Source of the DNA: Candidatus Poribacteria bacterium | GTDB lineage: Bacteria > Poribacteria > WGA-4E > WGA-3G | Assembly: GCA_963665235.2 (NCBI GenBank) | Contig: CAXXLX010000001.1 | Span: forward strand, 1,632,001 to 1,696,000 | Length of the DNA: 64,000 nucleotides | Direction of reading: 5' to 3' | Shown: positions 1 to 64,000 of the stretch, in pieces | Layout of the letters: each line of letters opens with the position of its first letter | How positions within the stretch are numbered: position 1 is the first letter of the stretch | Translations under genes and position numbers: made by a program | The notes under the pieces: model-generated | The model's input: only the letters and a program-made list of their open reading frames with translations | Database searches by the model: none | What the model was told of the DNA's origin: nothing

Positions 1-14
1 CTAGGACAGGAGGC

Positions 15-698
15 TTGATGAACGAAAAAATTAACAATTCCCCTGCTTTAGCAGGAAGCGATGTCAAAAACACATGTGCTATTTTCGATTTGGATGGAAC
101 GATTATTCGCTGCTCCTCTGAACAGGTTTTTCTGAAATATTTGTTGAGCCACGGCGAAATTCCGATACCCAATATGTTGGCATGGACATCTAACTTACTG
201 AAAGTGAAGTCTCTTCCCGAGGCGAAGTCCAGCAAAATTTATCTTCGCGGATTAGAGCAGCACCGGCTCTCTGAATTTGCCCGAACCTGCTTTGTGGAAT
301 CAATGCTTCCGAGCATTGCACCGCATATCTCCTATCTGATAGCCGCACACCGCGAGAAAGGCCGCACGGTTATCCTTATGTCCGGTTCGTTGTCGCTCCT
401 CGTCCAGCCGTTTCATGAACATTTTCAAACAGATATCATGGTCGCCCACGAATTGGAGGTAGTCGATGGGAAGTTTACAGGAGAACGGGTTGGGCTGCAC
501 CCTTATGAACAGAACAAAGCCACCCTTGCACAACAGCTTGCAACGACACATGGATTCGATCTGCGCCATTCTTATGCGTATGGTAATCACCACACAGATG
601 CCTACAAATTAGAATTGTTTGGAAACCCGGTTGCAGTCAATCCGGATAGGAAGCTCCGGCGGATAGCAAGAGAGAGAAATTGGCAGATAGAATTATAG
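15..698 (+). CDS. HAD-IB family hydrolase (SerB-like)
   Basis: FDLDGT motif I, MSGS motif II, YAYGN..D motif, PVAVNPD tail. Confidence 0.85.
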   Translation: MMNEKINNSPALAGSDVKNTCAIFDLDGTIIRCSSEQVFLKYLLSHGEIPIPNMLAWTSNLLKVKSLPEAKSSKIYLRGLEQHRLSEFARTCFVESMLPSIAPHISYLIAAHREKGRTVILMSGSLSLLVQPFHEHFQTDIMVAHELEVVDGKFTGERVGLHPYEQNKATLAQQLATTHGFDLRHSYAYGNHHTDAYKLELFGNPVAVNPDRKLRRIARERNWQIEL

Positions 699-719
699 GC
701 AGGAGGTTGTGGAAGAACA

Positions 720-1466
720 GTGCGGCTTGAAAAATACATTGCAACCTCAGGCATCGCTTCTCGGAGAGCAGTTAAGAAGGCTATTCGTGCGGGGTGTGTC
801 ACCGTCAACGGCACACAAGTGTTAATTCCGGGGCATCCCATTGAGCCACAAAAGGATTGTATTATTTTTGAAGGGAGGCAGGTTGAGCCGCTTACAGAGC
901 ATATCTATGTCATGCTGCATAAACCCGCTGGTTATTTGACAACACGGCACGATGAACGGGGCCGCCCTACCGTGATGGATTTGTTACGGGACCTCCCGGA
1001 TACCATCTATCCCGTAGGACGGTTGGATTTGGAAACAGAGGGACTTCTCCTGTTCACAAATGATGGTCAATTTGCCTATCGCTTGACGCATCCGAGCCAT
1101 GAGATAGAGAAAACCTATCTTGCATGGATTGATGGTGTGCCAAGTGCACAAGCTATCGAACAGCTGCGTAGCGGCGTGACTATTCCGAGTGGGAAGACGG
1201 CACCTGCGAAAATTAGACAGTTAGATGTAACAATGAAGCCCATAAGCTCACCTGTGAGAAAAACGTCCAAAGCGCGGCAGATTGCAAAATTTGAAGTGAT
1301 TATTCATGAAGGGAAAAAACGGCAGGTTCGCTTGATGTTTAAGGCGATAGGGCATCCAGTTATCCGCCTAAAACGAATTCGTATCGGTAGGTTAGGATTA
1401 GGCAATCTCCAGCGGGGGCAGTATCGTTCTCTCACCCCCGCGGAAATTGATGGTTTGCGAGATTAA
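720..1466 (+). CDS. rRNA pseudouridine synthase, RsuA/RluB family
   Basis: N-terminal S4 domain (RLEKYIA..GIASRR), VGRLDLETEGLLL catalytic motif, EGKKRQVRLM. Confidence 0.92.
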   Translation: MRLEKYIATSGIASRRAVKKAIRAGCVTVNGTQVLIPGHPIEPQKDCIIFEGRQVEPLTEHIYVMLHKPAGYLTTRHDERGRPTVMDLLRDLPDTIYPVGRLDLETEGLLLFTNDGQFAYRLTHPSHEIEKTYLAWIDGVPSAQAIEQLRSGVTIPSGKTAPAKIRQLDVTMKPISSPVRKTSKARQIAKFEVIIHEGKKRQVRLMFKAIGHPVIRLKRIRIGRLGLGNLQRGQYRSLTPAEIDGLRD

Positions 1467-2485
1467 TTGCCATCCTCAGCAGCCGCAGCTAAATCCTTCG
1501 CGCGTTTCATCATCGCTTCAGCGCGAAGCTTCCACTCTTCATCGGTAGCATGATTTGCTAACTTCTCAAGTATCGGAATCGCTTTGTCAAACTGATTACC
1601 GAAGACGTAGGTTGTACCGAGGTAGTACTGTGCAGGTTCATAAAGACTGTCTTTTGGATAGGTGTCTACGACGAGCTGAAAGTGCGTCAACGCCTTTTGG
1701 AGATTTTCGGTGTTAATCTCTCCGGCCCTGTTTCTCACTTGCTGACCGTAAGTAAGTCCTAGCTCAATGTGCAATTTCGGAATGAGCCCAGTCTCATTTT
1801 TTAGGTCTTTCTCGAATACCTTTTCGGCAATTGGCAGAGCTTTTTCAAGCTCCAGCTCTCCTATATAGAAGAGTGCAAAATGCCCGTTCAGTTTCAGGTC
1901 ATCCGGCATCTTCTTGCTGATTGGCAGTGCTTTTTCGAGCTGTTTGCGTGCCAAATAGAGAATCGCGATTTCGCGGTTCAGTTCCATATCGTCCGGCATC
2001 TTCTTCAGTTTCGCTAATTTTTCTTGGAAATCCGCCTCTGCTTTCAATGCCTCTTCCATAACCGGCGCAAACTTCTCCGGTGGTGCGTAGCCAGAGTGGT
2101 ATTTGATAAGACCGCCATCGGGGCTGACAAATAGGATTGCAGGATATCCTCTCACCCCATATTTTTCCCCTGTTTCCCGATTTATGGGCCGTTCCTCGTC
2201 TTCCGGATTTACCTTGACGGTAATGAACTTCTCGGAGAGAGTAATAACGCGTGCATCCGTAAATGTGTCGGCATCCAGCCGCTTGCACCAGCCTCACCAA
2301 TCTGTATAGAAATCCATCATAACCGGTTTACCGGTCTTCGCTGCTTCTGTCATGCTGTCCTCTATAGACTCTCCCCATTGGACCTCTTCGTTTTCTGCAA
2401 GAACAGGAAGTGATACTGTAAACAGCAAGAAGAGACTGAGCACTGTCAAATAGGGTAAAGCACGGTGAAAAGTGTAATTAAACAT
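1463..2485 (-). CDS. Secreted thioredoxin-fold + TPR protein with in-frame UGA (probable selenocysteine, UxxC)
   Basis: ORFs 2294-2488 and 1463-2155 share one frame. Reading through TGA at 2294-2296 gives DFYTDW-U-GWCKRLD, then RGYP (cis-Pro) and TPR helices. Signal peptide and AAGGAG RBS present. Confidence 0.85.
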
Positions 2486-2638
2486 CAATTTTCTCCTTTT
2501 TCAAATCAATTTAAACAATCAAGTTCGTTCAAGTTTGTTCGTTTTGGGTTTACATTGCAATTAATAAGACGTTGTTTTTGAAGAAAAGTTTACGCTTGGC
2601 ATTAGGCAGGCACACCTACCGTTTAAAATCTTCTATTT

Positions 2639-2750
2639 ACCTGCGGGGAATCGCGTGCGGGTGGAGCGACAGTTAGACGGTTGACTCTATGAGTAAACCG
2701 CAGTTGCTATGAAACCGAAGCCCACGCCTTTAGGCGTTGGGTGCTATCAC
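2639..2750 (+). ncRNA. Orphan TnpB omegaRNA/IS605 right-end-like scaffold, copy 1
   Basis: CTGCGGGGAATC..GTGGAG..GTTAGAC..GAA..CCCACGCC-TTTA-GGCGTTGGG..TCAC resembles the 3' end of tnpB elements. Homologous to 21850-21985. No tnpB ORF adjacent. Confidence 0.65.
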
Positions 2751-2889
2751 ATGCAAGTTTCCACATAGTAGCACAAACTTCCTAGTTTGTGGCCTAAGGG
2801 TGCGAACTAGGTAGTTCACGGTACAATTATCATCATTTTTTGACTAAAATCGGCGTTTCCAAGTCTAAAAATTTATAGGTGGCAACTTA

Positions 2890-3053
2890 ACGTGAGTTTG
2901 GAAAAAATTTTCCCTTAGTATTCCGGCAACCAGCTCGCTCCTTAGGGACGCTATCTTTATAGAAGCAGAGGGACACGCCCCAAATCTTAGTCCCATCGGG
3001 ACGATACCTTTATAGGGGTTAGTGCAAACCGACATTTATTATCAAACTCACGT
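2890..3053. mobile_element. MITE family A, copy 1
   Basis: TIR ACGTGAGTTTG/CAAACTCACGT, flanked by direct repeat CAACTTA. Confidence 0.8.
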
Positions 3054-3062
3054 CAACTTAGG

Positions 3063-4451
3063 TTATTTACCAACGCAGAACTGTGAAAAGATTCGGTCTA
3101 GAATATCCTCCGTTGTTGTTTTACCGACGATATCACCAAGGGCATCCAGGCTAATACGTAGGTCGACAGCGACAAGTTCCGGTGGCATGCTATCTGCTAA
3201 GCTAGCTGTAACATAATCAAGTGCTTCGTGGGCGCGGTGCAGAGCGTCTTGGTGGCGTGCATTTGTCACAATCGGCGATTCGCCAGGGACAAATTGGGGC
3301 CCGAGCAGCTCTTCTCGGATAACCGTTTTCAACGTATCAATACCTTGCCCTTCGGGAATCGCTGTCTGAACGATGCGTTTGTTTGAACAGTAAGCTTGTA
3401 ACGTTGTCGCCTGCGTAACAATAGGCAGGTCAACCTTATTCAAAATAAAGACAGCGTTGTGTGAATCCGCTACTTGCAAGAGTTCTATATCCGCGTCATT
3501 CAACGGTTGAGACGCGTCGAACATGAGCAGTAGGAATTCCGCTGTATTGAGAATGTCTTTACTACGTTGTACGCCTTGCTGTTCAACGGTATTATCTGTT
3601 TTGCGTATGCCTGCGGTATCAATGATATTCATCGGGATGCCGCCGAGGTTAATCGTTTCCTCAATTGTATCGCGCGTCGTGCCGGGGATGTCCGTGACAA
3701 TAGCACGCGCTGTCTGAACGAGTGCATTGAGTAGACTCGATTTCCCGACGTTCGGTTTGCCTAAAATACCGACATTGATCCCCTCCTTGATGATTTTGCC
3801 TTCCGAAGCGGTTTCAAGCAACTGTGTTAAGTCTGCTTGGACTGCTTGTGCCGTTTGGTGTTGGATTTCAACCTTCATAAAATCCAGGTCTTCTTCAGGA
3901 AAGTCGATGGAGGCTTCAATTTCTGCAAGTAAATTGGCAAGTCTGTCGCTGATAGCATTGACGCGTTCTGAAAGTTTGCCGGACAGTGCGTTAATTGCAA
4001 TTTTTCGGCTGAGTTCAGTTTTAGCACCAATGAGTTCAGCAACAGCTTCAGCTTGTGCAAGGTCAAGCCTGCCGTTGAGAAAGGCGCGTTGGGTGAACTC
4101 GCCGGGGGCTGCGAGCCGTGCCCCCGCCTTTATGACCAATTCTAGCACGGCTGTTAGAGGCGTATTGCCTCCATGGCAGTTAAATTCCACGATGTCTTCG
4201 GCGGTGTATGTTTTCGGGGCCCGCATAATGCCGAGGAGCACTTCATCAACAATGTCATTAGATGCGGTTGTATCGATAACATGCCCGTACGTAAGCGTAT
4301 GCGTTGGCAGCTCAGCGGGTGAGACTGCGCGTGGGGACCGGAACAGTTGGCATGCGATAGGAATCGCGAGTGCACCGCTGATGCGTATTATACCGATACC
4401 GCCTTCGCCTCTGGGCGTTGCAATCGCAGCGATGGTATCGTCAAATTTCAT
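3063..4451 (-). CDS. mnmE: tRNA modification GTPase MnmE
   Basis: DTIAAIATPRGEGGIGIIRISG, GKPNVGKSS, DTAG, terminal FCVGK. Confidence 0.98.
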   Translation of the reverse strand: MKFDDTIAAIATPRGEGGIGIIRISGALAIPIACQLFRSPRAVSPAELPTHTLTYGHVIDTTASNDIVDEVLLGIMRAPKTYTAEDIVEFNCHGGNTPLTAVLELVIKAGARLAAPGEFTQRAFLNGRLDLAQAEAVAELIGAKTELSRKIAINALSGKLSERVNAISDRLANLLAEIEASIDFPEEDLDFMKVEIQHQTAQAVQADLTQLLETASEGKIIKEGINVGILGKPNVGKSSLLNALVQTARAIVTDIPGTTRDTIEETINLGGIPMNIIDTAGIRKTDNTVEQQGVQRSKDILNTAEFLLLMFDASQPLNDADIELLQVADSHNAVFILNKVDLPIVTQATTLQAYCSNKRIVQTAIPEGQGIDTLKTVIREELLGPQFVPGESPIVTNARHQDALHRAHEALDYVTASLADSMPPELVAVDLRISLDALGDIVGKTTTEDILDRIFSQFCVGK

Positions 4452-4514
4452 GTCGTCCCCCGTTTGCGCATTTTGTGAGGGTGCTGTCCGTTATTTCACG
4501 AAGGAGTCCCGACC

Positions 4515-5141
4515 TCAATAAGCGTCCTGCCTCGTGATAACCACTCTGCGCATGTCCCCCTCGCCTTGGCTATAGGTTGAAACGGCGGTGTCGTCCTGTA
4601 ATGCAAGGTGGATAACGCGCCGATCTTTCGGGGACATAGGGGCGAGGACGACATCCTGTTGGGTGCGCTTAACTTTTGCTGCGACCTGATTGGCAAGGTC
4701 GACGAGCATCTGCTCGCGTCGTTCCCTGTAGCCTTCCGTGTCCACAAATACCCTTTTCTTCGCAAGTGCGTTTTTGTTGATGATACAGTTAAGAAGACGT
4801 TCGATTGCGTCGAGGGTTTGCCCATGTTTACCGATGAGAAGTGCAGGCGTATCGGTAATCATATTGAGGTGTGTGCTACCTTCGATGAAATTAGATTCTA
4901 TGTCGCTATCAATCCCCATGCGTATCAAAATTTCCTTCAAAATCGTTTCGGGGGCTGTGGCCACATCCTCTTTAAGGGCGGCACTGATTTTTGCGGGTTT
5001 GGCACCGAAATTCAGGATTCCCTTCGTCGGTTCATTGATAATGGTAATGCTGACCTGTTCGCGAGTGGCATTAAGCTGCGTGAGTGCACTCTCAATAGCT
5101 TCTTCAACAGTATCGGCTTCAGTTTCAATATAATTTTGCAA
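4515..5141 (-). CDS. jag: RNA-binding protein Jag/KhpB
   Basis: Jag_N, KH (LIGKHGQTL) and R3H (RRVIH) domains; lies between yidC and mnmE. Confidence 0.95.
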   Translation of the reverse strand: MQNYIETEADTVEEAIESALTQLNATREQVSITIINEPTKGILNFGAKPAKISAALKEDVATAPETILKEILIRMGIDSDIESNFIEGSTHLNMITDTPALLIGKHGQTLDAIERLLNCIINKNALAKKRVFVDTEGYRERREQMLVDLANQVAAKVKRTQQDVVLAPMSPKDRRVIHLALQDDTAVSTYSQGEGDMRRVVITRQDAY

Positions 5142-5234
5142 ACTGCTGCGCTCCTTTTATGCTGTAAGTGAGTGTTCTTTTTCTGGTACAAATTTACAGT
5201 AAAAAATCCACTTGGTGTCCGAAAGGGAAATCGC

Positions 5235-7070
5235 TTATTTGTCGGATTCGCTGGTTTGAGATGTTCTCGTTTGTAAGTATTGTTGGGCTACGGTCAGAAC
5301 GTTGTTACATAACCAATATAACACAAATCCGGATGCCCAGTTATAAAAGATGAAGACGAAGATAAGCGGCATAAATTGCATGATTTTCATCTGTGTGCTG
5401 CTTGTTGTCGGTGTTGCTGTCATGCCCCCGACGAATTTCTGCTGTAGCCATGCTGTAACACCGTTCAGAATCGGCAGAAAACGGATAGCATCTATCTCCA
5501 TAAAGATGAGTGGAATCGTAAACGGAAGTTCGTACAATGTATCCGGTGCCGAGAGGTCATCAATCCAAAATAGAAAAGGCGCGCCTCGTAGCTCAACCGC
5601 ACTTCCAAGCAGAGCAAAAAGTGCCCAGAAAATCGGTATTTGTGGGAGCCACGGGATACAACCGCCTAGCGGGTTCACCCCTTGTTCCTTGTAGATGCGC
5701 ATCGTGGCACGGTGCAGCTTTTGCGGGTTATCCCGGTGTTTTTCCTTCAATTCTGTCAACTGCGGTTGCAATTCCTGCATCTTCTTCATGGAGAGATGCG
5801 CCTTACGAGTTAGTGGATAAGAGATAACCTTGATGAGCGCAGTCAGCAGGATAATTGCAACGCCGTAGTTCTGAAAGACAGTGTGCAACCCTTTGAATAT
5901 CCAAAGCAGTGCCCAGGCAAGAGGCGCGAGGAACCCGAAATCAATAATTTTAGACAGATTGAGCGGAACCTCTGGGGCATTGGGAGCTTCTATCTGTTTT
6001 AGAAGCTCATCATCGTTTGGTCCAATATAGAGCCGGAAGACATGCGTTTCTTGCTGCGCGGGTGTAAGTTCAAACCCCGGTATCAACAAAGCGGCGGTTT
6101 CTGTAGGGGCAGCGATTTGGATGTCTTTTATATTTTCGGTTTTGGCAGTGTCTAGATGATAAATCGCCTCAAGCTGCGGGTCGGGAATCATTAACGCGCT
6201 AAAGTACTGACTGTTGAGACCTGCCCAGAGGACTGTTGCGGAGGCTTGTGCCTCCTTCAATTCTCGGGTAGGTTTTCCTGTACCGACGTAGGTTTTTGCC
6301 CCTTCACTTGTGCGCCGGCCACGTTTGCCACTCCTTCGCTCGTGCGGCAACGGGTCTCCATTAATACCCGGCCCCCAGCGAAGTTGGTAGCCGTAGAATT
6401 GAGCATTTGCAGCCTGTCCTCCCCCTAATCTCAGCGGAGTATTGGAGACATTTTGGAACGTTAATGCCAAGTCCACGAAATACGCATCTGGATAGAAGGT
6501 GAACTGCTTGGCAACCTTCAATCTATCGTCAATTGTCGTGTTGAAGGTCAGTGTCTCTTTTTCTTCTGTGTCCGCGAGTTCAATATCGGATTTATCCGCT
6601 TCCCATTTGGCATTGATTGAATCCAGATGCAGTTTTGAATCCGCAAACTGGAGGGCAAGGCAGCTAAGTGCCGTTTCTGGAATAAGGTTCAGTGGCACAT
6701 CTTTGGTACCATTTGACCGCTCAGCGAACCGCGCAGTCCCCTTTTCTGTTTTTTCTGCCAATTCCCATTTTTTGGCGATGGCAAGTCTTTCGTTAAAGGT
6801 GATGCTATAGGTCGGGGTACGAACATTCACCTTCGGGTCGTCTGGACTTTCCTGAACCGGCGTAAATACGATGTCATCTAGGTTAGGGGAACCTCTTTCT
6901 TCTTCAGCAGAAGGCGTTGGGGGCACCACACTACTAGGGGGGGTGGATGGTTCAGTTATCGAGGGGTCGTTCTGTTCTGGTGTAAGGCGATTGCCGAACA
7001 GCAAACTCCATGCAATCATTACAGCAATCATTAGAACGAGTGCAATGATATAACGTGCTCCCATTTGCAA
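5235..7070 (-). CDS. yidC: Membrane protein insertase YidC
   Basis: NYGVAIILLT, GVNPLGGCIP, WIDDLSAPD, LYWLCNN motifs; synteny. Confidence 0.97.
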   Translation of the reverse strand: MQMGARYIIALVLMIAVMIAWSLLFGNRLTPEQNDPSITEPSTPPSSVVPPTPSAEEERGSPNLDDIVFTPVQESPDDPKVNVRTPTYSITFNERLAIAKKWELAEKTEKGTARFAERSNGTKDVPLNLIPETALSCLALQFADSKLHLDSINAKWEADKSDIELADTEEKETLTFNTTIDDRLKVAKQFTFYPDAYFVDLALTFQNVSNTPLRLGGGQAANAQFYGYQLRWGPGINGDPLPHERRSGKRGRRTSEGAKTYVGTGKPTRELKEAQASATVLWAGLNSQYFSALMIPDPQLEAIYHLDTAKTENIKDIQIAAPTETAALLIPGFELTPAQQETHVFRLYIGPNDDELLKQIEAPNAPEVPLNLSKIIDFGFLAPLAWALLWIFKGLHTVFQNYGVAIILLTALIKVISYPLTRKAHLSMKKMQELQPQLTELKEKHRDNPQKLHRATMRIYKEQGVNPLGGCIPWLPQIPIFWALFALLGSAVELRGAPFLFWIDDLSAPDTLYELPFTIPLIFMEIDAIRFLPILNGVTAWLQQKFVGGMTATPTTSSTQMKIMQFMPLIFVFIFYNWASGFVLYWLCNNVLTVAQQYLQTRTSQTSESDK

Positions 7071-7147
7071 AATTAGATACTCCTATTTTTTTTTTTGTTA
7101 TAAGGTGAAGGCATCGTGCCTTGCACCCGGCCAAATGCTCACGACAT

Positions 7148-7357
7148 TTAGGGAAGCGGGTCAAATCCACCTGGGTGATACGGGTGGCATTTTGATAAAC
7201 GTTTTAGCGTTAACCAGCTGCCTTTCAGGGTTCCGTATCGTGCTAATGCTTGCTGTGCGTAATCCGAACAGGTCGGATGGAAACGACATGTCGGCGGAAA
7301 AAGTGGAGAAATAAAACGGCGATATCCCTGGACCATGTAAAGCATGAAACGGTTCAT
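7148..7357 (-). CDS. yidD: Membrane protein insertion efficiency factor YidD
   Basis: [22 protein letters not shown]; AAGGAG RBS before ATG 7357. Confidence 0.95.
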
Positions 7358-7630
7358 TTTTTCTCCTTTTACAGCAAACACTTGCACTTACAAAACAGGG
7401 CTAAGGCCCGATTTTTTCCTAATATGTACTATAGTTTGGACAATATCCGTGAGGCTGATGCCCGATTTCAAAGCATTTCTCATTTTTCAGTTGTTCACAC
7501 AAATGCAAACAGGAGAAAAATAGACTCCGATGGGTTTTCCAAAGCGCGGCCCCAGCGGGGCGGAATGTTTATAGAATACACAACCCCCTAACCTATAAGC
7601 ACAAAACTTGGAGTGTTACGCATCGGACAC

Positions 7631-7720
7631 TCCGCGTTCTCCGTGTGCTCCGTGCCTTCCGTGATTCAGACAACACACGCCAAATCCACCCTTCCACCCT
7701 TCCAATCTTCCACCCTTCTC
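7631..7720. repeat. Dispersed short-period repeat (9-bp TCCGYGTTY units, GATTCWGACAA, 8-bp CTTCCA units)
   Basis: Related copies at about 9236-9280 and 34834-34922. Confidence 0.65.
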
Positions 7721-7819
7721 TTTGACAAAAACGTTACCCGCTCCTAAAATTGTCCAAAGTTGAGTAATATGTAGGTCGATTTGAACTAGGTGAAACCCGA
7801 CTGGACAGCCTATTATCAA

Positions 7820-8170
7820 TCATCCCGTTCCAAATAGAGAGGCACGTTGGAATAGTTCGTATAATTTGTCCCGCGCTTGCTGCCCTGTGAGTTGTCCTGC
7901 TGGCGTTCTGCCGACAACAACAATATCGTACTGGGACAGCAGTTTCGGGCTTAGCACGCGAAACGCTTCACGAATTAATCTTTTGACACGATTCCGCTGA
8001 ACACTTTTGCCTACCTTTTTACTAACGGTTATCCCCAAACGGGACTGCTCCAACTGTGTTTGGCAGACATAGATTACAAAGTAGGCATTCCAATACTTTT
8101 TCCCTTTTTTATAGACTCTCTGAAATTCCCAAGACTTTTTCAACCTATGGGGATGTGGTCGGTACGGCAT
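7820..8170 (-). CDS. rnpA: Ribonuclease P protein component
   Basis: RLGITVSKKVGKSVQRNRVKRLIRE (RNR motif). Confidence 0.97.
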   Translation of the reverse strand: MPYRPHPHRLKKSWEFQRVYKKGKKYWNAYFVIYVCQTQLEQSRLGITVSKKVGKSVQRNRVKRLIREAFRVLSPKLLSQYDIVVVGRTPAGQLTGQQARDKLYELFQRASLFGTG

Positions 8171-8252
8171 AGTATAAAGACTTATTCGGCGTAGGACCGG
8201 GAACGACTTTCATGAGTCGCTATACCCGTCTACAGCAAATCCCGTTAGTGCC

Positions 8253-8765
8253 TCAATTGATGTAGAGATACTTTTTCCACGATGGATGGTACCCCCGAAA
8301 ATGACGGTTGAGCTGCAAGTACGTCAAGATTGAAGGCGTTTTCGGCAACCGTTCCAATGTGAACTGTGTCTCATAAAGCATCTGATTCCCTTTTTTGTTA
8401 TTGCATCGCTTACAGGCAGCGACAACGTTCTCCCACGTCGTTTTTCCGCCACGAGACAGCGGGATAACATGGTCAAGCGTAAGCATCCCAGCCGAGAATT
8501 CCTTACGACAATATTGACATGTATGTTGGTCGCGCACTAAGACATTTTTCCGGGAAAATTTGACAACACTCCGCGGCACATGCACGTAGTTTACCAATCG
8601 AATGACATGTGGTACTTTAACAACGGTCGTTGGCGACTGAATTTCTGCTTCAGACACCTCCTCTGTTTGCGCTGTCCCTTTGAAGACCATTTTCAGGGCA
8701 CGCCTGACGTTGCAAACGTTGATTGCTTCATAACTCGCGTTCAGTACCAAAACTGTGACTTCCAA
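8253..8765 (-). CDS. HNH endonuclease (McrA-like)
   Basis: VLVLNASYE, RDQHTCQYC, TLDHVIPLSRGG, CKRCNNKK. Confidence 0.93.
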   Translation of the reverse strand: MEVTVLVLNASYEAINVCNVRRALKMVFKGTAQTEEVSEAEIQSPTTVVKVPHVIRLVNYVHVPRSVVKFSRKNVLVRDQHTCQYCRKEFSAGMLTLDHVIPLSRGGKTTWENVVAACKRCNNKKGNQMLYETQFTLERLPKTPSILTYLQLNRHFRGYHPSWKKYLYIN

Positions 8766-8985
8766 TTGTCCATCCTCCTACAAGCAAGACATCCACATTT
8801 TACTTATATATTTTAACACATCTGCACGGGAATTGCAACTAAAAATCTTTATCCGTTTTACGTTGCGTTGGCGATTGAAGATTTTTGACTGCTGTGGCAT
8901 TTTCACTCTCACCATTTCACAGAAAAGTGTTATAATACATGAAAGAATGTCTTTTGTCCTATGTTTGGACGATTTCATATATATA

Positions 8986-9137
8986 ACGTGAGCTTGATAA
9001 TAAATATCCGTTTGCTCTAAACCTTTTTCATCGCGAAAAAAGCGGTATAATTGTAGCATAAACTTCCTAGTTTGTGCTGTTTTTTGCTAAAACTACCACA
9101 GAACGCTCTAGGTCAAAACTTTTTTTCAAACTCGCGT
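8986..9137. mobile_element. MITE family A, copy 2 (carries one REP-like hairpin)
   Basis: ACGTGAGCTTG...CAAACTCGCGT, with TATATA flanks on both sides. Confidence 0.8.
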
Positions 9138-9308
9138 TATATATAGTAAAGCATATAATTATTGGGACATTTCGTAGCACAAAGTGAATCCCTAAAGTCG
9201 TAATCACAAAACTTCGATTTTTACACATCTTAAAATCCGCGTCCTCTGTGTTCTCCGCGCTAATCCGCGATTCTGACAATCCCTGCAACAAAAACTTTAC
9301 ACACCCTC

Positions 9309-9338
9309 TTGACAGAACAGTGCCAATTTTGTTAAAAT
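9309..9338 (+). promoter_or_regulatory. sigma70-type promoter
   Basis: TTGACA-18 bp-TAAAAT with TG extension, upstream of the STAS gene. Confidence 0.55.
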
Positions 9339-9480
9339 AGAAACATATTGAATTTGGTATACGAAACGAGCGAACTATTTCGCTATATAAGTTGAATACT
9401 CGAAACTTTCCGCTAGCACCCTGAAATGGGCTACGTCAAATCGGGTGCAGGGAAGAAAATTGAAAAGGAGAAATGGATAA

Positions 9481-9834
9481 ATGTTAGCTGAGATACGTCA
9501 GAGAGAAGGTGTCATTGTCATTCGACCCACGGGACGCATGATTGGGGCTGCTAATGCAGAAATTAGACAACAAATTAACGAGGAACTTGAGGAATATTTC
9601 GATACACCTAAAGTTCTCTTTAACCTCGATGATGTCACCCGGATGGACAGTAGCGGCCTAGGCACGCTTGTTTCCGTGCACGTGACCGTCTCAAAGAAAG
9701 GCGGGCGTACGGGCCTCGTCAACGCCGGGGCACATATTCGGAACCTTCTTGTCCTCGGTCGGTTAATTACCGTTTTCGAGAGCTACGATACTGAGGAAGA
9801 GGCAATCCTGGCGATGAGCTCGGACGAGAGTTAG
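9481..9834 (+). CDS. STAS-domain anti-sigma factor antagonist
   Basis: NLDDVTRMDSSGLGTLV motif, 117 aa. Confidence 0.9.
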   Translation: MLAEIRQREGVIVIRPTGRMIGAANAEIRQQINEELEEYFDTPKVLFNLDDVTRMDSSGLGTLVSVHVTVSKKGGRTGLVNAGAHIRNLLVLGRLITVFESYDTEEEAILAMSSDES

Positions 9835-9960
9835 CGGACGGCATCACGTGTATCATAATCTTTTCTGTCACGCTGACGCATCCCGCCCAGCCAAACCTGT
9901 GTGGTGCATGCCCCGCGTGCCGAAATAACAAGACTACTGCAACTAAGGTGAAGGAGATTC

Positions 9961-11118
9961 ATGGCAAATCAGAACTGTCCAACCCTTACAGTCAATGCAG
10001 GCTTCCACAATCGGGAGGCGTGCCCTATTACTGTTAACGTCGACCATCCCGATGTCAGTCAATTTGTCGGGCGAGATGTCGTTTTAACAGATTCAGAGAG
10101 TGGCGATGTGATATCAGCACAATGCTACGTCGGCGACGACGGTACGTCTACCACCCTTGCATGGGTGCTTGATAGTCTTACCGCCGGGGACTCGCGTACC
10201 TATACGCTCTCTGAGGGAACTATTGCCGATGAAGCCGGGGTTGAATTACATGAGCATGCGGAAACAATTGATGTCACGCTCAACGGGCGACCGTTTACGA
10301 CGTTCCGCTACGGTAAAGCACAGTTTCGTCCCTATTTTTACCCAGTGCTCGGGCCGAATGGATGCCAAGTGACCCGCGGCGAAACAAGCGACATTTCAAA
10401 AGACCACGTGCATCACCGCTCCCTCTATGTCGCTTATGGTGAAGTCAACGATATTGACCTCTGGGGTGAAGGGAAAAATTCCGGAAGAGTTGTGCATCAA
10501 GCTTTCACACAAAAACATGGTGGAGCAAGTGTCGGTAGAATTTACACCGAAAACACCTGGGAAACACAAGCAGGTGAGGTGATAATGGCGGACAAGCAGA
10601 ATTTCCGTATTTATAATCTTGCCGAAGATGCTGCAATTCTCGACCTAGATTTAAGTTTCATCGCTTCCGACGGTGATGTCCATTTTGGAGACACTAAAGA
10701 GGGGGGGCTCATGTCTATTCGGGTGCATCCCTCAATGAACGCTTCGGATGGCGGGAAGATTGAAAACGCTTTCGGCGGTATAAACGAAGGCGAAACCTGG
10801 GGAAAACGCGCCAATTGGTGCGATTATTCCGGTGTCGTTGATGGCACCCCGGTTGGACTCGCGGTCTTCGACCATATTGTTAATCCGCGCTACCCGACCT
10901 ACTGGCACGTTCGCAACTACGGGTTAATGGGAACTAACATTTTTGGAAGCGGCACCTTTGAACGGGACACATCTAAAGATGGCTCCTATACACTCAAACA
11001 GGGGCAATCGATGCACTTCCGGTTCCGCGTACTTGTTCATGCTGGCGATGCAACCGTTGGCAAAGTAGCACAGAAATATCACGATTTCATCAACCCACCT
11101 GCGGTTGAGATTTCCTGA
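9961..11118 (+). CDS. DUF6807 / 'PmoA-like' family protein
   Basis: RPYFYPV, DHVHHRSL, FGDTKEGG, WHVRNYGL motifs. Confidence 0.7.
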   Translation: MANQNCPTLTVNAGFHNREACPITVNVDHPDVSQFVGRDVVLTDSESGDVISAQCYVGDDGTSTTLAWVLDSLTAGDSRTYTLSEGTIADEAGVELHEHAETIDVTLNGRPFTTFRYGKAQFRPYFYPVLGPNGCQVTRGETSDISKDHVHHRSLYVAYGEVNDIDLWGEGKNSGRVVHQAFTQKHGGASVGRIYTENTWETQAGEVIMADKQNFRIYNLAEDAAILDLDLSFIASDGDVHFGDTKEGGLMSIRVHPSMNASDGGKIENAFGGINEGETWGKRANWCDYSGVVDGTPVGLAVFDHIVNPRYPTYWHVRNYGLMGTNIFGSGTFERDTSKDGSYTLKQGQSMHFRFRVLVHAGDATVGKVAQKYHDFINPPAVEIS

Positions 11119-11191
11119 AGACAGAACAGGGGCCCACCTCACGGGGGTCCACTTTTTCTACAATGAGTTTATGTGAAGGAGAATTTCTAAT

Positions 11192-12259
11192 ATGCCTGTT
11201 CGTACTATTCATGTGGGATGTACCCATTTTGCACACGGCCGCCTACAAGCACAAGTCAACACACATGGACTTGAACCTGTGGCGTGTGTAGACATCAATC
11301 TTGAAAGCGCAAAGAATGGCGTTGAATCGATAAATGGTGCCCCTGAAGGTTTGTCAGAGCGCATCTATACAACCATAACCGAAGCTAAAGAGAAACACGA
11401 CGCTGAGGCGTGTCTTATCTATGCCTCAACAACAGCACACGCCGAGCTCATCGTTGAAAGCCTGAATCTCGGCATGCATACGCTCTGTGTCAAACCCATT
11501 GCAACGACACAAGCGGAATTCCACGACATTATCCAAGCACACAAGGCGAACCCTGGAACAATCCTAGTGCAAGGACAAAACAAGCGATGGAATCCAGCAG
11601 CTGCGAAAATGCGCGAATGGCTCCGGGAGGAAGATGGCATCGGTGAAATGTTAGGCGGCGAATGCCGATTCTGGATACGCCAAAATTTGCATACCGGCCC
11701 CAATTCCCGACAACCCGACGCTTACGTTGATGGGCTCTATTTTCATGCAGGATGCAGCCATCAACTCGACCAGCTTGTGGCCGCGAAAGGACTGCCAAAG
11801 TATGTTACGGCACAAGTTCACAACCGTCGTGACCCAGCACTCGGACAAATAGAAGCCTGGGGCACAGCAGGTGGAAACGCCTTGATGGAATATGCCAACG
11901 GCGCACCCTTCACCTACGCTGGCACTCGCGCAGGCCACATGGGTGCCTACGGATGGAGCGGCAGCTGGACATTCCACGGCGAAGAGGGTGACCTACGCAG
12001 AGACGGGGGACACTTGCAACTTTTCCGAACAGGACAAAATATCGAAGACTTGTCACTGCAAGACCTCCACGGGGGACTGATTGAAGACGACAGGCTCCAG
12101 TTTGACGCATTCGCCGAAGCCATTACCACCGGTAAAGACCGGGACTGGATTCAGGATAGCACGCTCGGAACATGGATATTGATGGAAGCGTGTAACGAGT
12201 CTGCCCGAACACACGAACGCGTTGATATGGAAGCATTTGCTAAGAAGATGCTCGCTTGA
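11192..12259 (+). CDS. Gfo/Idh/MocA oxidoreductase (divergent)
   Basis: Rossmann-like start, HTLCVKP, QGQNKRW. Confidence 0.75.
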   Translation: MPVRTIHVGCTHFAHGRLQAQVNTHGLEPVACVDINLESAKNGVESINGAPEGLSERIYTTITEAKEKHDAEACLIYASTTAHAELIVESLNLGMHTLCVKPIATTQAEFHDIIQAHKANPGTILVQGQNKRWNPAAAKMREWLREEDGIGEMLGGECRFWIRQNLHTGPNSRQPDAYVDGLYFHAGCSHQLDQLVAAKGLPKYVTAQVHNRRDPALGQIEAWGTAGGNALMEYANGAPFTYAGTRAGHMGAYGWSGSWTFHGEEGDLRRDGGHLQLFRTGQNIEDLSLQDLHGGLIEDDRLQFDAFAEAITTGKDRDWIQDSTLGTWILMEACNESARTHERVDMEAFAKKMLA

Positions 12260-12302
12260 ATCCTATATAACCAATCACAAGAATTAATAAGGGAGGCTTC
12301 AG

Positions 12303-13931
12303 ATGCAATCCCCACACGGTTCAGCGTTTCGTCCCTCTGTGATGGGTAGAAACGGCATGGTTACATCAGGCCACGTGCTTGCCTCACAAGCGGGCATACA
12401 GACAATGATGGCAGGCGGCAACGCTGTTGATGCTGCAATTGCCACCGCCGCTGCCCTAGGGGTTGTTGAACCCGCGGGCTCCGGTGTCGGCGGCGATGGC
12501 TTTATCCTCATCTATTGGGCAGAAACAGGACAGGTCGCCGCTGTGAATGCAACGGGACCGGCACCGCATGCCGCAACCCGCGATACCTATCTCAAAAATG
12601 GCGGTATTCCCATGAAAGGCATGCGGAGTGTTTCTGTGCCCGGACTCGTTGATGGCTGGCTCCTCGCCCATGAACGTTACGGCGTGCTCAAGTTAGAAGA
12701 CGTTTTTGCCCCTGCAATTTCGCTTTGTGAAGATGGGTTTCCCGTAAGTCATAGACTTGCTGGCGGTCTCAGAGGTGAGAATGCACGCTTCGCCGCTGAA
12801 CCGGACAGTCGTGCTGTTTTTACAAACGATGGCGAACCGATTGCTGCAGGTCAACTCCTTGCAAATCCGAACCTCGGCACAACCCTCCGCAAAATCGCTA
12901 AAGATGGTAGAGAGACATTCTACGAAGGCGACATTGCCAAAACTATCGCAGAATTCAGCCATGCCTACGATGGACTCTTAACGGCTGAAGACCTCGCTAA
13001 CTTTCATGCCCACTGGGACGACCCGATACACGTCAACTACCGTGGATACGAAGTCTATGAGATGCCTCCCAATTCAAGCGGACATATTCTATTGCAAGAA
13101 CTGAACATCGTTGAGCTGTTTGACTTGCCAGCCTTGGGATGCAACACCACAGAAAGTGTGCATCTGATGGTTGAAGCGAAAAAACTCGCCTTCGCCGACA
13201 GGGAAAAATATATGGCAGACCCGAATTGGGTGGATGTTCCCATTGAAGGTATGTTATCTAAATCCTACGCCGCCGAACAGGCGAAACGCATCGATTTAGA
13301 AAACGCCGCGGTTGATGTTCCCGCAGGTGGACCAGAAGCACACGAAGATACAACCTGTTTCTGCACCGCTGACCGCGCAGGAAATCTGGTTTGTGTGCTA
13401 CAGAGCATTCAATCCGGTTTCGGCTCCAGCTTGATTGCAGGCGACACGGGCATTCTGCTAAACAACCGAATGACCTATTGGCACCTGGAGGAAGACCATC
13501 CCAACTGCTTAATGCCGGGCAAACGTGTCCGCCACACGATGAATCCTGTCATCGTCACAAAAGATGGAAAACCTCTGTTAGCATGCGGAACACCGGGGGC
13601 TGATACGCAGGTGCAGACCAATCTACAATTGGTGACACATGTCCTTGACTTCGGGATGACCCCACAAGAGGCGGTATCTGCTCCGCGCTGGCGCAGTTTA
13701 CAGAACCCGATGGAGTCTACTATACCACACACATGTTCCAATCACCTTCAATTGGAGACACGATTTTCTTCAGAAACCAAAGATGGATTAGCGGAAAGAG
13801 GTCATGAACTCCAAATCGTCGGGGATTGGGGCGGTCCGGGGAGTGCCCAGATGATAAAGGTGCATCCTGAATCGGGCGCGCTTATCGGCGGGTCCGATCC
13901 GAGGACTGATGGGTACGCGGTTGCTTTTTAA
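12303..13931 (+). CDS. ggt: Gamma-glutamyltransferase family protein
   Basis: GGNAVDAAIA, PPNSSG, EDTT autoprocessing site, GSDPRTDG. Confidence 0.92.
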   Translation: MQSPHGSAFRPSVMGRNGMVTSGHVLASQAGIQTMMAGGNAVDAAIATAAALGVVEPAGSGVGGDGFILIYWAETGQVAAVNATGPAPHAATRDTYLKNGGIPMKGMRSVSVPGLVDGWLLAHERYGVLKLEDVFAPAISLCEDGFPVSHRLAGGLRGENARFAAEPDSRAVFTNDGEPIAAGQLLANPNLGTTLRKIAKDGRETFYEGDIAKTIAEFSHAYDGLLTAEDLANFHAHWDDPIHVNYRGYEVYEMPPNSSGHILLQELNIVELFDLPALGCNTTESVHLMVEAKKLAFADREKYMADPNWVDVPIEGMLSKSYAAEQAKRIDLENAAVDVPAGGPEAHEDTTCFCTADRAGNLVCVLQSIQSGFGSSLIAGDTGILLNNRMTYWHLEEDHPNCLMPGKRVRHTMNPVIVTKDGKPLLACGTPGADTQVQTNLQLVTHVLDFGMTPQEAVSAPRWRSLQNPMESTIPHTCSNHLQLETRFSSETKDGLAERGHELQIVGDWGGPGSAQMIKVHPESGALIGGSDPRTDGYAVAF

Positions 13932-13994
13932 AAATATGGTAATTGTAAACGGCGCGCGGAGCGTGCCTACTACTTTGAACGGAGAGGCACGTAC

Positions 13995-15047
13995 ATGAAA
14001 ATTTTAGTCACAGGCGGCACCGGCCGCATCGGCTCGAATTTAGTCAAAAAATTGTTGGAAAAGGAACACGATATCCGGTGTTTTACCTATCCCGGCGATG
14101 CAAATCGTGTTGACAGGTGGAAAGGTAACGACAAAGTTGAGACCCGCCTCGGCGATCTGCGCGAATACGAGGATGTCAAAAAAGCCGTTGAAGGTGTAGA
14201 CGCTATCTATCATATCGCTGCTGCCTTCGGGGGGCCGTTTAACAACCGCGATTATTTGGCTATCAACGGAATGGGCACGCTCAACATTTTGGAATGTGTC
14301 CGCGAATTCAACCCGAACATTCATCGCCTCGTTTATGCGTGTACCGAAGCAATCTATTGGCAATTGACCGAAAAAGGTAGACTTTTCAACGAACCGATTA
14401 CTGAGGACATGGTCGCCAAATACCATCACATGCCCTATTTCCTCACGAAGTGGATTGGTGAAGAGCTCTGTATGGCGTATCATCATCAATACAGCGTGCC
14501 CTCCACAGTGTTTCGGTTTACGACTGTCATTGAACCGAGTGAATTTCTCAATGATGATGGGCTGCCCAAACAATTCGTCTTTAGTCCTATCTATAACCGA
14601 TACAAAAACTATAAAGGCAACGACCCTGCCGAATTAGAGACAGCAGAAGCTGTCAAAAAGGCTTGGAACGGCGAAGAAAAATTCGTCCTGAAACGGAATC
14701 CCGATGGCCGTCCCTATAAGGAACATTTTACCGATATCCGGGATATAGTCCAAGGATTAGTTCTAGGAATTGAGAAGGATGCGGCTGTCGGTCAAGAATT
14801 TACACTTGGTGGAAACGGGATTTTTAATTTTCAGGAAGTAATTCCTTATCTGTGTGAACGGTACAAAATGGATTACGCGGATATTAAACTCACGAACCCC
14901 AACTATTTTGAGTTTGACCTGACCAAAATCAAAACCCTGCTCGATTATGAACCGCAACACGACTTGGCAGGCATTCTTGATGCCGCAGAAGCGATGCGCC
15001 GGGGTGAAGATGTCGGTATCATTCCGACAGGTGTCCGATGGGGTTAA
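13995..15047 (+). CDS. NAD-dependent epimerase/dehydratase
   Basis: ILVTGGTGRIG, YFLTK (YxxxK). Confidence 0.88.
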   Translation: MKILVTGGTGRIGSNLVKKLLEKEHDIRCFTYPGDANRVDRWKGNDKVETRLGDLREYEDVKKAVEGVDAIYHIAAAFGGPFNNRDYLAINGMGTLNILECVREFNPNIHRLVYACTEAIYWQLTEKGRLFNEPITEDMVAKYHHMPYFLTKWIGEELCMAYHHQYSVPSTVFRFTTVIEPSEFLNDDGLPKQFVFSPIYNRYKNYKGNDPAELETAEAVKKAWNGEEKFVLKRNPDGRPYKEHFTDIRDIVQGLVLGIEKDAAVGQEFTLGGNGIFNFQEVIPYLCERYKMDYADIKLTNPNYFEFDLTKIKTLLDYEPQHDLAGILDAAEAMRRGEDVGIIPTGVRWG

Positions 15048-15236
15048 TCAATTTTTTGAACAATTCACTTTTTTTCCTTGACATACTAAAAATCGTTAAG
15101 TTAAACTTAAAGTATCCAGAATATCAACCTATCACTATATTGGACTAGACGTAAGATTTCAGAAAAGTTTAGCAAAAAGGAGCAGGTTTCTCTCCCCTGC
15201 CTTGAGATAAGGGTGGAAAGCCTGAAGAACATAAAA

Positions 15237-16865
15237 ATGAAAAAAATAATATCCGGGATACCTCGCTACGCTTGGCTTACCCTATTCGCGTTCGCGTTTT
15301 TGACGTTGAATTGCACCCCCAAAACCATGTCGCCTACGATGTGGCAAGTCTCCTCAAGTACGAAACACCTCGACCGGCACATTGATGCTGTGCTCAAAAA
15401 AGAGGGAATTGAACCCTCTAAACAGTCAAAAGATGCCGAATTTTTACGCCGTATCCATCTGGATATGACCGGCAAAATTCCAACCTCCGCTGAAGTGCTG
15501 GATTTTATCAATGACGGTTCTTCAAACAAACGTTCCAAAAAAATCGACGAACTTATCAGAAGCAAAGAAGCTGTTGATTACTGGACACTGTTATGGGTGA
15601 ATTGGTTAATCGGCAGACGCGACGATGGCGATGACCGCCGCATCGGGTTAACAGGCTGGGTGCACGAGGCACTTGGAACCAATATGCCGTATAACCAGTT
15701 TGTCAAAGAACTTGTTGCTGCGGATGGTGAATTACAAGACAACGCCGCGGGCAACTACGTCCTGCGTTATGAACGTTCACCTGTCTTTTTAACCTCTCAT
15801 ACCTCTCGTCTCTTCCTCGGGCTTCCGATGCAGTGCGCTGAATGCCACGACCATAAAACCGAAGAATGGTTACAGGAAGATTTCTATGGTGTAGCTGCCT
15901 TCTTCGCAGGTATCGAAAGCGAGGAGAAGGGCTACCTCAAAACTACGGATATGGATGGTACTGTGATAGAGACCGAAATGGAAAATTACCTTATCACAAA
16001 TTCCGCAAAACAGAATAGGATGCTTTATGTCGAAAGCATGAAGGAATCGGTGCCGCCGCGTTTCCTAGATGGAACCGAATATAAAGGTGAGCTCACCAAA
16101 AAACGTAAAGCCCTCGCCGAATGGATGACCGCTAAAACGAACCCTTACTTTAGCAAGGCAATCGTAAATCGCATCTGGAAACACTTTATGGGACGCGCAT
16201 TTGTCGAACCGATTGATGGATTCGGAACGGAGAGCCCACCGACCAACCCCGCCCTGTTGAATTGGTTGGCTGAAGACTTCGTCATTCACGGATACGACTT
16301 GCAATACCTGATGCGGACCATTCTCAATTCCAAGGCGTACCAGCGGACCTCAGAGACAAATAAGAGCAACAAGGACGATGACATCTATTATTCACACGCC
16401 TATGTGAAACCCCTAAGTGCTGAGCAGTTCTTCTATTCTATGCTTCAAGCCACCGGGTTCGAGCGGTTCCAAAAATTGCGAGACCGTGGACAACTTGAGA
16501 GTATGAAACAGGAACACCTGAGAAAGTTCCTCTTTCTGCTTGATAACGGTGAGATGGAAGAAATTGAGGCGTTCAACGGAACTGTCCCTCAGGCACTTAT
16601 GATGATTAACGGCGACTTGGTTAACAATAGTGCCAATCACGCGCAACACGGAAGTTTTATTAACTTCGTTCTTGGAAAATGGCGTGACCCGATGGAACGG
16701 TTAGAGTATATCTATCTCACTGTCCTGTCGCGCAAACCGACTAATAAAGAGAGAACCTATTTCCAACGTTACCTTGAGCGGAGCCTCTATCGCGACAAGA
16801 AACTGGCTTACGAAGATATGTATTGGGTTTTGCTCAATTCAGCTGAGTTTTCACTAAACCACTAA
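15237..16865 (+). CDS. DUF1549/DUF1553 planctomycete-type cytochrome-like protein
   Basis: FLRRIHLDMTGKIP, QCAECHDH (CxxCH), VNRIWKHFMGR, LNSAEF. Confidence 0.88.
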   Translation: MKKIISGIPRYAWLTLFAFAFLTLNCTPKTMSPTMWQVSSSTKHLDRHIDAVLKKEGIEPSKQSKDAEFLRRIHLDMTGKIPTSAEVLDFINDGSSNKRSKKIDELIRSKEAVDYWTLLWVNWLIGRRDDGDDRRIGLTGWVHEALGTNMPYNQFVKELVAADGELQDNAAGNYVLRYERSPVFLTSHTSRLFLGLPMQCAECHDHKTEEWLQEDFYGVAAFFAGIESEEKGYLKTTDMDGTVIETEMENYLITNSAKQNRMLYVESMKESVPPRFLDGTEYKGELTKKRKALAEWMTAKTNPYFSKAIVNRIWKHFMGRAFVEPIDGFGTESPPTNPALLNWLAEDFVIHGYDLQYLMRTILNSKAYQRTSETNKSNKDDDIYYSHAYVKPLSAEQFFYSMLQATGFERFQKLRDRGQLESMKQEHLRKFLFLLDNGEMEEIEAFNGTVPQALMMINGDLVNNSANHAQHGSFINFVLGKWRDPMERLEYIYLTVLSRKPTNKERTYFQRYLERSLYRDKKLAYEDMYWVLLNSAEFSLNH

Positions 16866-16925
16866 AACTGAAAAGACGGTTCGCCCTAGCAGCGAACCGT
16901 CTCGAAAATAAAGGGGTATTGTCAA

Positions 16926-17651
16926 ATGAAAAGGTACGGGACGTTTATTCTCTTGTGTTGTTTCACCTTCGGCATGGCAACGGTTGCCATGTCACAAATC
17001 TACTTTGAGGATAACTTCGACAACGTAAATCAATCGAAAAAGAAGTGGGCCCCCTTGTGGGGGGACTGGGAATTCAAAGATAAGGAATACCATCAACTCT
17101 CAAATGATACCAATTGCATGAGTATTGTTACCGATGATTATTGGGATGAAGAGTGGAATGATTACACCTACGAGGTGAGCGGTAATAAAATCGGTGGTGC
17201 CGAAGGTTTCCTGATTATGTTCAGATGCCAAGGTACGATGGGAGGCCGTGGAAAGAATCTTGCCGCACATCCACCGCGCATGCAAAATCAACCTATGTTG
17301 CAATATTGGTGGAATCTTGGCGGTTGGAACAATTCCATTTCAAGAATGGAAGTTTGGGACAAAGGTGTACATAGGCTTGAAGCCGAAAGTAATCACATTA
17401 TTGACACGGATAAATGGTATAGCATCAAAATCGTCAATACACCCACTAGCTACACGCTCTTCATCGACGATGAGAAGGTAGAAACGGTCGACGATGATAC
17501 CAGAGACGGTGTAGGTCGCATCGGTGTCGCAGTGTGGGGCACCGCTGCAAAGTATAACGATGTGCTTGTTTACGGCCCGGACGGCCCCTTACCTGTTAAT
17601 CCGAAAGGAAAGGTCGCAACCGCTTGGGGACTTCTCAAAGCCGGTAGGTAA
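16926..17651 (+). CDS. Secreted beta-sandwich (DUF1080/LamG-like) protein with conserved C-terminal tail
   Basis: Signal peptide, YFEDNF, WYSIKI, terminal VNPKGKVATAWGLLK. Confidence 0.6.
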   Translation: MKRYGTFILLCCFTFGMATVAMSQIYFEDNFDNVNQSKKKWAPLWGDWEFKDKEYHQLSNDTNCMSIVTDDYWDEEWNDYTYEVSGNKIGGAEGFLIMFRCQGTMGGRGKNLAAHPPRMQNQPMLQYWWNLGGWNNSISRMEVWDKGVHRLEAESNHIIDTDKWYSIKIVNTPTSYTLFIDDEKVETVDDDTRDGVGRIGVAVWGTAAKYNDVLVYGPDGPLPVNPKGKVATAWGLLKAGR

Positions 17652-17673
17652 CGCTATTTTTCTATAAAAAATG

Positions 17674-17714
17674 GGAGGGAGTGCCATCGCAAGATGGTGC
17701 TCCCTCCTTTTTTT
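17674..17714 (+). terminator. Intrinsic terminator
   Basis: GGAGGGAGTGCCATC-GCAA-GATGGTGCTCCCTCC followed by T7. Confidence 0.85.
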
Positions 17715-17778
17715 GTTGTAGCAACCAATCCTGATTTTGCTTTCCATAGCGAGGAGATACGCCGAAAACGCGAGTATC

Positions 17779-19041
17779 TCAAATCCCCAACCCGTCGTCA
17801 ATTTCGCGCTGGTAGGTATTAATAGACTCATCTATCATCTTGTCCATGTGGACGATTTGGCCGGTCGCACCCGATTCAAGGATGGCGTAAGAGATAGCGA
17901 CAGAGCGAGTGCCCTGATATGCATCCACTTCAATAGGGTGGTTTCCTGCAATGGCTTCCGCGAAATCGCCGTACTCAATTGCGATAATCTTCGCATCGGT
18001 TTCAGGAAAAGGGAATTTGTATTGCCACAGCCGGTCCCCCCCGAAGAGGTCAGTGGTAACAGCGTCGAGATGAAAATCTGGGACGAGTGCTAGAAGGCTC
18101 TCATCGTTAATAGTTCCCTGGCCCTCGATATTTAGGGAGATAACCCCGCCACTCCGGTCACCTGGCAGCGTCATTGAGCCTTGTGAGCCGTGAATTTGTC
18201 GGAGCCAGCTGCCTTGTCCCCAGGCACCGTGGTCTTCAATGTACTGCCCGACGGCACCATTTTTGAATGTTAACGTTGCGTAGGCGGCGTCTTCGGCGGT
18301 AGCTTCAAATTCGGCGGGCATTTCTCGTTGCCATTTTGTATAGACACCGGCAGGATTGGAGCCGGACTCCCCAGTCACCGCAGCCGGGTTGTGCCGAATC
18401 GGTTCGTGAAGGCGGGTTTGTGCATAGACAGTCTCAACCTCCCCAAGCAGATACTCAATCATATCCGCGTAGTGAACCCCGACATCAAGCAGTACACCGC
18501 TCTGGTTTTTCTGATGTCGCCAGACAGAGATAAGCATTCGGTTTCCCCCGCCGATAGCATGGTGCATGAGAAAACGGGGGTGTCCTATGACTTCCGCGTC
18601 AAGCAGTGCTTTGGCGAGGCGATTGATTGGGTCGCGTCGATAGTTCTCAGCGACGCTTAAGATTGCATCGGAGGCATCAGCAGCGTGGCGGATGAGGTTA
18701 CATGCGCGAACGGTCAATCCCATCGGTTTTTCGACCATTGTGTGCCATCCGCGTTCAAGCGTCTCAACCGCAACGGTATGATGATAGGGGGGTGTAGTTG
18801 TTACATCTACAGCGTCGACCCCGACCGTTGCGAGTTCTTCTAGGCTTTCAACGACGGCAGGTTTTTGACCGAAACGTTCCTCGGCTTGTTCAGCGAGCGA
18901 TTCAGCGTTCGCTCGGACCGGGTCACATGCCCCGACGAGGGTAAACCGTTTCCACCCGGCTCGCTGGAGTTCAGCTAGCCCGTACATGTGCCGATGTCCC
19001 ATCCCGCCGCAGCCAACGATTGCTAATCGAATTGTATCCAT
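17779..19041 (-). CDS. Gfo/Idh/MocA oxidoreductase
   Basis: IVGCGGMG, VEKPM, LDVGVHYAD. Confidence 0.9.
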   Translation of the reverse strand: MDTIRLAIVGCGGMGHRHMYGLAELQRAGWKRFTLVGACDPVRANAESLAEQAEERFGQKPAVVESLEELATVGVDAVDVTTTPPYHHTVAVETLERGWHTMVEKPMGLTVRACNLIRHAADASDAILSVAENYRRDPINRLAKALLDAEVIGHPRFLMHHAIGGGNRMLISVWRHQKNQSGVLLDVGVHYADMIEYLLGEVETVYAQTRLHEPIRHNPAAVTGESGSNPAGVYTKWQREMPAEFEATAEDAAYATLTFKNGAVGQYIEDHGAWGQGSWLRQIHGSQGSMTLPGDRSGGVISLNIEGQGTINDESLLALVPDFHLDAVTTDLFGGDRLWQYKFPFPETDAKIIAIEYGDFAEAIAGNHPIEVDAYQGTRSVAISYAILESGATGQIVHMDKMIDESINTYQREIDDGLGI

Positions 19042-19050
19042 CTGCTGCTC

Positions 19051-20502
19051 CTAATTGTTAAGTATAATTTCTAACCGCTTCATATCAGCTTCCATTCGTG
19101 CTCTATCGTTGCTGTAAAGTCGGTAACGGGTTAGCACTTTCTTCACGTATTTTCTACCGGCACTCGTAAGGGAGCCCCCTACCCTGACCTTACCGGGCCC
19201 TATATTATAGGCACCTAATGCCAAAGTCCTATCTTTGTATTTTGCCAAAAGTTTGTTGAAGTAGGTCAATCCAGCGTTCAGATTTTTGTAAGGAGCAAAT
19301 CGTTCATCTACATCAGGATTTCGGTTTGGTTTGAGTTTATTCGTGTATCGTGGCACTTTAAGTCCGAGTTCCCTTGCAGTTCCGGGTATCATTTGCATTA
19401 AGCCCCCTGCTCCAGTCTTTGACACTGCAACCGGGTTAAAATTAGATTCAACGTAAATGATAGCTAACATGAGCTTTACATCGATGTTGTGCTGTTTAGC
19501 GATTTCGGTGCAGGTATATTTCGGCGTTTCAGGGTTTTGTTCCTTTTTCGGTGCCGGTTGATGCGGCTGTGAGATTCCAAAGAACAGCCGCTGTAAATCA
19601 AAGTGCATGCCGATTGCAAGTAGATGTTTATATTCACAATCTGCCCGATTGAGATAGGTGTAATATGCCTGTTTTCCCCACTGATTGAGGGAGAGCCCAA
19701 GGCTCCACGATTGGTAAAGGGTTTCGGTATCCAGCGAGAAATTTGACCCGATGCTTGCGGAAAGCGGACTGGCGACGATTTCTAGGCTTGTACCGAAGCT
19801 GGACGCAGTAAAATTAAAACAGGTATGACCTCGAACAGCGGGGTGGGGTATAACGGTGGCACCGAAGGCAAATTGGGGGGCAAAATTTTTCAAAACTTGC
19901 CCATTTTCATCACGAATGGTTACGCCAGTAATATCACGGTATTGCATACCAATAAGAATGTGAGGGGTGAGCTTTGAGAGTATACCTACGTCATAATTTG
20001 GGGCCCAGCGGCTGCCCGAGTAAGGGGCGCGGCTATATCCTGTGTTTACACCGAGTTGCACCGGTCCGAACTTTTTCGCATAGGAGAAAAGGGCTTGATT
20101 GTTGCCAAGTTCAAATGTGCCAATTGGATTGGCAGCATGATTTATGAGAAAACGGTCAAGTCGATTAAAATCAACGAAATTCACACCGAATGTACCAATC
20201 GGTTTGATAGGATAAGCAAAGGACAGCGCGCCTTGCGAAAAGTCATAAATTAGGTTTCCGTGCTTAAGTGCCGCGAGCCCAGCTGGATTCCAAAGCGGAC
20301 TTGTCGCATCATCTGTACTACTGATAAAGGCACCGCTCAACCCAAGTCCCCGTGTACCAATTTCGGGTCTCAGCTCACGTGCACCAACGTCATCCTGTTG
20401 ATTGCGTGAAATTGAGAAGGCGTTCTTCCCAGAAGGAAAATATGACAGAAGTAAGAGGCAGAGAATGACTATGTGAAGCCACTCTCGTTTATCGAATATC
20501 AA
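19051..20502 (-). CDS. PorV/FadL-like beta-barrel fused to SLT lytic transglycosylase
   Basis: N-terminal GTRGLGLSGAF..DDATSPLWNPAGL; C-terminal AIIYVESNFNPVAVSKTGAGGLMQ and ALGAYNIG. Confidence 0.75.
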   Translation of the reverse strand: MIFDKREWLHIVILCLLLLSYFPSGKNAFSISRNQQDDVGARELRPEIGTRGLGLSGAFISSTDDATSPLWNPAGLAALKHGNLIYDFSQGALSFAYPIKPIGTFGVNFVDFNRLDRFLINHAANPIGTFELGNNQALFSYAKKFGPVQLGVNTGYSRAPYSGSRWAPNYDVGILSKLTPHILIGMQYRDITGVTIRDENGQVLKNFAPQFAFGATVIPHPAVRGHTCFNFTASSFGTSLEIVASPLSASIGSNFSLDTETLYQSWSLGLSLNQWGKQAYYTYLNRADCEYKHLLAIGMHFDLQRLFFGISQPHQPAPKKEQNPETPKYTCTEIAKQHNIDVKLMLAIIYVESNFNPVAVSKTGAGGLMQMIPGTARELGLKVPRYTNKLKPNRNPDVDERFAPYKNLNAGLTYFNKLLAKYKDRTLALGAYNIGPGKVRVGGSLTSAGRKYVKKVLTRYRLYSNDRARMEADMKRLEIILNN

Positions 20503-21298
20503 GGTGACGCTCGGGGTTTTCGCTTTTGCCGTTGTTTCTAATTTCGAAATGGAGATGGGGCCCTGTGGAGATACCGGTATCGCCGGACAACCCGATAACC
20601 TGACCCTGTTCTACGATGCTGCCGGTGGATACTCGGATTCTTGACAAGTGCCCATACCATGTGGTGAAATTGTCAGCGTGTTGTATGACAACAGTTTTCC
20701 CATAACCGCTTTTTCTGCCAGCATAGAGAATACGTCCTGTTTTGGCGGCATAAACTCGGGTGCCAGTTGCTGCTCGGAAGTCTATACCTTCGTGCATAAG
20801 ACGGCGGCGTTTCACGGGATGAAGGCGCATGCCGTACCGTGAGGTTACCACTAACGGAATTCGTAAGGGATTTCCAAAACCTTCGCGGTTATCACTCTGA
20901 ATAAAAATGCGTTTGCCTGCCCGGAGCCGCTTAGGATTCGAGATACCGTTAATCTGCTGAAGCTCCTCCCATTCTACATTATACCTTCTTGCAATACCGT
21001 ACAGTGTATCCCCCGGTTTAACGTCATACCAAATTACCGCTGAATTCTCTTCAAGGGGTACCGATTTAGCATCAACCGGAATTAACAATCTTTCGCCAAC
21101 CCGTAGACGGTCAATAGACTCAATGCTGTTGGTTTGGACAATAGATTTCATAGGTACTTCGTATTTCTCGGCAATCTCCGACAATGTCTCTCCCTTCTGA
21201 ACCTGATGTTGGATGCCGATACAGGAGGCAATCCACGGGTTCGAAGTAACAAACATGAAAACAATGGTTATAACGATTATAATTTGATTTTTCTGCAT
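20489..21298 (-). CDS. LysM x2 + M23 peptidase
   Basis: Two LysM repeats (HQVQKGETL, YDVKPGDTL), HEGID, YGHL, GPHLHFE. Confidence 0.93.
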   Translation of the reverse strand: MQKNQIIIVITIVFMFVTSNPWIASCIGIQHQVQKGETLSEIAEKYEVPMKSIVQTNSIESIDRLRVGERLLIPVDAKSVPLEENSAVIWYDVKPGDTLYGIARRYNVEWEELQQINGISNPKRLRAGKRIFIQSDNREGFGNPLRIPLVVTSRYGMRLHPVKRRRLMHEGIDFRAATGTRVYAAKTGRILYAGRKSGYGKTVVIQHADNFTTWYGHLSRIRVSTGSIVEQGQVIGLSGDTGISTGPHLHFEIRNNGKSENPERHLDIR

Positions 21299-21627
21299 TT
21301 GATACCTAACTTTGGTTGCATTAGTTACCTATGTTTTGTCCAACAAAACACTTATGTTATCGTGTTGCAAACGCCACTAATGAGGGGTGTTTCGAGTAGA
21401 TTTTCACCGCACGTTTTGAAACTGCTTGGACGTGCAACACTTCATCACGCAAAGTCACCTTGAAGGTAGACTGCCTTTTTTTCTGTTTACCCGTAAAAGA
21501 TTTATGTTTATGTCTGGAAAGTGCTTCTATTAACCTCTTTACGGGTATTCGGGCGTAAGGTTTCCCAACTATTTTAGCTGTTTGGGATATAAGCCCGCTA
21601 AGGACGTAATCCCTGACAAGTATCAAG

Positions 21628-21656
21628 TTGACTTCCACTAAAAACTGTGGTATAAT
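21628..21656 (+). promoter_or_regulatory. Near-consensus sigma70 promoter facing a non-coding region
   Basis: TTGACT-17 bp-TATAAT with TG extension. Confidence 0.7.
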
Positions 21657-21660
21657 TATA

Positions 21661-22005
21661 CTAGCACTTTTGGATAGCATTTCCACCCTGCACGAACTCA
21701 GTGCAGGTGCTATCCCTCACCAGTGGAAAGGTATGTAGTGTTAGTGCGAAACCACTTAAAAAGTATACTTAAATATCGTGCTACTTTTTCGCACGAGGCA
21801 CGTGGGGATAGACAGGAACCTTCTAACCTGATATGCCCGTAGGATTTTCACCTGCCGGGAATCGCGTGCGGGTGGAGACGACATAAAAGGATGTCCTCGG
21901 TGGGACCTCGGACGTTCAACCTTCGGGAAGAACGCAAACGTCTATGAAGCCGAAACCCACGCCTTTAGGCGTTGGGTGCTATCACGGTATCAATATCACG
22001 CTGTT
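21661..22005 (+). ncRNA. Candidate structured ncRNA ending in omegaRNA-like scaffold copy 2 (21850-21985) plus about 20-nt putative guide
   Basis: Nested stems and a 7-bp pseudoknot at the 5' end; 3' part homologous to 2639-2750; no + strand ORF. Confidence 0.55.
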
Positions 22006-22069
22006 TTTAGGGGCAACTTGCCCCTAAACGCCAATAAATCCCGGACTTCATCGGAGAAAAACGTGCTAA

Positions 22070-22588
22070 CTACTCGTCTTTAACGGTGAGCAGTACAGTT
22101 TTCGTCTCTGAAAAAATTTGGGTGTCCGTTTCGATTCCCGAGCTACCGACTGAAACTACCTCACTAATCACAGTTACAACGAGTTGGATAACTTCAACCT
22201 GTACGTTAGCTTCGTTCAACGTACTCGGGGCATTCCAGGTAACCGAATTTTCATCGGTGGCAGACAGCGCGCCATGCCCGGTAATGTTTAGCCAATTTAA
22301 CATAACACTGCTACCTCGAACCCCTTTAAAGGAAGCCGTTAATTCGACTTCTCCGCCGGGGCGCACTATTTTATCGGTAACAGTAATCGTCACGTCAAGG
22401 TTGGCTGTCTGCTCTGGATTTTCTGCCTCTTCGCCGGTTTTCACAATTATATCATCCCCGTCTGTTCCAATGGTATCGGTGTCAGATACGGGGTTGTTGA
22501 TATTGCTACCGCCGCATCCTGCGACGTTCAAAACAAGACCAACAAGAAAAATGCTAAAAAACAGTACTAGCAATTGAGATGCTCTCAT
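22070..22588 (-). CDS. Hypothetical lipoprotein
   Basis: Hydrophobic N-terminus with lipobox VAGC. Confidence 0.7.
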   Translation of the reverse strand: MRASQLLVLFFSIFLVGLVLNVAGCGGSNINNPVSDTDTIGTDGDDIIVKTGEEAENPEQTANLDVTITVTDKIVRPGGEVELTASFKGVRGSSVMLNWLNITGHGALSATDENSVTWNAPSTLNEANVQVEVIQLVVTVISEVVSVGSSGIETDTQIFSETKTVLLTVKDE

Positions 22589-22771
22589 GACTCAATCCTC
22601 TTTTCACGTTTGAATCAGACAAGATGAGAAAACGTCTTGCCTATAGTAACAAACAGAATTCTATACTAACGAAAGTCCGTTAATAAAACGGATGGACAGT
22701 CATGAAGGTTACAAAAATGGCGTGAAACGGATGATTCGGCTGGAGCATCTTATTGCAGCCGAATCGCTTGT

Positions 22772-23545
22772 TTATCTCCTTGTGCTTTCCAATTGTTCGC
22801 GTAGAAAAGTGAGAATATCCGCGACATCTTGGTCGCTGAGGATATCGGAGGCATAGAACGGCATAAGTGAACCGCCGCCGCGTATCTTCGTACCCCATCT
22901 AACGATTACTTTATCAATATTGCTGGGGGCCCGTGAACGCACAAGCTGACTCCCTATACCGGCTTTGCGAACCGTTGGGTGACAGACGATACAAGCCTGC
23001 CCGAAGAGTTGCCACCCCTTTTTCGCATCACCCGCCATTGCAGCCAGTTTTTCACCTGCTGCATCTGCCGCTTCCTTATCTAGCATCTCAAATTCGAATT
23101 GGGGACCTTTATTATCCCCAGAAACATCTTCAAAATAAGCCATGAGGGCTTCCGCATGTTCCGCTGGAATTGCAATAGGATTCACCTTAGCCTGGGGCAC
23201 TCGCTGTAAAAAGTGCTCATAACAGAACCCGCCGCCCCCAGCAGCGCGTGCAAAATTGGCCCCTTTAATCATCCCGCCTTTTGCCTCCCCGCGATGCGGT
23301 ACACCGATGATGCTATGCCCAGAACGAATTAAACCGTCCGATTCAGTAGCTTCATCAAAATCTGCATGGCAGTCCGCACAGGAAAGTCCAGTTGCCTTGT
23401 CCGGGGCAATTGTTCCTTTAAAGGTCGGGTCGTGAAAAAGTTCGCGTCCAAGTTGCGCCTTATCTGACATCTGTTGTGCTTGCGTTAAAAATACCAACGC
23501 TGCTATCAGGAGCACGCCAAGTGAACATGAAACAAATTTACGCAT
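22772..23545 (-). CDS. Di-heme c-type cytochrome
   Basis: CADCH and CIVCH, signal peptide, GRELF and MPFY motifs. Confidence 0.88.
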   Translation of the reverse strand: MRKFVSCSLGVLLIAALVFLTQAQQMSDKAQLGRELFHDPTFKGTIAPDKATGLSCADCHADFDEATESDGLIRSGHSIIGVPHRGEAKGGMIKGANFARAAGGGGFCYEHFLQRVPQAKVNPIAIPAEHAEALMAYFEDVSGDNKGPQFEFEMLDKEAADAAGEKLAAMAGDAKKGWQLFGQACIVCHPTVRKAGIGSQLVRSRAPSNIDKVIVRWGTKIRGGGSLMPFYASDILSDQDVADILTFLREQLESTRR

Positions 23546-23620
23546 CAAAATCTCCTTATATTCACAATAAATTTTTAAGCATTGTACCAAATATACAATA
23601 AATTGTCAAGAAAAAAATAT

Positions 23621-24181
23621 TCAGACATCCCCGGGCTCATGAACAACACTAGGGGGCTCCAAAACGGCAATGTATGGCAGGTTTCGATACAATTGCTTGT
23701 AATCCAAGCCGTATCCGAAAACGAAGACGTTCGGAATCTCAAAACCCGCATAATCCACAGTGACAGGAACCTCACGTTGAGAAGTTTTATCGAGAAGCGT
23801 GCAAGATTTAATCGTTGTAGGCCCTAGGGTCTGAAGGTGTTCAATCAGAAACTGCAAGGTGTGTCCCGTATCAACAATATCCTCTACAATCAGGATATGC
23901 TTGTCTTGTAGGTAATCGTCACCGCCCCGAATGAACTGAACTTGTGAGGGCTGCATATTATCGTGGTAGCTCATGAGCTGCACAAACTCAAATCGGATGG
24001 GGACAGAGATTGCCCGCGCCAAATCTGCGAAGAACAGAATGCCGCCCCTTAGAACACAAAGCAGAACGAGCTCCTGATTATCGTAATCGCTGGATATCTG
24101 CGCGCCAAGCTCACTAATCCGGTCCTGAATCTGTGCTTCAGAAAGCAGCACGGATTCAAGGGAAGGTTCCATGTTTTGCAT
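23621..24181 (-). CDS. hpt: Hypoxanthine phosphoribosyltransferase
   Basis: ILIVEDIVDTGHTL, FVFGYGLDY..YRNLPYI; follows tilS. Confidence 0.95.
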   Translation of the reverse strand: MQNMEPSLESVLLSEAQIQDRISELGAQISSDYDNQELVLLCVLRGGILFFADLARAISVPIRFEFVQLMSYHDNMQPSQVQFIRGGDDYLQDKHILIVEDIVDTGHTLQFLIEHLQTLGPTTIKSCTLLDKTSQREVPVTVDYAGFEIPNVFVFGYGLDYKQLYRNLPYIAVLEPPSVVHEPGDV

Positions 24182-25574
24182 AATCTAAGTAAAGATATCT
24201 CCGCGTTTCAGGTTTAATCTTGAACCGTTCACTTGTAGTATAACCGATAATCCACAAAATTTCATCGCCGCAAACCAGCATCGGAATGCTATCGCGTGCG
24301 GGCCTCGGCACTTTTGCATCTATGAAAAAATCCTTAAGCTTTTTCGTCCCTTCCATGCCGTGTGGTTGCACTCGGTCCCCTTGTCGTCGATTGCGAATTG
24401 TCAGGGGGTATTGAACTGCATTCCAATCAAACATCGCCTGATATCTACCGTCAGGTAACGGAATACCGTTACCTGGTGGCATATTGCCTATATCTACCGT
24501 GACCTCCGCGTTTAAAATCGGGATAAACGTCTTGCTTGGCACAACAAGCGAATAAGCAAAATCTCCTATTTCGCTCGGGGCTCTCTCAAAAAAGAGGTGC
24601 TGATAAGCACGGCGGAATTGCAAACCGTTCGGGAGTGATAGCGCAACGTTGGGTTTATCGGTTTTGATGAGGTTGAGAACTGCTTGGCAGTGGTCAAAAT
24701 AGAAATCGGTCCCCTGCCCTAATATCGTAGCAAAACTGTCCCTCAGCATTCTTCTCTGCAACGCAATATGGTGCTGGAGAAATTTCTCTCTATCTAGCAC
24801 AACACCGGTGGATTGCGTGTCCGTGATTCGACAGGCTTCAAACGCCTCACGTGCTGCTGTCTCTAGATACTCCGATTCAGCAGATAACACCTCAGCAGTT
24901 CGGCTTAATCCTGTTTTAATATTCGGATTATAGTTGCGTTCAAGCAGCGGGATTAACTCGTGGCGGATACGGTTCCGAAGATAACGGTTATCCGTATTCG
25001 TTAAGTCGTGCCGGGGTTTAAGCGACATAGATGTGAGAAATGCTTCGAGCTCTTGGCGTGTGAAACCCATTAGCGGCCGAATGAACTTGCCATCTCTGAC
25101 GGGTGCTATCCCTTTTAATCCCGTAGTTCCGGCTCCCCGGAGCAAGTTCATCAACACTGTTTCGGCTGTATCGTCCTGATGGTGGCCGAGGGCAACTTTG
25201 GTAGCCCCTACCTCCCCACAAACGGTTTCATAAAATTCATAACGTGCCCTGCGACCGGCAGCTTCTACGGAAAGTTTCCACTGCTTTCTTAAACGCTGGA
25301 CATCGACGGTGTGCCCATGAAACGGCAATCCCAAACGCGCCGCATGCTGTTCGACAAACTCAGCATCCGTAACGGCATCGGGTCTAAGTCCGTGATTTAG
25401 GTGCACAACATGGAGTTGGCAATAATTTAATTGGGTGTGTAGGGCATGCAAGCCGTAAAGCAGGGCAAGCGAATCCGCACCACCGGAGACTGCAACAACC
25501 ACCGTTTCCCCAGCTTCAATCATCGTATGCTGCAAAATGAAGCGATGCATCTGTCGCAAAAAACGGTTTTTCAT
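24156..25574 (-). CDS. tilS: tRNA(Ile)-lysidine synthetase
   Basis: AVSGGADS, GHHQDDTAET, RNRIRH, C-terminal KKLKDFFID. Start trimmed to ATG 25574 because the longer ORF overlaps a tRNA. Confidence 0.96.
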   Translation of the reverse strand: MKNRFLRQMHRFILQHTMIEAGETVVVAVSGGADSLALLYGLHALHTQLNYCQLHVVHLNHGLRPDAVTDAEFVEQHAARLGLPFHGHTVDVQRLRKQWKLSVEAAGRRARYEFYETVCGEVGATKVALGHHQDDTAETVLMNLLRGAGTTGLKGIAPVRDGKFIRPLMGFTRQELEAFLTSMSLKPRHDLTNTDNRYLRNRIRHELIPLLERNYNPNIKTGLSRTAEVLSAESEYLETAAREAFEACRITDTQSTGVVLDREKFLQHHIALQRRMLRDSFATILGQGTDFYFDHCQAVLNLIKTDKPNVALSLPNGLQFRRAYQHLFFERAPSEIGDFAYSLVVPSKTFIPILNAEVTVDIGNMPPGNGIPLPDGRYQAMFDWNAVQYPLTIRNRRQGDRVQPHGMEGTKKLKDFFIDAKVPRPARDSIPMLVCGDEILWIIGYTTSERFKIKPETRRYLYLDYAKHGTFP

Positions 25575-25597
25575 GAGATGGGCCTTAAAAAGGGAAA

Positions 25598-25669
25598 TGC
25601 CGGTGCGGAGAGTCGAACTCCGGACCGCACGATTATGAGTCGTGTGCTCTACCACTGAGCTACACCGGC
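25598..25669 (-). tRNA. tRNA with CAT anticodon (Ile2 or elongator Met)
   Basis: GCCGGTGTAGCTCAGTGGTAGAGC..CTCATAA..GTTCGACTC..ACCGGCA cloverleaf. Confidence 0.93.
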
Positions 25670-25749
25670 AAATTAAAAGGCTTGAACGAAATACAACACA
25701 CCCATCTGGTGCTACCGCACCAAACGTCGCAAACCGTTGTTAAATACAA

Positions 25750-25823
25750 TTGCAGGGGTGGGATTTGAACCCACGTCCTCCGGGTTATGAGCCCGACGAG
25801 CTACCTGACTGCTCTACCCTGCG
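25750..25823 (-). tRNA. tRNA-fMet (CAT)
   Basis: C1:A72 mismatch and GGG/CCC anticodon stem typical of initiator tRNA. Confidence 0.93.
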
Positions 25824-25838
25824 GCAAGATAGCAAATA

Positions 25839-25924
25839 TGGTCGAGGAGGGACTTGAACCCTCACACCTTTTTATGGGCGATGGATTTTAAGTCCATTGT
25901 GTCTACCAATTCCACCACTCGACC
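25839..25924 (-). tRNA. tRNA-Leu (TAA)
   Basis: Anticodon loop CTTAAAA, long variable arm, GTTCAAGT T-loop. Confidence 0.93.
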
Positions 25925-25939
25925 TAAAGCATTTTATAT

Positions 25940-25969
25940 AGTATATACCATAATATAGGGGTTTGTCAA
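25940..25969 (-). promoter_or_regulatory. Promoter of the tRNA-tilS-hpt cluster
   Basis: TTGACA-18 bp-TATACT on the minus strand just upstream of tRNA-Leu. Confidence 0.6.
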
Positions 25970-26346
25970 CTTTTTTCAACAAATTTTTGAGAATTTCGCA
26001 ATTTTTTTGTCGTTTTTTCCATGAATTGCAACATTTTTCCCGATATTAAGCATTATACAACAAATTTTTGAGAATTTCAAGCGAATGTGAAACGCCATAA
26101 GTCGTTTTGGACTTGGAAATTTCCATTTCTTCAGATTTCTCACGTCATACTTTGGGTGAGCCCCTTCCAATTAGGAGTTGCTTTTTCCAATGAATTCTGA
26201 TACAATACAAGATAAGTGTGAATCTGAAAAAAGCAACTGGCTTTTTAGGTTCAAATGGGGGGTGTCTGCCCCCTATTTACTTTACCTGATATTATATCAA
26301 TCTTGGGCACTAACGACTTATTCCATAGAGTATTTGATTTTTAAGG

Positions 26347-26550
26347 GTCAATAACCCCCAGCTAAAGCATGGGGGCTTGTCTTTGATGCCCGCCAAGGCT
26401 ATCACAGAGACGAGGGTAACTTGTTGACTACAGTAATATATCGGGGGTTCTGGGTGTGGCAGCCTAAAGTATGTTTCGGATGCTCCCCAAGTCCGATTCC
26501 ACTACGAACCTCTGATCTGGATGGGGCAATATATACCCGAAAGGAGAAAA
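26347..26550 (+). ncRNA. omegaRNA scaffold (HEARO-like) of IsrB
   Basis: About 200-nt non-coding region upstream of a PLMP protein, with GTCAA..TTGAC pairing and GGATGCTCCCCAAGTCC. Confidence 0.75.
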
Positions 26551-27672
26551 CAAACTTATGTTTGTGCCAGTCAAAACAAACGATGGACAACAGCTGATGC
26601 CGATGCATGCCGCACGTGCAAGGAAACTTGTCAAACGCGGTGAAGCAACACCTTATTGGAACAACGGTGTCTATTGTGTCCGTCTCAACAAAACACCGAG
26701 TGATAGAGAAACACAAGACATCGTTGTCGGTGTGGATCCGGGAAGTAAGAAAGAGGGATTTACCGTCAAATCTAAGACGCATACGTATCTGAACGTGCAG
26801 GCAGATGCACATAACAAAGTTGGCAAGAAGGTTGAGAAAAGACGTGAACTCCGCAGCGGTAGGCGTTCTCGGAAGTGTCCGAACCGCAAGAACCGCACCA
26901 ACAAAGGTGCGAACAGACAGAAACTCCCCGCAGGCACGCGTGCCCGTTGGGATTGGAAACTCCGCATCCTGGATTGGCTGTCTGACTTGTATCCGGTCAA
27001 AAAAATCTGTTTGGAGGACATCAAGGCAAGAACGAAACCGGGTAAGAAGCGATGGAACACATCTTTTAGTCCGTTGGAGGTTGGTAAACGGTGGTTTGTC
27101 TCTGAGTTGATAGCACGCTATGGCGTTGGCAATGTGCTTTGCTATAAAGGCAGGTGGACTTCCGCGCGCAGGAAGGCATTAGGATTAGAGAAGATACAAG
27201 ACAAACTCTCTGATGACTTCTATGCACACTGCGTTGATAGTTGGGTGATGGCACATTCGGTTGTCAATGGGGACACAAAGAAAGCGATGGCACTCAAACC
27301 CGACAATACAGCCGTGTTTTGCATATCCCCGATACCCGTAGCAAGGCGTAACTTGCACCGAGAACAGCCGGCAAAGGGCGGAATACGGTCAAGATATGGC
27401 GGAACTGTGTTGGGCAGCGGACTTGTGAAAAACACGCTGATAAAGCACGGCAAACACGGTATCACACGCCTTGCGGGTATTAATGCAAAAGGAGTGTTTT
27501 CTATCTATAGCTTAGAAGGTGAACGCCTCACAACGAGTGCGAAACGCACAGATTTTCAAGTCCTCACACGCTTGAACTTTCAATATAGGAGCGGTGTGAG
27601 GAAAAAGAATGAACTTCGTTCATTTGTTTCCCCTCCCCGTGCTAAAGCAACGGGGTCTCCACACCGAAGATT
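26347..27672 (+). mobile_element. Non-autonomous IS200/IS605-superfamily OMEGA element (omegaRNA + isrB)
   Basis: Left end GTCAATAACCCCCAGCTAAAGCATGGGGGC; matching right-end hairpin CCCCGTGCTAAAGCAACGGGG; no tnpA. Confidence 0.85.
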
Positions 27673-27676
27673 TTGA
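26558..27676 (+). CDS. isrB: IsrB RNA-guided nickase (RRXRR/PLMP, split RuvC, no HNH)
   Basis: QLMP, GVDPG (RuvC-I), RRELRSGRRSRK bridge helix, CLEDI (RuvC-II), AHCVD (RuvC-III); 372 aa; no HNH insert. Confidence 0.88.
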   Translation: MFVPVKTNDGQQLMPMHAARARKLVKRGEATPYWNNGVYCVRLNKTPSDRETQDIVVGVDPGSKKEGFTVKSKTHTYLNVQADAHNKVGKKVEKRRELRSGRRSRKCPNRKNRTNKGANRQKLPAGTRARWDWKLRILDWLSDLYPVKKICLEDIKARTKPGKKRWNTSFSPLEVGKRWFVSELIARYGVGNVLCYKGRWTSARRKALGLEKIQDKLSDDFYAHCVDSWVMAHSVVNGDTKKAMALKPDNTAVFCISPIPVARRNLHREQPAKGGIRSRYGGTVLGSGLVKNTLIKHGKHGITRLAGINAKGVFSIYSLEGERLTTSAKRTDFQVLTRLNFQYRSGVRKKNELRSFVSPPRAKATGSPHRRF

Positions 27677-27682
27677 GGAACC

Positions 27683-29218
27683 ATGTTAGCAACACTCATC
27701 CGCCGAGAACTCCTCGACAATTTGATGACGTTCCGCTTCGCTGCAGCAGTTTTCATTATGCTCCTGCTTGTTGTTGCCAATACCTTTGTGCTCACCAAGG
27801 ACTACGAACGACGGTTAACGGCTTACAACACCGCCCTTAAAGCACATAATCAGCAACTACAGGAAAGGAAAACCTATTCGGCGGGTCTATTAAACATCGC
27901 TCGTCCCCCGAATCCATTGAGTATTTTCAATGTCGGGTTGGATAAACGGCTGGGCAACGAAATTTGGGTATCTCACAGCTTTGTGCCAACGTTGTGGGAT
28001 GCTAAAACACACGGGATGACGAATCCACTTCTCAACCTCTTTTCCTCCATCGATATTGTCTTTATCTTTGAGGTGGTGCTGAGTCTGATGGCACTTATCT
28101 TCGCCTATGATGCACTTGCGGGGGAACGCGAGCGTGGCACATTGCGCCTAGTTCTAACGCATCCGGTCAGTCGCGGTCAGATTCTGTTTGCGAAATACAT
28201 CAGTGCAATGATATGTCTGCTGGTGCCGCTGCTGATGAGTCTACTTCTTGCCGTGATTTTGCTGACAACCGCTACCGTTATGTCTCTGGACATGGGTGAT
28301 TTTCTTCGTATCGGCGGAATCGTTTGGACCTCAATTGCATATCTCTCGGTATTTTACTTCATCGGTATGCTAATCTCCGCAGCGACTCGTAGAACCGGCA
28401 CCGCGTTGATGCTTGCTATGTTTGTTTGGGGGTTTTGGGTGCTGGTATATCCGAATGTGATTCTTACCGCAATTGCACCCCTACACGCCTCCGAAGCACG
28501 TATGGCATCTGCTTTCGGTCAAATTCAACAAATATGGGAGGAATTCGACAGAGAGCGAATGCATTTCCTCACGAATGATGCCGTTCCAGGGGAAGACCCA
28601 CATTTTGGTATGACAGGGGAAGAGCCGCATTTCGGCACGATAGCGGGCTCCGGTTTCAACTACGCCTACTTCTATGAAGATGCATCAACACTCGAGTATC
28701 ACTATTTGGCTGGTTCAAACATAGAGAAGCTTAAAGAGGAATCCGAACCCCAAGTGCCGCACGCGCAGAAATATTACCGCTTCCTCGGACAACAGACCGT
28801 TGACACCGCTGGACGAGCAGCACTTATCCGAAGACCAGCACTCGAAACCGTCTACTTTCAACCAGCACAAGTCGATCGAATCCTTTTGCGGATATCGCCA
28901 GTCGGCATGTACGACGCTGCAACACAAGCTTGGGCAGGAACAGACCTTCACGGCCTCAGAGATTTTTTCGAGGCGGCGCGAACCTACCGACGCACCTTGA
29001 TTGACCATTACTACGATAAAAAGATATTTGGGTCTCGACAATGGTTTGCTGCGGACGAGGGGGCGGTGGATTGGAATAGTTTACCGCAGTTCTCTTTTCA
29101 GAGAAGCGATGTTAGCGTAAATGCGGCGCGCGCCCTTCCAGATATCTGTCTACTGTTGATAATCAACCTCGCTCTGTTCGTAGGCATATACCTAATTTTC
29201 CAAAGGAGCGAAGTGTAA
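27683..29218 (+). CDS. ABC-2 type transporter permease
   Basis: YDALAGERERGTLRLVLTHP motif, multiple TM segments. Confidence 0.88.
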   Translation: MLATLIRRELLDNLMTFRFAAAVFIMLLLVVANTFVLTKDYERRLTAYNTALKAHNQQLQERKTYSAGLLNIARPPNPLSIFNVGLDKRLGNEIWVSHSFVPTLWDAKTHGMTNPLLNLFSSIDIVFIFEVVLSLMALIFAYDALAGERERGTLRLVLTHPVSRGQILFAKYISAMICLLVPLLMSLLLAVILLTTATVMSLDMGDFLRIGGIVWTSIAYLSVFYFIGMLISAATRRTGTALMLAMFVWGFWVLVYPNVILTAIAPLHASEARMASAFGQIQQIWEEFDRERMHFLTNDAVPGEDPHFGMTGEEPHFGTIAGSGFNYAYFYEDASTLEYHYLAGSNIEKLKEESEPQVPHAQKYYRFLGQQTVDTAGRAALIRRPALETVYFQPAQVDRILLRISPVGMYDAATQAWAGTDLHGLRDFFEAARTYRRTLIDHYYDKKIFGSRQWFAADEGAVDWNSLPQFSFQRSDVSVNAARALPDICLLLIINLALFVGIYLIFQRSEV

Positions 29219-29223
29219 AACAG

Positions 29224-30630
29224 ATGATTTGGCATATTGCGAAACGTGAACTCTATGATAATCTGAATAGCCTCAGGTTTGCGCTTGCAACAGTGTTGCT
29301 TCTCGGTTTGATGCTAACCAACGCAGTTGTACATCTCCGGGAACATCCCGCACGGATGCAAAAATATCACGATGCTGTCACAGAATCGTCGAACCGCTTA
29401 AAATCTCGGAGAGATTTATATGAGATTGCACAATGGGGTCCCGGAAATCTTTACAAAAAACCGTCTCCACTCCATTTCTGTGCAGAGGGGGGCGATATTT
29501 TTTTGTCAGATAGAGTCAATGGCGGATTTGTCTTTTGGACCACCAATGACTTAAGAGGTTTCTGGCAACTGTTATATATCCCCGCGACGCTCAATTCAAA
29601 AAATATTCGTCCGGACACTATCAAAGTGGATTGGATATTTGTAATCGGGTACGTCCTGAGTCTCATCGCTATCCTATTCACCTTTGATTCCATTTCCGGC
29701 GAGCGAAGGCAGGGAACATTACGTTTGACGTTGGCAAACCCAATTCCGCGCCATACCGTCCTAATTGGCAAATTTTTAGGAGCATTGATAAGTATTGTTG
29801 TTCCGTTTACGCTTGCTGTATTAATAAATTTGTTGATAGTCTCCACATCTGGCAATGTCCAACTCAGCACCGACGCGTGGGGCCGCTTAGGCATCATTTT
29901 CCTTATTGCCCTCCTGTACCTGTGTCTATTTCTTGCGTTGGGGTTGTTAGTGTCGTCACGTGTACAGCAGAACGCGGCGAGCCTTGTGATACTCCTGTTG
30001 ATATGGGTTACCTTTGTAGTTTTTATGCCGAGCACACTCGCCTCTATTGCAAGCGGATTTTCAAATCCGATGACTTATGATGAGTTTTTTGAACGCCGAA
30101 AACAACTTCATAATCAACTCAAGAACGAATACGAGACTCGCTTGCAAAACGCCCATGAGTTTTCAGTGAAAAAAACAGAGTTAGGCGGTGAGTATGTCAC
30201 CAATGAAGCCGCACAGCGGGAACGTTTGAGCCAAGAACACTTAACCCAACAGCATGCCCAAATTCAATTGGCACGTTCTGTTACTCGCATCTCCCCGGTT
30301 GTGCTTGTCCAGCATCTTCTTGAGGTTTTTGCCGGAACAGGATTTGAACGCCACCAACAATTTGTGGAGAACGTGCAACGTTATGCCCGCGAATACCGTG
30401 AATTCGTCACGGATATGGATAGGGCCGATCCGGAGAGTCTCCATATTATTGGGGTGCGCGAAGGTATGTCGAAAAAACCGATCAGTCCGGAATCAATTCC
30501 GCTCTTTGAAGACACACTCAGTCTTAGTCGTGATTTCAACGCTGCAGCGATGGATTTGCTGTTGCTAACCTTATTTTTTATCGTTCTTTTCTCCGGAGCC
30601 TTCCTTACCTTTGTCCGGGTTGAAATTTAG
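29224..30630 (+). CDS. ABC-2 type transporter permease (paralog)
   Basis: FDSISGERRQGTLRLTLANP motif. Confidence 0.88.
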   Translation: MIWHIAKRELYDNLNSLRFALATVLLLGLMLTNAVVHLREHPARMQKYHDAVTESSNRLKSRRDLYEIAQWGPGNLYKKPSPLHFCAEGGDIFLSDRVNGGFVFWTTNDLRGFWQLLYIPATLNSKNIRPDTIKVDWIFVIGYVLSLIAILFTFDSISGERRQGTLRLTLANPIPRHTVLIGKFLGALISIVVPFTLAVLINLLIVSTSGNVQLSTDAWGRLGIIFLIALLYLCLFLALGLLVSSRVQQNAASLVILLLIWVTFVVFMPSTLASIASGFSNPMTYDEFFERRKQLHNQLKNEYETRLQNAHEFSVKKTELGGEYVTNEAAQRERLSQEHLTQQHAQIQLARSVTRISPVVLVQHLLEVFAGTGFERHQQFVENVQRYAREYREFVTDMDRADPESLHIIGVREGMSKKPISPESIPLFEDTLSLSRDFNAAAMDLLLLTLFFIVLFSGAFLTFVRVEI

Positions 30631-30835
30631 AAGGTATTAAGCAACATTAAATATTTGACCGTTCCCCTCCCGCCATCAATTTTTTTCATTTTTTTTCACT
30701 AAATGCACGTTTTTTAATCAAATTTTCGTCTTTAATAATTATAGGAAGGTGCGCGCGTCCCGTACCGCTTAATTTAATGGTTAAACCTTTTAGCAAATGC
30801 AACATGTTCCAATCTGTTCATTAGGGGGAAGTTTC

Positions 30836-32542
30836 ATGGAAAAAGAAGACGATGCTCAACTAATCCGCAAAATTTTGTCGGGCGACGACGCTGCGTTTGG
30901 TACCCTGGTCGAAAAATACCAAGAGAGCATCCATGCCCTTGCGTGGCGGAAGATTAAAGATTTTCACTATGCTGAAGAAATTATGCAAGACACCTTCCTT
31001 AAAGCATACAAAAAACTTCCGACACTCAAGAATCACAATCAATTCGCAGGGTGGCTCCATGTCATCGCAAACCGCCTTTGCTTCGATTGGATACGAAAAC
31101 AGAAGCCTCCAATGCAATCCCTGGAGAACACACCGCCCGAAGAAATCGCCGAATACTCTTTTACACACTACATGTTGGAACGGCAGGCGACAGAAAGAAA
31201 CGAGTATTGTCAGGAGCTTGTGCAAAAACTTTTGGAAAAACTGCCAGAAAATGAACGCACCACTATAACGCTCTACTATCTTGACGAAATGTCAACGAAA
31301 GAAATCGGCGAATTCATGGGCGTGTCCGTCAACACTGTCACGAGCCGACTTCAACGCGCACGAAAACGGCTACAAACCGATCCGGAACTCTTAAATCAAG
31401 ATGTCTTCGATCACTTAGCACTAACTGATAACCTGAAGGAGAATATTATGAGTCAATTAGAACAACTTCGCAACAAGTTCGATGCATTCATGGAACAGGT
31501 AAAATCCGAGCCTGCATCAAGAGATGATATTCTTAAGGCGGCATCCATCGAGATTGAAGATGCGCTTAAGAATGAAATCACACCTGAGTTGGCACATCTC
31601 GTGGTCGATAATATATATCCACGGATGGGCAAACTCGGCATGGAAAAACGGGTGTTTCTACTCCGTAAGTACATGGATGACGCACCAGATGATAAGGAAC
31701 GTTTCTGGGCACATGAAGGGTTAGTCAATAGCCTCGCTTGTCTCGGGAAAAACCGAGAAGCTGTTGAGGAACATTCTCGACTCTACCGTTGGGCATGCGA
31801 CCACAACTTGCCCGATAAAGATGTGCTGCAGATTATTTCCAATCTAAACAGTGCCGGATGTTGGGCGGCGGAAAATCGTATTGATGACTGGATTCAACTT
31901 TATAAGGAGGCATCTCAACGCCTAGAAAACCCTGAAGTCAGCTACTACAGCCGCTGCGATTTCCTACAAATTGCGGCAGAAGTCTTACGGGCCAACGGCA
32001 GGTCCGATGAGGCACTTCTTGGGATAGAAAAATTGGAACGGACGAACACCAAACAGGATTGGAAACATTTTTTTCGATTCTGGTTGGCTGTCCGAACGAA
32101 TCGACTGCTGCTGTACGCCAGAAAGAAAGAGTGGGAACGTTTCGATGAAATCCTTACGGAAGTGAGTGCTTACATGGAAGTGGAGTTGAAAAAATGGGAT
32201 GCAGGTCAACCCGTAAATCTTAGCGACCTTGTCTGGTTCACTCACGATATTGGGTGTTGTCTGGTCTGGACGAGGAGGTATAGCGAGGCGGTCCGTTTCC
32301 TACAGGTCGCCAGTGATTTGGGAAACAAAAATCATTATGGGCATTTCATGCTTGCCGTGAGCATCTGGGCATCGGAGAAAGAGCGGGAGAAGACTTTACA
32401 TCATCTAAAGATAGCTCAGGATTACTATGCGGTAGATTACTATAATTTTCGGGATAGCTACTACCCATCTTTCCGTGGAACCCCTGAATTTTCGGATGTC
32501 AAAGATGATCCGGAATTTCTGAAAGTTCTGGGACAGAAGTAA
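30836..32542 (+). CDS. ECF sigma-70 factor with long C-terminal TPR-like extension
   Basis: Region 2 (AEEIMQDTFLKAY, WLHVIANR), region 4 (STKEIGEFMGVSVNTVTSRLQRAR), then about 365 helical residues. Confidence 0.88.
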   Translation: MEKEDDAQLIRKILSGDDAAFGTLVEKYQESIHALAWRKIKDFHYAEEIMQDTFLKAYKKLPTLKNHNQFAGWLHVIANRLCFDWIRKQKPPMQSLENTPPEEIAEYSFTHYMLERQATERNEYCQELVQKLLEKLPENERTTITLYYLDEMSTKEIGEFMGVSVNTVTSRLQRARKRLQTDPELLNQDVFDHLALTDNLKENIMSQLEQLRNKFDAFMEQVKSEPASRDDILKAASIEIEDALKNEITPELAHLVVDNIYPRMGKLGMEKRVFLLRKYMDDAPDDKERFWAHEGLVNSLACLGKNREAVEEHSRLYRWACDHNLPDKDVLQIISNLNSAGCWAAENRIDDWIQLYKEASQRLENPEVSYYSRCDFLQIAAEVLRANGRSDEALLGIEKLERTNTKQDWKHFFRFWLAVRTNRLLLYARKKEWERFDEILTEVSAYMEVELKKWDAGQPVNLSDLVWFTHDIGCCLVWTRRYSEAVRFLQVASDLGNKNHYGHFMLAVSIWASEKEREKTLHHLKIAQDYYAVDYYNFRDSYYPSFRGTPEFSDVKDDPEFLKVLGQK

Positions 32543-32610
32543 GTCGATTGAATTATTAGACATTATGCCGGTTTAATTGTAGTCCTCTGTTTCGTTAGCA
32601 GGGACGGTGC

Positions 32611-32757
32611 GTAGGGGCGGGGTTTCCCCGCCCGATTTGAAATCGTGTTTATAGGGCGAGGGGACCTCGCCCCTACAAGGTTCACAGGCGCATTCTGATT
32701 AAATCATTATAACGTCTATTATTTCTGTGGTAGGTTCGGTTTCCTAACCGCACCTAC
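32611..32757. repeat. GTAG-type REP cluster / REPIN-like pair
   Basis: GTAGGGGCGGGGTTTCCCCGCCC...GGGCGAGGGGACCTCGCCCCTAC, then GTAGGTTCGGTTTCCTAACCGCACCTAC. Confidence 0.75.
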
Positions 32758-32797
32758 CAATCCTAAGATATTAAGCACTAATCACGGAGGATGTTAA

Positions 32798-34812
32798 TTG
32801 ATGAACCCACAGAAAACTTCTGCGGTAGTGTTCAGCATCACACTATCGCTTATTTTAATCGTAAACGGACAGAACGTCGCGGCACAAAACACACAAACCG
32901 TTAAGAAAGAACTCCCCGCAGTCAAAACGGAACAGCCACCAACTATTGATGGTGTTCTCGACGATGCTTGTTGGCAAGACGCACCAAAAGCCGTTGGTTT
33001 CACCGACCAACGCACCGAAAGACCTGCCAAAAATCAATCCATCGGTAGACTAATTTACACAGATAAAGCCATCTATACGTCGGCCTTCACCTCTACGATG
33101 ATATGCCCGACAAAATTGTGGCGCGTCAAATCAAAGATCAGACGCGAATCAGCGGGGAAGACTGGGTGTCGTTCAGTCTCGACCCATTCCACACACACCA
33201 GTTTTCCGACAGGAATTTTTTCATCGTAAATCCACTCGGCACGAAATACGCGCATCTCGCCACCGGCCGGGCAGAAAAGAGCGAATGGATTGGGCTCTGG
33301 AAAGCTGCAGCACAGATTGTCCAAGATGGATGGGTTGTAGAGATGGAAATCCCATGGCAGATGCTGGATTACCCCGACACAAAAAAACCTATTCGGATGG
33401 GCATCAACTTTGACAGGTTGCAACAACGGACCAGCGAACGTTCATGGTGGTGCAATTTAGGGGTTCAGGAATTTCGAGAAAACGATGGACATTGGATTGA
33501 CGTATTACCCCCGCCGCGAAAACGTGAGCTAAAGGTGTTACCCTACCTAATTGGCGGTATCAGCGAATCAGAAACTTCTGTAGGAGCGACCTCCCGGTCG
33601 CGAAGAGAATATACCGCTCGCGCAGGAGCGGACCTACGTTATGAGATTACGCCACAACTCCGCCTCATCGGAACAGCTAACCCCGATTTTGATAACATTG
33701 AACAAGCTGTCGAAGGCATCGACTTTTCTTACGGCGAACGTTACGTTGGGGACCGGCGTCCGTTCTTTTCCGAAGGTGGAAATGTGTATCATCTCGGCAA
33801 TCTTTTCTATTCACGTCGGATAATGGATATGGATGGCGGGCTTAAGCTGTTTGGGAAATTAGGAAAAAACACCTCCGTTGGCACGTTAGGTACCTATCAT
33901 CGCAACAATCAGAACTTCATTTTACGTGCAAAACAATCCTTAACAGCAACTTCCCACATCATCGCCGGGTTTCTAACGCACCATCGTCCTGACATGGCTA
34001 CAAATAGTGTAGGTCACCTTTCAGGGAGTGTTAGACACGGTAAGTTTTCGGCGGAATCAAGCTTCACACAAAGTTGGGAAGGGGGGGCAGATGGAAGAAC
34101 AGGAGATGTCAATTTAAGATACAACGGTTCGCTTTTTCAATCAGTGTTATTTGGATATTTTGTAGCTCCAGATTTCGTCAATAACCTCGGCTATCGACCG
34201 TTCACCGGCCTCCGTGGCGGCGGTTTAGAAGGAATCATCTCAAACGAATGGCGGCACGGATTAATCCGTAGTATTTTCGTTGGGGGGAATGTTATAGCTG
34301 CTAACAATTACGAGGGTGAGGTATTTCAGCGAGATTTCTCAGTCTTCTCAAATTTCTCGACACATAGTGATTACGGACTTTCTATTAATTGGTATGGCGG
34401 ACGATTTCAAGAATACACTGATAGTGTTTTTAGCATTGGATTAAGAGCACGTACCTCAGATCAGTTCAACAATGTCAGTGTTAGCTATAATTGGGGTGAA
34501 CAGGCAGATAAACGACTTCATCGCGTCAGTGGAAACCTGAATCTCCGTGTCTACGGTTTCACAGCAGGACTTTCCTCAAGTATCCAATGGCATTTTGAAA
34601 GACGCTACCAACAAATCCTAACCCTCGCGTATGATTTCAGCCCCGCCCTAAGCCTCGGCAGCCGATTAATCTGGCAAGTGGAGGGGATCAATATTTACTT
34701 TGCATTGCGCCGCTCTGGATATGCTGGCACCGATTTCTTCATTATCCTCGGTGACCCAAACGCATTGGAATTCAAACAACGCTTGATCGCAAAAGTGATT
34801 CGGGCATTTTAG
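32798..34812 (+). pseudogene. CBM9-like/DUF5916 outer-membrane protein, frameshifted near 33074-33078
   Basis: PTIDGVLDDACW in ORF1 and NPDFDNIE..DRRPFFSEG in ORF2. Removing 2 nt (ATC TATAC GTC to ATC TAC GTC) joins the frames. Confidence 0.75.
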
Positions 34813-35012
34813 TGAGGTGGTGTCCATCTTTCCTCCGCGTTTTCCGTGTTCTCTGTGTTTTCCGCGATTCTGACAACACACACGCGAAATCCATCCTTCC
34901 ACTCTTCCAATCTTCCATTCTTCATATTTTCCCGCTTTACATTTCTTCGCGAATCTGTTATCATAGAGAAAATATTATCTTGAGCGACAGACCGCTTTTT
35001 AGGAGCAAACCC

Positions 35013-36140
35013 TTGGCAGACTACGCAAAAGCCGCTGTGTATCCCTCAGAACTGCGCGAATTTGAGGATGACAAAACAGGCACCCATATTTATCAACTTA
35101 CAAACGATACCTCTATTAACCATAATCTCTATTTCTTGACACCCTCGTTCACGCCGGACCAGAAGCATCTGCTTTTTACCTCGTACCGTTCTGGAAAACC
35201 CAATTTTTTCAAATTGGAATTTCCTGATGGGAATATTGTACAGTTGACAGATGCCGACGAAGTACACGGCTACTCCGGGGTAATTTCCAAAGATGGCAAT
35301 GAGCTTTTTTATACGGAAGCAGCCGCTATCAAGGCGATTCATCTTGACACCTTTGCGGAACGCGTGCTTCAAGAATTCCCCGGGGGCAGTCTCGGCGAAT
35401 GTAGCGTAAGCGCGGATGAACAGTTTATCGTAACAGCCATGAAACGCGATGGCAAATCGCACATCACCGTCACCGCCACGGATGGCAGCGGCGGCGAGGT
35501 TATCTATACTTCGCCAGAACAGACCATTATCCACCCGCAGTTCCACCCGAAACATCCCGAACTCATCGCTTATTCCGGTGACCCCGCCCCACGAATGTGG
35601 ACTATCAAACGGGATGGCACCGAAAACCGATTGCTGTATCAACATGAAAACAGCGAGTTTCTCGTCCACGAAACGTTCCTCGGCGCGCAGGACGAACTGA
35701 TTGTAACGCACTGGCCATACTCCCTGCGGCGGATATCCTTACAAACACTACAGATGCAGACAATTGCAGATTTCAATGCATGGCATATTGCAAGCAATCA
35801 AGCGGGAACAAAGGTGTTGTGCGACACGGTACACCCCGATATCGGTCTGCGATTGGTCGATGTGGAAACAGGTGAACACGCGCCTATCTGTTATCCGCAG
35901 AGTTCATGTAGCGGAAGCCAATGGAAAAAGGACCGGTACGCGCTCGCTGCGGATTGGGCAGCAGCACAGCAGGAAGGCGATAGAGAACGCGCTTTGAGTT
36001 GGATGGAGATGAAGGTGGACACGGTATATGGTCCGCAATGGACACATCCGCACCCCTCGTTTAGTCCTGATGAAACATCGGTCGTATATACATCAGATGT
36101 ATCTGGACATTCGCAGGTTTACGTCGCTATGATTCCGTGA
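35013..36140 (+). CDS. Oligogalacturonate lyase-like beta-propeller
   Basis: HNLYFLTPSFTPD, terminal THPHPSFSPD..YTSD; AGGAG RBS before TTG 35013. Confidence 0.8.
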   Translation: MADYAKAAVYPSELREFEDDKTGTHIYQLTNDTSINHNLYFLTPSFTPDQKHLLFTSYRSGKPNFFKLEFPDGNIVQLTDADEVHGYSGVISKDGNELFYTEAAAIKAIHLDTFAERVLQEFPGGSLGECSVSADEQFIVTAMKRDGKSHITVTATDGSGGEVIYTSPEQTIIHPQFHPKHPELIAYSGDPAPRMWTIKRDGTENRLLYQHENSEFLVHETFLGAQDELIVTHWPYSLRRISLQTLQMQTIADFNAWHIASNQAGTKVLCDTVHPDIGLRLVDVETGEHAPICYPQSSCSGSQWKKDRYALAADWAAAQQEGDRERALSWMEMKVDTVYGPQWTHPHPSFSPDETSVVYTSDVSGHSQVYVAMIP

Positions 36141-36160
36141 GGGGGTACGGATAAAAGCGG

Positions 36161-36799
36161 TCAGGGCAGTTGAGGCACAATATCCTTAAGCGTGCCTTCT
36201 GCTTGCGCGAAATCTTTGATTTTCGGCTCAAGGGCTACTGCTTGTCTGAGGGAATCCAAAGCCTTTTGCGGTTTATCCTCTAATGCATAAGCACATGCTA
36301 AGTTGTAGTGGAGCAGGGCAGTGTTCGGAAAGGTTTGAAGTGCCTCCAGGCATACCTTGCGAGCAGCAGCAGGAAGATTCTGCTGGAGATAGGCTGTCAT
36401 CAGATTGATGTGGCCCTCCACAACATCCGGTGCCATCTCAATTGCCACCTTTAGATTTTCCACTGCCTCCGCGTATTGTTTCGTATACAAATAGGCGCGT
36501 CCGAGGTTGTTATATGCAGAGGGGGAGTTTCTGAAAAAAAGCGTGCGTTTTTTGTTCCGAATCGCTTTTTTGTAGGCTGCAATCGCTTTTTCCGGTTCAC
36601 CGTTACGCATGTGGAAACCAGCTTCGCGATAGTTATCATTGAACTGCGTTTGATGGTGCCAGACCCACAGAAATAGAACGGTCACCGCAAGGCAAAACGT
36701 CATACACCCGATTCTGAAAACTTTGTTCGTGAACGTTTGTTCCGCCTCAGAGTCCTCTATAGGTTGGTGTTCTTGAGGTTGAGTTTCGTTAGAATTCAT
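36161..36799 (-). CDS. Membrane-anchored TPR protein
   Basis: One TM segment, AYNNLGRAY, HYNLACAYAL. Confidence 0.85.
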   Translation of the reverse strand: MNSNETQPQEHQPIEDSEAEQTFTNKVFRIGCMTFCLAVTVLFLWVWHHQTQFNDNYREAGFHMRNGEPEKAIAAYKKAIRNKKRTLFFRNSPSAYNNLGRAYLYTKQYAEAVENLKVAIEMAPDVVEGHINLMTAYLQQNLPAAARKVCLEALQTFPNTALLHYNLACAYALEDKPQKALDSLRQAVALEPKIKDFAQAEGTLKDIVPQLP

Positions 36800-36863
36800 A
36801 ATTTATTTTCATGACAGTAGGCATTCTCCGAATGCCGGACGCAACAGAAGGGAGACATATCAA

Positions 36864-37919
36864 ATGAAAACTTACGGTTTTGGTATCATAGGGTGCGGAA
36901 TGGTTTCCGATTTTCATTCCGCAGCAATTTCTGAATTAGAACACGGTCAGTTAGTTGCTGTGAGCTCACGAAATCCTGACAATGCAAAACGGCTCACAGA
37001 TAAATATAACGTTGAAGGCTATAGCGATTATACCGAAATGCTCAAACGGGATGACCTCGATATTGTATGTGTTTGTACACCCAGTGGCGCACATCTTGAG
37101 CCGGCTGTTGCTGCAGCCGAAGCGGGTAAACACGTTATTGTCGAAAAACCGCTGGAAATCACATTGCAACGGTGCGATGAAATTATTGATGCCTGCGATA
37201 GTGCCGGGGTTCGGTTATGTGCCATCTTCAATTCTCGCTTTACTGAAGGTGCACAACTTGTTAAATCGACGATTGAGAGCGGGCGATTCGGCAAGTTGAC
37301 ATTGGGCGACGCTTACATCAAGTGGTATCGTTCCCAAGAATACTACGACAGCGGCGGATGGCGTGGCACGTGGCATCTCGACGGTGGCGGCGCGCTTATG
37401 AATCAATCTATCCATGCCATTGATCTGTTACAGTATTTCATGGGCCCCGTCCAGTCCGTGCAAGCGTTCACCGCCACGTTAGCACACAAGCGGATAGAGG
37501 TTGAAGACGCTGCTGTCGCTGCCCTCCGCTTCGAAAACGGAGCGTTGGGCGTTATTGAAGGCACAACCGCCGCCTACCCCGGTATGCTTAAGAAAACTGA
37601 AATCTGCGGTACAAAAGGCACTGTGATTTTAGAGGAAGAGGACATTGTCAAATGGGAATTTGACCCGGTGCTGCCAGCAGATGCCGAGATTCGGGAAAAA
37701 TTCGCCAAAAAGACCGACACCGGCGGCGGTGCATCCGACCCACGCGCTATCAACCATGCAAATCACCGGCGGCAGATGGAAAATCTGATTGCCGGGCTTG
37801 AAAGCGATGCATCACATCTCGTTGACGGCCGTGAGGGCCGAAAGGCAGTTGAAATTATCCTCGCCATCTACCAGTCCAGCCGTGAGGGCCGCATCGTCGA
37901 ATTGCCACTTCCGATCTAA
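36864..37919 (+). CDS. Gfo/Idh/MocA oxidoreductase
   Basis: IIGCGMVS, VEKPL, GGGALMNQSIHAID. Confidence 0.93.
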   Translation: MKTYGFGIIGCGMVSDFHSAAISELEHGQLVAVSSRNPDNAKRLTDKYNVEGYSDYTEMLKRDDLDIVCVCTPSGAHLEPAVAAAEAGKHVIVEKPLEITLQRCDEIIDACDSAGVRLCAIFNSRFTEGAQLVKSTIESGRFGKLTLGDAYIKWYRSQEYYDSGGWRGTWHLDGGGALMNQSIHAIDLLQYFMGPVQSVQAFTATLAHKRIEVEDAAVAALRFENGALGVIEGTTAAYPGMLKKTEICGTKGTVILEEEDIVKWEFDPVLPADAEIREKFAKKTDTGGGASDPRAINHANHRRQMENLIAGLESDASHLVDGREGRKAVEIILAIYQSSREGRIVELPLPI

Positions 37920-38881
37920 GGATAATCAAACACAATCTTGATTGCTTCGTTTTTGCGGTTCAGTGCCATCTCAAATCCTTTTTGCGCCTCGGTGAACGGT
38001 AGATGATGCGTTATAATCGGTGAAACATCCAGGCGGCCTTGGGCAATCATATCCATCGCTAACGGAAAATCGTTGGGTACGTCCGGCCCGACTGAACCGA
38101 TGAATCGGATGTTCTGGCGGAAGAATTCGCTGAAATTGAAGCTATAGACTTCATCGTCCGGTACACCGAAGGCGAGTAGGGTTCCGCCGCGTTTCAGAAG
38201 GGTGAGGCACTGGTTAATCGTTTCAGTTTGGTGCCCGACCACTTCAACAACGAGGTCCGCCATTCTACCGTCCGTAATTTCCTTAACCACCTCGACGAGG
38301 TCTTCGTGCGTAGGGTTAATCGTGTGTGTAGCATGCATCCGCTTGGATACCTCAAGCCGAAAATCGACCAAATCGGTCGTTATCACTGTTCGTGCGCCAA
38401 GGTTGCTCAACATGTGCGTAAAGAGCAGTCCCATCGGGCCCTGTCCTATAACAACGGTATCCAGATTAAGCAGATTGCCTAATTTTCGGCATGCCCAAAC
38501 GACCGTGCCAAGCGGTTGCGCCATCAAAATACAATCTTTTCGGGCACATTCTGCCAACGGCACGGTTACACTTTCATCCGATAGGAAGTATTCTGAAAGT
38601 CCCCCGATGTGTCGTGGCAATGCGAGCACCTCGTCCCCCTCCTTGAATTTGTCCGATTTGGTCTCGGTTACAACGCCAATTGCTTCGTGAATAGAAAGCC
38701 CGGGACCGAGCGGGTAACGTTCCGCTGGATGTTCAAGCACAAACGACGGCATATCACTGCCACAGACTGCACTGTGAAGGGTTTTTATCATGACAGTGCC
38801 GCTCGGATATGCGGAGAGTTCTGGTTTTTCTATATCAATCATTTCAATTTGACGTGGTGCGACAATTTGGCCTACTTTCAT
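37916..38881 (-). CDS. Zinc-binding (MDR) dehydrogenase
   Basis: CGSD, HEAIG, IGQGPMG, IITHHLP. Confidence 0.88.
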   Translation of the reverse strand: MKVGQIVAPRQIEMIDIEKPELSAYPSGTVMIKTLHSAVCGSDMPSFVLEHPAERYPLGPGLSIHEAIGVVTETKSDKFKEGDEVLALPRHIGGLSEYFLSDESVTVPLAECARKDCILMAQPLGTVVWACRKLGNLLNLDTVVIGQGPMGLLFTHMLSNLGARTVITTDLVDFRLEVSKRMHATHTINPTHEDLVEVVKEITDGRMADLVVEVVGHQTETINQCLTLLKRGGTLLAFGVPDDEVYSFNFSEFFRQNIRFIGSVGPDVPNDFPLAMDMIAQGRLDVSPIITHHLPFTEAQKGFEMALNRKNEAIKIVFDYP

Positions 38882-39870
38882 AAAACCCCCTTATCGGAAG
38901 AGAGGATAGACAACACACGCTCATGCAGTATCCCGTTTGTTGCAACGACTCCGCGATTTTCGTTCATACGTCTCCCGCTAAGAAAGTTAAGCGGTTGTCC
39001 GTTTGCGTCTGTTACGCAGCCACCTGCTTCTTCAACGACAATTAACCCTGCGGCGTGATCCCATATACATTCCCTATAGTCAGGGTATTGTGGGTTTGGC
39101 AGGCGAATATAGAGGGCTGCTTCGCCGCGTGCAACGATGCCGTACTTGGCTTGACTATCTATTCGGATAGGTGGTGCGTTGAGCCCCAGCTGCTTTGCAA
39201 TTTTGATGTGCGTATCGCTATCCCCATGTGTAGATTCAAAGCTTTCTGCTAAGCGCGTCACATTTTTTGAAACGTGCGCGTCTGCTAAGCGATGATTTCC
39301 ATTTATAGCGTAAACTGCTGTGCCTTCCCCGCGGGTGGCAACAAAGAGGCACCCGCGTTCGGTTTTAGGCGTATCCAATCGGTGCGGTAAATTAGGGCAT
39401 CCCAAAACGCCTATTTGAACCTCGCCATTGACAATCCATGCCAGGGCAATTGCGTATTGGTCGTGGCGCAGGAAACCCTTAGTACCATCGATTGGGTCAA
39501 GCGTCCAGAAACCCGATTTTTGAACGTCACCCGCCCCCCGGTCAATCCAGTTGCAGACGTTTTGTTGAAAGTTCTCTGTTTTCGAGGTATCAGTCTGCAC
39601 AAAACGTTTGACGTAGTCGGTGACACGCTCTAAAAGGTGCCTGTTCCGTTTGAGTGATTGTGCGTCTTCCTCAGCGACAATAACATCTTCAGGAAAAGCA
39701 CCACCGATTGCTTTACATATCAGTGCCTGTGCCCCGAAGTCCGCCACGGTAACGGGGCTCCGGTCGGTTTTTTGAATAGCATCGGTTGATACCATTTCAG
39801 TTTGAACCTGTTGGCAGAGTTCACTCGCTTTTCGGACCGCATCAATTGCGACCTGTTTTTTACATGGCAT
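38878..39870 (-). CDS. 3'(2'),5'-bisphosphate nucleotidase, HAL2/SAL1-type
   Basis: SPVTVADFGAQ, WTLDPIDGTKGFLR, DSQAKY, IWDHAAG. Confidence 0.9.
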   Translation of the reverse strand: MPCKKQVAIDAVRKASELCQQVQTEMVSTDAIQKTDRSPVTVADFGAQALICKAIGGAFPEDVIVAEEDAQSLKRNRHLLERVTDYVKRFVQTDTSKTENFQQNVCNWIDRGAGDVQKSGFWTLDPIDGTKGFLRHDQYAIALAWIVNGEVQIGVLGCPNLPHRLDTPKTERGCLFVATRGEGTAVYAINGNHRLADAHVSKNVTRLAESFESTHGDSDTHIKIAKQLGLNAPPIRIDSQAKYGIVARGEAALYIRLPNPQYPDYRECIWDHAAGLIVVEEAGGCVTDANGQPLNFLSGRRMNENRGVVATNGILHERVLSILSSDKGVL

Positions 39871-39912
39871 TTCTTCTGTCCTACAGCACACGATAGTGTC
39901 TGCTGCCTCCTT

Positions 39913-40539
39913 TCAAAACAGTGTTAATTTCGGCAGTTCGTCCGTTTCTTGTAGTTTTTGTTTGACTTCGGCGATGTCGTTAATGACCGTGTTCCGCATT
40001 AATCTAAAATTGTTCCCCTCTTGCCGTAATACATACGCCGGATTAAAGGTTGCCATAGCAAAAGGTGCATAATGCGTATCCGTAAACCAATGTCCGCGTT
40101 GCTCTGTGATGCGGAAGCTGCGATGGATGAGCGTTTTTGCTGCGGGCGCGCCCATACATAAAATTACGGAAGGCTTAATTAGGGTAAGTTCACCATCAAG
40201 CCATTTGGCACACGCTCTAATTTCCGCTGATTTCGGGGGTCGGTTTTTCAACACGCCATTTTTAAAGTCAGCGGCACGGCATTTGATAATGTTCGTTAGC
40301 CAAATGTCACTTCGCATCAAGCCGTTTGCAATCAGCACTTCATCTAGGAGCTCTCCAGCGGGGCCTGAAAATGGAAACGTGGTTTGATTGTCAGCGGCAG
40401 ACGGGCCTTCGGCCACAATAGTTAATTTTGCGGCGGTATCGCCAGCGCCAAAAACCACGTTAGCACGGGTTTCCGCCAGGGCACAATCCGTACAAACGTT
40501 TGCGCGGGTTTTGAGGGTTTGCATCTGTGTGTGTGTCAT
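39913..40539 (-). CDS. Uracil-DNA glycosylase family 4-like
   Basis: CTDCAL, VVFGAG, AEGP, TNIIKCR, TFNPAYVLR. Confidence 0.88.
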   Translation of the reverse strand: MTHTQMQTLKTRANVCTDCALAETRANVVFGAGDTAAKLTIVAEGPSAADNQTTFPFSGPAGELLDEVLIANGLMRSDIWLTNIIKCRAADFKNGVLKNRPPKSAEIRACAKWLDGELTLIKPSVILCMGAPAAKTLIHRSFRITEQRGHWFTDTHYAPFAMATFNPAYVLRQEGNNFRLMRNTVINDIAEVKQKLQETDELPKLTLF

Positions 40540-40562
40540 AACGGGTGAACCGCTCTATCTCT

Positions 40563-43058
40563 TCAAGTTTGCTGGGTGCTGCCGGTAGTCTTTGTAAACT
40601 GCACGCTGGCGTGGACAAGTGTCTCGGTTGGGGAGAAAGTTAACTTATAAATCGGTTTCTCCCAGCTGTATTGATAATTCCCGCCATAAGCCGATACATT
40701 TATTGGGAGGTAGTCCTCCGGTACATGGATAAAACAGGTCCCGGTTGCCTGTCTAGGCGGTTTGATAATCAGGAGATAACTTTGACTGTGAGAGTCCCAT
40801 CCGGACGATAAAATTTCAACCGCCCCTTGGGTATAGTGCATATCTGTAGCGAGCAGCTGCGGTACGTTTTGTTCTTCTCGGAAGCAGAGCAATTTCGCGG
40901 AGCGAGGGGCGATATTAACCAGCGTGACATTTTTAGAAACAACCCCTAGGTACTGTTGCATCCAAAAATCGTGAACGAGATAGTCTTTATCAGGATTAAG
41001 CCCGAAGGTGTCAAGATTTAGATGGACATCGTCCTGTTGGTCTTTCCAATTAAAAACTGCTGCAAGATGCCATGCTTCGCGCGATGTTTGAACGGGTAAG
41101 TGCCATATTCTGGGAAAAGGGCCGTCATATCGATCAATAGGAGTTGCGGCGTTACCGCCCAATGGTAACAGCTTCGCCAGCAATTCAGCGCGATGCGGGG
41201 AAAGGGTTGTAGGCGTATCCGCGCATAAGGTCGCAGCACCACTTAACGCAGCTGCTGTCATCTCAACGATTGCCTCATTAACAGGCCGAGGTTCATCTAC
41301 GGTGAGCTCCCCGTAGACGTAGTGCCACAACGTATTATGTGCACTGAGATGTCCGGTGTACCGGCTCAGCCTATGCTTAACGCCGTTTTTCTCATGCCAC
41401 AAGTCACTTTGATATGCCCCCTTTTGCCGCGGCATCGGATAATTGATACCGAAAGTACCGATACTTGCACTCTCAATTAGATTGTACCCAGCAAGCACAC
41501 CATCGCTTTCCGTTTCATCGACAGCTTTCTGTAGCAAACGGACCGCTAACCGGTATAATTCGGCTGAAGTGAGCGAGCTATCATGCCAGTTCGCCTGCGC
41601 AGCAATGGACATCATGCCATTGGTATAACTCGACAAATCGACTTTAATGAGGTCATATCCCCAATTATCTACGATATGCTTAATCAATTCACGGACACGG
41701 GTTTGTGCTTCCGGATGCGATACATCCAATATAACCACAGCAGGCCCTCTGCCGGGTAAATGCACCTCAGCAGGCGCATCGCCGGTTCGCAGACATGCCG
41801 CCGGATGCTTTTGCACCCACTCCGAATTACACACAACGCCAAACGGGTCGATACAGATACCTGCCTTGAAACCGCACCCATGAATACGTTCTACCAGTGG
41901 GCGCATGCCTTCAGGGAAGTGTTCAGGGTTCAGGGTTAAGTCTCCAGGAGCAGTTTGCCACCCGAGGTCTAAATGAATGTAGACATCTTCCCCGGTCACT
42001 GTCGGGTTAAAAAGCGGACTTTCGGCAATTGTGGAGGTTTGTTCCTCGATGCTCTTAGCACTGAGCTCGCCTTCAAGATTCTCCAAGGTGAAATTCCAGC
42101 CTGTGAAAACCTTGCAAGCGGGAGGTTTTCCGAGGGATGTGTTTTCTGGCGAGGTTGTAGGCGGCGTTTGCACCATAGCCTCGGTTGCAATTCGTTCGAT
42201 GTAGCGCGTATGGACTGAAGGCGCATCTTCTGAAAAGTCAAGGTAGCCGATTTCGGAGGTTATCTGTTCGCCAACTTGACACTCATATCGTTCACAATCA
42301 TGGTAAAGTGCCCAAGCTGTTAACCCTTGGGGTGATTTACGTTTAGGGGGTTGGTAACCTATCTGAATATGGGGCCACCACCGTTCGGTTGTAAGAAAAC
42401 CGAACATGAATGCCTTTTTGCTATCGGTATCGTGTAGGATGCCGTTATGATAAGATTGTATAGGAAGGTTGTCTTGACTTAAGCAGAATCCATCGTAGAT
42501 TTTTCGATAACTCTCGTTCGCTGATATCGGGGGCGTTTTCAGAAAAAGATGGTATTGGGAGGGATGCCCCCCTAATTGAACAGTTCCCTGCTGAGCGGCG
42601 ATATCGATCAGCGTGATACTCGTTAGACGGATAGGCACCTGCTTCAAGTTTTCAATACAAACTTTCAATAGAATATAGGGGTGGTCCCTGTAGCAGGTGA
42701 GGTACGTATAGACTCGAAGCCCCATTCCATTTGTTGCTGTCTCGTTTGCATGTGAGGAATTTTGGCGTTTTCCTCTGCCCTTTGTAGGTTCATAAGAGAA
42801 CCGTACGGTTTGGTAGGCCCCAAATGCATCTGTCCCCGGCAATTCTGTTTGGAATTCTCTAAGTCCAGCGTCCGAGGTTTTCAACGTAGTGCCATCTTCA
42901 AGGCTCACTTGTGTGTACCCATTCCTGATAACTGTTTGGCCCGTTGCATCCTTATAGTTCCATGTGCCTTTTTGTAAATTAAACTCTATTTTGTATTTGT
43001 GGTGGTTTATCACGACCAGTTTACCTTGCCGTGAGACTGCTAGCTCCTCTAGTTTCAT
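40563..43058 (-). CDS. Glycoside hydrolase, GH36/GH27 alpha-galactosidase-like
   Basis: LDLGWQ, FPEGM, LDVSHPEA, GYDLIKVD. Confidence 0.75.
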   Translation of the reverse strand: MKLEELAVSRQGKLVVINHHKYKIEFNLQKGTWNYKDATGQTVIRNGYTQVSLEDGTTLKTSDAGLREFQTELPGTDAFGAYQTVRFSYEPTKGRGKRQNSSHANETATNGMGLRVYTYLTCYRDHPYILLKVCIENLKQVPIRLTSITLIDIAAQQGTVQLGGHPSQYHLFLKTPPISANESYRKIYDGFCLSQDNLPIQSYHNGILHDTDSKKAFMFGFLTTERWWPHIQIGYQPPKRKSPQGLTAWALYHDCERYECQVGEQITSEIGYLDFSEDAPSVHTRYIERIATEAMVQTPPTTSPENTSLGKPPACKVFTGWNFTLENLEGELSAKSIEEQTSTIAESPLFNPTVTGEDVYIHLDLGWQTAPGDLTLNPEHFPEGMRPLVERIHGCGFKAGICIDPFGVVCNSEWVQKHPAACLRTGDAPAEVHLPGRGPAVVILDVSHPEAQTRVRELIKHIVDNWGYDLIKVDLSSYTNGMMSIAAQANWHDSSLTSAELYRLAVRLLQKAVDETESDGVLAGYNLIESASIGTFGINYPMPRQKGAYQSDLWHEKNGVKHRLSRYTGHLSAHNTLWHYVYGELTVDEPRPVNEAIVEMTAAALSGAATLCADTPTTLSPHRAELLAKLLPLGGNAATPIDRYDGPFPRIWHLPVQTSREAWHLAAVFNWKDQQDDVHLNLDTFGLNPDKDYLVHDFWMQQYLGVVSKNVTLVNIAPRSAKLLCFREEQNVPQLLATDMHYTQGAVEILSSGWDSHSQSYLLIIKPPRQATGTCFIHVPEDYLPINVSAYGGNYQYSWEKPIYKLTFSPTETLVHASVQFTKTTGSTQQT

Positions 43059-43105
43059 GCCTGCGTTTCCTTCCGTCTGATTAGTCGGTTAATTGTAAAA
43101 AGGAT

Positions 43106-43246
43106 CAGGACTTACGCAAATTTAGCAGGAGCCTCAGTATTCGGGCAAACGGTTTCCCGCTCCTCTGGGCGGGGTCCCCCCGCCCGCTAGGTCTCCCTCT
43201 AAATCCCACTATCATAAAGGTTTATCAACGCGCTGCGTAAGTCCTA
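43106..43246. mobile_element. MITE family C, copy 1
   Basis: TIR AGGACTTACGCA/TGCGTAAGTCCT, flanking repeat AAGGAT. Confidence 0.82.
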
Positions 43247-43253
43247 AAGGATA

Positions 43254-43826
43254 TTAGAGTTGCGCCACTGCCTGATAGAAAGTTAAATGTGTATCGCCGT
43301 ACTGTTTCAGCCGGGTACGCGTTAGGCATCCAACGGTGGCTGGCAGTAGGGTCCGTTTATGATGTTCCACTAGCAGTGTCCCCGTGGTTTGCAGCAGGCG
43401 AGTCTCTGCTATCTGTCCAAGGCATTTCTCGTAAAGCCCGGCATTGTACGGTGGGTCGAAGTAGATAAGCTCAAAATTTTCTGACCGTTTGTGGAGAGTA
43501 GCGATGCCTTCCTGTACATCTCGCCGGAGCAGCTGCACCTGCGGGGCTGCAACCGCCACCCCACACGTTTGGAGGTTGCGTTCAATCAGGTGAAGACAGC
43601 CCGGATGTCGTTCCAAGAAGACTACCCGTTTTGCTCCACGGCTGAGAGCTTCAATGCCGATATTGCCAGTTCCAGCACACATGTCCAGAAATGTTGCATC
43701 GATGACTCGTTCACGCAAAATACTAAAAACAGATTCTTTGACCCTATCCCCGGTTGGACGAACAAGCAGGGCTCCTTTAGGACGTATTAAGCGTCTACCG
43801 CCAAATTTACCGGCTATAATTCGCAT
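43254..43826 (-). CDS. rsmD: 16S rRNA m2G966 methyltransferase
   Basis: MRIIAGKFGGR, RPTGDRVKESVF, EALSRGA, DPPY. Confidence 0.95.
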   Translation of the reverse strand: MRIIAGKFGGRRLIRPKGALLVRPTGDRVKESVFSILRERVIDATFLDMCAGTGNIGIEALSRGAKRVVFLERHPGCLHLIERNLQTCGVAVAAPQVQLLRRDVQEGIATLHKRSENFELIYFDPPYNAGLYEKCLGQIAETRLLQTTGTLLVEHHKRTLLPATVGCLTRTRLKQYGDTHLTFYQAVAQL

Positions 43827-43871
43827 GATGAGCACCCGCGCGGTACACCTGCTATCAAGGTTCAAACTCAC

Positions 43872-43985
43872 CAGGACTTACGCAAATTTAGGAGGTTTAT
43901 CGTAGGGGCGAGGTGCCCTCGCCCGCTAGGTCTCCCTCTAAATCCCATTATCTATGGACTTTATCAACACACTACGTCCGTCCTA
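43872..43985. mobile_element. MITE family C, copy 2 (degenerate right end)
   Basis: CAGGACTTACGCAAATTTAG..., flanking repeat CTCAC. Confidence 0.7.
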
Positions 43986-44021
43986 CTCACCTATTTTGAC
44001 AGGTGCTCCACGGAGAGAGTT

Positions 44022-45332
44022 TCAAACGAACAGTTTCGGAATAACCGTTCCATCGTTCACAACTTGTATCGGTCGACCGGAGCGCGAGTAATTCTCTTTT
44101 TCATAGTCAATTCCGAGTGCGAAACAGAGCGATGCAAACAGATCAGGGACACCGATTCCCTCTGTCACAACCTGCATTCCATCCGGACTCGTACTGCCGA
44201 TGACTTGTCCACCCTTGATACCGCCGCCTGCTACGACAGCGGACCACCCATTTGGATGATGGTCGCGTCCATCATTTTGGTTGATTCGCGGTGTCCGACC
44301 GAATTCACCCAACCAGAGGACGAGCGTTTCATCAAGCAGATCGCGTTCATTGAGGTCTTTGAGAAGCATCGCAAACGCAGGGTCAACAACGTTAAGCAGC
44401 TCTTTCGTTCGATCGAAATTGTTTTCGTGCGTATCCCAACCATCAAGCGTGACTTCAACAAATTTAACACCGGCTTCAACGAGTCGCCTTGCCATCAAAC
44501 ATCCCTGCCCGAATCGGTTCATGCCGTAAGCCTCACGTAGAGCAATCGGTTCTTCGTTCAGCTCAAATGCTTTAACATTCGGGGAATTAATAAGCTCGTC
44601 CGCTTTTTTGTAGATAGCCTCGTGCGCTTCGGTCCCACGTCCAGTACGTTTTGCAATGAAATCCTTTTCAATCGTGTTCAGCATTTTGAGCCGTTCACGA
44701 AAACGATAGGTATCCATTTGTGCCGGATATGAGATGTCATCCACCGGTTTCATCGGATTATTCACAACAAATGGGTCGTGTGACGCACCGAGAAACCCAC
44801 CGGTGTAAGTTGGCGAATTGATATTTACGCAGCTCGGTAAAGTTAATTCGTCGTCCTCAACATAGTAGGAGGTGAGAGAACCGAGCGTTGGGTGACGGAC
44901 CGCGCCCCCAGGAGCATAGCCTGTATGCAATAGGTAACGTGCACGTTCATGATTGCCCTCGCGGGATACCATCGAGCGGAGAATGGCGAGGTGATGTGCC
45001 TGCTCCGCTACATTTGGGAGATGCTCTGAAACTTCAATACCTTTGACGCTTGTCGGAATCGCAGCGAAAGGTCCACTATTTTTTTCCTTCGCGGGTTTCG
45101 GATCAAACGTATCTAACTGACTCGGCCCACCACTCATAAACATAACGATGCAATGTTTCGCCCGCGGAACAACACCCGCTATTTCTGTCCCCGCACTAGC
45201 AGTGCCGAAGTGTTGCATGGCAACAAGCCCGAGAAAACTGCTGACACCGCATTTGAAAAAGCCGCGGCGAGAAATTTCCTTATGCCATAACTCAGGTGTA
45301 TCGTATTCGGGAATCCATAATCCTGATTTCAT
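44022..45332 (-). CDS. DUF1501 family protein (Tat signal)
   Basis: SRRGFF, GGPSQLDTFDPK, ARRLVEAGV, WDTH, GEFGRTP. Confidence 0.92.
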   Translation of the reverse strand: MKSGLWIPEYDTPELWHKEISRRGFFKCGVSSFLGLVAMQHFGTASAGTEIAGVVPRAKHCIVMFMSGGPSQLDTFDPKPAKEKNSGPFAAIPTSVKGIEVSEHLPNVAEQAHHLAILRSMVSREGNHERARYLLHTGYAPGGAVRHPTLGSLTSYYVEDDELTLPSCVNINSPTYTGGFLGASHDPFVVNNPMKPVDDISYPAQMDTYRFRERLKMLNTIEKDFIAKRTGRGTEAHEAIYKKADELINSPNVKAFELNEEPIALREAYGMNRFGQGCLMARRLVEAGVKFVEVTLDGWDTHENNFDRTKELLNVVDPAFAMLLKDLNERDLLDETLVLWLGEFGRTPRINQNDGRDHHPNGWSAVVAGGGIKGGQVIGSTSPDGMQVVTEGIGVPDLFASLCFALGIDYEKENYSRSGRPIQVVNDGTVIPKLFV

Positions 45333-45658
45333 TAAATTAACAGCATTCGCAACGCAAATGTTTTTACGAATGCTTCTCCTTATTTTAGCCCGCTAAAAAA
45401 TCGTCAGTCGCAAGAACAGTGGCACCTGCGGGATAGATGCCATGTTCTCATGCAGTTTGTCTCTGAAGTTGAGATGTTTTGACTAGTTTCTATATATTTG
45501 TTTGCCAATTTAAGCCGCCCGGTTTACCTCACATTAATATGATAACACATTCGCGTTTCAAAAACAAGCACAAAGGGACCGGCTTGCATGCGTTGTCGAC
45601 ACTACAGCGTTTGACGATGTCCCAAAATCCGTATTCTGGGTTGCACACTTCATTAAAC

Positions 45659-46264
45659 TCAAGGGGTGCCGTTGAACAAGGCGTTCTTAAAGTCTTCAAG
45701 GCTGTCGGCTTTGGCAGCGGCAAGAAGCAACTGATTAAGGTAATCTAAATCGCCAATTGCCTCTATAAGCGGCTTTAGCCTTTCTGCTACATCGGTCTGA
45801 AATCGGGCCGTTAGCACCGTGAGAACCGCTTTGCGCGCCTGTAGTTTTCGACCCTGTTCGATGCCTTGTTCGATGCCTTGTGTGATGCTTTGTGCGATGT
45901 CTTGTGTGATGCCTTGTGCAATACTTTGTGCAATGCCTTGTGCAATGCCTTGTGCAATGCCTTGTTGTCGACCCTCTTCTCGACCCTGTTCGATGCCTTG
46001 TGCGATCCATTTTTTACTTAGGTCTTGTATAACAGAAGATTCTTGCACGGTTGCCTCCAATACTGCGTTCCAAATCGTTTCGGAACCATAGATTAAACCA
46101 CCTAAAATCGCAAAATCCGCTAACGCCTCTATTTTCTGCGATTCATCAACTGAACTCGTTTCAATCACCTCTACACACCGACGAAGCCACGCCGGACCAT
46201 CCAACTCGGCAGGCGGTGCCATCAGTGCAGCGAACGGAACAAGCTCCACACGATTCGAATCCAA
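45659..46264 (-). CDS. Duplicated C-terminal half of Rpn family protein with (GIAQ)n repeats; candidate internal start GTG 46048
   Basis: Near-identical to 46282-46770; GGAGG-5 nt-GTG; 12-bp tandem repeats at about 45855-46000. Confidence 0.7.
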   Translation of the reverse strand: MDSNRVELVPFAALMAPPAELDGPAWLRRCVEVIETSSVDESQKIEALADFAILGGLIYGSETIWNAVLEATVQESSVIQDLSKKWIAQGIEQGREEGRQQGIAQGIAQGIAQSIAQGITQDIAQSITQGIEQGIEQGRKLQARKAVLTVLTARFQTDVAERLKPLIEAIGDLDYLNQLLLAAAKADSLEDFKNALFNGTP

Positions 46265-46281
46265 AGTCTAGGTTGCACACT

Positions 46282-47267
46282 TCATTGAACTGAAGTGTTG
46301 ATGCCTAACAAGACGTTACTAAAGTCTTCAAGGCTGTCGGCTTTGGCAGCGGCAAGATGCAACTGATTAAGGTCCTCTAGCTCGTCAATCGCCCCTATAA
46401 GCAGTTTTAGCCTCTCCACCGCATCGGTTTGAAATCGGGCCGTTAGCACTGTGAGAATCGCTTTACGCGCCTGCAGTTTTTGCCCCTGTTCGATACCCTC
46501 TTCTCGACCCTGTTCAACACCTTGTGCGATCCATTTTTTACTTAGGTCTTGTATAACAGAAGATTCTATCACGGTTACCTCCAATACTGCGTTCCAAATC
46601 GTTTCGGAACCATAGATTAAACCACCTAAAATCGCGAAATCCGCTAAATCTGCGATTCATCAACTGAACTCGTTTCAATCACCTCTACACACCGACGAAG
46701 CCACGCCGGACCATCCAACTCCGCAGGCGGTGCCATCAACGCCGCAAACGGAACAAGCTCCACACGATTCGCATCTAACAGCTTTTGACCATCCATCTTC
46801 CACAACCTGATAACACGATACTCTATGTGAATATTATAGCCCGGAATCTCTTGAACGTATTGACCCGGGTCATTCTCCCCTGCCTCTCTATCCAAGTAAA
46901 TGACATGAGAACAGATAGGTAATTTGTAAGCCGCGAGGCAATTGCCGATGTAGCCTGCCATGCGGAACGGCATCGGGACATCCCGACTATCGCGTGTTTG
47001 AAACTCGCAGTGGACAATAATTTGCTTACCCCCGATAGTCACTAATATGAAACTATCAGCAATGTGTGTTTTCATAGTGAGCTGTTCAGTTTCAATGACT
47101 TCACAGGTATCCGCCTCTATGCCGAGGAACGTTGTGACAAACCCCATCGGGTCTTTGCGTACACTTCGGCCTGTAACGTTATCAAACGGTTTGGGCAAAA
47201 TGAGTTTGCTATCGGGGGTTACTATTTTCTGCCCGTTTGACGGTGGTGCGTTACGATTTTCTGCCAC
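46282..47267 (-). pseudogene. Rpn family PD-(D/E)xK nuclease, frameshifted by a net 10-bp deletion near 46648
   Basis: ADSF..HCEFQ..MPFRMAGY, YRVIRLW. Alignment with the downstream duplicate shows the lesion. C-terminal ORF 46282-46572 is intact. Confidence 0.8.
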
Positions 47268-47423
47268 AGTGAATCTCCTCGGTGCCGTAAAGTTCTTATT
47301 TCTAATTCATTATACCCTATTTCTCCGGTAATTGTCAAGTTTTAAAAATCTAAAAAACAGAGGCATGCAGTTTTCCAAAATCAACGCTGAATGTGTGTTT
47401 GCGTTCAAAACCTACTTGCAGGA

Positions 47424-48194
47424 TTAGATATTTGAACGCGATTGACATCCATCCACGTTGATGCACGCGCCTGTTACAAGACTTGCACGCTCGGAAGCGA
47501 GGAAGACGACAACATTAGCGATTTCTTCGGGCTTTCCGAACCGTCCGAGAGGCATATCGCTTTTGACAAAGGCTTTCATCCCTTCAGGGTCGCTTTCCAT
47601 GCGTCGTGCCCAGCCGCCGCCAGGGAAGAGGATGGACCCCGGGGCAATACTATTGACACGGATATTATCGGCCGCAAGTTCATTGGCTAACGATTTTGCC
47701 ATACTAATTTCGGCAGCTTTAGCAGCGTTGTAGGTGATATGTCCCCCGCCTTCTCTACCGTATATGGAGGCTATCATTAAAATGACCCCCCCGCCCTGTT
47801 TCCGCATTGCTGGGATTGCAAGCCTATTTATTCGCGCTGCCGAAACCAAATTCAGGTCAAGAATTTCGTGCCATTCGTCATCAGAAATGTCGTCTAACGG
47901 TGTCTTGCGACTGCCGCCAACATTATTGACGACGATATCAACGCGCCCGTAATGTGCCAACGTCTCTGTCATGAAAGCTTCAACTTGAGCGGCATCGGTC
48001 ACATCGGTGGATTTGGCAAATACTTCTGCGCCGTGTGTACCAAGCTCCTCGGTTACGGTTTGTAGTGTGTCAGGGTCTCTACCGCAGATGCTGAGCCGGG
48101 CCCCCTCTTGTGCAAAACCGAAAGCGATAGCTCTTCCTATTCCGCGGCTTGCGCCTGTTACAACAACGACCTTGTCTGTCAATCCTAAGTTCAT
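47424..48194 (-). CDS. SDR family oxidoreductase
   Basis: TGASRGIG, NNVG, YNAAK, VDG. Confidence 0.93.
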   Translation of the reverse strand: MNLGLTDKVVVVTGASRGIGRAIAFGFAQEGARLSICGRDPDTLQTVTEELGTHGAEVFAKSTDVTDAAQVEAFMTETLAHYGRVDIVVNNVGGSRKTPLDDISDDEWHEILDLNLVSAARINRLAIPAMRKQGGGVILMIASIYGREGGGHITYNAAKAAEISMAKSLANELAADNIRVNSIAPGSILFPGGGWARRMESDPEGMKAFVKSDMPLGRFGKPEEIANVVVFLASERASLVTGACINVDGCQSRSNI

Positions 48195-48256
48195 CAAACA
48201 GCCTCCATTTCTTTTATAGATATATCATCCATACAGGTCTAAACAGACCAAAGGAT

Positions 48257-48949
48257 TCAATTTTCCTCTTTAAGCCGATAACCAACGCCATATACGGTCT
48301 CAATCTGGTTTCCGAGATTTCCTAATTTGCGTCGGAGGCGACTGACATGCGTATCCACCGTCCGGTCCACGCCGTAGTATTCCTGTCCCCATATAACGTC
48401 CATCAGAATATCGCGTGTAAAAACGCGTCCTGGGGAACGTGCAAATAGGGTAATGAGTTTAAACTCGGTAGCGGTCAGGTCAATAGGTTTTTCTTCTGTC
48501 AACACCTGATGCCGTGCCAGATCGATTGTCACGCCATGCGTTTCAATGGAGTTTTCCTCTTCCGCTTCTTGACTGGCTCTGAGCCGACGGAGGACAGCAG
48601 TGACGCGTAAAACGACCTCACGCGGACTAAAGGGTTTCGTGATATAATCGTCTGCCCCTAATTCTAACCCTGTTACGCGGTCATCCTCCTTTACCTTCGC
48701 TGTCAGCATGACAATCGGAATGTGTTTGGTACGCGGATCGTTCTTCAACAGTCGACAGACGATAAGTCCATCTACCTCCGGCAACATCAAATCTAACAGG
48801 ATGAGGTCAGGGGGGTTATCTACAGCACGCTGTAGTGCATCGCTCCCATTTCGGACGATGTTTACCTCAAAGTCCGCCTGTCGGAGGTTATATCTCAACA
48901 ACTCTGCGATATCACGCTCATCTTCAACAACTAAAATTTTTGCTTCCAT
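48257..48949 (-). CDS. OmpR/PhoB family response regulator
   Basis: ILVVEDE, LLDLMLP, GADDYITKPF, RTVDTHVSRLRRKL. Confidence 0.94.
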   Translation of the reverse strand: MEAKILVVEDERDIAELLRYNLRQADFEVNIVRNGSDALQRAVDNPPDLILLDLMLPEVDGLIVCRLLKNDPRTKHIPIVMLTAKVKEDDRVTGLELGADDYITKPFSPREVVLRVTAVLRRLRASQEAEEENSIETHGVTIDLARHQVLTEEKPIDLTATEFKLITLFARSPGRVFTRDILMDVIWGQEYYGVDRTVDTHVSRLRRKLGNLGNQIETVYGVGYRLKEEN

Positions 48950-49049
48950 CCGTCCTTCCTTACTATTGTCCGCTCAAAATAAGTTTACAAAATTCCACAT
49001 TTCTTTTTAAAAATGTATCATATTTTCTGGGGAGAGTCAAGTTTTTATT

Positions 49050-50093
49050 TTATCTATTCTGTTCAATAACAACCGCTTCAACGGTTTTCAACGTCACCCG
49101 GTCACCTACTTGGAAGGAGCATCGGTAATCGGTTTGGACGAAGTAGGATTCTCCTTGAACTTCAACGCAATACGTGAAATCGTGCCCCTTGAATTCGCGT
49201 GCGACGATATAACCTGCTGCTTCATTACCCGTATCCGGTGAACATGGGTGCATTGTGATATATTCAGGACGAATTGAAAGGAGGACACGCGGCGTGTCTG
49301 ACATATCAAACCGTAAATTCCCGAACGGCGTTTCAGCGATACCGGCTTTGACGTGCGTTTCAACGATATTGGTTTTTCCTAAAAAATTTGCCACATACAC
49401 CGTTTTTGGGCGGCGGTAAACATCTTCAGGCGTGCCGAGCTGTTCAAGCGTCCCACTGTTCATCACAGCGAGCCGTTCAGCGAAGCTGAGTGCCTCCTCC
49501 TGGTCATGCGTTACCAAGACAACGCTGATACCGGCGGTCTTTAATAGGGCTCTAACCTCCTCTCGGGTAGCTTGGCGGAGCCCAGCGTCCAGGCTGGAAA
49601 AGGGTTCATCTAGAAGTAGGAGTTTCGGTTGCGTAGCGAGTGAACGTGCTAAAGCAACGCGTTGCTGTTCACCGCCCGATAGATGATGCGGCATGCGTTC
49701 GTGGAGATGCGCAATTCCTACCCGTTCTAAGGTTTCTAAAGCACTTGCACGCCGTGCCTTTTTGGACATTTTTCGACTGAGACCAAAGGCGGCGTTATCC
49801 AGTACGTTCTTATCCGGAAAAAGCGCGTAATCTTGAAAGACAAACCCAATTCCCCTATGTTCAGGAGGGATATGCACGTCCGAATCGGCTAGCAGACGGT
49901 TTTCCATAGCAATTGTGCCCGCGTCCGCCTTTTCAAACCCGGCAAGCAGACGTAACGTTGTCGTCTTACCGCACCCGCTTGACCCGAGGAGCGCGAAAAT
50001 TTCTCCCGGATAGACCTCAAAGCTGACATCCTTGACGACAGGTGTTCCTGCAAATTCCTTTGTAATCAATTCAACTGTGAGTAGCGGTGTCAT
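49050..50093 (-). CDS. ABC transporter ATP-binding protein (FbpC/PotA-like)
   Basis: GSSGCGKTT, FQDYALFP, LSGGEQQR, LLDEPF, TOBE tail. Confidence 0.92.
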   Translation of the reverse strand: MTPLLTVELITKEFAGTPVVKDVSFEVYPGEIFALLGSSGCGKTTTLRLLAGFEKADAGTIAMENRLLADSDVHIPPEHRGIGFVFQDYALFPDKNVLDNAAFGLSRKMSKKARRASALETLERVGIAHLHERMPHHLSGGEQQRVALARSLATQPKLLLLDEPFSSLDAGLRQATREEVRALLKTAGISVVLVTHDQEEALSFAERLAVMNSGTLEQLGTPEDVYRRPKTVYVANFLGKTNIVETHVKAGIAETPFGNLRFDMSDTPRVLLSIRPEYITMHPCSPDTGNEAAGYIVAREFKGHDFTYCVEVQGESYFVQTDYRCSFQVGDRVTLKTVEAVVIEQNR

Positions 50094-50145
50094 TGCATCA
50101 ATCTCCAAATAGCAGTCAATGAGAGTTGGAAGTTCACCCATTAGA

Positions 50146-50658
50146 ACGTGAGTTTGAAAAAGGTTTTCCCCTAGTTATACCATTTCTAATTGAAAATGCA
50201 TAAACTTCCTCTTTGTAGTAGCATAAACTTCCAGTTTGTGCTTTGTAGTAGCATAAACTTCCAGTTTGTGCTTTGTAGTTAAACTTCCAGTTTGTGCTTT
50301 GTAGTAGTAAACTTCCAGTTTGTGCTTTGTAGTAGCATAAAAGTTTGTGCTTTGTAGTAGCATAAACTTCCAGTTTGTGTCTTCCGTTCTCCGTTTCATT
50401 TCTAACAACCGGTAATGATAGAATAATTAATAAAAATGGTATTAGTATGAAGAGCAGGCTGGTTACCCGAATACTGGGCGATAAGTCCGCTCCTTAGGGA
50501 CGATCCGTTTATAGGCAGGTCCATGGGTTTCTGCCCGCCTCTTAGTCCCGTAGGGACGATATCTTTATAGAAAGCCGTTAACGCCTGCCTCTTAGTCCCG
50601 TAGGGACGATATCTTTATAGAGGTTAGGAAAAACAGACATTTATTATCAAGCTCACGT
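50146..50658. mobile_element. MITE family A, copy 3, with nested family B MITE
   Basis: ACGTGAGTTTG...CAAGCTCACGT, flanking repeat ATTAGA. Confidence 0.8.
50178..50441. mobile_element. MITE family B, copy 1, carrying tandem hairpin units
   Basis: TIR TACCATTT/AAATGGTA, TTA on both flanks; ends shared with 52679-53124. Confidence 0.75.
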
Positions 50659-50659
50659 A

Positions 50660-52591
50660 TTAGAGGGTGTGCCCCGCCCCTGATGAGGGCATATAAAGAT
50701 TCAGCGCAAAACTAATCAAACTCAGAACACTTCGCGGAATGTAATCGCCTAAGACCAATCCGAGGAAAAACGGAATTGCACGCCGATACGTCTGCCATCC
50801 CCAGAAACGGAGAATTAGGAATTTAATGAACCAGCTGACCATCACAGGAAACCAGAAGTAGATGAGCCCACCCCACGATGCACCTGAAAGGACGTAGCCT
50901 GATGGATGGAGCGTCCACCACAACAGACGGGTGCGTAAAAAGTTCAAGAGAAACACGAACGCAAACCCGCCACACATAAAGGTAATCGCACCGATATTTG
51001 GTGACCTTGGATGTTGCAACCAACTCTGAAGTGGGTTAAAGCTCTCCCACCCAAAACGCCCAACAACGCCTTGACATTTGGCTAACACACCGTAATGGTA
51101 TGCAACCTGTAGATAGGTCCAAAACGTAGCGACTGCCCCGACTCCGATAGCAAGTGCCATGGCGATAACTAACGTTTTGCCCGGTATGCGTGCACGTTCC
51201 CCGATGCGCAGCGATTCAATCTGGTTCGGCATCGGATGTGAACGGTTGCAACGGTTAAAAGCGTAGAGGAATGTCATCACGGTGAGGTTCGCTGAGCCGA
51301 GGGTTCGCGTGCCGAACATGCTCACCATCATTTGACGCGGATTAATGCCGATAACTTCGTGGTAAGGCGGGCCCAATTCCGCTCGGACTCGTCCGATTGC
51401 CAGAGCAAACGCGATAAACAACCCGTAAAAAACAGCTATAACCCATAAGGACATGCCCGCAGCATAGCAAAAGACACAGACAAGCCCAACGCTGAGAATT
51501 GTAAGTACCGCCACGGTCCGGTAAGAGAAAGGCTCGTTTATATCGTCCCCTTTTTCGCGGCCGAGAAGATGCCTGAAAAACCGGGCTAAGTGACGGCGAC
51601 CCATCCACACGGTCAAGACAGCAATACCTACCCATGCACCAGCAGCGCGGTCATTGAAATGGAGAACGCTCATGTTAGAGATGCCGAGCATGCTTGCAAT
51701 CACACGTTCCGCCCGGGTGAGCCAGAAGAAAAACCACGTTGAAAATGCCAAGTCAAGCGGCATGAAATAGGTTAACCCCACAATCGCGAGGTTGAAGGAC
51801 ATTGAGGCATAACCGATGGCACTCCACGGTTTTTCTGTAAAATGTCTATCCAATCGATAATTGGCAGGTAAAGCGGGAATTACGGGGAAAAGGTCGTGTA
51901 AACCTGCAAGTATGCGCAGCAGTGCCGCAATTCCAAGCCCAAACCAGAGCGCGCGCGACCGAAAAAAGGAGCGGTTCGTCGTGATTTGGAGCGGCAGCTG
52001 CGTTAGCGGAAAACTCAGTTTTTCACGTTCCATCCACTGTTTTCGCAGTAGCAGCCCTAAACACAGCAACGAACCGTAAAGCACAAAGATAAACCCCGAC
52101 CAGATAAGCGAAGGGATTATCCATATCCGAAGATGCTCCGATGTATAAAGTGTGGATTCCCCTTCATAATACCCAGTCAACCATTCAGAGTCGTGGACTG
52201 TTAACCATTCCGGAATGTGGTGGAGAAAAAGTTGTGCCCACTCGTTTTCGGGGGTTGCGAACCAGAAAGGGTGTGCTAATGTCCCCATCAGAATCGCCAT
52301 CATCGCATGACCAGAGATAGTGGACACCATCGTCACCATGATGTAGAGAAGCAGCAGCTCCGCGGGCTTAAAGGCTACGCTTGGTGAGATTTTTCGAAGC
52401 ACCACGTTAAGCAGCAGCAGCACAACTAACGTGAAAACTGCGTTAGAGAAGGGGGAAACGAGCGTGTACACCGCATACCAGAGTTCACTCGCTATCCCAA
52501 CCCAATACGCGTTCACAACGACCAGGATTAAGCCGACAATTATCGTTTTTTTTGTGATGACCTCGGGAGGTGTCGAGGTGCGTCCATTCAT
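50660..52591 (-). CDS. DUF6785/DUF6784-type polytopic membrane protein (putative transporter)
   Basis: LRKQWMEREKLSFPL, RVRAELGPP, WWTLHPSGY, PFFLGLVLGD. Confidence 0.7.
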   Translation of the reverse strand: MNGRTSTPPEVITKKTIIVGLILVVVNAYWVGIASELWYAVYTLVSPFSNAVFTLVVLLLLNVVLRKISPSVAFKPAELLLLYIMVTMVSTISGHAMMAILMGTLAHPFWFATPENEWAQLFLHHIPEWLTVHDSEWLTGYYEGESTLYTSEHLRIWIIPSLIWSGFIFVLYGSLLCLGLLLRKQWMEREKLSFPLTQLPLQITTNRSFFRSRALWFGLGIAALLRILAGLHDLFPVIPALPANYRLDRHFTEKPWSAIGYASMSFNLAIVGLTYFMPLDLAFSTWFFFWLTRAERVIASMLGISNMSVLHFNDRAAGAWVGIAVLTVWMGRRHLARFFRHLLGREKGDDINEPFSYRTVAVLTILSVGLVCVFCYAAGMSLWVIAVFYGLFIAFALAIGRVRAELGPPYHEVIGINPRQMMVSMFGTRTLGSANLTVMTFLYAFNRCNRSHPMPNQIESLRIGERARIPGKTLVIAMALAIGVGAVATFWTYLQVAYHYGVLAKCQGVVGRFGWESFNPLQSWLQHPRSPNIGAITFMCGGFAFVFLLNFLRTRLLWWTLHPSGYVLSGASWGGLIYFWFPVMVSWFIKFLILRFWGWQTYRRAIPFFLGLVLGDYIPRSVLSLISFALNLYMPSSGAGHTL

Positions 52592-52678
52592 TTTTTCACC
52601 GAGGGCATTTATGGCAATTGGTAAAATTGATAATAGGTGCGGTTTCAAACCGCACCTACTAGGGAATCGGGTAAGTTA

Positions 52679-53124
52679 TACCATTCCTAATTGAAAATGT
52701 CTCTTTGTAGTAGCATAAACTTCCAGTTTGTGCTTTGTAGTAGCATAAACTTCCAGTTTGTGCTTTGTAGTAGCATAAACTTCCAGTTTGTGCTTTGTAG
52801 TAGCATAAACTTCCAGTTTGTGCTTTGTAGTAGCATAAACTTTTAGTTTGTGCTTTGTAGTAGCATAAACTTCCAGTTTGTGCTTTGTAGTAGCATAAAC
52901 TTCCAGTTTGTGCTTTGTAGTAGCATAAACTTCCAGTTTGTGCGTTCTTGTAGCATAAACTTCCAGTTTGTGCGTTCTTGTAGCATAAACTTCCAGTTTG
53001 TGCGTTCTTGTAGCATAAACTTCCAGTTTGTGCTTTGTAGTAGCATAAACTTTTAGTTTGGGTCTTCCGTTCTCCGTTTCATTTCTAACAACCGGTAATG
53101 ATAGAATAATTAATAAAAATGGTA
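52679..53124. mobile_element. MITE family B, copy 2
   Basis: TACCATT...AATGGTA with TTA flanks. Confidence 0.75.
52704..53060. repeat. Tandem array of 12 x 30-bp GTAG-REP-like hairpins
   Basis: Unit TAGCATAAACTTCCAGTTTGTGCTTTGTAG with exact 30-bp period and no spacers. Confidence 0.92.
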
Positions 53125-53141
53125 TTATACCAACTTACAAA

Positions 53142-54676
53142 TTATTCACCAGCAGCTTGAGGCAATTTCACTGGCGGGACAATTTCATCGGTCAAAATCG
53201 GGGGTTTATCATGTTGTGTGAGATATTTTTCGAATTCCCCAGCCTTAATCACACGAATGGCTTCCTGTAATTGTGTGTCGTATTCTAAATTGACAACCTT
53301 TTCAATTCCGACGTTGAGGTTAAAGAGTTGTTCCGCACGTAGTTTGAGCCATCGTTTGCTGACAAGGATTCCATCTTTCGCAAGCATTTCGTTTAGTTCG
53401 GGTAGCTCTGCTTGTAGCAAGGTGAAGTCCTTGGGCGTTTCGCCTGTGCGCTTCATCTCGTCAACAATCCATTTTGTGACGAAGTTTTCGACAGCGTTTC
53501 GCTTTTCGGCTATACCTTGCATTGTCAATTCCAGCTCGTCTGTTTTATGCGGTGCGATAGCAATATGTGGGGTAATTCCTGTCTGTTCAATTGATGTGCC
53601 GTTTGGTGTAAAATAGGTGGAAATGGTAAGCGACATTGCGCCGACTGCCTCTAAAGGATACCGTTTCTGGACAACTCCCTTTCCGTATGTTTTGGCACCG
53701 ATGAGGATACCTCTGTTAGTGTCCTTCACGGCACCTGCGACGATTTCAGACGCGCTCGCGCTGTACTCATTGATAAGGACAACGAGGGGCATCTGTGGGT
53801 CACACAAGGTTTCAGAGGTCGCCTTGTAATCCTCATTGAATCTCGGTTCACGGCCACGGGTTGAAACGATAGTGCCTTCAGAAATAAATGCATCAGCAAC
53901 GTAGAAAGCAGCGCTCAGAATACCTCCCTGGTTATTCCGCAAATCTAAAATAAGAGCTTTCATGCCAGCCGCCCTATGTTTGAGCAGTGCATCGGTAAAA
54001 TCTTTTGAGGTCCCCTCGTTCCGATTTGTCCCCCAAACTCGCGAAGCCGGATATAACCGATTTGGTCTGCCAACATCGTCGATATAACACTCTCAGATTT
54101 GATTGTAGCACGTTTTAGTGTCACTTCAAACGGGTCTCGAAATTCGCGTTGGACCGTAATTGTTACATCTGTCCCCTTTTTTCCCCGGAGGAGGTCTACC
54201 ACATCGTTAATCGTCAGCCCTGTTCTTTCGTTGAGATGAATTTTTTTCCCATTAACTTCGGTGATATAGTCGCCTGCTTGAAGTCCTGCGGCTTGTGCTG
54301 GGGTATTCGGCATCGGTTTAGAAATTTTAATGAATCCCTGATGGTCCTCGTAAATTTTAACACCGAGCCCCCCAAATTCTGCGTCGTAGAGGTTTTCAAC
54401 GGCCCGTCTCTGCTCCCGCGGGGGAACATAATACGTATACGGATCGCCCAGGGAGGCAAGGGCCCCTTTAATAGCCCCTCGGTACATCTCATCGCTATCT
54501 ACGGGTTTATAGTAATGTCTTTCAGCAGTGTAGATAGCTCTTGCTAATGCCTCGTTCAACATTGCGCGGGTTATCCGTTCTTCGTCGCTAATAGCGGTGT
54601 CGTCAACCTGTATCAGTAAAAACGGTACGACGATAGCAATGGCCAAAACGATGACCGATAAAACATATCTTTTCAT
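53142..54676 (-). pseudogene. S41 C-terminal processing protease (CtpA/Prc), frameshifted at about 54030
   Basis: LGDPYT, FGGLG PDZ and IGYIRL in ORF1; ILDLRNNQGG, SASASEIVAGA and GKG in ORF2. One extra G in the G5 run joins them. Confidence 0.8.
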
Positions 54677-55072
54677 TAGTGAAGTCCTTTCTGATATTCA
54701 GCGATTGTTCGTGCTTCTGATTTTAATGTTAAGTCTGTCAATTTTCTTTTACTTTTTTAATATGATACCATGATTGTGATATTCTTGCAAGCAGAATTTT
54801 AGAATCGGGATGCGTAAAGTTTTTGTAACGTGAGCTTGATAATAAATAGCCGTTTGCTCTAACCCTTTTTTCATCGCGAAAAAAGCGGAATAATTGTAGC
54901 ATAAACTTTTAGTTTGTTCAGTTTTTTGTAGCATAAACTTTTAGTTTGTGCGGTTTTTTGTAGCACAAACTTCCTAGTTTGTGCGGTTTTTTGTAGCATA
55001 AACTTCCTAGTTTGTGCGGTTTTTTGTAGCATAAACTTCCTAGTTTGTGCGGTTTTTTGTAGCATAAACTTT

Positions 55073-56313
55073 ATGAAGATTAAGAAATTAATTCGGTAAT
55101 TTCTGTTTTTATGTTATCCTATTGTCCCAGGAGGTATTGTCTTATGTCAAAACGCCATGAACTTGAACTCAGTAAAGATGAACGCCAAAGACTGATTGAA
55201 CTCCGCGATACAGGGGAACCCGCTTATCTTCGGGAACGTGCGGCTGCCCTGCTAAAGATAGCCGCGGGAACTTCTCCACACAAAGTCGCCCTCAAAGGGC
55301 TGCTAAAGAAGCGAGATCCGGACACTGTTTATGCCTGGCTTCGCCGATACCAAGAAGAGGGCATTCAAGGATTGTTTCATAGACCGGGCCGTGGCCGCAA
55401 ACCCGCGTTCGCCCCCAAATCCCCCGAAGAAGCAGAAACCGAGGCGTTGACGGCTATAGGACAAGACCCGGGACAAGTCAAGGCACATCAAACGCGCTGG
55501 ACGCTTCGCACGGTTGGCGAGGTTGTGCCGTGGCTTGCTAATATCTCTGTGCCGGGTATCCATCAAATCTTCTCACGCCTGGGCATCAGCTATAAGCGTG
55601 CTAGACTGTATTTGCAGAGTCCGGATACAGACTATGCCAAGAAAATCGAACGGATACAGCAAGTTTTAGAAGAGACCCATCAAAACCCACAGAACACGGC
55701 TGTGCTTTATCAAGATGAGTTCTCATTTTACCGAAACCCCACTATAGCAAAAGACTGGGCACAGACAGGGACAAAAACGCCATTAGCCCATCAGAGTTAT
55801 CAATCGGATAAAACTATTTATGGTATCGGTGCTATGAACCCCCATACAGGAGACGTTGTTTATCAGCAAGTGCCAAGCTGCACAGTTGTAGCCCTCCATA
55901 CATTTTATACCGAGATTTGCCAACGCTATCCCGACAAGCAACGGATTTATCTTATCCAAGATAATCGGGCGATACATTTTCACGCCAATTTGATGGAGGC
56001 ACTGCTGCCGCAATCGGTCTCCTTTGTGAAACCGACCCCGCCGAATTGGACCGGAAAACTTTCCGAGAAAATCGGTGAACTGACAAAACTCCCGATTGAA
56101 ATAGTGCAGCTGCCGACTTATGCGCCGTGGACAAATCCGATTGAGAAGTTATGGCGATGGGTGCGGCAATCGGTTCTGCATATCCATCGCCTCTGCGATG
56201 AGTGGGAGACCCTCAAAGACAAGGTGCTTGACTTTATGACACAGTTTAGAGGCGGCTCACAAGCATTGCTACGCTATGTCGGATTATTACCGAATTAATA
56301 AATTAATCTTCAT
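55073..56313 (+). mobile_element. IS630-family insertion sequence
   Basis: 28-bp TIRs ATGAAGATTAAnnnATTAATTCGGTAAT with 3 mismatches. Confidence 0.9.
55144..56298 (+). CDS. IS630 transposase
   Basis: HTH region, YQDE, IQDN, LPTYAPWTNPIEKLW; AGGAGG RBS. Confidence 0.93.
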   Translation: MSKRHELELSKDERQRLIELRDTGEPAYLRERAAALLKIAAGTSPHKVALKGLLKKRDPDTVYAWLRRYQEEGIQGLFHRPGRGRKPAFAPKSPEEAETEALTAIGQDPGQVKAHQTRWTLRTVGEVVPWLANISVPGIHQIFSRLGISYKRARLYLQSPDTDYAKKIERIQQVLEETHQNPQNTAVLYQDEFSFYRNPTIAKDWAQTGTKTPLAHQSYQSDKTIYGIGAMNPHTGDVVYQQVPSCTVVALHTFYTEICQRYPDKQRIYLIQDNRAIHFHANLMEALLPQSVSFVKPTPPNWTGKLSEKIGELTKLPIEIVQLPTYAPWTNPIEKLWRWVRQSVLHIHRLCDEWETLKDKVLDFMTQFRGGSQALLRYVGLLPN

Positions 56314-56525
56314 TTAGTTTGTGCGGTTTTTTGTAGCATAAACTTTTAGTTTGTGCGGTTTTTTGTAGCATAAACTTCCTAGTTTGTGCGGTTTTTTGTA
56401 GCATAAACTTCCTAGTTTGTGCGGTTTTTTGTAGCATAAATTTTTAGTTTGTGTCTTCTGTTTTTTGCTAAAACTACCACAAAACGCTCTAGGTCAAAAC
56501 TTTTTTCAAACTCGCGTTTTTGTAC

Positions 56526-56732
56526 CAGGACTTACGCAAATTTAGCAGGAACATTAGTATTCGGGCAAACGGTTTCCCGCTCCTCTGAGCGGGGTCCCCC
56601 CGCCCGCTAGGTCCGCCTCTAAATCGGATAAACTTGTGTGCTCCGTGCCGTTCCGTTATTGTCCCCCGCCCGTTAGGTCCGCCTCTAAATCCCCCTATCA
56701 TAAGGATTTATCAACGCGCTGCGTAAGTCCTA
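56526..56732. mobile_element. MITE family C, copy 3 (internal duplication)
   Basis: Same TIRs as copy 1; flanking repeat TTTGTAC. Confidence 0.82.
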
Positions 56733-56746
56733 TTTGTACTGGGTTC

Positions 56747-56776
56747 ACGTAAATCGAACCAGTTTGAAATAGAAAC
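56747..56776 (+). repeat. Solitary degenerate CRISPR repeat
   Basis: AATCGAACCAGTTTGAAATAGAAAC matches the 3' 25 nt of the array repeat at 24/25. Confidence 0.8.
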
Positions 56777-57050
56777 CCACGAACCTGTTATAGACAACGT
56801 TTGCGCGGAGAGCTGCTGATAAATGCTGCTGTCGACCTCGCTGCGATAAGCAGTTTCCGTGCTTGTCTCACCCCATGAATTCCGTAAAAAAACGGGATAA
56901 TCCCTTGTCACACAAGGATCCGTCAACCTCCTAGGAAATTTGCGTTACCGGCGGTCGACAAAAATTTGCCCTCTAAACGAAAAAAAATAAAAATAAATTT
57001 GACAAACAGTATAAGGATGTAGTATAATATTAATGCTGATTAAGCGAAGC
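56777..57050 (+). promoter_or_regulatory. CRISPR leader
   Basis: GTCAACC..GGTCGAC inverted motif, A-tract, TTGACA (56999) and TATAAT (57025) before repeat 1. Confidence 0.75.
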
Positions 57051-60000
57051 CTTTTAATCGAACCAGTTTGGAATAGAAATTTCATTATTTAACAGAATCG
57101 CACGACTTGTATCATCCTTTTAATCGAACCAGTTTGGAATAGAAATCTTCTGAATTAACTTTGAAATGAGAGAAGAAATTAATACTTTTAATCGAACCAG
57201 TTTGGAATAGAAATGTGTGAAACCTGTTTTGGTGGCAACCGTGTCAGCATTCTTTTAATCGAACCAGTTTGGAATAGAAATTTTGTGGTGATACCGAGAT
57301 AACCCAGTCCAGACACTTCTTTTAATCGAACCAGTTTGGAATAGAAATTTAAAACCAACTCGCCCGCGCCGCTTTCGTCAAATTGACTTTTAATCGAACC
57401 AGTTTGGAATAGAAATTCGCGTAGTTTTGCAACCACGCTATCCCCCACTTCCTTTTAATCGAACCAGTTTGGAATAGAAATTTTGACACACCGACAAGCA
57501 CTCCAAACCCTCATTCGCCTTTTAATCGAACCAGTTTGGAATAGAAACAACACTGATGGCGATGTCTTTGCAAGAGTTTTTACAACTTTTAATCGAACCA
57601 GTTTGGAATAGAAACTACGTAATATCTAATCTTGAATCCATGTGGCACGTTCAACTTTTAATCGAACCAGTTTGGAATAGAAACAATCTCTGGATAGCGG
57701 GGCAGGTGGTAGTTCCCTGACTTTTAATCGAACCAGTTTGGAATAGAAACGGTCTATTTTAGTAAGATTGGAAAGGAAGGGGAACAACCTTTTAATCGAA
57801 CCAGTTTGGAATAGAAACTTCTGGACTACTGCCCAATGGGAGAACACGGACACGCTTTTAATCGAACCAGTTTGGAATAGAAACTGGCCGGTATCGTTTC
57901 CGCAGGGGCCAGTATGGCAACTTTTAATCGAACCAGTTTGGAATAGAAACCTTTTATGTTTCCTGTGCCAGACCGCTCTGTGATTGCTTTTAATCGAACC
58001 AGTTTGGAATAGAAACTTGGACGGTATTTTAGGGGGATCTGCTTCGGTGGCCCTTTTAATCGAACCAGTTTGGAATAGAAACGCGGAAAACGTGGGGGGC
58101 ATCGGCGTAAATCATGTAGTCTTTTAATCGAACCAGTTTGGAATAGAAACAGGCGGCCCGGCATCGGTGCTGGGACCGCCCACAAACTTTTAATCGAACC
58201 AGTTTGGAATAGAAACGCTGCTGAATCTCTCCAACCGCCTTATCCTCCCACCTTTTAATCGAACCAGTTTGGAATAGAAACTGATTTCAGTATTGATAGG
58301 AATTCGTAAAGGCATTTTACTTTTAATCGAACCAGTTTGGAATAGAAACACAGCGGTTCAATATAACGTCGTTGTTGGGAATGACTTTTAATCGAACCAG
58401 TTTGGAATAGAAACGCTTCGGACAAAGTCAATAAAGCCCCGCTATCCGTTCTTTTAATCGAACCAGTTTGGAATAGAAACGATACGTTGTCTCTTGTTGG
58501 CGGTGGAACTATTAGCAACTTTTAATCGAACCAGTTTGGAATAGAAACATAAAATCTTTGTTCTTACCGGTAAAGACACACCTCTTTTAATCGAACCAGT
58601 TTGGAATAGAAACAGCGGAGTACTGCCTCCGCCTCTGGTCGAATATCGACCTTTTAATCGAACCAGTTTGGAATAGAAACAAGTTTTTTTAAACCTTTTT
58701 CTGTTATTAGCGTCTAACTTTTAATCGAACCAGTTTGGAATAGAAACGTTTCGATAGTCTTCAAGTGCTTCTTCATCGCATTTCTCTTTTAATCGAACCA
58801 GTTTGGAATAGAAACGCTCCATTTCCATGAGCTCACACAAGTCTATCATGCCGCTTTTAATCGAACCAGTTTGGAATAGAAACTATAAGGAGAAACGACA
58901 TGAAAGATTATCAAGTTCTCTCTTTTAATCGAACCAGTTTGGAATAGAAACTCTGTAAAAGTACCTACCAACGTTGCAGGATCCGCACTTTTAATCGAAC
59001 CAGTTTGGAATAGAAACGGATGTTCCATCGGTGCCATATTTGACGATGCGGGCACTTTTAATCGAACCAGTTTGGAATAGAAACGTTACCTCCGAGTTCG
59101 GACTTTTGACTGTCCATTTAGCTTTTAATCGAACCAGTTTGGAATAGAAACCTTGAATCTCCGACACAATAGAGGCGTGTGGAGAAGACTTTTAATCGAA
59201 CCAGTTTGGAATAGAAACGAAGGAATCCCGGTTGGTTCGATTTGGAGAGAATTGACTTTTAATCGAACCAGTTTGGAATAGAAACCGCTCATAGGAAAGT
59301 CGCATTACGTGCTGTCGTTTACTTTTAATCGAACCAGTTTGGAATAGAAACGTAAAAGGATGCTAGCATGGCAGAAAAGTCATTAGCTGCTTTTAATCGA
59401 ACCAGTTTGGAATAGAAACTTTCGAAAACATGTCCGGCTGTCACGACAAAATTTTGCTTTTAATCGAACCAGTTTGGAATAGAAACGCCGAAAACGATTG
59501 TCGCTGCACCCGTCGTTATTTCTTCCTTTTAATCGAACCAGTTTGGAATAGAAACCTTGTGTTTCGTTGTCGTTTTTAGACTTGAGCTCGTCCTTTTAAT
59601 CGAACCAGTTTGGAATAGAAACATGAGATTGTTGCACAATCTCAAACGGTCGAGGAGCTCGCTTTTAATCGAACCAGTTTGGAATAGAAACTCGGTTCCA
59701 ACAGTGGCTTTGATACCCGCCTTTATCTCCTTTTAATCGAACCAGTTTGGAATAGAAACGGTACTGATAATCTTCAAGTGCTTCTTCATCGCACTTCCTT
59801 TTAATCGAACCAGTTTGGAATAGAAACAGTATATTTCCATTAGCATCGATGAGAGTATATCTCCTTTTAATCGAACCAGTTTGGAATAGAAACGATTTTG
59901 AGATACGGGTGTGTGTCAATTCGCATCTCACTTTTAATCGAACCAGTTTGGAATAGAAACTCAGACATAACCGAATACGATTGGCAATTCAATAGTCCTT

Positions 60001-63000
60001 TTAATCGAACCAGTTTGGAATAGAAACGTTTACGCCGCTGTTTCTGTATCCGTTTTTTGAGTTCTTTTAATCGAACCAGTTTGGAATAGAAACTGCGCGG
60101 TCTTTTGTGCTAACTCTCACCTCACAGGCTTTTAATCGAACCAGTTTGGAATAGAAACCGAAACTATCGAAGTATTGACAACTTTGATCGAGGTCACTTT
60201 TAATCGAACCAGTTTGGAATAGAAACTCGATTTTTGGATCGACAAATTCAGCGATCGTTCTCATCTTTTAATCGAACCAGTTTGGAATAGAAACGAAACC
60301 GCAGCAATTCTAACAGAGCTCTGCGGCATACTTTTAATCGAACCAGTTTGGAATAGAAACAGTATCTCAACGAACAAGGACGAAAAAGCTTCATCGCTTT
60401 TAATCGAACCAGTTTGGAATAGAAACTCGAGTTGTGCGGAGAGTTGTGGGAAGATGGTGCCAGTCTTTTAATCGAACCAGTTTGGAATAGAAACTTGCAA
60501 GCGAAGACTTTATTATCTAGTAGCCCCCCGCTTTTAATCGAACCAGTTTGGAATAGAAACTTGGCCGTCACGGTGGCGAGCTCTGGAGTGTTACGAGTGC
60601 TTTTAATCGAACCAGTTTGGAATAGAAACTGAAACTCTACATTGGGGGCCTTGTAAGCAAAGCCGAACTTTTAATCGAACCAGTTTGGAATAGAAACTCA
60701 ACAAGGCGACTCTGCTAACGTTGATTGAGAACTTTTAATCGAACCAGTTTGGAATAGAAACATGATAACAACGATGGACATCGCAGGCGACGATGAATCT
60801 TTTAATCGAACCAGTTTGGAATAGAAACGTTGGCGATCCTAATGCTACGACTATCTCTGAAGGTGCCTTTTAATCGAACCAGTTTGGAATAGAAACTCTT
60901 TAAAGATGCATGTATATCGCTTTCCGTTTTTGACTTTTAATCGAACCAGTTTGGAATAGAAACGTTAAACGACACGATTATGCTGTTTTCTGTATCAACT
61001 TTTAATCGAACCAGTTTGGAATAGAAACCTATCAAGTTGCCAAGAAACTTTTCAAGAAGCGGTTTCCTTTTAATCGAACCAGTTTGGAATAGAAACGTTG
61101 TGCCTGGGTCATGCTGTCCTCCGCATTGCTAATTCCTTTTAATCGAACCAGTTTGGAATAGAAACATGTCACCGCCAGAAGTGTTGAGACCTGAACTTTT
61201 TTCAACTTTTAATCGAACCAGTTTGGAATAGAAACCCGCGTCCGCGCTGGTCTTCATACAGCGCGGTCTCTATCTTTTAATCGAACCAGTTTGGAATAGA
61301 AACGAGATTTTGGATGGTGCTGCAACGAAAGAGGCAGCAGACTTTTAATCGAACCAGTTTGGAATAGAAACTGCATAGAAGGCTTAAGCGACGAGAACGC
61401 TTATAAGGCTTTTAATCGAACCAGTTTGGAATAGAAACGAATTTATTACACGGGGACGTATTGATGTAGAGGACTTTTAATCGAACCAGTTTGGAATAGA
61501 AACGTGTTCACTCCAGGCAGGCTTGCGTCGGTGCTAAACCTTTTAATCGAACCAGTTTGGAATAGAAACCTTCGAACCGAATAGCCGCACGTTCTAATTC
61601 CCCGACTTTTAATCGAACCAGTTTGGAATAGAAACTTTTTAACAGCGTCGACAAGATGTTCCAGCATGAAGCCTTTTAATCGAACCAGTTTGGAATAGAA
61701 ACTAAAAAACGCTTGATTTTGGCACGGAAGTATGCGCGACCTTTTAATCGAACCAGTTTGGAATAGAAACTTACTCGTGCGGCTCAGGCCACAAATCATT
61801 TTTCGCCCTTTTAATCGAACCAGTTTGGAATAGAAACAATGCTACCGCCCGACTGCGTGGAAATGAACAAAGCAGCTTTTAATCGAACCAGTTTGGAATA
61901 GAAACATCATGTCAGAGACTTCCTTAACATCTAACAACCCCCTTTTAATCGAACCAGTTTGGAATAGAAACGGTTGCCCTCTGTATCCGTGGCCTCTAGT
62001 GCCCGCACTTTTAATCGAACCAGTTTGGAATAGAAACGGCACAAAAGGCACGCGAACGATACAACCGTCTGGCAAACTTTTAATCGAACCAGTTTGGAAT
62101 AGAAACGCTCAAACAGCACTTATCGCTCGGACAAACTCTGAACCTTTTAATCGAACCAGTTTGGAATAGAAACCGCGTCCTCGCTTGTCGTATCGGACAG
62201 CAAAGGGAGACTTTTAATCGAACCAGTTTGGAATAGAAACCGCGCAGATGCGTACGTCGAATTGATTCAAACCGAGCTTTTAATCGAACCAGTTTGGAAT
62301 AGAAACCTTTTCGTAGTAAGATGCCCACCGTTGATTTGTGGATACCTTTTAATCGAACCAGTTTGGAATAGAAACAAAAATCATACGTGGCGCGAAGACC
62401 ACCCCTTTTGCTTTTAATCGAACCAGTTTGGAATAGAAACCACAGGTAAATTTATTGAGGGTGAAGCACATCTACGACTTTTAATCGAACCAGTTTGGAA
62501 TAGAAACGATAATCGATGCTTCTCGTATACCGGAAGTCTTCTTTTAATCGAACCAGTTTGGAATAGAAACTTCTGTGTGTTACTAATGGAGCAGCTGCAA
62601 ACCGGGTAGCTTTTAATCGAACCAGTTTGGAATAGAAACTTCTAAAACCGTCCGCACGGTTTCTTCAAAGGCGATCAGCTTTTAATCGAACCAGTTTGGA
62701 ATAGAAACGAAATTCACGCCACCGCGGCCGCGCTGCTCTTCATACCTTTTAATCGAACCAGTTTGGAATAGAAACAGCAATATCCGTTTCAAGGAAATGC
62801 TCTCCATGAATCTCCTTTTAATCGAACCAGTTTGGAATAGAAACAGAGGATGGGGAAATGCACGCGTTTGATATTGGGGCTTTTAATCGAACCAGTTTGG
62901 AATAGAAACACAGACGAATTGCCCGCTTGCTGTCCACCGTCAGAAGACTTTTAATCGAACCAGTTTGGAATAGAAACGAGTTCTTCAATTCGGACGCGGA

Positions 63001-64000
63001 GTTCGCTAATTTCCTTTTAATCGAACCAGTTTGGAATAGAAACACGCGCTTGTTCAGCGAATTCAAACAAGGTCGGTGACTTTTAATCGAACCAGTTTGG
63101 AATAGAAACGTGCGTTTGATACAGAGGAGCAGGTGTTGTTGACCTTTTAATCGAACCAGTTTGGAATAGAAACTGCTAAATACCCTAACCAAGGACGACT
63201 CTCTGCAAACCTTTTAATCGAACCAGTTTGGAATAGAAACGCACCGCGGGAGCGGGAGGAGGAATAGGGATGTGGAGAAGCTTTTAATCGAACCAGTTTG
63301 GAATAGAAACTTTGACTGCCAACGGGAATTGGGGTGATATTGAAATCCTTTTAATCGAACCAGTTTGGAATAGAAACTTGCACATGAAGGACAAGGACAA
63401 CGTGTACAGCATCAGCACTTTTAATCGAACCAGTTTGGAATAGAAACAAACTCGCCTGGCAAATTCTCGTTGAACGCCAACTTTAGCTGGATGTGCAGCA
63501 GCGGTCAAAAGTGTTGAATCGCCTGGCAAATTCTCGTTGAACGCCAACCCTTTTAATCGAACCAGTTTGGAATAGAAACGCGCGGATGGCAACGCGCTGG
63601 TTGAGGCGGTCAAAACTTTTAATCGAACCAGTTTGGAATAGAAACTCTTGCTGGCCACCACGCTGAACATACTCTTCAATTACTTTTAATCGAACCAGTT
63701 TGGAATAGAAACTTCGGTGCGAGGGTGTTGTAGCGGGCAATGCTGAGTGCTTTTAATCGAACCAGTTTGGAATAGAAACAAGGCGATTGCTCCAAGAAAC
63801 CACCCGGTATCCACCTTTTAATCGAACCAGTTTGGAATAGAAACCTACTGTGACGTTCAATAGTTCGCCCTTACTGGATACGTCTTTTAATCGAACCAGT
63901 TTGGAATAGAAACTATTGTTCAGGATTAGCTAACAGTCGACGGACTTTACTTTTAATCGAACCAGTTTGGAATAGAAACCAGGCGTGGTGACGCGCATCA
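57051..64000 (+). CRISPR. CRISPR array, about 103 repeats (manual count), running off the window end
   Basis: 30-bp repeat CTTTTAATCGAACCAGTTTGGAATAGAAAC/T, spacers about 33-40 bp. Repeat and leader style resemble class 1 (type I-B-like). No cas genes in the window. Confidence 0.99.

Follow-up and report, generated by a model that had tools for sequence, protein, structure and literature searches.

Organization of the locus

The window analyzed here is a 64,000-nt stretch of a Candidatus Poribacteria contig. Within it, an M23-peptidase gene and a 172-aa gene (22070-22588) are separated by a spacer of 771 nt, whose features are as follows.

21539-21542, plus strand: left-flank target motif TTAC, outside the element; homology among copies starts right after TTTAC, TTTAT, GTTAT or CTTAC
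21543-21627, plus strand: left end (LE), containing an imperfect palindrome in subterminal position (CCCAA...TTGGG, 21564-21586) flanked by an outer stem CGGGC/GCCCG
21628-21656, plus strand: sigma-70-type promoter, TTGACT (21628-21633), 17-nt spacer and TGgTATAAT (TATAAT at 21651-21656), 11/12 with TG
21661-21744, plus strand: 5' leader domain, made up of a closing stem, two nested stems and a pseudoknot (covariation helices 1-5)
21661-21668 with 21737-21744, plus strand: closing stem, CTAGCACT with AGTGTTAG
21672-21679 with 21708-21715, plus strand: nested stem, GGATAGCA with TGCTATCC
21687-21693 with 21701-21707, plus strand: nested stem, CCTGCAC with GTGCAGG
21680-21686 with 21723-21729, plus strand: pseudoknot, TTTCCAC with GTGGAAA, in which an internal loop pairs with the loop of the neighbouring hairpin
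21743-21756, plus strand: small hairpin AGTG/CACT with a conserved AUACCAC-like motif (helix 6; both-sided changes in 3 of 4 pairs)
21768-21795, plus strand: deletion junction and linker hairpin CGTGC/GCACG (stem 21777-21781 with 21791-21795)
21798-21869, plus strand: omegaRNA scaffold stem S1 (21798-21805 with 21862-21869), enclosing hairpins 21813-21830 and 21836-21859 (helices 14-17)
21876-21943, plus strand: scaffold stem S2 (AGACG/CGTCT) with inner hairpins (helices 18-19)
21956-21985, plus strand: right end (RE), a hairpin at 21956-21976 followed by TGCTATCAC, where all homology stops (helix 20)
21986-22005, plus strand: flanking DNA serving as the putative 20-nt guide, different in every copy
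22006-22028, no strand assigned: hairpin in host DNA beyond the element, without a U-tract and located 42 nt after the stop codon of the convergent 172-aa gene

The element begins at 21543, directly after TTAC and 85 nt upstream of the first coordinate of the first-pass annotation, which had described a promoter-driven guide RNA with an extra 5' structured domain. Subterminal imperfect palindromes are present at both ends and no protein-coding gene lies between them, two properties by which palindrome-associated transposable elements (PATEs) are defined. The earlier description of the region as free of ORFs is true in practice, the only overlapping frames being two small ones on the minus strand at 21357-21686 (109 aa, with no Pfam family) and 21756-21884 (42 aa). 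The flanks, ...CTCTTTAC on one side and GGTATCAA... on the other, differ, so that there is no target-site duplication, and terminal inverted repeats are likewise absent. The LE is conserved in the own-genome copies and in the tnpB-bearing IS copies of relatives. Its hairpin core is similar to the ends of the TnpA+TnpB elements of the same genome, whose end hairpin cores share identities of 16-17 nt with the ends of the window element.

The orthologous spacer between the M23-peptidase and 172-aa genes lacks the element in 5 of the 5 relatives examined, measuring ~60-190 nt as against the 771 nt seen here. These spacers have diverged too far for the joint to be aligned, and the exact empty joint between TTAC and the guide was not recovered from them. 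A comparison elsewhere of a copy in one relative (G020) with another relative as its empty site (G012) revealed a replaced segment with no clean joint, and was discarded.

Copies and kinship with tnpB elements

The genome itself contains 39 matches to the element, at least 6 of them long copies that were aligned, and a scan added 43 further loci, all 43 in Candidatus Poribacteria. Most of these related loci (37/43) are compact, tripartite RNA-only units of ~365-390 nt; the structured RNA of the window copy is shorter, at ~325 nt. In the aligned and listed copies the first conserved base is preceded by TTAC or TTAT, and by TTAAC in a sister subfamily. By analogy with what is known of IS200/IS605 elements and TnpB, TTAC is the expected TAM of the partner TnpB. 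At the other boundary, the homology of all copies ends exactly at ...GGGTGCTATCAC, window position 21985, which is where the first-pass annotation had placed the end of the scaffold in TCAC. Elements with a readable end finish in GGGTGCTATCAC, or in GGGTACTATGAC in the sister subfamily, and then diverge; about 50 elements share the terminal 12 nt and differ beyond them. The sister subfamily comprises 4 own-genome copies, matches an IS with a 388-aa tnpB, and has a different, shorter middle part.

Both halves of the RNA have counterparts in tnpB-bearing elements. At the 3' side, the last 100-160 nt have homologues in the sequences that follow the stop codon of tnpB genes (369-379 aa) from the same bacterial family, and the scaffold profile matches after the tnpB stop in all 12 of the relatives' loci, near full length in 7 and over the last ~100 nt in 5. 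A covariance model (R1) built from the 5' leader domain finds tnpB mRNA leaders at 11 tnpB loci with E values of 1e-11 to 0.03; a leader of the same fold, with the same promoter upstream, precedes tnpB in this genome and at 10 relatives' loci. The AUACCAC-like motif next to the leader aligns with AUACCAUG, the start codon of tnpB in the parent IS, and the start position is therefore still recognisable in the RNA-only copies. These matches identify the 5' pseudoknot domain as the conserved leader that precedes tnpB in the mRNA of the parent IS. It is neither of the two alternatives named earlier for the 5' part, an IS left end or a decayed tnpB. A decayed tnpB coding sequence inside the element was also sought in the PF07282 genome scan, which gave no match at any long RNA-only copy.

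The best overall explanation, to which we assign a probability of about 0.8 from sequence comparison, is that this protein-less element derives from a tnpB-only Poribacteria IS that has lost its tnpB reading frame. Positions 21543-21985 are one copy of a multi-copy, non-autonomous, PATE-like element of the IS200/IS605 family, whose anatomy, mobility and homology to tnpB IS ends and leader are shown by these comparisons. Nothing remains of it but the ends, a promoter and a long, folded guide RNA, and it belongs to the hitch-hikers on the TnpA/TnpB machinery. Its product is most likely a stand-alone omegaRNA, which would be loaded in trans by TnpB and moved by a Y1 TnpA.

Promoter, strand and possible outward transcription

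The near-consensus promoter claimed earlier, TTGACT-17-TATAAT, is present in front of the structured region. A scan of 1 kb gave 2 promoter-like sites against 1.4 +/- 1.3 in shuffles, and the match alone is not above chance; the promoter is credible because it is conserved across related copies, with a promoter-like site in 46 of 50. Folding energy is low on both strands (z of -5.10 on the plus and -5.24 on the minus strand) and so does not identify the transcribed one. The strand signal comes instead from the pairings in the alignment, with 222 G-U against 91 A-C among 4229 cells, and the direction of the promoter also indicates the plus strand. The promoter and terminator scan returned 0 terminator-like sites, none inside the element and none after the guide. 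The 20 nt and the hairpin that had been reported downstream of the scaffold are both there, and this hairpin could end either of the converging transcripts.

A strong, conserved promoter directed towards the right end and not followed by an internal terminator would also suit an element that is mainly a mobile outward-reading promoter, whose transcript enters host DNA and alters the expression of neighbours, here antisense to the 172-aa gene and elsewhere in sense to downstream genes. The right end of one own-genome copy lies 17 nt before a thioredoxin start codon, and another abuts an MFS transporter ORF. However, the ORF tables place the next gene in the same orientation for only about 6 of 10 own-genome copies, which is near chance, and the genes downstream of the own-genome copies are unrelated to each other, with no conserved neighbouring protein among them. 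Furthermore, a promoter would not need the conserved scaffold structure. We consider this reading quite improbable, and outward transcription is better seen as a side effect than as an alternative identity of the element.

In metatranscriptome data (4 runs of one study, assembled into contigs without strand or ends) the summed depth reaches 145-1907 over 21940-22003, compared with 0-48 elsewhere. The stretch of high depth is common to many copies, and copy number or DNA carry-over could explain it. At 21985/21986 many contigs split into differing sequences, the pattern expected of many copies with different flanks, whether as RNA or as contaminating DNA, and we therefore did not count it as evidence of expression.

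Structure and covariation of the RNA

Covariation in the 43-copy alignment is strong: 92.4% of cells are paired compared with 81.9% in shuffles, and 58 of 101 pairs change on both sides, compared with 37.7 in shuffles and 13-21 in slid controls. The three nested stems and the pseudoknot TTTCCAC/GTGGAAA that had been read from the single sequence all lie at the positions claimed, and compensatory changes in the 43 aligned copies back every one of them. The pseudoknot is 99.0% paired in this alignment, with both-sided changes in 4 of its 7 pairs; the genome-mates of the window copy carry TTCTCAC/GTGAGAA in place of TTTCCAC/GTGGAAA, a both-sided change that keeps the pairing. A fifth stem, GTGCGAAA/TTTCGCAC, fared less well. 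It can be drawn in the window sequence but is specific to that copy, two separate local hairpins occupying the homologous positions elsewhere, and it was not retained. A long-range ACCAC/GGUGG pairing from the end of the 5' domain to the scaffold, suggested by RNAalifold on 11 sequences, was rejected in favor of a local hairpin because its sides are invariant except in two loci (L088 and L063), where the 5' side changes together with its local partner.

The extra 5' domain is thereby confirmed as a covarying structure, and it has no match in Rfam, in line with the earlier annotation, which had left its family unrecognised. Searches against Rfam 15 gave 3 tRNAs and nothing else over the whole window at the gathering threshold, two chance-level matches in 21300-22100 at E up to 10, and four chance-level miRNA/UTR matches in six full-copy loci at E up to 1, and ARAGORN found no tmRNA. 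Readings as a known riboswitch, ribozyme, group I or II intron, HEARO, tmRNA or RNase P were dropped for want of a match to a curated family.

The leader fold is kept with wholly different sequences in the tnpB leaders and in the RNA-only copies, indicating selection on structure. It is conceivable that the 5' pseudoknot domain, alone or together with the central domain described below, is a regulatory or catalytic RNA. It could be a leader that senses a ligand or a protein, or a module that processes itself; in the parent IS it would govern the translation of tnpB, and in the RNA-only copies the maturation of the omegaRNA. In the tnpB leaders about 10 nt separate the end of the closing stem from the tnpB AUG, and the domain has been retained after loss of the ORF, as seen in the tripartite majority of loci. 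Nevertheless, the IS with the 388-aa tnpB has a different leader, there is no riboswitch or ribozyme match (the best, SAM-II, reaches 15 bits against a gathering score of 44, at E 6.8), and a stabilising 5' structure would explain the same data. A regulatory or catalytic role is therefore unlikely in our view. Our best guess is that the leader domain stabilises the RNA, or assists the correct folding and processing of a long precursor.

Most RNA-only copies contain a further domain of ~130 nt between the leader and the scaffold, found in 42 of the 43 rows of alignment A2 and absent only from the window row. The central-domain profile gave nothing convincing against the 12 tnpB IS loci (best E 0.074), and across the loci compared the domain is confined to RNA-only copies. 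As a best guess, we propose for it the same role in stabilisation, folding or processing as for the leader.

Its loss raises the possibility that the window copy is a relic in decay that no longer functions, whose transcription, if any, would have no consequence and which persists only because excision is rare. A repeat-derived insert of ~28 nt in S2 (about 21884-21911), shared only with the copies at C1:892xxx and C1:2373xxx, may impair it further, and other partial copies exist, including a 3' fragment at window 2636-2750, a fragment at C1:2373670-2373877, and locus L090. Set against this, the promoter is intact, as are the RE and all of the scaffold helices, and the pseudoknot has changed on both sides with its pairing preserved. 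The sister subfamily, moreover, works with its different and shorter middle part, and the central domain may be dispensable. We regard decay of this copy as rather unlikely, and as a less probable account than a working element.

Candidate partner proteins

If the window RNA is loaded in trans, the genome offers one matching intact tnpB, of about 368-370 aa, at contig 1:331168-332274 (element locus C1:331168-332366). The terminal 12 nt of its RE are identical to those of the window element, and the last ~95 nt are 81% identical. Its intact 368-aa frame spans 331168-332271. The protein contains PF07282 and PF01385, matches the ISDra2 TnpB structures (PDB 8bf8 and 8h1j) in phmmer with E about 1e-42, and keeps the RuvC motifs GVDxG, E in L/VExLN and HDRDxNAA when aligned to its top match, an AI-designed nuclease. 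The shared right end suggests that this TnpB is compatible with the window RNA. The tnpB element itself has a short S1 hairpin, as opposed to the expanded S1 of the RNA-only copies, and no recognisable LE hairpin, which makes compatibility an assumption. A genome scan found 13 Y1 TnpA (PF01797) and 44 TnpB domain matches. A close TnpB homologue occurs in 16 of 16 sampled genomes that carry the RNA-only central domain, although this co-occurrence is weak evidence, since this TnpB is present in 65 of 81 genomes of the family anyway and the relatives are not independent.

A search for targets of the putative guide, as had been suggested, found no second site in the genome with <=2 mismatches in 20 nt; beyond its own flank, it has only chance-level near matches. 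Guide RNA genes separate from their effector are known for TldR systems, according to the part of 10.1101/2023.11.30.569447 that concerns them, and one could imagine a domesticated guide RNA that serves a nuclease-dead, TnpB-like repressor directed at a host promoter. Such domestication is very hard to reconcile with a guide without a second site, with many copies in unrelated flanks, with transposon ends that have been kept, and with the retained RuvC motifs of the matching TnpB, and we regard it as highly improbable.

A model for a protein-less, RNA-only element

The mobile, protein-less element that we favor enables us to propose a model for its activity. The internal sigma-70 promoter would transcribe the plus strand from about 21660, giving an RNA whose 5' part is the former tnpB mRNA leader with its compact pseudoknotted fold. 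The TnpB omegaRNA scaffold (S1, S2 and the RE hairpin) would follow, and with transcription passing beyond the right end, the next ~20 nt of host DNA (21986-22005) would become the guide. A TnpB made elsewhere, in this genome probably the protein encoded at contig 1:331168-332274, would bind and trim the scaffold. The resulting RNP is predicted to recognise TTAC followed by the guide sequence, which is the joint left behind if a Y1 TnpA excises the element; cutting of this excision joint, and repair from a sister copy, would restore the element. Movement to new TTAY sites would require TnpA from the genome's TnpA+TnpB elements, whose end hairpins are similar.

Such an element illustrates the extent to which RNA-guided transposons can shrink, down to the ends, a promoter and a guide RNA, while depending on the TnpA and TnpB of others. 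It also adds a natural family that is well sampled (about 50 copies) and rich in covariation, from an uncultured phylum of sponge symbionts. For a long TnpB omegaRNA and for its precursor, the alignment yields a covariation-supported secondary structure that can inform the engineering of the cognate 370-380-aa TnpBs. As the tnpB mRNA leader fold and the central domain have no Rfam match, control of tnpB expression and of omegaRNA biogenesis in the native hosts becomes directly testable. A more adventurous suggestion, which we think unlikely, is that the RNA-only elements are "RNA hyperparasites" whose pseudoknotted leader and central domain have a function of their own. If this were true, the modules may capture TnpB away from its own mRNA, gate omegaRNA maturation, or sense a signal, and the leader would represent a novel class of cis-regulatory RNAs acting on tnpB.

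Relationship to described systems

The locus had initially been put forward as an undescribed system, a claim that does not survive comparison with the literature: stand-alone, trans-acting omegaRNAs and omegaRNA-encoding PATEs are both in print, in the relevant passages of PMC10691335 and PMC10055086. Its designation as a stand-alone guide-RNA gene is correct in that no effector lies next to this TnpB-type unit; the unit is, however, the cargo of a mobile element and not a host gene present in a single copy. What looks new is apparently the leader fold together with the ~130-nt central domain of the RNA-only copies.

PMC10691335 summarises the stand-alone omegaRNAs of OMEGA systems (Altae-Tran et al. 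2021) as mobilised scaffolds said to act in trans. Like the Poribacteria elements, they are scaffold copies without effector or transposase, in genomes that also hold effector-bearing copies, and take their guide from the flank. Relative to that summary, the Poribacteria elements add a conserved sigma-70 promoter of their own and the former tnpB mRNA leader, and most copies add the covarying central domain, which has no counterpart in the 12 tnpB IS loci. Their RNA is longer than the scaffold alone (~365-390 nt, or ~325 nt in the window).

PATEs of the IS200/IS605 family, for example in Geobacillus stearothermophilus (Meers et al. 2023, PMC10055086), are said in the sections of that paper dealing with them to "often encode omegaRNAs" that need TnpB in trans, with movement by TnpA, also in trans, predicted. 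They share with the window element an IS200/IS605 LE and RE and the lack of a protein gene. From what those sections describe, our elements differ in the host phylum, Candidatus Poribacteria, in the TTAY flank, in the TATCAC end and in the extra RNA domains. Also close are the tnpB-only (IS1341-type) elements of the same bacterial family, with ISDra2 TnpB-omegaRNA as the structural reference, which have the same LE, promoter, leader fold, 3' scaffold and RE, but from which the window element differs in that the 1.1-kb tnpB frame is gone.

IStrons, the group I intron-bearing IS605/IS607 elements, are also similar, as portrayed in the portions of 10.1101/2023.11.20.567912 that bear on this comparison, in combining a large 5' structured RNA with an omegaRNA end and in having PATE derivatives. 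Unlike these, the Poribacteria elements gave no group I intron match in Rfam (E up to 10 for the window stretch and up to 1 for the six loci), and their RNA is predicted to start at an internal promoter, whereas IStron RNA, in the same portions, is spliced from a host transcript.

A multi-copy repeat with sharp ends

Searching its own genome with the 401-nt stretch that the first-pass annotation had read as a single stand-alone guide-RNA gene starting at 21628 gives 39 matches, and the stretch proves to be part of a multi-copy repeat with sharp ends, beginning at 21543. Six long copies were aligned: that of the window, three others from contig 1 and a pair from contig 2. All six finish at ...GGGTGCTATCAC (window 21985), with unrelated sequence beyond, and the left homology starts at 21543, directly 3' of TTTAC and 85 nt upstream of the start first proposed. 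The scaffold end previously placed at 21985 therefore stands, as the homology shared among the copies stops exactly there. The imperfect palindromes near the left end (21564-21586) and near the right end (21956-21976) resemble each other. Four shorter copies form a sister subfamily with the same arrangement of parts, which follows a TTAAC flank and ends in GGGTACTATGAC.

The other five long copies, to which it is confined in this genome, hold a central domain of ~130 nt; the window copy has a deletion junction in its place, around 21768-21776. An insert of ~28 nt in one loop of scaffold stem S2 is found in three copies, that of the window included. Lacking the central domain and bearing this insert, the window copy may be impaired; its promoter, leader and scaffold helices are intact, and its pseudoknot variant is changed on both sides. 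Besides window 21884-21911 and locus L010 (contig 1:892846-893119), the inserted module (AGGATGTCCTCGG...) has six other genome sites, and it also occurs inside another three-copy repeat family, with 8 matches at ≤2 mismatches plus about 20 shorter ones. At L010 an 18-mer of the module forms a tandem array of about 15 repeats.

The element lies between two genes:
20489-21298, - strand: M23/LysM peptidase gene, left neighbour
22070-22588, - strand: gene for a 172-aa protein of no Pfam family, right neighbour

Of 60 family genomes, 55 each hold exactly one match to the 172-aa gene. At its five best loci, in four other genera, the peptidase and 172-aa genes adjoin in the same arrangement, with a spacer of about 60-190 nt versus 771 nt in the window; the element was not found in any of these five spacers, which are too diverged to display the exact joint of TTAC to GGTATC. 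A search for an empty site at another copy found a replaced segment, with no clean joint.

Promoter, strand and RNA structure

The promoter claimed earlier is present at its position: TTGACT at 21628-21633, a 17-nt spacer and TGgTATAAT, with TATAAT at 21651-21656, scoring 11/12 with an extended -10 in a promoter scan. By itself this match is not above chance (2 promoter-like sites per 1 kb, against 1.4 ± 1.3 in shuffles); it is credible because it is conserved across related copies, 46 of 50 keeping a site of the pattern TTGAN, 16-18 nt, TANNNT. Both strands have unusually low folding energy (z -5.10 on +, -5.24 on -), which therefore does not identify the strand. G-U outnumbers A-C by 222 to 91 among 4229 cells, and this excess together with the direction of the promoter points to an RNA on the + strand.

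The following elements of the 5' domain were read in the sequence:
21661-21668/21737-21744, + strand: nested stem, closing
21672-21679/21708-21715, + strand: nested stem, second
21687-21693/21701-21707, + strand: nested stem, third
21680-21686/21723-21729, + strand: pseudoknot

All of these had been claimed in the first-pass annotation, and all were found in place and are paired in the covariation test, a check which that annotation had itself proposed. A fifth claimed stem, GTGCGAAA/TTTCGCAC, is present in the window copy and absent from every other copy. The structure tested comprised 101 pairs, including the pseudoknot, in 43 aligned copies. Against shuffles, which overstate the case since the copies share descent and the structure was drawn from the same copies, 92.4% of cells were paired (81.9 ± 0.3 in shuffles), 58 of the 101 pairs changed on both sides (37.7 ± 2.5) and the covariation score was 0.308 (0.125), values matched by 0 of 500 shuffles. 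With partners slid by 1-3 columns, the last two measures were 13-21 pairs and 0.04-0.07; these slid controls and the variety of independent pair types carry more weight. In the pseudoknot 99.0% of cells are paired, and three of its pairs each show 16-19 both-sided changes. The structure is real. A long-range pairing from RNAalifold on a smaller set was dropped because the only two copies varying there covary with a local partner.

At the gathering threshold, Rfam returned three tRNAs and nothing else in the whole window. Between 21300 and 22100, at E up to 10, a miRNA and SAM-II (15 bits against a gathering score of 44) were the only matches; the first-pass annotation had likewise recognised no family for the 5' domain. 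The tRNA genes at 25597-25924 (- strand) are two tRNA-Met (CAU) and one tRNA-Leu (UAA).

Probable derivation from tnpB elements

The genome holds 44 TnpB-domain and 13 Y1-transposase matches. An intact tnpB of 368-370 aa (contig 1:331168-332274) lies downstream of the same promoter (TTGACA, 17 nt, TGTGGTATAAT); in its leader, nested stems and a pseudoknot recur in the same topology with other letters, and ~95 nt 3' of the gene are homologous to the element end, the terminal 12 nt being identical. The 369-379-aa tnpB elements of relatives share the left end (TTTAC, then GGG... and the hairpin), promoter and leader fold, the closing stem of which stops about 10 nt upstream of the tnpB AUG. The pseudoknot partners vary among tnpB copies, for example TGCAAAG/CTTTGCG, TGTTCAG/CTGAACA and TAATCAG/CTGATTA. 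A leader covariance model trained solely on RNA-only 5' domains matches 11 tnpB loci and one further RNA-only relic (E 1e-11 to 0.03), and neither two truncated loci nor a 388-aa tnpB insertion sequence; in its alignment the RNA-only AUACCAC falls onto the tnpB start AUACCAUG. At all 12 tnpB loci the 3' scaffold profile matches the sequence immediately 3' of the stop codon, and at 7 of them the match is nearly full length. These matches in leader, scaffold and ends argue that the element is in all probability a tnpB insertion sequence that lost its reading frame and retained its ends, promoter, leader and omegaRNA scaffold. A profile search with the central domain found no counterpart in the 12 tnpB loci (best E 0.074), and this middle module is one that most RNA-only copies have for themselves.

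The matching protein is a typical TnpB: it carries Pfam PF07282 and PF01385 and matches ISDra2 TnpB structures at E about 1e-42, and the printed alignment lines up the three RuvC motifs. Elements of this genome encoding both TnpA and TnpB have 16-17-nt hairpin cores in common with the element ends, and finish in ...TATCAC.

The locus L091 (contig 1:331000-331170) holds the sole tnpB of the genome with a matching right end; TTTAC and the promoter are present with no recognisable left-end hairpin between them, unlike in relatives, and this copy may be immobile. A separate family of longer TnpB-domain proteins (528-550 aa open frame, weaker domain scores of 53-59 bits) has six copies, at contig 1:1060114, 872286, 1029596, 1045871 and 1079999 and contig 3:3206.

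Distribution

Two other genomes of the family have full-length relatives, 71-77% identical. The terminal ~100 nt are more widespread, with 23 of 41 genomes positive: 22 of the 24 family genomes have them, and none of the 16 from three other families of the order do. Searched in one genome per prokaryotic species, the scaffold pattern gave 43 loci, every one a Candidatus Poribacteria record. Profile mapping places a three-part unit (5' domain, central domain, 3' scaffold) of about 365-390 nt, which leaves no space for a gene, in 37 of these; the exceptions are truncated, at a locus edge or, like the window copy, devoid of the central domain. When these loci were pooled with own-genome and earlier loci, about 50 distinct elements shared the terminal 12 nt followed by differing sequence. 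A few have flanks common to different genomes, which indicates orthologous insertions. Of 121 phylum genomes sampled, 47 have the leader, all in one family (46/81 there, 0/39 elsewhere), with copy numbers reaching at least 32 in a genome. In one relative (locus L040), an RNA-only copy lies directly 3' of sequence resembling, by eye, a tRNA 3' end.

Proposed mechanism

IS200/IS605 elements with TnpB move by the peel-and-paste activity of Y1 TnpA; RNA of the right end guides TnpB, which cleaves the vacated site of TAM plus flank. Nety et al. reportedly showed 5' processing of tnpB mRNA. Passages in PMC10055086, PMC10691335 and PMC10278001 cover peel-and-paste, right-end guiding and vacated-site cleavage. 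In our model, the promoter would yield a + strand RNA of about 345 nt to the guide end; TnpB supplied in trans would load on the scaffold of S1, S2 and the right end, trimming the 5' part. The 20-nt flank (21986-22005) would then guide TnpB to TTAC plus GGTATCAATATC..., the putative TAM and excision joint, where cleavage would favour restoration of the element.

A guide target search, another check suggested earlier, found no other genome site for 21986-22005 at ≤2 mismatches, which fits a homing guide and not a trans regulator. A close TnpB homologue is present in each of the 16 sampled genomes that have an RNA-only central domain; the support this gives is weak, since 65 of 81 family genomes have one regardless. 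The RNA data, contigs from one metatranscriptome study, have high summed depth only over 45 nt common to many copies and branch at 21985/21986 into differing flanks; such a pattern would equally arise from many copies present in RNA or in carried-over DNA.

Relation to known elements

The first-pass annotation had regarded this as an undescribed system, a claim that published passages do not bear out. Stand-alone mobilised omegaRNAs acting in trans (PMC10691335) resemble it as mobilised guide RNAs without their own effector, and PATEs, which "often encode omegaRNAs" (PMC10055086), as omegaRNA-encoding IS200/IS605 derivatives. Judged by its sequence, the element is probably an RNA-only IS200/IS605 derivative keeping an internal promoter and the tnpB leader fold, of which the retained leader and, in most copies, the private structured middle domain would be new. 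The literature searched held nothing naming Poribacteria with TnpB or on a structured tnpB leader, though supplements of earlier work may list similar cases. While its identity is ordinary for the field, two RNA modules matching no Rfam family and a well-resolved long omegaRNA precursor structure make it worth follow-up.

Other copies of the family

A partial copy at window 2636-2750 (contig 1:1634636-1634750) has the 3' scaffold only (profile 66-181), with the same right end. The sister copy at contig 1:1263140-1263595 is nearly identical to that at contig 1:494590-495045, with 4 nt of the -10 box deleted. At locus L016 (about 4240-4400; contig 1:about 102240-102400) a ~33-nt unit, four times in tandem, replaces the usual left end of a sister copy. 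At locus L009 (contig 1:185189-185200) the right end lies 17 nt upstream of a thioredoxin gene start codon; the element promoter should therefore read directly into this gene, whose ribosome-binding region takes the place of the "guide".

Follow-up and report, generated by a model that had tools for sequence, protein, structure and literature searches.

Ectopic spacer acquisition at internal repeats of the array is known in Streptococcus type II-A systems, and off-target integration by Cas1-Cas2 is itself already known from E. coli under the name 'neo-CRISPR'. In E. coli, Nivala, Shipman and Church reportedly found (Nat Microbiol, 2018) that over-produced type I-E Cas1-Cas2 integrates off target and leaves a duplication of repeat length. 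Here we describe a 102-nt unit in a type I-B array of a Candidatus Poribacteria genome that very probably arose when type I-B Cas1-Cas2 integrated off target into an existing spacer, together with five units of the same layout outside the arrays. As in neo-CRISPR, spacer-sized DNA is found at a non-repeat site, the duplication has the length of a repeat, and the sites share features of the true target. In contrast to the E. coli case, the system is of type I-B, the events are natural, six are found in one genome, and one target is a spacer within an array. The Streptococcus events also take place inside the array and away from the leader. However, they use a true repeat and yield a normal unit, whereas here the target would be spacer DNA and the duplicated 'repeat' a new sequence. 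Evidence for neo-CRISPR in two other species is called 'circumstantial' in a preprint that cites the E. coli work.

In the type I-B system of Haloarcula hispanica, which has a 30-bp repeat, an AACCC motif at positions 11–15 is essential for integration, with the far cut measured from a second motif, GTGGG, at positions 18–22 (Wang et al. 2016, PMC4872114). The repeat studied here likewise has an AAC motif in this mid-repeat stretch, reading AACCA at positions 11–15, and every pseudo-repeat has A11 A12. Unlike the H. hispanica repeat, the pseudo-repeats have no common second motif, yet 30 (possibly 31) nt are duplicated. The Cas1-Cas2 complex of Pyrococcus furiosus, where the repeat is also 30 nt long, integrates off target in vitro at sites sharing repeat features (PMC6698737). 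The products there are half-site and full-site integrations on plasmids, whereas those described below are fixed genomic scars.

The type I-B array and its nested unit

The window, by which we mean the whole 64,000-nt stretch of DNA that was analysed, corresponds to C1:1632001-1696000 of a 5.3-Mb genome assembled in 4 contigs, two of which are called C1 and C2 here. Its right end is occupied by a CRISPR array on the + strand, which continues past the window to C1:1696526 and has 111 repeats in total (Table 1). Identical and regular repeats, a leader, and I-B cas genes beside arrays with the same repeat mark this as a type I-B array. The leader is contained in the 274-nt stretch that follows a degenerate repeat at 56747, and the arrays on C2 are preceded by a near-identical leader. 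C2 carries 201 further copies of the same 30-nt repeat, in four blocks. Spacers genome-wide (313 repeats) are 33–41 nt long; the mode is 37 nt (77 of 313 stretches), and a length of 35 nt is found in 35 stretches. Among the 102 repeat-to-repeat intervals in the window, 101 measure 33–40 nt and one measures 102 nt.

Table 1. Coordinates of the array, the parts of the nested unit and the off-array units (window numbering unless a contig is given)
Feature	Position	Strand	Remarks
Leader	56777..57050	+	A/T-rich; TTGACA and TATAAT promoter-like hexamers (by eye)
Type I-B-style CRISPR array	57051..64000	+	30-nt repeat ending ...GAAAC; 103 full repeats in window
True repeat before the unit	63418..63447	+	96th of 111
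AAAC	63448..63451	+	probably the first 4 nt of an original 35-nt spacer
X, copy 1	63452..63481	+	30-nt pseudo-repeat (putative target-site duplication)
37-nt insert	63482..63518	+	putative newly integrated spacer; unique in genome
X, copy 2	63519..63548	+	identical to copy 1
C	63549..63549	+	probably the final base of the original spacer
True repeat after the unit	63550..63579	+	
Off-array units	C1:3903, C2:297674, C1:459384, C2:328027, C1:2855846		30–31-nt duplication with unique 36–37-nt insert

The long interval reads AAAC + X + 37 nt + X + C, and this structure is real and base-exact. The two copies of X agree at 30 of 30 positions, a match far beyond chance, and since the bases outside them differ (C versus A before, T versus C after) the duplication is exactly 30 nt. 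The two copies start 67 nt apart, the sum of the repeat (30) and the commonest spacer length (37). Both X and the insert are confined to this single locus in the 5.3-Mb genome. A preliminary description had proposed this layout, with an exact 30-bp X, a spacer-sized insert, and a normal 35-bp spacer once the insert and one X are removed. The layout was borne out base by base, the insert has the commonest spacer length and falls in the 33–41-nt range, and the 35 nt that remain after removal are a length seen in 35 intervals.

Several other features of the arrays and of the window were noted. The degenerate repeat upstream of the leader (56747-56776) has 5 mismatches, and an IS630-family transposase gene lies beside it (55111-56298). 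The seven leader-proximal repeats (57051-57481) end in ...GAAAT, in contrast to the ...GAAAC of all older repeats, and it seems that every newer unit inherited a change that arose in the first repeat. Two spacers (58748-58785 and 59760-59797) are alike along part of their sequence, with 27 of 28 bases identical, as if variants of one target had been sampled. At C2:150769-150935, two identical spacers are two units (132 nt) apart, which suggests a two-unit duplication within the C2 array. Finally, two adjoining minus-strand ORFs at 53142-54676 correspond to the N-terminal and C-terminal halves of S41 C-terminal processing peptidases and represent a split or frameshifted gene.

The same scar outside the arrays

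We scanned the whole genome for close exact direct repeats with unique intervening DNA. Direct repeats of 30 nt enclose inserts of 17, 24, 37, 37, 37 and 37 nt, and those of 31 nt enclose inserts of 15, 18, 19, 21, 22, 23, 27, 36, 37 and 37 nt. Such a cluster of insert lengths is missing at other direct-repeat lengths. All six low-copy exact direct repeats of 30–31 nt, namely the spacer unit and five off-array units, have inserts of 36–37 nt. In the 31-nt duplications one flanking base may match by chance, and a uniform duplication of 30 nt with inserts of 37–38 nt fits all six. The six inserts are all unique in the genome and match none of approximately 1,500 spacers. Because the periods of 67–68 nt are not multiples of three, the off-array units are not protein-coding repeats. 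Moreover, the genome scan found no duplication of 36–38 nt, the length of the other CRISPR repeats here, around a spacer-sized insert, so the scars fit the I-B system specifically and not the systems with 37-nt repeats.

The units at C1:459384 and C2:328027 are located in two copies of a dispersed element of approximately 400 nt, seven other copies of which carry the 30-nt target once and are insert-free. Different inserts occupy this target in the two filled copies, and the duplicates around each insert show the version of the target particular to that copy (A or G at one position), so that these are two independent events at one preferred site. The unit at C1:2855846 lies between the zinc-ribbon and DDE domains of an IS1595-family transposase gene, which it splits, and the duplicated codons are found at the end of one gene fragment and near the start of the other. 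In a paralog at C1:3980724 the transposase gene is unbroken and the target is present once. These empty-site paralogs prove three of the five off-array units to be insertions.

The remaining two units are placed at the end of a gene and between genes. At C2:297674 the unit coincides with the 3' end of a gene whose product bears a C-terminal sorting domain. The final 18 nt of this gene are part of the second copy of the duplication and recur in the first copy at a distance of 67 nt. In relatives, the alignment of homologs begins only at the stop codon, inside the second copy, which fits a duplication and does not provide an empty site. The unit at C1:3903 is intergenic and no clean empty site was found for it, the paralogs of the neighbouring dispersed element diverging right at the site.

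The dispersed element that carries two of the units was not found in the other 111 genomes of the family and has no match in Rfam. A spacer in the 37-nt-repeat array at C1:3935226 resembles this element (C1:459201-459700 and copies) at the off-target insert site, as compared by eye, which hints that the element is mobile and itself targeted by CRISPR.

In three further units the duplicated part is REP-like: C1:2631897 (30/37), C2:513063 (32/35), and C1:828850 with a copy at 829182 (30/36). All three share one register of the REP-like element. These units were excluded from all counts because the insert at C1:2631897 starts with REP-like bases (read by eye) and because REP copies cluster anyway; they could be further integration events or ordinary REP clustering. 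One other candidate, C2:252969 (31/36), was rejected as a new unit. It consists of a degenerate I-B repeat between two identical 31-nt spacers, is located beside a type III-D array, and looks like a remnant of an I-B array.

Sequence features of the target sites

In the best orientation and register, the pseudo-repeats are identical to the true repeat at 11 (X), 14, 16, 12 or 13, and 12 of 30 positions. Summed over the five independent sites this gives 66, versus 45.9 +/- 4.7 for random genomic 30/31-mers handled in the same way (P ~4e-4, for motif tests that were devised after the sites were seen). A11 A12 is present in all five independent sites, for a per-site null of 0.10–0.12. C9 is present in four of the five and so is a 3' AAC, if X is read on the + strand. 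The set of sites is thus repeat-like, but X alone is so only weakly: it agrees with the repeat at 10–11 of 30 positions, which approximately 20–35% of random 30-mers equal. We also built a nine-position consensus from the off-array sites alone. X fits this consensus at six of the nine positions, and 2.3% of 2,389 intra-spacer windows score as well; a window as good as X is present in 50 of 302 spacers. X is therefore a fair target, not an outstanding one.

No second motif is common to the pseudo-repeats, though all are duplicated over 30 (possibly 31) nt, which suggests that the span of the duplication may be set by the integrase complex itself. The preliminary description had presented the event as a ruler-based, sequence-independent duplication. 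The ruler agrees with the constant length of 30 nt, whereas the independence from sequence is at odds with the weak repeat-like signature that the targets share. As read from these sites, target choice appears weakly sequence-dependent and duplication length constant.

State of the I-B cas genes

No cas genes adjoin the array in the window. I-B cas genes are found beside the same-repeat arrays on C2 and encode Cas6, a Cas8b fragment, Cas7/Cst2, Cas5b, Cas3, a Cas1b fragment and Cas2, with Cas8b detected as a fragment only. The sole I-B cas1 in the assembly is truncated: the match to the model is confined to its C-terminal 145 residues, to which a partial repeat is fused. At C2:156735-157330, on the minus strand, the codons for these 145 residues of Cas1b are linked directly to a leader copy, two repeats and 25 nt of a third repeat, and the gene upstream is reduced to a short N-terminal remnant. 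The only intact Cas1 is encoded in a locus with a reverse transcriptase (RT), type III-D genes and 37-nt repeats. Since the I-B integrase is not intact today, the integration events, whose duplicates are still identical, must predate its loss.

A spacer in the window (60361-60396) matches the truncated I-B cas1 of the same genome (C2:156887-156920) at 31 of 34 positions; its source was presumably a cas1 relative carried by another element.

Searches for sources, empty alleles and further nested units

BLAST searches with the 102 nt returned chance matches of 19–27 nt in phages and none in plasmids; the sequence was thus not found contiguous in a phage or plasmid, where its presence would, according to the preliminary description, have refuted the proposed reading. 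The whole in-window array (103 spacers) gave one weak chance match in phages and none in plasmids. As none of the 103 ordinary spacers of the window could be traced to a source, blank protospacer searches carry little weight. Neither viral contigs nor metagenome contigs contained an exact match to 24-mer probes taken from the insert and from X, in a search that passes over diverged protospacers. In 111 genomes of the family the best matches to the unit were of 24–25 nt at 92%. These were rejected as sources and are regarded as chance, being located in unrelated 3-dehydroquinate synthase-like and GrpE-like genes (by eye). A further 175 genomes of the phylum yielded nothing at E<=0.001.

One other record, a MAG of Candidatus Poribacteria, has the identical repeat, and among its 119 repeats there is neither a shared spacer nor a nested unit. 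A 35-nt allele of the nested spacer was found neither in this MAG nor in the 175 genomes of the phylum. No second nested unit is present in 1,109 intervals from nine relatives whose arrays have closely related repeats, nor among the other 312 repeats of the genome itself, which gives no second case in about 1,540 array intervals from the genome, the MAG and the nine relatives together. The checks suggested beforehand, on protospacers, on strains with the 35-nt form and on other arrays, were all blank and speak neither for nor against the proposed origin.

Proposed integration and alternative explanations

In the mechanism that we propose, type I-B Cas1-Cas2 carrying a 37-nt prespacer would have attacked an existing 35-nt spacer (AAAC + X + C) in place of a repeat. 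The two strand transfers would have been separated by 30 bp, one at the AAAC/X junction of the top strand and one at the X/C junction of the bottom strand, and repair of the gaps would have copied X on both sides to give repeat-AAAC-X-insert-X-C-repeat. Staggered cuts 30 bp apart followed by gap repair give the order X-insert-X, and the sizes of the stagger and of the insert are those of the array's repeat and its commonest spacer. The enzyme is probably the I-B integrase, the events would have followed in this order, and the insert may be of foreign origin. Cas6 would be expected to cut at the two true repeats only and to release one over-long crRNA. Over its first 34 nt this crRNA would continue to match the old target, and the new insert would have no function in immunity.

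Support for this reading comes mainly from evidence outside the nested unit. The duplication of 30 nt has the length of the cognate repeat, and the sibling units have duplications of 30–31 nt; the insert of 37 nt is accompanied by sibling inserts of 36–37 nt (37–38 nt if the duplication is taken as 30). The integration into a spacer used as a pseudo-repeat that was suggested from the nested unit is thus supported by its layout and by five sibling scars, three of which have empty-site paralogs.

A process unrelated to CRISPR that adds approximately 67 nt (insert plus duplication) genome-wide, and that struck the array by chance, could also produce a layout common to six units, and the I-B cas1 is broken. 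However, both lengths are those of the genome's I-B repeat and commonest spacer, the inserts are unique and not copied from the genome's own DNA, and the likeness of the targets to the I-B repeat includes its key mid-repeat position. We know of no transposon with a 30-bp target duplication and a 37-nt cargo. The largest target duplications mentioned in the H. hispanica paper are 9–12 bp for transposons and 14–15 bp for the casposon (PMC4872114). We consider a process of this kind unlikely. Since X-insert-X has the format repeat-spacer-repeat, the 102 nt might instead be a piece of a foreign CRISPR array (X as a 30-nt repeat, with a 37-nt spacer) that entered as an over-long spacer or by recombination. 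Such an origin is very unlikely: X is not a repeat anywhere in the genome and was not found in the 111 family or 175 phylum genomes, its 24-mer probe was blank in viral and metagenome contigs, and a prespacer of 102 nt would be far outside the 33–41-nt range of the other spacers. In addition, the same layout is found outside CRISPR arrays at places where the empty site is proven.

Assembly is difficult for arrays with a 67-nt period, and an artefact in this highly repetitive array has to be weighed. An assembly error would be expected to repeat true repeat-spacer units, however, and not to place a unique 37-nt sequence between two copies of part of a spacer. The same layout is also found in unique DNA elsewhere, including a gene whose halves both carry the duplicated codons, and the assembly has just 4 contigs; we regard an artefact as extremely improbable. 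To replication slippage or unequal recombination within the array we give next to no credence. The 67-nt period is indeed that of the array, but whole repeat-spacer units are what recombination between repeats produces, a segment duplicated in tandem would read X-I-X-I (where I is the insert) and not X-I-X, and the insert bears no relation to the repeat or to any other spacer. Off-target integration by the type I-B Cas1-Cas2 complex thus remains by a wide measure the most credible origin of the nested unit.

Implications

Off-target integration is well shown in vitro and in engineered E. coli, and natural fixed examples are few. The main value of the present observations is a series of natural I-B off-target events with internal empty-site controls, more than the single nested spacer. 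A phrase search of the literature, by wording only, found no paper on integration inside a spacer, and within that search this is the first case found of a spacer as an integration target. At least six fixed events are present in the genome: one nested in a spacer, two at the same site in different copies of the dispersed element, one breaking a transposase gene, and the others described above.

On a wider and rather doubtful reading, in which the integrase misfired often, these sites would be a natural read-out of a minimal I-B target code (C9, A11 A12, a 3' AAC, and a fixed span of 30 bp that does not depend on a second anchor motif). They bear on how the length of the duplicated repeat is measured, being constant at 30 bp here with no second motif, and on which few bases the integrase takes for a repeat. 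On the wider reading they would further illustrate how repeats of new sequence could originate, both within and outside arrays. The preliminary description had proposed a route to new repeats; since no unit has been extended past one insert, the birth of new working repeats in this manner is speculation.

For the host, the observations bear on the cost of adaptation, with one gene disrupted and one immune memory probably disabled. It is possible, if rather doubtful, that the I-B integrase of this lineage misfired often enough to act as an insertional mutagen and as a seed of proto-arrays.
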